Shown: positions 1 to 19,925 of the stretch, piece by piece | Numbering within the stretch: the first letter of the stretch is position 1 | Layout of the letters: the number at the start of each line of letters is the position of its first letter | Origin: a virus | Direction: 5' to 3' (one strand) | Virus genome (UHGV): UHGV-1435313 | DNA: 19,925 nucleotides | Notes under the pieces: generated by a model | Databases searched by the model: none | What the model saw: only the letters and a program-made list of their open reading frames with translations | Told to the model about the DNA's origin: nothing | Translations under genes and position numbers: made by a program

Positions 1-53
1 AACGAGCCCCTCCTAAGGGCTAATTGCAGGTTCGATTCCTGCAGGGGACACCA
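1..53 (+). tRNA. argW: 3' portion of a tRNA-Arg(CCU) gene (anticodon arm, variable loop, T-arm, acceptor 3' strand, CCA); the 5' part lies upstream of the window. Likely the prophage attL integration target.
   Basis: Seen in sequence: anticodon stem AGCCC/GGGCT (5-9 / 17-21) with loop CTCCTAA (anticodon CCT at 12-14), T-arm GCAGG-TTCGATT-CCTGC, acceptor 3' strand AGGGGAC, discriminator A, CCA at 51-53. Assignment to argW is from memory of E. coli tRNA-Arg(CCU), a known target of P4-family integrases; it was not checked with a tRNA scanner. Confidence 0.8.
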
Positions 54-58
54 TCTAT

Positions 59-140
59 CAGTTCGCTCCCATCCGTACCAGTCCGCAAAATCCCCTGAAT
101 ATCAAGCCTTCCGTAGATTCACAGTTCGTCATGGTTCGCT
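59..140. repeat. Three copies of (A/G)GTTCG(C/T)T in the tRNA-int spacer; candidate arm-type integrase binding sites of attL
   Basis: CAGTTCGCT at 59-67, CAGTTCGTC at 122-130, GGTTCGCT at 133-140, seen directly. Their role as Int arm sites is inference from their position between the att core and int. Confidence 0.25.
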
Positions 141-148
141 TCAGATCG

Positions 149-178
149 TTGACAGCCTCACTCCATGACGGGTAAAAA
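149..178 (+). promoter_or_regulatory. Candidate sigma70 promoter for int (-35 TTGACA at 149-154; weak -10 TAAAAA at 173-178 with 18-nt spacer)
   Basis: Perfect -35 hexamer seen; the -10 is poor (4/6), so this is a weak call. Confidence 0.2.
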
Positions 179-214
179 GTGGATAAAATAATTTTACCCA
201 CCGGATTTTTACCC

Positions 215-1372
215 ATGCTCACCGTTAAGCAGATTGAAGCAGCAAAGCCGAAAGAAAAACCATACCGCCTACTCGATGGTAATGGCCTGTACCTTTATGT
301 CCCTGTGTCAGGGAAAAAGGTATGGCAGCTTCGCTACAAGATTGACGGTAAGGAGAAAATCCTGACCGTAGGAAAATATCCGCTAATGACTTTGCAGGAG
401 GCAAGAGATAAAGCATGGACCGCGAGGAAAGACATCTCGGTTGGCATCGATCCGGTAAAGGCGAAAAAGGCTTCGTCTAACAACAATTCCTTTAGTGCGA
501 TTTACAAGGAATGGTACGAGCACAAGAAGCAAGTCTGGTCAGTAGGCTATGCAAACGAACTTGCCAAAATGTTTGATGACGACATTTTACCCATCATCGG
601 CGGTCTTGAGATTCAGGATATTGAGCCGATGCAACTGTTGGAAGTAATCCGCAGATTTGAAGATCGCGGTGCAATGGAACGAGCCAACAAAGCACGCAGA
701 AGATGCGGCGAGGTTTTCCGTTACGCTATTGTCACCGGAAGGGCTAAATATAACCCGGCACCTGACCTTGCTGACGCCATGAAGGGATACCGCAAGAAGA
801 ACTTCCCGTTTCTTCCTGCAGACCAGATCCCGGCATTCAACAAAGCACTGGCAACATTTTCAGGAAGTATCGTATCGCTCATTGCGACCAAAGTTTTACG
901 CTACACAGCCCTCAGAACAAAAGAGCTTCGTTCCATGCTATGGAAGAACGTCGATTTTGAAAACAGGATTATCACCATCGACGCCAGTGTGATGAAGGGA
1001 CGCAAAATTCATGTGGTCCCGATGTCAGACCAGGTGGTTGAACTTCTAACTACGCTAAGCTCCATCACTAAACCAGTATCAGAGTTTGTTTTTGCCGGAC
1101 GCAACGATAAGAAGAAGCCAATCTGCGAGAACGCGGTATTGCTTGTGATCAAACAAATTGGCTATGAGGGTCTGGAAAGCGGTCACGGATTCAGGCATGA
1201 ATTCAGCACGATTATGAACGAGCACGAATGGCCCGCTGATGCTATTGAAGTGCAACTAGCACATGCCAACGGCGGTTCTGTGCGTGGAATTTACAACCAT
1301 GCTCAGTATCTCGATAAGCGCAGAGAAATGATGCAATGGTGGGCGGACTGGCTTGATGAATATAAGCTATGA
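215..1372 (+). CDS. int: Site-specific tyrosine recombinase, P4/IntS-family prophage integrase (385 aa from ATG 215; the ORF track's start at 179 is a GTG that adds 12 residues)
   Basis: N-terminus MLTVKQIEAAKPKEKPYRLLDGNGLYLYV is a typical P4-family arm-binding domain start. C-terminal catalytic region has GHGFRHEF (H-x-x-R) and the tyrosine in VRGIYNHAQY. It sits directly downstream of the tRNA in the same orientation, as for argW-intS and ssrA-intA in E. coli. Confidence 0.9.
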   Translation: MLTVKQIEAAKPKEKPYRLLDGNGLYLYVPVSGKKVWQLRYKIDGKEKILTVGKYPLMTLQEARDKAWTARKDISVGIDPVKAKKASSNNNSFSAIYKEWYEHKKQVWSVGYANELAKMFDDDILPIIGGLEIQDIEPMQLLEVIRRFEDRGAMERANKARRRCGEVFRYAIVTGRAKYNPAPDLADAMKGYRKKNFPFLPADQIPAFNKALATFSGSIVSLIATKVLRYTALRTKELRSMLWKNVDFENRIITIDASVMKGRKIHVVPMSDQVVELLTTLSSITKPVSEFVFAGRNDKKKPICENAVLLVIKQIGYEGLESGHGFRHEFSTIMNEHEWPADAIEVQLAHANGGSVRGIYNHAQYLDKRREMMQWWADWLDEYKL

Positions 1373-1373
1373 A

Positions 1374-1412
1374 TTAGCGCAAGAAGAAATAATGTTATTC
1401 ATCATGCGCTAA
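1374..1412. repeat. Inverted repeat TTAGCGCA(1374-1381)/TGCGCTAA(1405-1412) in the 48-bp gap between convergent int and tailspike; possible bidirectional terminator or protein-binding site
   Basis: 8-bp perfect inverted repeat seen directly; the 23-nt loop is long for a canonical intrinsic terminator. Confidence 0.3.
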
Positions 1413-1420
1413 TACTAGAT

Positions 1421-3427
1421 TTAGCTAATTAACTCAATTGTCGACGAGTTAGTACAATAAGCAGGCTGCTCTGTAACGACATCCCTAACCATCATTTTAG
1501 AGCTTGGACCGTTAGCGGTTAGATCTCCTGATTCTGCTGATGAATCTCTAACTATATTATTAAATGAGCAAATACCATCTATATAGCATAATGTTGATCC
1601 TGGTCGCACATCTGAATCAGTAACAACAAACCCCGCAATAGAATCGTGAACGGTGATCGCAACATTATATGTAGTTGATTCATCTATATCCTTGATCGCA
1701 GGCCCACGACATCCACTATATGAGCAGTTAATTCTTACGCCTTTGCATGACTCATGAGATGTAGACCCGTTATTATTATTTGCTCCTGACGTATCAAGAT
1801 ACCCATTACCAGCGCCTGTATTATTTACTTCAATAAAATGAGGGCTAATTCCTGATGCACCTTCATGATAGTTGAAACCATCACGCCTATTCGAATGAGC
1901 AATGCAATTTTCAGTAATTACAATACCAACATCTAGTGCTGATAAACCGTTGGAATTTGCGTCGTATGCACAACTGAACTCACAGTTCTTTGCGTAGAAC
2001 ACACCCTGCCTAAATGTACCGTCACTTTTTACCGTAAATGCTCCTGTAGATGTTCCTATATTATGGGAACCAAAAAACTTAAACCCCTCAAGATAAACTC
2101 GATGATTGCCACTCCACACCCATACATATGGATCTCGAGCATACTGAACTGAAATCCTATTTTGATTGGTATATACTGATTCCCCATTCTTTGTGTGCAC
2201 ATAAACCTTGTATCCATCTGATGCATCCACAAACCATGTCGAAGAAGTTGATTGGCATTCAGACAAAGAATTTACTTTTTTAAGTCTTTCATATCCGAAC
2301 TTAGGACTAAAGCTTCCTGTATCAAAAACTGCCAATGGTGTATTACCTGATAAAGTAGGAGTAAATAAGTTTAATCCATTACCAAAACCCCACACCCCCT
2401 GTTCTACACATCCAGCATAAACAGGGCCGCCAACTGCTATTATATTCAAACTTGCAGTAACATTGTATAGAGAAAGAGAAGATTCCCACGGGAGAATTGT
2501 ATTCCCTCTTACATAAATGGTATTTATATTTCTGCTTATCGCTTTTGTTAATGTTTTATATGCAGTCAGCCATGAATTACCATCTCCATTGGCATCATCG
2601 CCATTTACTGGATCAACATATATAGGTGATGTTGAAAATGTCTGTCTAAACACAGACAAGTCATTGCGCATCGTTGCTGAATTACCTCTTCTTTCATACA
2701 TTATATCTCCAAATCTTGTATATCCAATAGGAGAAGTGCTTCCAATTAAAGATGATGCTCCAGTTGATACCCTTTTAATTCTTTTTAGATAATCCGACCC
2801 GTACCTATATATATCGAAATTAATATTACCAAGTATGGTATTTACTCTCTGAAAAAATGATTCCTGCCCATTGTCAACAAGCCTAACAATTTCACCACTA
2901 TCAATACTGGATGCAATCATAGATTCTTTACTATAGAATGTCTTCCCAGCTATGACTAGTAATTCATCTGTTTTTTTATCTTTTTGTGTCAGTCTTTCCA
3001 ATTCATCATATACTGTTGTATTTCCAACAATAGATGATGAGTGCCCAACAAGTTCTGAGCCATTCGTCTGCTGCAATTCCTGTCTGAATCTGTCAGGGTC
3101 ATACTTCAGCACATTCGGGAAATAGAACTGCTGCACACCATACGCATCATATACAGCCATAGAATGGCCTTGCACAGTTACGAACTTGGCAATATGTCCG
3201 TTATATGCAGGGTAACCAGCAGCATTAATGATGATTGGTTGCGATACAGGAACGTGAGAGCCGTCTTCGTTCTCCACATAAACCTGAATCTGGTTTTCAG
3301 GATTTACCGGGTCAGTGTCAATTTTACCGATATAAATTTTACCATTGGCTACGGCTTTGAAAGAACGCGCCATAGTGAAGAGTTGCGAAGGCATACTCAC
3401 TACAACATTGGGTGTAATGTCTGACAT
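1421..3427 (-). CDS. Tailspike protein (P22 gp9 / Sf6 gp14 homolog), 668 aa from the internal ATG at 3425-3427: conserved N-terminal head-binding domain plus a divergent right-handed beta-helix receptor-binding/depolymerase part
   Basis: [59 protein letters not shown] matches the P22-like tailspike head-binding domain as I recall it. An AAGG Shine-Dalgarno lies ~10 nt upstream of this ATG. The C-terminal two thirds carry beta-helix-like Asn/Gly/Ser-rich repeats ([35 protein letters not shown]). The 32-codon in-frame upstream extension (to 3523) is judged non-coding. Confidence 0.85.
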
Positions 3428-3705
3428 TATACTTTTACCTTGCAGGTTTTGAGATGCTGCAAACTTAACTGGTAAGAGTGACGTCAGGCCGAGCAAAGAC
3501 TTTAGAAGAGTTCTTCTTTTCATGATTCTTCGTCAATTGTGATGGTCTAAAGGAATCATGCAAAAAAGAGTGTCTGTTATCAACCTGACAGTCACTTAAG
3601 TTGCGCAGCATTGCGTTAAAGTTTGATATAGTTTTGGTAAACAGGAGGATTTATGGACAGAGATTTATATAAAAAAGACTGCAACTAACCATCCGTGGCT
3701 TTCCG

Positions 3706-6441
3706 TTACTTCTGGTTATCATCACTGTTCATCCAGTACATGATGCCTAGCCTTGATATGGTTTTCTTATCTGATTCTGGAAGTGAGTTGTAAAACGAGC
3801 GCCAAGCAGAAGAGCGTCTTACAGTTGTATCAACGATGCTTTCTGGTGCTTGTTTTACTGCCAGCCTTGCTGCTTTCTGGAATTCTGGTGAGCTAATTAG
3901 CTTTTCTGCAGATTCAATTGATTCAGCGCCGCCCATCGCCCTGATTTTGCTGGCGACTTTTGCCCCAATTTCTGACCCAGCAACAGCACCTACTGCACTG
4001 AACGGTCCTGACACAGTTGAACCAACCGCAGTGCCAATGCGTTGGGCATGGTTAGCAACAAATTCATTTGCCGCAGTGACGCGATTAAACCGTTTGACGA
4101 ACTCGTTTAGTCTTCCTGTAGTTATCTCGTAAGATTTTGCGTCTTTTATAGCCTTTGCGACCTTATATACATCGTTCAGACCTGACATAGTCTCTTTTGG
4201 TAAATGTCGGGCAAGATTGCGCATCTGCCCGTTTGCTAACATGTTTTGATACCAGTCAGCAAACCCTGCAGGATTAAAATCAGCGCCACGTTTTCCGTTC
4301 GAAAGCATATCCCGAAGACCTGTTCCCAGTAGCTCGGTTCTTAGCTTCCTGGACGGCGTGTTTTGCATCAATTCACGAAATCCTTTGGCATCGCCTTTCG
4401 ACATTGCCTGTAGTGCTGTAGTTGCTTTGCGAGAAACATCACCGTTCAGCGTTCTGCCAGTTAGATTAATCATTTGCTCTTCCATGCTTTTTCGCATCTG
4501 AACAAGCCTCTGAGCAACTTCAAAATCACGTAATGCATTTGTCTCTGACAGCGCCGCCTTTTGATCATCGGCGAGCGAACCGTAAAGCCTCGATAAAGCA
4601 GCGCGATCAGCATCTTTATATGGTCCAGAATTCTTATGAAGTGCATCACCAACAAGTCGTCGTTGCTTATTGAGATTTGCATAAGTTAATGCGCCGTTCT
4701 TGCCTGGATTAACTGCCCGAAAGACTCTCTTTTCAATAGGGTCAAGGTTTTTCATCCCGCCAAGATCTTCTGCCACCTGTTTGAGCATTGACCTTGTTGA
4801 TGGCGCATCAATTTTTGCACCTGCAGGCATCGCCTTTTCAACATTGCGATAAAGCTGGTCGCTTCGTTTCATCAGCGCAGACATTCTTCCATTGACCGTA
4901 TCAATAAACTTGTCGCTCATACCAAGAGCATCTTTTGCACCGGAAACGCGATCAATTATCTCCCCCGCGCCCTGTGCTAGCTGCCTGATTGCTTCATTTT
5001 CCTGCACCTGTAGAGCAGAACCCGCACGGGACTTGATTGCTTGCTCAACTGCCTTGTATTGCTCGTTCCCGGAAAAGTGTGAAGGGAGTAATGAATCAAC
5101 ATTAAGCCTTTCAGCAGACTCCAGAACTTCAGCCTGAGGATTGATATCTAGTTCATCAAGCGATGAAGCGAGATTTGGCCTTTTTTGTGCTGCTACTGTG
5201 CGAACGACTTCCTCTGGGTTCCTCGTTGCAGGCGTCATTGGTACACCTTGTGCTACTCTTGCCTCTGCGGCATGAACCGCAGGATTTGTTGCTGCAGCGG
5301 CATCACCGGAGAATGGTGATGTTTCTGTTGCCGCAGTGGTCGCTCTCTGTGCAGATGTTTTATTGCCACTAATTATATTTGATGCACCACGAACACCACG
5401 GGTAACGCCATTTATCAGGCCATGCGTAGCAATGTTAAGTCCGGCATTAATAGCGGCATTTTCGGCAAAATCACCCCGTTGATTCGCCGCGTCAGCGAGA
5501 GAACCAATGACCATGTTTCCAGCTACTCCTGCTCCAGGAACAAGATAACCGCCCATTGACTCTCCAGCTTGCGCATAAGGGTCTGTCGGTCGATCTACTG
5601 GACGATAGACATCGTCCAAAACCTTGGGGCCACCAAGCCCCTGGCTGATTGCATTAATCAGACTTGCGCCACCCTGCAATACGTCAAATGGTATGTTTAC
5701 CAGACCACGACCAGCCTGCTCTGCAATTTGCCCTGCACTTTGACCACCTGTGAGCCAATCGCCAGCTTGTTGCATCAATGATGGTTCTTCACGTGCTGGT
5801 TCATTATTGGCCTGATTAACTGTTTGTTGCTGAACAGGTTTCGGTGCGACAGAACTTACGGGTTGAGGTGGCTGCTGACTGGCTGCCTGCTGCTCAATCT
5901 GAGCAAATGGATTATTTGGGTCTGACTGCACACCTGATGCCGATACTTGTTCGGATGACTGTGCTTCCAGTTGTGCAAACGGGTTGTTAGGGTCTTGCTG
6001 AGGATGTACCTTTGCAGAGGTGGCGCGCTGTTCGACTGTTGAGTCTGTCACCGGGTCACCCGCCCATTGAGCAAAGCGATCATCAACGTAGCCGCGGCCT
6101 TCAGGTCCTGGCGTATATTCACCACGCTTTGCCTTCATAACGTTGCCGGGACCGTCGTGATAAGCCTGAAGAGCGTCACGCCAGTTACCAAACTGCTGGT
6201 ACATCTTTGCCAGATAGCGCGCGCCAGCGTCAGCCTGATATTCGGGGTTTTGCATTTGCTCATCGGTATAACCCATATCACGCCATGTCCCAGGCATGAC
6301 CTGAGTCAATCCTACAGCCCCGGCGGAGCTTACTGCGGCAGGGTTGTAAGAAGACTCCTTGGCACCCAGTGCAGTCATCAACCCTTCTGGCACACCGTAA
6401 CGTGCGCCAGCCTGCTCTAACAAATCACGGTAATTAGCCAT
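3706..6441 (-). CDS. Ejection (internal virion) protein, P22 gp16-position homolog, 911 aa, with N-terminal family-1 lytic transglycosylase (SLT) domain
   Basis: Last gene of the E-protein trio before the tailspike. Residues ~20-100 (coords ~6142-6384) carry SLT motifs: catalytic E-S in [24 protein letters not shown], and AYHDGPGN (the AYNxG-type motif). Start abuts the preceding gene's stop (6441/6442). Confidence 0.75.
5887..5994 (-). repeat. Intragenic direct repeat encoding DPNNPFAQ(L/I)E(A/Q)Q twice, 24 codons apart, in a Gln/Pro-rich linker of the ejection protein
   Basis: Repeated peptide motif at residues 150-161 and 174-185 of the 911-aa protein; corresponding imperfect DNA repeat seen on the + strand (5896-5920 and 5961-5990). 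Confidence 0.5.
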
Positions 6442-7773
6442 TTACTGCCCCAAAGATGGAAGATATCCGTAGCGATTAATGAAGTCGATTGACAGCTCGG
6501 GGTGCTGCTTCAGGTAATCTATAGAAGCCTGAGGCGCTTCCACTCGCTTGATACCGTTTTGCTGAACGTACTTACCAACCGCCTCATTACGCTTCTGGTT
6601 GAGCGTGTTCAGGATGACGCCAGCGTTGCGACGAAAGGACTCCTCGCTCTGCGAGTTCTGCAGCGAACCAACAGCCTGGTCGAGCTTTTTGCCCTCGGCA
6701 TCAGAAAGTGCGCCCATGCCTCGCATGGCCTGAACCGCTGTCAGGTATGCTTGTGATTTAAAGGTATCAAGTCGTGCCTGAGTGTCTGCAGCCTGTGAGC
6801 CTGGAACGTTGGGGATTACTCCACGTAAGCCTGTAATGCTCTTAAGTGAAGGAGAACTAACGATATCGTTCAGAGTGAACATGCTGGTTGTGAGGGTGTT
6901 GATGCCGTCTTTGTAGCCATCATTTAGCGCTTGCTGCTTCTGCTGCAACTGCTGGTTGTTGGCTGCTATGCGGCTCTGTATTTCCTGGCGCTTCAGGTCG
7001 TTAGTTTCTGCTGATAGCATCCGGTCAAGGCGCTTATTTTCGTTGTTAATGCGGTTTGTTTCTGCGTCCAGATTAATGCGCTGCTGACCTAAATTCGCCT
7101 GGATATCTTGTCCGCGCATTGTGATTGCCTGATTCCGAGCGGCGGTTTGCGAATCCAGATCCTGACCGCGCATGGTAACCTGGCGACCCTGCATTTTATC
7201 CTGTAGGTCAAAGTATTTTTCGGGCCCGAGACTGTTCATCCCCAGGTGATCGACAAATTCGCCGAACTGCCGCGGGTTCTGTTGGTACATCTGAGCGACG
7301 TCATGAGGATTAACGCCAACACGAGCTAACTCACCGGCGTTGTTTTGCAGCCATGATTGCATTGCTTCTGGAGACGATGACGCAAGGCGTGCGCCAGCCG
7401 CTAAGGTGCCGATAGAATTACGCTGCTCTTCATCAATGAATCCCATGCCTTTACGAACGGATTCAATCTGGTCTGGATATTGAGTAGCCAACTGACGCAA
7501 AGCACTGCGATCACCAGACGCATAAGCATTAGCGTACGCCTGCTGAAATTCTTTCTGCCGCTGAGCCTGCTTTTCCTGCTGAAACACCCCCGCAATACCT
7601 GAAAGGCCTTGCAAAGCAGTCAGCCCAACATTGTTAGCGCCTGAACGCTCAATATCATTGTTCTGCCTGATAAGCTGAAGCGTATTGCCGATGTCATTTA
7701 CGCTCGGAGCGTTTGAGTTGACGCCGCCGATACCAGCCAACAATCCGCCGTTTGTTCCTTGCCAAGTAGCCAT
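6442..7773 (-). CDS. Ejection protein, P22 gp20-position homolog (443 aa)
   Basis: Position in the conserved order gp14-gp7-gp20-gp16 of P22-like phages; Gln-rich with a coiled-coil-like middle; tightly packed with its neighbours. Call is by synteny and composition, not strong motif identity. Confidence 0.6.
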   Translation of the reverse strand: MATWQGTNGGLLAGIGGVNSNAPSVNDIGNTLQLIRQNNDIERSGANNVGLTALQGLSGIAGVFQQEKQAQRQKEFQQAYANAYASGDRSALRQLATQYPDQIESVRKGMGFIDEEQRNSIGTLAAGARLASSSPEAMQSWLQNNAGELARVGVNPHDVAQMYQQNPRQFGEFVDHLGMNSLGPEKYFDLQDKMQGRQVTMRGQDLDSQTAARNQAITMRGQDIQANLGQQRINLDAETNRINNENKRLDRMLSAETNDLKRQEIQSRIAANNQQLQQKQQALNDGYKDGINTLTTSMFTLNDIVSSPSLKSITGLRGVIPNVPGSQAADTQARLDTFKSQAYLTAVQAMRGMGALSDAEGKKLDQAVGSLQNSQSEESFRRNAGVILNTLNQKRNEAVGKYVQQNGIKRVEAPQASIDYLKQHPELSIDFINRYGYLPSLGQ

Positions 7774-7782
7774 GATTACCCC

Positions 7783-8475
7783 TTAAAACAACGAGCCAAG
7801 CAATCCGATACCAGCACCAATGCCAGCGCCCCAAGGCGTTGATGTTCCCAAAAGGCTGGCAAGACCTGCACCGGCAATCGCACCAGACGTGCCACCGCTA
7901 ATTGCAGTCTGAAGACTTGATGGTTTATTGGCATTAGCAGCGGCAAGTGCTGCGCTTTGCTGTGCAATGCTGCTCATGTTGTTGGCGTACGTCTGCCCGG
8001 CGTTTGCCTGACCTTGCAGCGCACCAAGCCCAACGTTTGCCAGATTGTTGTAATTGCTCATCTGGTTTGATAACCAAGACTGACCGAGTGTCGGCGCGAT
8101 CGTAGCCAGTTGATTGCTTGTGGCTGTCGAACCAAGTCCTCCAGTCGCTTCCGCAGCAGCAAGACTCTGGTAACGAGCCTGACCTGCAAGGTCTTTATAC
8201 TGCTGAGAATTGTAATACTGATTAAGTGCCTGCCCCTGACCTTCTAAACTGGAAAGATTCTGAAGCTGGTTAACATACTGCTCCGCAAGCGGCGTGAACG
8301 GAGCAAGGTTTTTCATGATCGTCTGCCACTGCTGATTTTGCAGGTCTGCGGCATACTTCTGAGCTTCTGCGGCATACTTTGCGCTTTTATCAGAACTGCC
8401 ACCTTTCCCGCCTTTTTCAGGGCAATAAGGTTCCTCGCCGCGCAGTTTTCTTCCCAGCTTAAATGCATATAACAT
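7783..8475 (-). CDS. Ejection protein, P22 gp7-position homolog (230 aa; P22 gp7 is ~229 aa)
   Basis: Synteny and size; Gln/Ala-rich with a Gly/Ala-rich hydrophobic C-terminus (GAIAGAGLASLLG...GAGIGAGIGLLGSLF), typical of membrane-interacting ejection proteins. Confidence 0.6.
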   Translation of the reverse strand: MLYAFKLGRKLRGEEPYCPEKGGKGGSSDKSAKYAAEAQKYAADLQNQQWQTIMKNLAPFTPLAEQYVNQLQNLSSLEGQGQALNQYYNSQQYKDLAGQARYQSLAAAEATGGLGSTATSNQLATIAPTLGQSWLSNQMSNYNNLANVGLGALQGQANAGQTYANNMSSIAQQSAALAAANANKPSSLQTAISGGTSGAIAGAGLASLLGTSTPWGAGIGAGIGLLGSLF

Positions 8476-8477
8476 GG

Positions 8478-8933
8478 CTATCTCCCGTGATTCAGGAAGT
8501 CGATTAGTTCTTCGCGTGTGGCGCTGTAAAACGTCACGTCATCCACGCCTTTGAAGTATTTCTTGATGGTTCCGACACGCTTAAGGCCAATCATTGCGCA
8601 GTAAATCTGCCCGTGGCGGAATTTGCGTGCGGCGAACGATGTGACGCACTGAACGGTGGTGTTAGTCAGAATGTATCGCCAGAACGCCAGCCCGATTTCC
8701 TTGCTGAAGCCGCGAATCTCTGGCAGGTACATGGCGTGGCAATCAAAGGTTAGCGGCTGAATCTCCTGATAGTAAACAATTCCGCCGAACTGCCCGTGCA
8801 CGTTCACCTCAAAGTAACGGCATTCAGGTTTGTAGTCGTATCCATCACCGTTGTTGCTCCCGGCGATAATGTCATGGTGATTTCCTACGGCTTCTATCAG
8901 GTCGATGTTTCGCGTTGGTTTGAACTGAATCAT
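8478..8933 (-). CDS. Virion assembly protein, P22 gp14-position homolog (151 aa)
   Basis: Called by position between the tail needle and E-protein genes; no motif recognised. Start overlaps the needle stop by 1 nt. Confidence 0.5.
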   Translation of the reverse strand: MIQFKPTRNIDLIEAVGNHHDIIAGSNNGDGYDYKPECRYFEVNVHGQFGGIVYYQEIQPLTFDCHAMYLPEIRGFSKEIGLAFWRYILTNTTVQCVTSFAARKFRHGQIYCAMIGLKRVGTIKKYFKGVDDVTFYSATREELIDFLNHGR

Positions 8934-18637: not shown

Positions 18638-18880
18638 TCATGCTCCGGCAGTGAACAGGTCTAACGCTTCCTTCGACTTACGCACCGCTTCGATAGTGCG
18701 GGTCGTGATATCCGAATTAGCGCCGCCTGACTGGAAGTGAATTTTGAATAGCTCAAGCTTCAACTCGTCAGTACCAATGAACTGAAATGCTTCTTCTGCG
18801 GCTGCGTTCTGGTTCATGACCAGTTTGTAAATCTCTAGCTGGAATTTCTGTTCTTCAGTCATGGAAATAATCTCTGCCAT
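18638..18880 (-). CDS. Hypothetical protein (80 aa), translationally coupled to the HslV-like gene
   Basis: ATG at 18878-18880 preceded by GGAG at 8 nt; non-hydrophobic, acidic, predicted helical; no recognisable motif. Confidence 0.5.
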   Translation of the reverse strand: MAEIISMTEEQKFQLEIYKLVMNQNAAAEEAFQFIGTDELKLELFKIHFQSGGANSDITTRTIEAVRKSKEALDLFTAGA

Positions 18881-18905
18881 TGTTGGCTCCGTTTATCCGT
18901 TAAAA

Positions 18906-18927
18906 GGGATATCAGTTAAGTTATCCC
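18906..18927 (-). terminator. Hairpin (GGGATA/TATCCC, 10-nt loop) followed by UUUUAA on the - strand, immediately upstream of the 80-aa gene's ribosome-binding site; weak terminator / tR'-like element or operator
   Basis: Seen directly: - strand GGGAUA-ACUUAACUGA-UAUCCC-UUUUAACGG then GGAG and ATG. Confidence 0.3.
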
Positions 18928-19207
18928 GTGTAGGGTATAAGTCATTGTCGAGACCACTCATTGAATGGCCTCTGCAATAACCGATGTCTTTCCATCAGTC
19001 CGCCACCACAAAGAATCTTTTTTGCCATAAGGCTGGAGGTTCATCTTTCAGTGGCTGCCAGTGTTATTTCCCCACTTTCTGGCTTGGGTTGTTTCGCGGT
19101 GCTGCCGTTAATTAGTGACCAGAAATTAACTCCGGTTTCATTATCAAGCCCACCAGTAGATGGGCTTTGTAATGAAGAGTTGTTATGAAAATTGCTCTAA
19201 ACAAGCA

Positions 19208-19696
19208 TTAATAGCCATCAGAAGTAATCGCTACAGATTTCAATCCCTCAATGTCATCCTTGGACAGGGCGAACCATTCACCGTGCTTTCTCTTTGCGGC
19301 AAATTTGCGATGAAGCATGTTTTCAGTTTCTCTTCCACCAGGGATCAGGCACTCAAGCTTCAAGCAGTCTGGTCCAGAGTTGCCAAGCGATTTGATGCGT
19401 TGTGGAATGTTGGATGAATACCCAATTTTGGTTAGCCCAGTTTTCTTCGATGACAAAACGTATACCTGAGGAGGTTCTTTTCTCTGGTCTTCCATTACAC
19501 GTCTCATTGTTGCCATAAGTCCGCCGTGCATCAGCATTTCAACAAAGAACGCTGACCGAACACCTGACGACTTAAGCATGCCAGAAAATTCACTTGCCAA
19601 TTCCATTAACTCTGCGATGTTTTCAGGAACTTTTTGGCAGTTATCTTCCTTGTATAAGGAAATCATTCTTTGAAGCTTTTCTTCTAATTGGTTCAT
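19208..19696 (-). CDS. T5orf172 (MUG113) domain protein, GIY-YIG-like superfamily, putative nuclease; 162 aa from ATG 19694-19696
   Basis: C-terminal half PQVYVLSSKKTGLTKIGYSSNIPQRIKSLG...ETENMLHRKFAAKRKHGEWFALS fits the T5orf172 consensus (vYvl...KIGit...Rl..L...E..lH......EWF). Start chosen at M13 because AAAGGTAAAG precedes it; the track's GTG at 19730-19732 lies inside a hairpin. Confidence 0.7.
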   Translation of the reverse strand: MNQLEEKLQRMISLYKEDNCQKVPENIAELMELASEFSGMLKSSGVRSAFFVEMLMHGGLMATMRRVMEDQRKEPPQVYVLSSKKTGLTKIGYSSNIPQRIKSLGNSGPDCLKLECLIPGGRETENMLHRKFAAKRKHGEWFALSKDDIEGLKSVAITSDGY

Positions 19697-19807
19697 AGCG
19701 TCTTTACCTTTTAGAAAGTGAGCCTGTCTCACAGAAAAGCCGCCCCGAGATGGTCGCCACCATATACGGCAGTTCTCAGGCTCAACTTTCTGAAAGGCTC
19801 GGGTGAT

Positions 19808-19835
19808 GTAATATGCGCGTGAGATGCGCTGTGAA
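19808..19835 (-). promoter_or_regulatory. Candidate sigma70 promoter for the T5orf172 gene (-35 TTCACA, 16-nt spacer, -10 TATTAC on the - strand)
   Basis: Hexamers seen on the - strand just downstream of the terminator at 19846-19871; spacer contains the direct repeat ATGCGC-GTGAG-ATGCGC. Weak match. Confidence 0.2.
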
Positions 19836-19845
19836 ATTCAGATGT

Positions 19846-19871
19846 AAAAAAAGCCCCGCATCGCGAGGCCC
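19846..19871 (-). terminator. Rho-independent terminator (7-bp GC-rich stem, 3-nt loop, U7) on the - strand, ~24 nt downstream of the upstream gene's stop
   Basis: - strand RNA GCCUCGC-GAU-GCGGGGC-UUUUUUU (six G-C pairs and one G-U wobble), seen directly. Confidence 0.6.
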
Positions 19872-19895
19872 ATTCTATTATTCGGGTGCTCATGA

Positions 19896-19925
19896 TCAGG
19901 CCGCCGCATAGAGCAATTTCATCTG
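19896..19925 (-). CDS. 3' end of an upstream - strand gene truncated by the window edge (ends ...QMKLLYAAA, stop TGA at 19896-19898)
   Basis: Open frame running off the window with a stop just before the strong terminator; identity unknown. Confidence 0.3.
   Translation of the reverse strand, partial: QMKLLYAAA

What the first reader, a model, noticed from the sequence alone, without database searches (positions are those of the whole stretch)
1421..3427. Mosaic tailspike: conserved head-binding N-terminus joined to an AT-rich, likely horizontally acquired receptor-binding part
The first ~125 residues match the P22-like tailspike head-binding domain, and that coding segment (~3100-3427) has GC around 43%. 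The remainder drops to roughly 28-38% GC in sampled 60-bp blocks (for example 2521-2580 and 1741-1800), against ~43-47% sampled elsewhere in the window. That is a signature of a receptor-binding module imported from a lower-GC source. This domain sets host O-antigen or capsule specificity, so it is the most likely host-range determinant. The beta-helix-like repeats suggest a glycan depolymerase or esterase of unknown specificity.
Basis: seen in the sequence. Interest (0 to 1): 0.45.

Follow-up and report, generated by a model that had tools for sequence, protein, structure and literature searches.

The report
Mosaic prophage tailspike, probably O87-specific
This is the tailspike gene of a P22-like prophage of E. 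coli, made of a widely shared virion-attachment domain joined to a rare, swapped-in sugar-recognising domain that most likely targets the O87 surface antigen. This kind of mosaic is ordinary and well known, but the gene also has an unexpected, conserved signal-peptide-like extension in front of it.

Summary
Window 1421-3427 (-) encodes a 668-aa P22-type tailspike. Residues 1-113 are a Pfam Head_binding domain (E 6e-65, about 90-93% DNA identity to more than 1,100 E. coli genomes). From codon about 113-123 onward, DNA homology, GC (0.44 to 0.374) and GC3 (0.45 to 0.25) all break at the same place.

Both complete E. coli genomes that carry it are among the only 3 of 5,426 with the O87 wzy, so O87 specificity is the best inference.

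The "low-GC donor" reading is only partly supported. 94% of 66 other receptor-binding domains on this head-binding type also have lower GC3, and no donor was found.

Aside: a 32-codon in-frame, twin-arginine-like leader (3428-3523) is under purifying selection (8 of 8 substitutions synonymous).

The parts
3428..3523 (-). In-frame 32-codon leader ([32 protein letters not shown]) directly upstream of the canonical tailspike start. It looks like a twin-arginine signal peptide and would give a 700-aa long isoform.
   Evidence: There is no stop codon between 3523 and 3427. The identical peptide lies upstream of different receptor-binding domains in phages Bas106 and APC_JM3.2 and in prophages PigCaeca_1 and A30. 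A diverged DNA copy in IMG/VR locus L049 has 8 substitutions, all synonymous: pS 0.33, pN 0, p = 1.5e-5, against pS 0.355 in the adjacent head-binding domain. The Tat-signal HMMs give no hit.
3089..3427 (-). Head-binding (particle-binding) domain, aa 1-113.
   Evidence: Pfam PF09008, E 5.7e-65, profile positions 1-113 of 113. PDB matches to Sf6 gp14 (7sg7, E 7.5e-64) and to P22 gp9 structures. About 88-93% DNA identity to HK620, Sf6, CUS-3 and 1,112 of 5,426 E. coli genomes. GC 0.44, GC3 0.43.
3059..3092 (-). Mosaic junction or hinge (codons about 112-123, ..KYDPD|[11 protein letters not shown]..), the left end of the receptor-binding cassette.
   Evidence: Homology to the backbone-matched phage APC_JM3.2 (98.3%) and to the PigCaeca_1 prophage (97.9%) stops at gene nt 336 and 350. 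The longest E. coli matches stop at nt 369. The GC3 change point is at codon 123. Homology to tailspikes with other anchor domains begins at L118.
2642..3058 (-). N-terminal sub-region of the receptor-binding module (aa 124-262): neck helices plus a small beta domain.
   Evidence: Low-confidence part of the AlphaFold model, pLDDT about 30-60. Only 37-42% identical to the homologues P0002-P0006, against 64-80% for the beta-helix.
1424..2641 (-). Right-handed parallel beta-helix with its C-terminal part (aa 263-668), the presumed glycan-binding and depolymerase domain. It begins with a DUF1565-like cap, [14 protein letters not shown].
1688..1882 (-). Candidate active-site rungs. Residues invariant across 27 distant homologues: D516-G-F-N-Y520 (1868-1882), E533 (1829-1831), T556 and H558 (1754-1762), D580 (1688-1690). 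R565 is nearly invariant. D369 (2321-2323) is also invariant but lies outside this span.
   Evidence: Invariant columns of alignments A2 and A3, with coordinates checked. Their spacing of about 17-25 residues fits successive beta-helix turns; that reading is an inference. A catalytic role was not tested.
1373..1420 (.). Spacer between the convergent tailspike and integrase genes, the right end of the cassette.
   Evidence: The receptor-binding part plus this spacer are 99.6-100% identical to E. coli A2 and CUVET18-789, whereas the integrase is 98.2% and 96.7% identical.
179..1372 (+). IntS-type tyrosine integrase. No O-antigen-modification gene lies between it and the tailspike.
   Evidence: Pfam Phage_integrase, Phage_int_M and Arm-DNA-bind_3. 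Annotated intS in the matching genomes.
1..53 (+). 3' 53 nt of tRNA-Arg (argW), the prophage attachment junction.
   Evidence: Identical to the last 53 nt of the annotated tRNA-Arg of E. coli A2. ARAGORN finds no complete tRNA because the window cuts it.
3706..6441 (-). Upstream neighbour: a gp16-like DNA-transfer (ejection) protein with an N-terminal lytic transglycosylase domain, 911 aa. It is backbone, not part of the cassette.
   Evidence: Pfam SLT E 3e-25; PHROG 21143 and PHROG 770 'DNA transfer protein'. 98.3% identical to APC_JM3.2 but with no match in the A2 or CUVET prophages.

Best explanation
This is the tailspike, the receptor-binding and probably receptor-destroying protein, of a P22-like (Lederbergvirus-type) prophage integrated at tRNA-Arg argW of an E. 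coli chromosome.

Shown here:
- Residues 1-113 are the conserved head-binding domain.
- At codons about 113-123 the gene switches to a separately inherited cassette (aa about 118-668).
- The cassette has a low-confidence neck and a well-predicted right-handed beta-helix.
- It has recently spread, nearly unchanged, among divergent argW prophages.
- More distant copies (62-63% identity) sit on the anchor domains of a T7-like podovirus, a Skate-like siphovirus and a Gamaleyavirus.

Inferred:
- Recombination in or next to the conserved ..VLKYDPD / LRxxL..G..VG hinge swaps cassettes (p about 0.9).
- The cassette recognises the E. coli O87 O-antigen (p about 0.65).
- It cleaves that polymer through acidic and His residues on successive helix turns (D516, E533, H558, D580), most likely as an endoglycosidase (p about 0.5). 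A lyase is the main alternative (about 0.2).

By analogy with P22 and Sf6 (established knowledge), the head-binding domain docks the trimeric spike on the tail hub. Cleavage lets the virion descend through the O-antigen layer to the outer membrane, where the needle and ejection proteins act.

The low GC of the cassette reflects the generally AT-rich pool of tailspike receptor-binding cassettes rather than an identifiable low-GC donor.
For: Identity and context:
- Head_binding domain.
- P22-type late-gene order: portal, scaffold, coat, gp4, gp10, needle, gp7/20/16-like, tailspike, int, argW.

Mosaic boundary:
- Homology to backbone-matched phages ends at gene nt 336-350.
- Only the first 336-369 nt match phages and 1,110 other E. 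coli genomes.
- The GC3 change point is at codon 123.

Cassette behaviour:
- The receptor-binding part plus spacer are 99.6-99.9% identical among the window, A2 and CUVET18-789.
- The head-binding domain is 91-93% identical, the integrase 96.7-98.2%, and the rest of the prophage is 70-96% identical or unmatched.

Cross-lineage sharing:
- P0002-P0006 are 62-63% identical over 99% of the module and carry PF18668 or PF03906 anchors.
- They lie in a Skate-like siphovirus, a T7-like phage and a Gamaleyavirus.
- This is the pattern described for O16 tailspikes (PMC11990801) and for other serogroups (PMC10408124).

Fold:
- AlphaFold pLDDT is 79 overall, and 80-97 in most 10-residue blocks of the helix.
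- Invariant acidic and His residues.

O87:
- The O87 wzy gene is present in only 3 of 5,426 complete genomes.
- The only two genomes with this cassette are among them. The hypergeometric chance is 3/14,718,025, about 2e-7.
- The two hosts are not clonal: the argW flank is 99.17% and the his operon 96.6% identical.
- The window carries a third, different prophage backbone.
Against: - No experiment was done, and specificity rests on two lysogens.
- The host of the window itself is unknown.
- The third O87 genome (NCTC9087) lacks the cassette.
- The enzyme class is unresolved. There is no Pfam, NCBIfam or PDB sequence match for the helix apart from its N-cap.
- The best structural neighbours are only 16% identical and include both hydrolases and lyases.
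- Catalytic equivalence could not be checked because the tools return no structural alignment.
- The neck region is poorly modelled.
- The window copy is more AT-rich (GC3 0.25) than its 62-63% homologues (GC3 0.33-0.40). A spell in a lower-GC background therefore cannot be excluded.
Confidence: 0.75

Rival explanations
1. One reading: the receptor-binding part was imported from a lower-GC organism or its phages, and its AT-richness is the un-ameliorated signature of that donor.
For: GC 0.374 and GC3 0.248 against 0.48 and 0.48 for the rest of the window. The window copy is more AT-rich than the 62-63% homologues in coliphage or Salmonella-phage backbones, which have GC 0.42-0.45 and GC3 0.33-0.40.
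Against: 94% of 66 other receptor-binding domains on the same head-binding type also have lower GC3 than their head-binding domain, and 17% are as AT-rich or more so. No relative closer than 30% was found in one genome each of 185,579 species. None closer than 26% was found in IMG/VR. The only close carriers are E. coli. E. coli O-antigen loci are themselves AT-rich, with the O87 cluster at 0.31, so low GC is typical of this functional pool.
Confidence: 0.2
2. The cassette targets a capsule or exopolysaccharide (a K antigen or colanic acid) rather than the O87 O-antigen, and the O87 link is a coincidence of lineage.
Against: Two of two carriers fall within the 3 of 5,426 O87 genomes, and the hosts are non-clonal. 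The PHROG label 'colanic acid degradation' applies only to the shared N-terminal 176 residues. Prophage tailspike type is reported to track host O-serogroup in Lederbergviruses (PMC10408124).
Confidence: 0.12
3. The beta-helix binds the glycan without cleaving it, or it modifies it (for example deacetylation) rather than depolymerising it.
For: No catalytic family could be assigned. The O87 cluster encodes an acyltransferase, so O-acetyl groups may be present. G7C gp63.1, in whose genomic position the Gamaleyavirus homologue sits, is an esterase spike.
Against: There is no SGNH or other esterase domain. Acidic and His residues are invariant on consecutive rungs across homologues that are 22-33% identical. 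The closest folds are enzymes.
Confidence: 0.13
4. There is no mosaic: the composition step is caused by the amino-acid content or by chance fluctuation within a vertically inherited gene.
For: Beta-helix proteins rich in Asn, Ser, Thr and Gly can lower GC1 and GC2 somewhat.
Against: The drop is in GC3 (0.45 to 0.25; p = 1.4e-5 within the gene, 4e-26 against other genes). It coincides with an abrupt loss of DNA homology. Within one gene, identities to relatives are discordant: 91-93% in one part against 99.6-99.9% in the other.
Confidence: 0.01

Closest known systems
Lederbergvirus tailspikes: P22 gp9, Sf6 gp14, HK620 gp9, CUS-3 endosialidase spike
   Same: [quoted passage not shown] They occupy the same gene position, after the ejection proteins and next to int. 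They have the same overall design, a head-binding domain joined by a hinge to a beta-helix receptor-binding part.
   Different: The receptor-binding part shows no detectable sequence similarity to theirs. PDB matches stop at residue about 120, and there is no BLASTP hit to HK620, Sf6, CUS-3, Bas106 or 66 other types at E < 0.01. The predicted specificity (O87) has not been described for any tailspike in the papers searched. No O-antigen-conversion gene follows it, unlike Sf6 oac, HK620 hkcF and the O104:H4 prophage acyltransferase. It carries an in-frame leader, which 52 of 80 related loci lack entirely.
Serogroup-specific tailspike cassettes shared across phage genera: O16 spikes of Bas106, Bas105, Bas96 and small siphoviruses (PMC11990801), and the receptor-binding-protein subtypes of Pas et al. 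2023 (PMC10408124)
   Same: The phenomenon is identical: one receptor-binding domain on Lederberg-, Kayfuna/T7-like-, Gamaleya- and siphovirus anchor domains. Specificity is inferred from the prophage host's serogroup.
   Different: This is a different receptor-binding sequence family and a different, rare serogroup. O87 is not among the serogroups those studies assign (0 occurrences of O87).
BT1002 (GH141 endo-acting fucosidase, PDB 5MQP) and Pel9A (PL9 pectate lyase, PDB 1RU4)
   Different: Identity is only 16%. There is no HMM-level relationship. Both are monomeric bacterial enzymes acting on plant pectin. Equivalence of catalytic residues was not testable.
LtfA of T5-like phage DT571/2
   Same: It is the only phage receptor-binding protein found in the searched literature with experimentally shown O87 specificity (PMC4728585).
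   Different: It is a lateral tail fibre, not a tailspike. No T5-like phage appears among the tblastn hits of this receptor-binding domain.
Pantoea stewartii WceF (PDB 6TGF)
   Same: It is a trimeric beta-helix glycan-modifying enzyme. Its N-terminal domain matches this head-binding domain (E 3e-11, chain residues 48-173). It is preceded by a Tat signal peptide (PMC7949094). That is the same order of parts as the long isoform here: leader, head-binding domain, beta-helix.
   Different: WceF is a chromosomal exopolysaccharide-cluster gene, not a virion protein. The leader here is not recognised by Tat-signal HMMs, and its export is untested.

Membership tests
P22-like (Lederbergvirus) tailspike | N-terminal head-binding domain (Pfam PF09008) | tested here: met
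   E 5.7e-65, 217 bits against a cut-off of 24, full profile 1-113. Sf6 and P22 structures match over aa 1-120.
P22-like (Lederbergvirus) tailspike | Encoded at the end of a P22-type late operon, after the gp7/gp20/gp16-like ejection proteins and next to int/att | tested here: met
   ORF order and sizes. SLT and DNA-transfer protein upstream, integrase downstream. Annotated P22 coat, gp4, gp10, needle and ejection proteins in the matching genomes. argW tRNA fragment at window 1-53.
P22-like (Lederbergvirus) tailspike | C-terminal right-handed parallel beta-helix receptor-binding domain | tested here: met
P22-like (Lederbergvirus) tailspike | Homotrimer that cleaves the host O-antigen | not testable with these tools
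   Only a monomer was modelled, and there was no enzymology.
O87-specific receptor-binding-protein subtype (criterion of Pas et al. 2023: prophage spike matches host serogroup) | All lysogens carrying the cassette belong to one O serogroup | tested here: met
   Two of two carriers (A2, CUVET18-789) have O87 wzx and wzy. O87 wzy is in 3 of 5,426 genomes. The hosts are non-clonal. The sample is small.
Glycoside hydrolase family GH141 | Sequence membership and the catalytic Asp pair (BT1002 D523 and D564) | tested here: inconclusive
Polysaccharide lyase PL9 / Pel9A-like beta-helix (Pfam PF22842) / DUF1565 (PF07602) | Match to the family HMM | tested here: not met
   The query has no Pfam hit beyond Head_binding. 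Only 1-2 of 27 distant homologues touch PF22842 or PF07602, and weakly (E 5e-3 and 1e-4). The N-cap motif YVDP.NG.D..GDG resembles the DUF1565 cap.
SGNH esterase tailspikes (G7C gp63.1 type) | SGNH/GDSL hydrolase domain | tested here: not met
   No such domain in Pfam, PHROG or NCBIfam scans.
Twin-arginine (Tat) signal peptides (applies to the leader at 3428-3523) | S/T-R-R-x-F-L-K-like motif, moderately hydrophobic h-region, basic residue in the c-region, A-x-A-type cleavage site; recognised by the Pfam or TIGRFAM Tat-signal models | tested here: inconclusive
   By eye the motif fits in both leader types ([16 protein letters not shown]..KFAAS|Q). No hit in Pfam or NCBIfam at E <= 10. No SignalP or TatP tool was available.

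The most novel reading that the evidence does not exclude
The tailspike gene has two starts. The upstream start (3523) adds a conserved 32-residue twin-arginine-like signal peptide. The long form would then be exported as a folded trimer, as in the bacterial tailspike-like enzyme WceF. It would act as a soluble, periplasmic or released O-antigen-trimming enzyme. Possible roles are superinfection exclusion or lysogenic conversion in prophages that carry no gtr or oac gene, or receptor destruction at lysis. The short form (start 3427) would build virions.

The evidence does not exclude this:
- The leader is in frame in every copy seen.
- There are two diverged leader families attached to at least seven different receptor-binding domains.
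- One family shows 8 of 8 synonymous substitutions.

Export itself is untested.
Probability: 0.2. Interest if true: 0.7.

Novelty: new member of a known kind. Interest (0 to 1): 0.3.

Why it matters
Tailspike mosaicism at the head-binding/receptor-binding hinge is textbook, so the finding mainly adds one more cassette to a known system.

Its practical value is a sequence-level candidate for an O87-specific tailspike depolymerase. No O87 tailspike is reported in the papers searched; the only O87-specific phage protein found there is a T5-like fibre. It belongs to an uncharacterised beta-helix family with relatives in at least four phage lineages. It could serve for serotyping or engineering host range.

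The control analysis gives a useful caution. A GC drop in a tailspike receptor-binding domain is the rule (94% of 66 types) and should not be read as evidence for a particular low-GC donor.

The conserved signal-like leader, if it proves to drive export, would reveal an unrecognised second role for P22-like tailspikes.

Tried and rejected
- Near-identity to a characterised tailspike: rejected. Megablast against 50,697 phage records matches only the first about 340 nt. tblastn with the receptor-binding part finds nothing above 32%. PDB phmmer and profile searches match only the head-binding domain or the beta-helix N-cap. BLASTP against 66 IMG/VR receptor-binding types plus Bas106, HK620, Sf6, CUS-3, the O104:H4 prophage, PigCaeca_1 and BS15R-A gives no hit.
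- Search for a donor: the single-protein scan of GTDB species genomes found nothing. The A2 alignment was too divergent to use. The A3 alignment found one 30% relative in Pseudomonas syringae. IMG/VR gave only 25-26% relatives.
- Assigning an enzyme family: Pfam, PHROG and NCBIfam are uninformative for the helix. Foldseek PDB TM-scores are low, at most 0.45. The top BFVD neighbours (ranks 1-7) are unnamed or carry only predicted names, which did not help assign an enzyme class.
- The O87 repeat-unit structure could not be read. The Carbohydrate Research paper is not held and the review's supplements are not held. Sugar composition is therefore only guessed from gene annotations (glf, Gnu-type epimerase, acyltransferase, two GT4, DUF4422).
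- Tat HMMs on the leader: no hit. A search of the 5.8-billion-protein database with the leader found only one partial tailspike, so the leader is not borrowed from a known exported protein.
- The promoter and terminator scan around the gene was not above the shuffle expectation.
- There is no complete tRNA in the window, only the 3' 53 nt of argW.
Full report
**1. What is at the coordinates**

The window is the late, right-hand end of a P22-like prophage.
- On the minus strand lie terminase, portal, scaffold, coat, gp4, gp10, needle, gp7/gp20/gp16-like ejection proteins and the tailspike.
- A convergent IntS-type integrase (179-1372, +) follows, then the last 53 nt of tRNA-Arg argW at window 1-53.
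- The tailspike ORF is 1421..3427 (-), 668 aa. The purely mechanical ORF continues upstream to 3523.

**2. Checking the observation**

Pfam Head_binding covers residues 1-113 (E 5.7e-65). The Sf6 and P22 tailspike structures align only with residues 1 to about 120.

On full computation:

| Region | GC | GC3 |
|---|---|---|
| Head-binding segment | 0.44 | 0.43-0.45 |
| Remainder of the gene | 0.374 | 0.248 |
| 15 other genes of the window | 0.45-0.52 | 0.37-0.65 |

- The difference lies in third codon positions: Fisher p = 1.4e-5 within the gene and 4e-26 against the other genes.
- The maximum-likelihood GC3 change point is codon 123.

**3. The mosaic boundary**

- Megablast against 50,697 phage records and 5,426 complete E. 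coli genomes matches only the first 336-369 nt of the gene. Identity is 88-93%, and 1,112 genomes are hit.
- Phage APC_JM3.2 and the PigCaeca_1 prophage share the window's backbone at 98% through the gp16-like gene, the intergenic region and the head-binding domain. Homology stops dead at gene nt 336 and 350, just after ..VLKYDPD.
- Homology to tailspikes carrying other anchor domains begins at L118 in the hinge ..[15 protein letters not shown]...
- DNA homology, protein homology and composition all break within codons about 112-123.

**4. The C-terminal part behaves as a cassette**

Only two complete E. coli genomes carry it: A2 (platypus, Australia) and CUVET18-789 (cat, Thailand). Both carry it in argW prophages.

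Identity among the window, A2 and CUVET:

| Segment | Identity |
|---|---|
| Receptor-binding part plus 49-nt spacer | 99.6-100% |
| Head-binding domain | 91-93% |
| Integrase | 96.7-98.2% |
| Rest of the prophages | 70-96%, or unrelated |

A search of the large protein database found five clusters 62-63% identical over 99% of the module.
- They are fused to Tail_spike_N (PF18668) or T7-tail-fibre (PF03906) anchors, or to a Gamaleyavirus gp63.1-position anchor.
- Their contigs are a Skate-like siphovirus, a T7-like podovirus and a Gamaleyavirus.
- This is the known pattern of receptor-binding-domain exchange across phage genera (PMC10408124; PMC11990801).

**5. Is the low GC a donor signature?**

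As a control I collected 80 IMG/VR loci with close relatives of this head-binding domain. They carry 66 distinct receptor-binding sequences.
- 94% of them have lower GC3 than their own head-binding domain.
- Median receptor-binding GC is 0.408 and GC3 0.313.
- The window's cassette sits at the 17th percentile for GC and the 8th for GC3.
- Known spikes span the same range: HK620 0.457, Sf6 0.444, the O104:H4 prophage 0.397, SCZE5 0.351.

No close relative exists in one genome each of 185,579 species or in IMG/VR.

The 62-63% homologues are less AT-rich than the window copy, with GC3 0.33-0.40. A history in a lower-GC setting cannot be excluded, but nothing identifies one.

AT-richness is best read as a class property of these cassettes. 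It parallels the AT-rich O-antigen loci they track; the O87 cluster has GC 0.31.

**6. Structure and likely chemistry**

An AlphaFold2 model of residues 114-668 was built from 27 sequences. Mean pLDDT is 79, and most 10-residue blocks from about residue 263 onward score 80-97. [quoted passage not shown]

- Next come an alginate epimerase/lyase, a PL9 rhamnogalacturonan lyase and an alginate lyase, followed by phi29 gp12, Staphylococcus phage Andhra gp15 and CBA120 TSP2. Many capsule depolymerases follow further down.
- All are at 8-17% identity.

Foldseek against PDB and BFVD agrees on the fold but did not help assign an enzyme class.

Across homologues only 22-33% identical, the invariant residues are D369, D516-G-F-N-Y520, E533, T556, H558 and D580. 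R565 is nearly invariant.
- From D516 to D580 these residues are spaced about one helix turn apart, as expected for a groove active site. This is an inference.
- No SGNH or esterase domain is present.

I commit to a depolymerase, more likely a hydrolase. A lyase remains open, because both host O87 loci are flanked by an NAD-dependent epimerase between ugd and wzzB. In my own knowledge such a gene is often a UDP-GlcA 4-epimerase.

**7. Specificity**

Both carriers have O87-family wzx and wzy.
- The O87 wzy gene occurs in only 3 of 5,426 complete genomes: A2, CUVET18-789 and NCTC9087.
- Under independence, the chance that the two carriers both fall in that set is about 2e-7.
- The two hosts differ by 0.8% in the argW flank and 3.4% in the his operon, more than the cassette does, so they are not one clone.
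- The window represents a third prophage backbone.

By the published logic that Lederbergvirus prophage spikes match their host's O serogroup, O87 is the best prediction.

The only O87-specific phage protein I found in the literature, LtfA of DT571/2, is unrelated.

**8. An unexpected extra: the leader**

The 96 nt upstream of the canonical ATG are open and in frame. They encode [32 protein letters not shown].
- The identical leader precedes different receptor-binding domains in Bas106 (where it is annotated as part of the CDS), APC_JM3.2, two prophages and IMG/VR loci.
- A diverged copy (L049) differs at 8 of 96 nt, all synonymous. Its pS is 0.33 and pN 0, against pS 0.355 and pN 0.033 in the adjacent head-binding domain; p = 1.5e-5. 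No other frame shows this pattern.
- A second, 31-residue family, MNRRSFFKSI(S/A)SFVALTPLSSLS(N/S)MSNRIAH, is likewise in frame in CUVET18-789 and two IMG/VR loci.
- Both look like twin-arginine signal peptides, but the Tat HMMs do not recognise them.
- WceF of Pantoea, a Tat-exported trimeric beta-helix enzyme, has an N-terminal domain that matches this head-binding domain. It shows that such an architecture can be exported.
- These prophages have no O-antigen-conversion gene after the spike, unlike Sf6, HK620 and the O104:H4 prophage.

Whether the long form is exported is unknown. I record it as the most novel reading not excluded.

**9. Verdict**

The finding is a correct description of an ordinary, well-understood kind of mosaic.
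- It is a new member: an uncharacterised receptor-binding family, probably O87-specific.
- The gene start deserves a second look.

Noticed in passing
window 3428-3523 (-); also L049, L020, L060, L079, L005 8899-8991, L018 2550-2645: An in-frame, twin-arginine-like 31-32-residue leader lies upstream of the canonical tailspike start. There are two diverged families, each attached to several different receptor-binding domains. One pair of copies differs by 8 substitutions, all synonymous (p = 1.5e-5). The Tat HMMs are negative. Only one protein in the 5.8-billion-sequence database starts with it, a partial tailspike from Salmonella Kentucky (P0031).
   Followed up: partly
window 1373-1420: No O-antigen-modification (lysogenic conversion) gene lies between the tailspike and the integrase; only a 48-nt spacer separates the convergent stops. 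Sf6 has oac there, HK620 has hkcF, the O104:H4 prophage has an acyltransferase and PigCaeca_1 has an SGNH hydrolase.
   Followed up: no
window 3706-6441 (-): The gp16-like ejection protein is 911 aa with an N-terminal SLT lytic transglycosylase domain. It is 98% identical to that of phage APC_JM3.2. It has no blastn match to the 665-aa counterpart in the A2 and CUVET prophages, which carry the same tailspike cassette. This is another mosaic boundary.
   Followed up: partly
window about 3620-3655 (+ strand): A strong Shine-Dalgarno sequence (AGGAGG) is followed by ATG and a 10-codon ORF (MDRDLYKKDCN*), divergent from the tailspike. In prophage A30 and locus L049 the same start continues into a hydrophobic small protein (MDRDLLNFAFLTFGLVIGKLLFA..). 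The window copy looks truncated.
   Followed up: no
L020-L099 (IMG/VR loci with the same head-binding type): Eighty loci with head-binding domains 92-96% identical carry 66 distinct receptor-binding sequences. None is similar to the window's. Most begin with a shared hinge motif, (L/F)RxxL..xxGxxx(I/V)G, and 94% have lower GC3 than the head-binding domain.
   Followed up: yes
L007 22520-23524 and L009 20452-21456 (E. coli A2 and CUVET18-789 O87 loci): Both O87 loci have an NAD-dependent epimerase between ugd and wzzB, and a Gnu-type 4-epimerase upstream of galF. The cluster itself has glf, a DUF4422 gene, an acyltransferase and two GT4 genes. This suggests a GalNAc-initiated, Galf-containing, O-acetylated repeat that may include a uronic acid. 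The published O87 structure could not be read.
   Followed up: no
L004 2196-5033 (Gamaleyavirus contig): The 62%-identical homologue of the cassette sits on a 945-aa protein in the position of G7C gp63.1, followed by a second spike with a Tail_spike_N domain. This is the branched two-spike arrangement of G7C-like phages.
   Followed up: no
L014 3001-5221 (E. coli SCZE5 prophage): A P22-like tailspike with an even more AT-rich receptor-binding domain (GC 0.351) is truncated by an IS1A insertion.
   Followed up: no

Follow-up and report, generated by a model that had tools for sequence, protein, structure and literature searches.

The window, meaning the whole stretch of 19,925 nt analysed from the virus genome UHGV-1435313, contains a gene-free interval of 327 bp (18881-19207) among genes on the minus strand. 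The interval lies between the stop codon (19210-19208) of a T5orf172/MUG113 gene and the ATG (18880) of a DUF2560 gene. The original prediction described a non-coding interval in a tightly packed region, and this description holds. The adjoining genes overlap or are spaced by only 1-5 nt in either case.

A number of features precede the interval on the minus strand. Next to the moron region, on its upstream side, is the 3' end of a KilA-N-domain gene (19896-19925), which the window edge truncates. Positions 19925-19896 show a 94.5% match to the end of annotated KilA-N genes of E. coli prophages, and the place of this gene is filled in relatives by gp73 of HK022 and HK97 and by hkbK of HK620. 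A remnant of an hkbL-like gene, roughly 14 codons long, is followed by a canonical intrinsic terminator (19844-19871), GGGCCUCGCGAUGCGGGGCUU and then U7, upstream of the T5orf172 cassette. The terminator scan called it at 19871-19851 with nine pairs, six of them G-C, and its folding energy is -13.5 kcal/mol. The matching terminator is annotated as rho-independent in HK106 and epsilon34. The T5orf172/MUG113 gene (19208-19696, GIY-YIG clan) is a moron gene identified by Pfam PF13455 (7e-15) and PF10544 (3e-10). Counted from the ATG at 19696 its product has 162 aa, as do HK106 gp64 and epsilon34 gp68; the mechanical ORF begins at a GTG (19732).

Downstream of the interval, a Shine-Dalgarno (SD) sequence, GGAG (18889-18886), and the DUF2560 gene (18880-18638; PF10834, 3e-43) occupy 18638-18889 on the same strand. 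Equivalents of this gene are P22 orf80, HK620 hkbM, and Sf6 gp67. Its start codon is the right-hand limit of the conserved non-coding block. From the ATG onward, a gene other than DUF2560 is found in L148 and L149, and HK022 and HK106 retain no more than the first ~66 nt of DUF2560 before an HNH gene. The only integrase-like ORF in the window (179-1372) is beside a tRNA fragment at the prophage end, away from the cassettes.

The interval itself contains three hairpins, all on the minus strand. The original prediction listed an AAGCCCA/TGGGCTT hairpin at 19167-19146. It is present, and it is longer than was claimed. This hairpin, hp1, spans 19181-19128 and consists of a 9-bp upper stem (AAGCCCAUC/GGUGGGCUU), a 6-bp lower stem (UCAUUA/UAAUGA), and a further helix of 6 bp (AACUCU/GGAGUU), with a folding energy of -25.4 kcal/mol (MFE helices). 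After hp1 comes a variable linker (19112-19127), delimited from variant tables of relatives. At least three versions of it exist, one with a 60-nt insert and one with a CUGG-GNRA-CCAG mini-hairpin. Conservation and the variant tables then delimit a universal non-coding core of ~126-129 nt (18983-19111). It is followed by hp2 (18982-18940), which the original prediction missed and which is the strongest local hairpin, with 18 bp and -23.5 kcal/mol. The MFE structure gives hp2 a lower stem of GGUUAUUG/CAAUGACU and an upper stem of GAGGCCAUUC/GAGUGGUCUC. An RNase III site has about two turns of double-stranded RNA with an internal loop; the predicted shapes of hp1, with 21 bp split over three segments, and of hp2, with 18 bp and a 2x2 internal loop, are compatible with this. 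The second hairpin of the original prediction, GGGAUA/UAUCCC (18927-18906) followed by U4 (18905-18902), is also present. This hairpin, hp3 (18902-18927), has a folding energy of -8.3 kcal/mol, lies 21 nt upstream of the DUF2560 start codon, and looks like a weak terminator. It is also kept by phages that lack the core, for example Stx2 phage 1717 and phage Ayreon. Overall, among 131 windows of 341 nt taken from the full 19.9 kb, none is more structured than the interval. Its fold z-score is -5.96 on the sense strand versus -2.6 on the antisense strand, and the background has a mean of -0.83 and an sd of 1.45.

Lysis genes, late promoter, and terminators

The lysis genes are not lost. Their reported absence from the expected position is an artefact of the window edge. 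The window ends inside the KilA-N gene, so nothing about the absence of lysis genes can be read from it. In HK620, HK97, and HK022 the order is S-R-Rz, KilA-N (with hkbL), the interval, and then a DUF2560 or HNH gene. HK620 has the full layout of Q-pR'-qut-tR'-S-R-Rz-hkbK(KilA-N)-hkbL, the interval, hkbM(DUF2560)-hkbN-gene 3, and its logic is repeated in HK106, epsilon34, P22, HK022, Sf101, Sf6, and HK97. Since S-R-Rz are upstream of KilA-N in these relatives, the lysis genes of this phage are expected at least 0.7 kb past the window edge.

A Q-dependent late promoter with a tR'-like terminator had also been proposed for the interval. This proposal is not supported. Such a promoter (pR') is of the sigma-70 type, comes right after gene Q and before the holin gene, and overlaps a Q-utilisation site (qut). 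Annotated relatives have pR', qut, and tR' in the stretch from Q to the holin gene, and in HK620, HK106, and epsilon34 the annotation puts pR' and qut between Q and S. Gene Q is outside the window. A promoter scan of 17600-19925 found no sigma-70-like promoter on either strand. An intrinsic terminator was taken to be a G+C-rich stem-loop directly followed by ~5-8 U. No tR'-like terminator of this kind was called in the interval by the scan that recovers the genuine terminator at 19871-19851. Neither hp1 nor hp2 has a U-run, and GAUAAUG or GACAAUG comes after the stem. In the case of hp3, the scan fails with six pairs, -8.3 kcal/mol, and U4 only. The interval does resemble the lambda-type pR'-qut-tR' region in being non-coding, hairpin-bearing, and within the late operon. 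However, that region separates Q from the holin gene and in relatives precedes the interval by 2-3 kb, and the interval has neither a promoter-like site nor a strong terminator. The original prediction had named, as an outcome that would speak against it, a lysis cassette and promoter just past the edge together with a conserved and inert spacer. This is largely what was found, except that the spacer does not look inert but structured and constrained.

Coding capacity and known RNA elements

The interval is shown not to be protein-coding. Small ORFs have been annotated here in relatives, namely P22 orf25, Sf101 gp64, the N-terminus of ST64T orf118, and a misc_feature in epsilon34. The candidate ORFs, of 21-28 aa on the sense strand and 43 and 75 aa on the antisense strand, were rejected on account of start loss, stops, and frameshifting A-run variants. 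The variants that break them include ATG to ATA, CAG to TAG, TAT to TAA (which is ATG to AAG in the other frame), A-runs of A5-A7, and a 1-nt deletion. No SD sequence could be read from the sequence before the candidate starts, and P22 orf25 starts within the hp2 loop, also without one. In addition, the C-termini of the candidate ORFs differ with each insert.

An independent small RNA, another of the earlier suggestions, is not supported. There is no promoter, and a scan of Rfam 15 (E <= 10) gave as its best match in the interval Proteo-phage-1, with 16.8 bits against a threshold of 42 (E = 6.5). The Rfam families of AgvB, AsxR, and STnc100 had no match at the gathering threshold, and a tRNA/tmRNA scan found none. 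The matching part of prophage BTP1 is included in 386959-397372 of D23580. No ncRNA is annotated in that region in a 17-condition transcriptome of the lysogen, and the eight new BTP1 sRNAs of D23580 all map elsewhere.

Other known elements were also considered and rejected. ORF1 contains WWRT, as TrpL does, and this prompted the idea of a trp-leader-like attenuator. ORF1 is disrupted in about 15% of distinct copies, however, and hp3 is a poor terminator. Q-modified polymerase ignores terminators, which was also counted against an attenuator. The ACCUCCU in the core, a possible anti-Shine-Dalgarno mimic, is among its most variable stretches. The base composition does not suit a Rho-utilisation site, with C at most 0.30 and G at least 0.13-0.25. 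The position of the hairpins past stop codons fits an integron attC-like site, but the arms read from the sequence are CATTAC and GATAATG and not the R-box GTTRRRY. No integron-type integrase was found.

The hairpin family and the conserved core

It was shown that hp1 and hp2 belong to one hairpin family, whose stem pairing is maintained through compensatory changes, and this on the sense strand alone. The family pattern is CAUUAC-AA-(9-bp stem)-UGA-UAAUG, with a variable stem of 9 bp and a loop of 4 nt. The lower stem and internal loop, CAUUAC/UGAUAAUG, are invariant. Two alignments document the pairing. Alignment A4 holds 36 distinct interiors of an unconstrained 16-nt slot, and 99.4% of its cells are paired. 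All six of the free pairs, meaning those that the search pattern leaves open, have changes on both sides. None of 500 shuffles was as high, and slid controls gave 26-49%. In alignment A2, 93.3% of cells are paired, six pairs and 26 cells have two-sided changes, and again 0/500 shuffles were as high. Covariance scores of the family are 45-67 bits on the sense strand versus about 20-26 bits on the antisense strand. The family motif of hp1 (19177-19136) scores 60.3 bits with model R1 and 64.1 bits with model R2, versus 20 bits on the opposite strand. The second member, hp2, scores 66.7 bits with R1 and represents the allele of the empty site. Changes in hp2 that preserve pairing are exchanges between G.U and A-U, seen in 25 of 63 sequences, and other one-sided changes. 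When hp2 is compared with the allele of the occupied site, double compensatory changes are found. G.T pairs are tolerated in single-stranded DNA too, so a function as a DNA hairpin remains compatible.

The family has a preferred position. Across 131 contexts, the hairpin usually starts 1-6 nt past a stop codon (median 4 nt from the upstream stop on the same strand), and the genes before it come from at least 14 unrelated families. One copy is flanked by an Ig-domain structural gene and a DUF6246 gene, which do not look like accessory cassettes. Some inserted cassettes have their own canonical terminator just ahead of the hairpin, and thus the hairpin is not needed to end the transcripts of those cassettes. 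The family is absent from Rfam, and lambda has no copy. A literature search with the hairpin sequence returned unrelated primer matches only, and the genome papers of epsilon34 and phage L do not discuss the interval.

The interval is widely distributed. It matches 210 phage records, and identity is 90-99% in more than 200. Of 5426 complete E. coli genomes, 1120 carry the 129-nt core at 95-99% identity, and it was found in HK97, HK022, P22, Sf6, HK620, and epsilon34. At least five different contexts occur on its left and at least five on its right, and at either end the mosaic boundary is sharp. Rha-type phages lack hp1, and there the core comes directly after the rha stop codon. Of the core, just the initial ~50 nt remain in ES18 and L137, and in L131 it is interrupted by an IS element. 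All copies recovered share at least about 91% identity. When one genome per species was scanned, the result was only near-identical copies (E. coli, Shimwellia pseudoproteus, and misbinned MAG contigs) and four chance matches.

The sharp boundaries and low diversity of the core argue that it is under constraint. Nucleotide diversity is 0.035 in the core, 0.024 in hp2, and 0.014 in hp3 plus the SD sequence. In DUF2560 it is 0.076 at third and 0.008 at second codon positions. These estimates are biased downward by sampling that was anchored on exact words; even so, 118 of the 128 sequences anchored at the 5' end retain the exact 3' 20-mer. The low diversity of the core could also partly reflect recent spread. 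Variable positions and A-run indels of the core lie in the predicted apical loop, and the predicted stems are constant. The predicted core helices are invariant, with double changes in 0 of 62 pairs (63 distinct sequences, 98% identity).

The moron hotspot and possible functions of the interval

The window contains the unoccupied form of a known hotspot for the insertion of accessory genes (“morons”). The hotspot junction is at 18983|18982, between the core and hp2 and immediately 5' of hp2. Five junction classes follow ...GACATC (18983), each continuing into a hairpin of the hp2 type. These are the empty form and inserts of 139 nt, ~278 nt, ~390-414 nt, and ~424-448 nt. Each insert encodes different small proteins, for example the Sf6 gp66 family or a cassette with a 23-aa ORF. 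Related phages thus carry no insert or unrelated inserts at one position, as is characteristic of a moron site in the sense of Juhala and Hendrix. Of the expression signals compared, terminators and SD sequences, a canonical terminator closes two insert classes, and an SD sequence is all that the 23-aa and Gp49-family inserts show. Arrays of cassettes also exist, with one hairpin per unit.

Crossovers are shown to fall inside the family hairpins. Phage L118 has a chimeric hairpin, and Stx2 phage 1717 has a single hairpin in place of hp1, core, and hp2. The original prediction had mentioned a recombination scar where modules were swapped. This part of it is supported to some extent by a documented moron site, at least five kinds of junction sequence, and the crossovers within hairpins.

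The interval between orf25 and orf80 of P22 is a homologous locus (Cenens et al., 2013; PMC3573128), and its core, hp2, and an hp3 variant align with the window. In the available part of that account, pid of P22 is a moron that brings its own promoter and terminator, at a site that is empty in one relative (PS34) and differently filled in others. The pid site is slightly downstream of the core-hp2 junction, and the window matches its no-insert state. P22 differs from the window in that pid lies in reverse orientation downstream of hp2 and hp3, rha is upstream instead of T5orf172, and hp1 is missing. The same part of the account does not mention a hairpin family or a conserved core.

On balance, we favor, though well short of certainty, the reading that the interval is a conserved non-coding spacer of a moron hotspot, with hairpins of RNA type, in P22-like and HK97-like prophages. 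As a spacer within the Q-dependent late operon, it would be transcribed without being translated; the prophage would be P22-like with an Sf6-type small terminase, and the spacer would be placed between the post-lysis moron region and the packaging genes. Its parts would form a mosaic of four, that is, hp1 closing the T5orf172 cassette, the core, hp2, and hp3 with the DUF2560 ribosome-binding site. In late and moron transcripts the hairpins may be structures near stop codons that shield the 3' end of the cistron before them or direct its processing, either as a barrier to 3'-5' exonucleases or as an RNase III-type site. This RNA-level role is suggested by strand asymmetry, covariation, and position. 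Because the outer 10-nt flanks are nearly invariant, the hairpins could also be short homology patches for the exchange of cassettes between phages. The family is most likely both an mRNA hairpin and a recombination joint, as far as sequence comparison indicates. In addition, hp3 together with the long stretch lacking translation may, in the lysogen, reduce the read-through of moron-promoter transcripts into the terminase genes.

A bolder version of this reading can be offered only tentatively. The hairpin would be an undescribed cis-acting RNA element in the late operons of enterobacterial temperate phages, and its invariant lower stem and internal loop would be recognised by a factor of host or phage, such as RNase III or another RNA-binding protein. 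The element would set the fate of the mRNA of the upstream cistron. It would also be a joint for cassette shuffling, and the 126-nt core would be a processed ncRNA in about a fifth of sequenced E. coli genomes.

Other explanations have to be weighed against the conserved spacer. It is unlikely that the interval is a neutral mosaic scar, left over and hitch-hiking with lysis/moron modules, whose conservation reflects recent spread and whose hairpins are functionless remnants of moron terminators. Such a scar would fit the fact that all copies are at least ~91% identical and occur only in enterobacterial temperate phages, as well as the partial cores of ES18 and L137 and the IS-split core of L131; such similar segments are common in the lambdoid gene pool. 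It does not fit the compensatory changes at every free stem position of the family, the pairing kept on the sense strand only, a diversity 2-5 times below that of neighbouring synonymous sites, or the independent junctions that cluster exactly at the core ends and not inside. Rather unlikely, too, is a core that is an ncRNA of its own, as an sRNA cut from the late/moron transcript at the flanking hairpins or as a cis-acting leader for downstream genes. The core is a discrete unit of about 126 nt, sharply bounded on both sides, present in a fifth of complete E. coli genomes, and strongly folded in prediction with variation confined to the apical loop. However, it lacks a promoter, a proper terminator, an Rfam match, and an annotated ncRNA at D23580 386959-397372, its constant pairs offer no covariation, and in Rha-type phages without hp1 it merely trails the rha stop codon.

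An insulator appears improbable as the main function. In this explanation the structured stretch up to hp3-U4 stops moron transcripts of the lysogen before the terminase genes, and Q-modified polymerase reads through. The position directly upstream of the packaging genes fits, and hp3 with its U-run is conserved even without the core. A stretch of 327 nt without translation would expose RNA to Rho, which was counted in favor. Against it, hp3 is weak and fails the terminator scan, and the interval is not C-rich and G-poor, while strong folding disfavors Rho loading. The insulator is compatible with the conserved spacer and is not exclusive of it. It is very improbable that the hairpins, folded in single-stranded DNA, are attC-like cassette boundaries for a dedicated recombinase or nuclease. 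Their strand specificity, their place directly past the stop codons of cassettes, the conserved outer arms around a centre that varies yet always pairs, and the arrays with one hairpin per cassette are what such sites would show. The missing integron-type integrase, the arms unlike the attC consensus, and the copy beside the Ig-domain structural gene speak against them, and ordinary homologous recombination on the 10-nt arms and adjoining identity would explain the chimeras. Scarcely credible is the late promoter with a tR'-like terminator of the original prediction, or a small protein of the kind of P22 orf25 or the ST64T orf118 N-terminus. The small ORFs annotated in P22, Sf101, and epsilon34 are in its favor. 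The location of pR', qut, and tR' between Q and S in relatives, the lack of a promoter-like site here, and ORFs that are broken in many copies, lack an SD sequence in the case of orf25, and change their C-termini with the insert all count against it.

Similar features are known from other systems. Susskind and Botstein, and Clark and co-workers in 2001 for HK620, are said to have described lambdoid “boundary sequences” and a linker hypothesis of modular exchange. Like the hairpins, these are short sequences common to otherwise different phages at module junctions where homology starts or stops. The hairpin arms CATTACAAAG and CTTGATAATG are nearly invariant and flank many different genes, and a crossover within the hairpin was directly seen. 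Unlike a pure patch of DNA homology, the hairpin has a covarying stem on one strand. The only boundary sequence annotated in the compared records, bsq7 of Sf6, is inside Rz and is not a family hairpin. Intercistronic mRNA hairpins include the REP-type 3' stabilisers of E. coli operons and the RNase III sites between T7 genes. The family resembles these as a stable stem-loop with an internal loop, between cistrons near the end of the upstream ORF, and without a U-tract. It differs in having no sequence similarity to REP and no Rfam match, and its stem, at 14-18 bp, falls short of the length of a classical RNase III substrate. The prophage sRNAs AgvB, AsxR, and Pas of pathogenic E. coli are, like the interval, non-coding and tied to lambdoid moron sites. 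AgvB and AsxR are found at a moron site just downstream of pR' (PMC4104026). Pas genes are next to Q and the holin/lysozyme genes, with PasA and PasC beside a RusA/TerB/DUF1627 set (bioRxiv 10.64898/2026.05.13.724894). The EHEC anti-sRNAs and the Pas sRNAs thus belong to the Q/pR'-holin region, unlike the interval, and map position sets Pas apart.

As it was flagged, the observation is ordinary, a known variable region of P22-like phages at the edge of a window. What has been added is the precise anatomy of a post-lysis moron hotspot, a hairpin family that Rfam lacks, that covaries unusually cleanly, and that is placed at the stop codons of 14 or more unrelated genes of late operons, and a sharply bounded non-coding unit of 126 nt carried by roughly every fifth complete E. 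coli genome. If the hairpins are both mRNA elements and crossover points, they would bear on whether mosaic joints form at conserved linkers or by random illegitimate recombination followed by selection, and they would offer a mutable and testable handle on that question. Recognition of the hairpins could also spare annotators spurious calls of small ORFs such as orf25.

Gene order around the interval

The genes at the high-coordinate end of the window all lie on the minus strand. The final 30 nt of a KilA-N-domain gene (19925-19896), recognized by comparison with E. coli prophages, come first. They are followed by roughly 14 codons belonging to an hkbL-like gene (from 19893), a canonical terminator with a U-run (19871-19851), the T5orf172/MUG113 gene (19696-19208), the interval (19207-18881), the DUF2560 gene (18880-18638), a gene for a 162-aa protein (18636-18148), and the genes for an Sf6-type small terminase (18142-17717) and the large terminase. 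The packaging-side genes are spaced by 1-5 nt or overlap, and thus a gap of 327 nt is unusual at this end of the window.

The annotated order in HK620 is Q, pR', qut, tR', S, R, Rz, hkbK (KilA-N), hkbL, the homologue of the interval, hkbM (DUF2560), hkbN, and gene 3. HK106, epsilon34, P22, HK022, Sf101, Sf6, and HK97 are organized alike, except that the accessory genes following Rz differ. The outermost 73 nt of the window match E. coli prophage sequence that covers the end of a KilA-N gene and the beginning of the gene after it. Therefore, the lysis cassette, which the original prediction took to be missing, is expected beyond the edge; the window stops within the KilA-N gene, and Rz is further upstream in HK620. 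The interval was also proposed to contain a Q-dependent late promoter with a tR'-like terminator. This does not appear to be the case. The relatives carry both between Q and the holin gene, and a scan of both strands of 17600-19925 returned no sigma-70-like promoter. The terminator at 19871-19851 was the only convincing one in the same scan.

The 162-aa protein (18148-18636, minus strand) begins with MTTIAWDG, and its gene separates DUF2560 from the small terminase gene. No Pfam family matches it. Its only hit, to a proteasome beta subunit, is non-significant (E = 0.94), and some E. coli records carry the annotation 'ubiquitin carboxyl-hydrolase' at this position. The earlier idea of an HslV-like protein (an Ntn-hydrolase whose N-terminal residue is Thr) is plausible, though unproven. 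At the other end of the window, positions 1-60 look, on the minus strand, like the 3' portion of a tRNA gene (...GGTGTCCCCTGCAGGAATCGAACCTGCAATTAGCCC...), adjoined by a 397-aa ORF (179-1372, plus strand) in the position of a prophage integrase. This end is thus probably a prophage/att junction.

A hairpin family placed after stop codons

The interval does not encode a protein. Small ORFs have been annotated in the region: P22 orf25, Sf101 gp64, and an epsilon34 feature named "N-terminus of ST64T orf118". The start ATG of orf25 lies within the loop of a hairpin, hp2, without a Shine-Dalgarno sequence, and its counterpart here is a 22-codon ORF (18961-18893). Two sense-strand ORFs begin in the central part of the interval (the core), MNLQPYGKK... 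(19044) and MAKKILCGGG... (19028). Both were rejected as genes. Their homologues show loss of the start (ATG to ATA; ATG to AAG), gained stops (CAG to TAG, TAT to TAA), and frameshifts from A5/A6/A7 variants of an A-run and from a 1-nt deletion in other copies, and their C-terminal parts vary with whichever sequence adjoins the core. Antisense ORFs are broken by the same indels.

The interval is strongly folded. Both hairpins named in the original prediction are present, the first as part of a longer hairpin, hp1 (19181-19128, minus strand, -25.4 kcal/mol), and the other as hp3 (18927-18906 followed by U4, minus strand), which is weak (-8.3 kcal/mol). Between them is hp2 (18982-18940, minus strand), which had been overlooked; its two stem segments, of 8 and 10 bp, are separated by a 2x2 internal loop (-23.5 kcal/mol). 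Compared with shuffled controls, the RNA fold of the interval has z = -5.96 in the sense direction and z = -2.6 in antisense. Among 131 overlapping 341-nt folding windows on that strand over the whole 19.9 kb (background mean z -0.83, sd 1.45), it ranks first for structure, with z = -6.2 to -6.7. The stretch 425-85 (341 nt) is the second most structured on the minus strand (z = -5.8).

The hairpins hp1 and hp2, and those that follow inserts in related phages, are versions of one motif. At its base, CAUUA pairs with UAAUG to form the lower stem. A small internal loop, with C-A on its 5' side and G-A on its 3' side, separates this from an upper stem of 9-10 bp, which is capped by a loop of 3-6 nt. 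The stem covaries. In 14 observed variants, 93.3% of the pair cells are standard pairs and 6 pairs (26 cells) are altered on both sides; the covariation score was reached by 0/500 shuffles, a control that ignores relatedness, and sliding the partners lowered pairing to at most 53%. For a second test, a viral contig collection was searched for the two invariant arms, allowing any sequence of 16-24 nt to separate them. The matches listed contain at least 40 distinct interiors, nearly all perfect stem-loops, with two having a single mismatch. Among them, the 36 of standard length show compensatory double changes at all six pairs free of the search pattern (for example, C-G/G-C/U-G and A-U/C-G/G-C), with 99.4% of cells paired against 26-49% in slid controls. 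Shuffles, again without regard to relatedness, equalled the observed value in 0/500 cases on three of five measures and in 1/500 for the count of double-change pairs.

G.U pairs are frequent in the motif, one being nearly fixed, and covariance models give 45-67 bits for the sense strand versus about 20-26 bits for the opposite strand. The structure is therefore selected on the strand transcribed with the late genes. This bias points to a family that acts as RNA, although folding in the equivalent DNA strand is a conceivable alternative.

A same-strand ORF of at least 60 aa ends within 150 nt upstream of the motif in 105 of 131 distinct contexts, with a median stop-to-hairpin gap of 4 nt (1 nt in 42 cases). 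The upstream genes belong to at least 14 unrelated families, including Rz, Rha (two types), KilA-N+P63C, T5orf172, hkbL-like, Sf6 gp65-like, and an Ig-domain protein of about 250 aa. The length of the latter, its ...TVTAS C-terminus, and its location before a DUF6246 gene make it a probable major tail subunit; this assignment draws on resemblance and on Ig-domain Pfam hits, two of the four being just under the curated cut-off, and is not a family match. The genes downstream are often small terminases. At the locus, two copies are present in HK97, HK620, and Sf6, and one in P22 and epsilon34. Covariance-model searches found no copy in lambda and none in the window beyond hp1 and hp2. In one phage (L027, 4736-5611), an 89-aa ORF between Q and the holin gene has a copy 1-2 nt after it with a different but compensated upper stem, followed by a terminator-like hairpin and a 172-aa gene whose sequence motifs suggest a homing endonuclease of the NUMOD/HNH type.

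The core, its boundaries and the insertion hotspot

Aligning about 120 distinct copies revealed four units: hp1, a linker, the core (19111-18983), and hp2 with hp3. An upstream accessory gene, hkbL-like, Sf6 gp65-like, or T5orf172, precedes hp1. When rha is upstream, hp1 is absent and the rha stop codon is at the left edge of the core. The linker has at least three versions. The commonest, homologous to 19127-19112, contains a 4-bp mini-hairpin, CUGG-NNNN-CCAG, whose loops (GCAA, GUAA, GAAA) are all GNRA tetraloops; the window's linker has lost it.

At least five left contexts converge on the core at ...TTA(A)CGGCAG, and at least five continuations diverge directly after ...GGAAAGACATC (18983). 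After GACATC, hp2 follows at once in this window. In relatives there can be a 139-nt insert with a 23-aa ORF and a strong Shine-Dalgarno sequence, inserts of about 278 nt (62-aa ORF) or about 390-414 nt (72-aa ORF), each with its own terminator, or one of about 424-448 nt encoding the Gp49-family protein Sf6 gp66. After each insert come an hp2-type hairpin, GAYAATGGCTTATACCC, and hp3. P22 has the reverse-oriented pid gene slightly further downstream, and the hotspot itself is already known through the P22 pid site, where related phages are reported to carry another insert or, as in PS34, none (PMC3573128). Thus, the window carries a known hotspot in its unoccupied state.

Past hp2 and hp3, the conserved block extends as far as the start codon of the gene that follows. 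In Shimwellia pseudoproteus (L148, 5236-5471) and an E. coli locus (L149), a MAKLTDKQEL... gene replaces DUF2560 from the ATG, so core, hp2, hp3, and Shine-Dalgarno sequence behave as a portable leader. HK022 and HK106 keep just the first ~66 nt of DUF2560, ahead of the HNH endonuclease gene gp74 (fusion at 2295-2400 in the HK022 locus and ~4050-4165 in the HK106 locus). This recombination joint lies inside a coding sequence and connects P22-like with HK97-like late operons.

Over 47 distinct sequences sharing the entire region, nucleotide diversity is 0.035 in the core, 0.024 in hp2, and 0.014 in hp3 with the Shine-Dalgarno sequence, and 0.076 and 0.008 at DUF2560 third and second codon positions. 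Core variation is mostly in the first 20 nt and at a few sites of the predicted apical loop, and an exact 20-mer in the 3' half is kept by 118 of 128 copies anchored on a 5' word. The sharp, repeatedly used boundaries and the low diversity suggest that the core is under constraint. Its predicted helices are invariant (double changes in 0/62 pairs; covariation term -0.3 kcal/mol). The scan of 17600-19925 found no promoter or terminator of its own, and the D23580 transcriptome has no ncRNA annotation over the core-bearing part of BTP1 (between 386640-386959 and 397372-397660). ES18 and one contig retain just the first ~50 nt. In one locus (L131, ~10310-10420), an insertion sequence whose end resembles IS3-family termini splits the core inside the A-run.

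The 210 phage records that match the interval come from phages of Salmonella, Escherichia, and Shigella and, in a few cases, of Klebsiella and Enterobacter. Both P22-like podoviruses and HK97-like cos-packaging siphoviruses (such as HK97, HK022, HK106, mEp235) are represented. The 129-nt core is present in 1120 of 5426 complete E. coli genomes, nearly always at 95-99% identity and with no feature annotation. Scanning one genome per prokaryotic species found only nearly identical copies, in E. coli, Shimwellia pseudoproteus, and a few contigs of unrelated MAGs, apparently phage DNA that was misbinned. The searches yielded no copy below about 91% identity. Sampling throughout the analysis used exact-word anchors and collections of at most 120 stretches per scan, and many contigs are near-duplicates of a few phage lineages.

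Exchange between hairpins and a possible role

In Stx2 phage 1717 and phage Ayreon there is just one hairpin, and GATAATGG(C/T)TTATACCC and then hp3 come immediately after it. At that position the window has hp1, linker, core, and hp2, with GATAATG on the left and GACAATG on the right. This is the pattern that would be expected if core and hairpin were gained or lost together by exchange between hairpin copies. The alleles of hp2 without and with an accessory-gene insert at 18983|18982 show paired differences that keep the stem. In one locus (L118), the hairpin is chimeric, with a 5' arm of the occupied-site type and a 3' arm of the empty-site type, and thus a crossover took place within it.

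The late transcript would carry the interval, as would, probably, transcripts started at the promoters of morons (phage accessory genes). Near a stop codon, the hairpins could protect the upstream cistron's 3' end or set its position, possibly as a barrier to exonucleases. They may instead form an RNase III-type site, since the stem is long and has an internal loop. The invariant arms could also supply short identity for cassette swapping, and hp3 with the long untranslated stretch may lower read-through into the terminase genes in lysogens. Non-coding status, covariation, strand bias, placement after stop codons, the hotspot, and the crossovers are shown by the data, and the biochemical role is inferred. 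Structured RNA hairpins and cassette joints at a hotspot are, by a modest margin over even, the probable overall reading, with the RNA-level role and the core being its main uncertainties.

Rfam has no counterpart of the motif, its sequence was not found in the searchable literature, and no earlier description was found of this hairpin family with its covarying stem or of the discrete 126-nt core. The result ranks with intercistronic mRNA hairpins and mosaic joint sequences rather than as a new type of system. Conserved junction sequences in lambdoid phages are an old idea (boundary sequences, the linker hypothesis). The sole boundary-sequence feature in the records compared, Sf6 bsq7, is a different sequence inside Rz (L007, 980-1027). 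It contains CATTACCGTGATAATG, which corresponds to both lower-stem arms of the hairpin with no upper stem between them. The resemblance may be coincidental, or it may hint at how the motif arose.

Follow-up and report, generated by a model that had tools for sequence, protein, structure and literature searches.

A T5orf172 gene as probable exchangeable cargo of a conserved late slot with a structured leader RNA in lambdoid and P22-like phages

Morons of lambdoid phages are autonomous insertions that bring a promoter and a terminator along with their gene and are expressed from the prophage. Is the T5orf172 gene of the virus genome UHGV-1435313 such an insertion, or do the signals around it belong to the place where it sits? 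A preliminary description of this DNA had taken the first view, with a terminator, a candidate promoter and a structured leader attributed to the gene itself. The gene and its surroundings were analyzed in the window, i.e. the whole stretch of 19,925 nucleotides; the features discussed below are listed in Table 1.

Table 1. Position and basis of the features at the T5orf172 locus, in window coordinates.
Feature	Position	Strand	Basis
DUF2560 gene, first conserved gene past the slot in P22-like phages	18638..18880	-	Pfam DUF2560, 2.6e-43
Pseudogenised N-terminal extension of the DUF2560 gene (SE1/ST64T orf118-like)	18924..19028	-	tblastn
Imperfect 16-nt inverted repeat I2, core AAGCCCA/UGGGCUU	19137..19176	-	Conserved downstream flank
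T5orf172/MUG113 gene (GIY-YIG superfamily), exchangeable cargo	19208..19696	-	Pfam, PHROG 4284
GIY-YIG-fold nuclease domain, residues 76-155	19232..19471	-	
N-terminal three-helix bundle, residues 1-75, net acidic	19472..19696	-	
Conserved leader RNA element, match of covariance model R1, ending at the start codon	19694..19842	-	156 bits, E = 3e-35
Long imperfect hairpin of ~93 nt, basal stem CCUUU paired with AAAGG	19706..19798	-	
Shine-Dalgarno AAAGG, within the basal stem	19707..19711	-	
5-bp hairpin GUGAG-ACAGG-CUCAC, local alternative of the internal loop and 3' arm	19718..19732	-	
Invariant GCGCAUCUCACGCGC box at the leader 5' edge, possible 4-bp hairpin	19815..19829	-	Alignments A1, A3, A7
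Intrinsic terminator, GGGCCUCGCG-AUG-CGGGGCUU then U-run	19846..19871	-	Terminator scan
3' end of HK97 gp73-like KilA-N/P63C accessory gene, last 9 codons and stop (..QMKLLYAAA*)	19896..19925	-	

The T5orf172 gene and its product

The coding sequence is real and its product has 162 aa, the ATG at 19696 being the likely start codon. The mechanical call, a 174-aa ORF starting with GTG at 19732, was discarded: it begins inside the leader hairpin. The G+C content of the gene is 42.9%, against 47.7% for the whole window, and that of its neighbours (HslV-like, terS and terL) is 49-52%; terS and terL lie about 1 kb downstream.

That the gene is of the T5orf172/GIY-YIG type, as proposed in the preliminary description, was borne out by Pfam: MUG113 (PF13455; 6e-15, 56 bits, cut-off 22.3) and T5orf172 (PF10544; 2.8e-10, 41 bits, cut-off 20) both score above their cut-offs, and the GIY-YIG profile PF01541 (0.19, 12.5 bits) falls below its own. 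An NCBIfam search with the protein returned no family match. In the structure model the C-terminal domain adopts a GIY-YIG fold (beta-beta-alpha-beta-alpha core) with Y79, K90-I-G, R100, E125, H129 and E140-W-F as conserved residues; in 30-44 divergent homologues all of these are invariant save Y79, which is nearly so. The roles of the first-strand Tyr, the helix 1 Arg and the metal-binding Glu were assigned by analogy with Odn and I-TevI. Odn, a T5orf172 nuclease, keeps the corresponding Arg and Glu, and its E180A mutant was used to test catalysis (PMC8263062). Judged from its sequence, the active site of the GIY-YIG (T5orf172/MUG113) domain is predicted to be intact in this two-domain protein, and the nuclease or homing-endonuclease-like role put forward earlier is plausible.

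The N-terminal region, credited at first with ~85 aa, has ~75 according to Pfam and the structure model. It was predicted to form an acidic three-helix bundle that resembles only generic helical bundles. Residues 1-75 have no Pfam family match and no CxxC motif, and neither Pfam nor the structure model reveals a recognisable DNA-binding fold in them. Searched against the PDB as a single sequence the protein gave no match; with a profile the sole match was T4 EndoII (E = 0.52).

HK106 gp64 (YP_007151734) is a protein of the same length and 99% identity, so the gene was already known; with a RefSeq annotation and this near-identical counterpart it is, taken alone, ordinary. The two genes do not differ in substance, that of HK106 likewise following the lysis genes and being preceded by the shared terminator and leader. 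The packaging modules of the two phages are different, and where HK106 has Rz upstream of the gene the window phage has KilA-N. Epsilon34 gp68, an orthologue with 33% identity, holds the corresponding slot of a P22-like phage. HK106 gp64 and epsilon34 gp68/g341c gp64 are annotated 'GIY-YIG nuclease family protein' and fall in PHROG 4284. The gene is present in 82 of 5,426 complete E. coli genomes; when complete E. coli genomes were searched for the exact arrangement of the window, none covered at least 80% of it. A scan of genome contigs for the subfamily returned one identical copy, on a contig that is probably mis-binned, and distant T5orf172 domains of Streptomyces.

Terminator, leader RNA and promoter scan

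The terminator stem has 9 bp, 6 of them G-C pairs, and is followed by a T-run. Homologous rho-independent terminators are annotated in the records of HK106, epsilon34 and phi80, and all leader alleles have a terminator at the equivalent position, with differing sequences. Thus the terminator of the preliminary description exists, but it does not belong to the T5orf172 gene since it recurs before other cargos. The gene that ends upstream of it is not a lysis gene but a KilA-N gene; its 3' end has an exact 36-nt match in HK97, HK022, HK446 and mEp contigs, and its C-terminus is also found in a 251-aa cargo cluster.

The leader comprises 149 nt (19697-19845). The MFE is -53 kcal/mol, the MFE z-score of the long hairpin is -4.0, and the probability of AAAGGU being unpaired is 0.00-0.11; every allele type folds alike when folded alone. 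In the covariation analysis 96.3% of cells are paired, against 36-47% with slid controls, and compensatory changes occur at 21 of the 34 hairpin pairs; these counts come from alignments that had been fitted to the model, and the slid controls and the independent single-sequence folds agree with it. The basal stem itself covaries (CG to UA and AU to GC changes), AAGG is invariant, and the spacer to the AUG measures 7-11 nt across alleles. The AUG is accessible, which may permit a degree of translation. MFE alone does not separate the strands (-50.5 vs -52.8 kcal/mol). The excess of G-U over A-C pairs (88 to 18) favours the mRNA strand as the site of the structure, and disfavours a DNA cruciform, an attC-like site or a structure of the antisense strand.

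The perfect 5-bp hairpin to which attention had been drawn is present inside this larger hairpin, but its significance was not upheld: it is absent from the MFE and centroid structures and stands at chance level, the leader having 2 such hairpins where shuffles have 0.83 on average and 21% of them have at least 2. It was therefore rejected as a separate regulatory element. An upstream ORF running through the 5' arm (54 aa, 19729-19893) was also rejected: its frames, starts and stops vary across 59 alleles. In the window allele this ORF stops at the UGA of the internal loop and could couple translation.

The leader is widespread. More than 100 copies were found in the phage loci examined, and 906 of 5,426 complete E. 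coli genomes, i.e. about one in six, contain it; its hosts include P22, HK97, HK620, phi80, epsilon34, Stx phages, and Klebsiella and Hafnia phages. Together with the terminator it recurs, up to the start codon, before Rha, KilA-N, Bro-N, HNH and T5orf172 genes. Over the stretch between 19869 and the start codon, HK620 (KilA-N), phi80 (Rha) and epsilon34 (the 33%-identical T5orf172) are 86-88% identical to the window. Elsewhere among E. coli genomes Rha genes follow an identical leader allele, and in a low-GC prophage the leader stands before a 49%-identical T5orf172 gene. The structured leader announced in the preliminary description is thus real and strongly folded, but being common to unrelated cargos it is not the gene's own. 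Its extent suggests that some annotated start codons, e.g. that of P22 rha, fall inside it. At its 5' edge the GCGC box abuts the U-tract of the terminator in some alleles. Against Rfam 15 the best matches of the leader were mir-955 (17 bits, gathering 50) and Proteo-phage-1 (17, gathering 42), both at chance level; a tRNA/tmRNA search found none, and no paper was found in the searched literature with the leader sequence strings.

A promoter had been proposed within the leader. The scan for sigma-70-type consensus on both strands of 18600-19925 found 0 promoter-like sites (2.2 +/- 1.6 in shuffles). The window allele has a weak TTCACA-N16-TATTAC pair (9/12), but the -35-like and -10-like stretches vary between leader alleles: the putative -35 region is AATTTCAC in some and CAGTAAAC in others, and alleles whose GCGC box adjoins the terminator lack it. 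The candidate promoter was accordingly abandoned. The upstream terminator and the sequestration of the Shine-Dalgarno argue for repression outside Q-antiterminated late transcription, not for expression in the lysogen, where the gene is probably silent.

This arrangement has a parallel in T4, where RBS-sequestering hairpins restrict the translation of I-TevI/II/III, segB, mobE and late genes (PMC2988022). As in T4, the Shine-Dalgarno of a nuclease gene is paired within a hairpin of high stability, the transcript would be polycistronic and made by read-through, and terminators would take part in a control of several layers. In T4 a late promoter in or beside the hairpin yields transcripts lacking the 5' arm (PMC2988022), whereas the sigma-70 scan of both strands gave no promoter-like site in or beside the window hairpin. 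A further difference from T4 is that one homologous, covarying leader is common to many unrelated cargos across phage genera. The Gifsy-1 IsrK-orf45-anrP locus, in which a trans-acting short RNA activates an antirepressor-like prophage gene, also has a terminator followed by a read-through transcript, which is there translationally inactive through structure (PMC4825925). That locus lies after Q, the window slot after the lysis genes, and homology between the two leaders was rejected: model R1 finds nothing in Gifsy-1, and Rfam IsrK has no match in the window.

Exchange of cargos between conserved flanks

Depending on the phage the slot holds Rha, KilA-N, Bro-N, HNH or T5orf172, and tandem slots occur. 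Rha and KilA-N, which are not nucleases, dominate and are exchanged at identical junctions; a nuclease is thus not required for exchange. One locus (L094) has an HNH endonuclease in the slot, in another (L061) the slot is empty or deleted, and a third (L080) carries a frameshifted copy. In a relative with the same flanks (H156) Rha stands in place of T5orf172. Comparison of the locus among relatives therefore shows T5orf172 to be variably present, with other cargos or an empty slot elsewhere, and the claim that the gene is accessory, found in some related phages and missing from others, holds.

The exchange junctions lie at the start codon or in the leader 3' arm on one side, and ~30-90 nt past the stop codon on the other. 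Identity between the window and HK106 is 100% from 19161 to 19730 but only 73-80% upstream. The identical CDS is found in P22-like, HK97-like and lambda-like packaging backgrounds; in a lambda-like prophage and in HK106 it follows Rz. Members of the subfamily adjoin KilA-N, Bro-N or Arc genes, or sit between lysis and terminase genes.

On the downstream side, the 327-bp interval (18881-19207) had been described as non-coding. It has indeed no long ORF, but part of it is a pseudogene remnant, which shows 94% identity over 35 aa to SE1 orf118 with in-frame stops (tblastn); the epsilon34 record carries a note to the same effect on the homologous stretch. The inverted repeat of this flank lacks a U-tract, the sole terminator-like site being upstream of the T5orf172 gene. 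The flank with the repeat is 97.6% identical in HK620, where it comes directly after hkbL.

Competing explanations and meaning of the locus

The reading that we favour, and hold to be rather probable, is that the gene is a swappable nuclease cargo of the late operon, housed in a conserved slot of lambdoid and P22-like phages where the terminator and the masked RBS act as a lock. The slot would be made of the intrinsic terminator, the invariant GCGC box and the ~93-nt hairpin masking the Shine-Dalgarno, and would end exactly at the start codon. Transcription would occur only when Q-modified RNA polymerase passes the terminator in lytic growth, and translation would stay low or need the hairpin to be opened, for which RNase III cutting of the 20-26-bp stem appears the most plausible candidate. 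The product may act late in infection as a DNA endonuclease, a selfish or competitive element that would be either homing-like or aimed at co-resident phages or satellites. The conserved leader and the downstream flank would provide the homology for the recombination that spreads the cassette.

A true site-specific homing endonuclease, which would cut co-infecting phages devoid of T5orf172, at the homologous slot or in a neighbouring gene, and have its cassette copied in by repair from the genome that bears it, is a rather unlikely explanation. T5orf172 is a phage homing-endonuclease family whose genes lie at exchange boundaries, near terminase genes (PMC10448857), and the window gene shares with them this location and the variable presence among relatives. 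Like the ICP1-like and T5-like T5orf172 homing genes and Odn, it has a terminal nuclease domain that keeps the catalytic Arg and Glu. The identical CDS in three packaging backgrounds, behind different leader alleles and with sharp junctions, and the HNH endonuclease of L094 in the same slot also fit homing, as does the combination of RBS-sequestering hairpin and upstream terminator, typical of T4 homing endonuclease genes (PMC2988022). However, 87% of T5orf172 homing endonucleases have Zn-finger DNA-binding domains (CapR/DUF723/DUF4397; PMC10448857), whereas the window protein has neither a Zn-finger nor a RepA-like domain; its acidic N-terminus, in which no DNA-binding domain is recognisable, makes sequence-specific homing doubtful. 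The protein is also much smaller than the ICP1-like and T5-like homing endonucleases, and unlike them is encoded by temperate lambdoid phages. Moreover the dominant cargos, Rha and KilA-N, use the same junctions, and the gene is in only 82 of the 906 leader-bearing E. coli genomes, which does not point to a sweep.

An autonomous moron, with its promoter in the leader, whose nuclease would be made from the prophage and serve the lysogen in superinfection exclusion or defence, is improbable. As for morons, the gene is accessory, stands between conserved late genes, deviates in G+C (here low) and is variably present; the insulating upstream terminator and the weak hexamer pair of the window allele would also suit a moron. 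GIY-YIG domains occur in defence proteins, and the defence protein PD-T4-3 is among the fold matches of the T5orf172 protein. But PADLOC-DB gave no convincing defence profile, the sole match being the candidate PDC-S57 (7e-6, weak and over part of the nuclease domain), and the neighbours are phage late genes, with no defence partners. Unlike for morons, the scan found no promoter of the gene's own, and the only terminator-like site lies upstream of it; the terminator, the leader and the RBS hairpin belong to the slot, and this leader, common to other cargos, masks the Shine-Dalgarno. The self-contained and independently expressed unit of the preliminary description is thus not sustained.

In ICP1, T5orf172 genes associate with Rha-like and Bro-N genes (PMC10448857; PMC8263062). 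A domesticated, non-cleaving T5orf172 protein, i.e. a DNA-binding regulator or protein-binding factor of the Rha/KilA-N/Bro-N 'antirepressor-like' guild comparable to CapR, the T5orf172-derived repressor of the PLE satellite (PMC10448857), would fit the slot and leader shared with Rha, KilA-N and Bro-N proteins and the KilA-N, Bro-N or Arc genes adjoining subfamily members, but it is very improbable given that Tyr, Arg, Glu, E125 and H129 are (near-)invariant in distant homologues, as expected of an active enzyme, and that no DNA-binding domain was detected in the protein.

Beyond the swappable cargo in its locked slot, we tentatively consider that terminator, GCGC box and hairpin may constitute an undescribed, portable "expression dock" RNA in temperate phages of enterobacteria, serving both as homology arm and as late-lytic translational lock. 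If so, start-codon-precise cassettes of toxic DNA-targeting genes (Rha, KilA-N, Bro-N, HNH, T5orf172) would be shuffled behind a lock that is opened late by a specific trigger, which could be RNase III or a trans-acting RNA or protein of the phage or host. The T5orf172 nuclease would then be one interchangeable weapon in phage-phage or phage-satellite conflict.

The importance of the locus lies in its setting: a covariation-backed leader in classic model phages, without an Rfam family and absent from the searched literature. It corrects the tempting misreading of such genes as morons expressed in the lysogen. Through the leader, the long-known, functionally obscure guild of Rha, KilA-N, Bro-N and T5orf172 is linked to a single element used in common for regulation and recombination. 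Tractable phages thereby allow direct tests of the timing and manner in which these often-toxic accessory proteins are made, and of why the lysis-packaging junction is a hot-spot of mosaicism.

Exchange of cargo genes behind a common leader

The intrinsic terminator described upstream of the T5orf172 gene was recovered by a terminator scan, and homologous ones are annotated in HK106, epsilon34 and phi80. The description of gene, terminator and leader as a self-contained module is wrong in its key point: terminator and leader are not the gene's own, they belong to a slot common to unrelated cargos. The stretch 19692-19869 is 86–88% identical to HK620, where the cargo is KilA-N hkbK with hkbL, and to epsilon34 (blastn); this similarity ends at the start codon and returns at about 19118-19174. 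The same element stands in front of rha in phi80 and Hafnia phage yong1, before a "DNA-binding protein" gene in a Klebsiella phage and before an unannotated gene in Stx phages.

Pattern scanning of viral contigs yielded 120 loci, which were grouped by the ORF that begins at the conserved ATG. The cargo is of the Rha type at 66 loci, the KilA-N type at 20, T5orf172 at 12, a 251-aa KilA-N/P63C type at 8, a second Rha type at 4 and a 234-aa type at 2; an HNH endonuclease, a membrane protein and a frameshifted T5orf172 (L080, 95 aa) occur once each, and three loci hold truncated fragments of 50–73 aa. In a single deletion derivative (L061, 3774-3916) the leader is broken in its internal loop and fused to the downstream flank, so that the 3' arm, the Shine-Dalgarno and the cargo are absent. 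Cargo exchange is precise to the start codon, and the position of the terminator is conserved.

The leader is found in 906 of 5,426 complete E. coli genomes, among which the allele identical to that of the window is followed by Rha or T5orf172 genes. Rha takes the place of T5orf172 in a close relative of the window's flanks, in keeping with the accessory status that had been proposed for the gene. HK106 is 100% identical to the window over 19161-19730 and 73–80% identical over 19731-19880; judging by this step, the most recent exchange had its upstream junction within the leader's 3' arm. By eye, Rha-type and KilA-N-type cargos (e.g. loci L014 and L003) have a similar C-terminal tail of ~40 residues ending IPGLP, which suggests domain shuffling within the slot.

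Some phages hold more than one copy. In Stx2a phages a second leader lies between R and Rz, ahead of a Bro-N-like ORF (locus L005 in the table), and L005 has a further copy after Rz, preceding a Rha-type gene. In HK97, HK022 and mEp phages (loci L153-L156, L163) a divergent copy (~52 bits) precedes gp73; two of these loci, L156 and L163, hold two modules in tandem, the second cargo being of 155 aa. Since the gene upstream in the window is gp73-like, the phage from which the window comes probably also has two terminator-leader-cargo modules in tandem. A lysis gene at this place was ruled out, the CDS ending at 19896 being the gp73-like KilA-N tail. In P22 (L165, NC_002371) a divergent copy precedes rha (72 bits, E = 2e-16). 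At locus position 276, the annotated start of rha falls within the hairpin, 69 nt upstream of the conserved ATG at 345; P22 Rha thus probably has about 178 aa instead of 201.

Positions of the features in the window and, where a locus is named, in other phages
Feature	Position	Strand	Remarks
Portal, P22-type	14179-16377	-	ORF
Large terminase	16308-17720	-	ORF
Small terminase, Sf6-type	17717-18142	-	ORF
HslV-like ORF, 162 aa	18148-18636	-	PHROG 1040 ('peptidase HslV family', 3e-37); no Pfam family matched
Pseudogenised N-terminal extension of DUF2560 gene	18924-19028	-	94% identity over 35 aa to start of SE1 orf118
Imperfect 16-nt inverted repeat, core AAGCCCA/TGGGCTT	19137-19176		just 3' of T5orf172 stop codon
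T5orf172 gene, 162 aa	19208-19696	-	ATG at 19696
Leader	19697-19845	-	149 nt
5-bp hairpin	19718-19732		within leader
Box GCGCAUCUCACGCGC	19815-19829	-	within leader
Intrinsic terminator	19846-19871	-	
3' end of KilA-N/P63C gene, HK97 gp73-like (..QMKLLYAAA, stop)	19896-19925	-	upstream of terminator
L005, 189-aa Bro-N/antirepressor-like ORF	2303-2872	-	directly behind second leader copy
L005, second leader copy, divergent	2870-3016	-	between endolysin and Rz genes
P22 (L165), divergent leader copy	196-347		before rha

The leader as a structured RNA

The window's leader has a folding z-score of -4.0, and the same irregular hairpin was obtained from every allele type folded singly, including the Klebsiella, Hafnia, low-GC, HK97 and P22 variants. 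Covariation was assayed on 44–59 distinct copies aligned with R1, a covariance model of the leader, the controls being the slid structure and 500 shuffles. Standard pairs were formed in 96–97% of cells (36–50% in slid controls), 20–21 of 34 pairs showed compensatory double changes (1–7) and the covariation score was 0.18–0.27 (0.03–0.05). None of the 500 shuffles matched the observed values. Pairing is somewhat inflated because the alignments were fitted to the model; the independent single-sequence folds nevertheless agree. G-U pairs outnumber A-C pairs (88 vs 18), an excess that assigns the structure to the mRNA strand.

In the basal stem CCUUU pairs with an invariant AAAGG located 7–11 nt upstream of the AUG, and in the predicted ensemble the probability of these bases being unpaired is at most 0.11. 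The leader RNA is thus predicted to occlude the Shine-Dalgarno. The 5-bp hairpin first noticed there does exist in the sequence, but chance alone would produce perfect hairpins of this length in a leader of such size, and it is unpopulated in the predicted fold; it represents another way for the internal loop and 3' arm to fold locally. Every leader copy has the box GCGCAUCUCACGCGC unchanged, at times fused straight to the terminator U-tract. None of its four possible pairs ever varies, so variation is silent on its structure.

No Rfam family matches the leader, a conserved upstream ORF was looked for within it and not found, and no printed occurrence of its sequence was found in the literature searched. 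The IsrK-anrP leader of Gifsy-1 was considered as a relative and is not homologous; it is a functional analogue.

The T5orf172 gene and its setting

The window, transcribed on the minus strand, represents the late region of a P22-like prophage. The T5orf172 gene is next upstream of the DUF2560 gene, which with the HslV-like ORF lies upstream of the terminase and portal ORFs. This HslV-like ORF, between DUF2560 and terS, encodes an uncharacterised proteasome-like protein. The 327-bp interval downstream of the gene, previously taken as non-coding, holds two features. One is a decayed DUF2560 extension, intact in phage SE1 as orf118 and broken here by in-frame stop codons, the internal ATG at 18880 being used. 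The other is the inverted repeat, which has no U-tract and is kept in HK106 and, immediately behind hkbL, in HK620; possible roles are those of stabiliser, processing site or downstream recombination arm. Most features of the preliminary description are present in the sequence.

The assignment of the gene itself was confirmed (MUG113, 6e-15; T5orf172, 2.8e-10), while the GIY-YIG profile remained below threshold. It is essentially a known gene: the protein is 99% identical to HK106 gp64, and epsilon34 gp68 (33% identical) has the same architecture in the same slot. At ≥99% identity the gene occurs in 82 of the 5,426 E. coli genomes. An identical CDS is found in three backgrounds, namely an HK97-like phage and a lambda-like prophage (after the lysis genes in both) and the P22-like window; the G+C of the gene is 42.9%, that of the window 47.7%. 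A 100% identical copy also occurs on a 2.9-kb contig assigned to a Bacillota MAG (L138, JAEWTL010000129.1), which is most likely a piece of enterobacterial phage DNA binned in error.

The AlphaFold2 model (pLDDT 87.7) has three N-terminal helices (residues 3–71) followed by a beta-beta-alpha-beta-alpha-beta-alpha domain. Searches with the whole model return mostly generic helical bundles, and T4 EndoII is the only match, a weak one, of a profile search of PDB sequences. K90-I-G, R100, E125, H129 and E140-W-F are invariant in 30–44 divergent homologues and Y79 nearly so; the corresponding Arg and Glu are retained in Odn, a characterised T5orf172 nuclease (Barth et al. 2021, PMC8263062). Conservation and model together point to an intact active site in the nuclease domain. 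The domain family counts 38,315 cluster representatives, whereas the N-terminal bundle is limited to a small subfamily of ~160-aa proteins.

Expression and role

In lambda, Q-modified polymerase reads through terminators; by analogy, transcription of the cargo would be confined to late lytic growth. The hairpin may then hold translation low, or make it depend on an opener, for which RNase III is the obvious putative candidate given stems of 20–26 bp. An internal promoter is the solution used in T4 (Edgell, Gibb and Belfort 2010, PMC2988022), whereas neither the candidate promoter earlier placed in the leader nor any other sigma-70-like site was found on either strand of 18600-19925.

That Rha, KilA-N, Bro-N, HNH and T5orf172 share one slot suggests a guild of accessory factors that target DNA and are deployed late. 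The surroundings of the subfamily members support this reading: the members adjoin KilA-N/P63C, Arc or Bro-N genes, or lie between lysis and terminase genes. The preferred reading of the protein is an endonuclease whose role is selfish or competitive. A homing endonuclease in the strict, site-specific sense is less likely, since a DNA-binding domain is missing: of the T5orf172 homing endonucleases in the survey of Barth, Dunham and Seed (2023, PMC10448857), 87% have Zn-finger DNA-binding domains, whereas the bundle of the window's protein is net acidic and shows no Zn-finger or helix-turn-helix features. A defence moron expressed in the lysogen is the least supported reading. Rather than the T5orf172 gene, the object of interest is the shared leader RNA with the cassette slot that it defines; both appear to be undescribed, and both can be tested in model phages.
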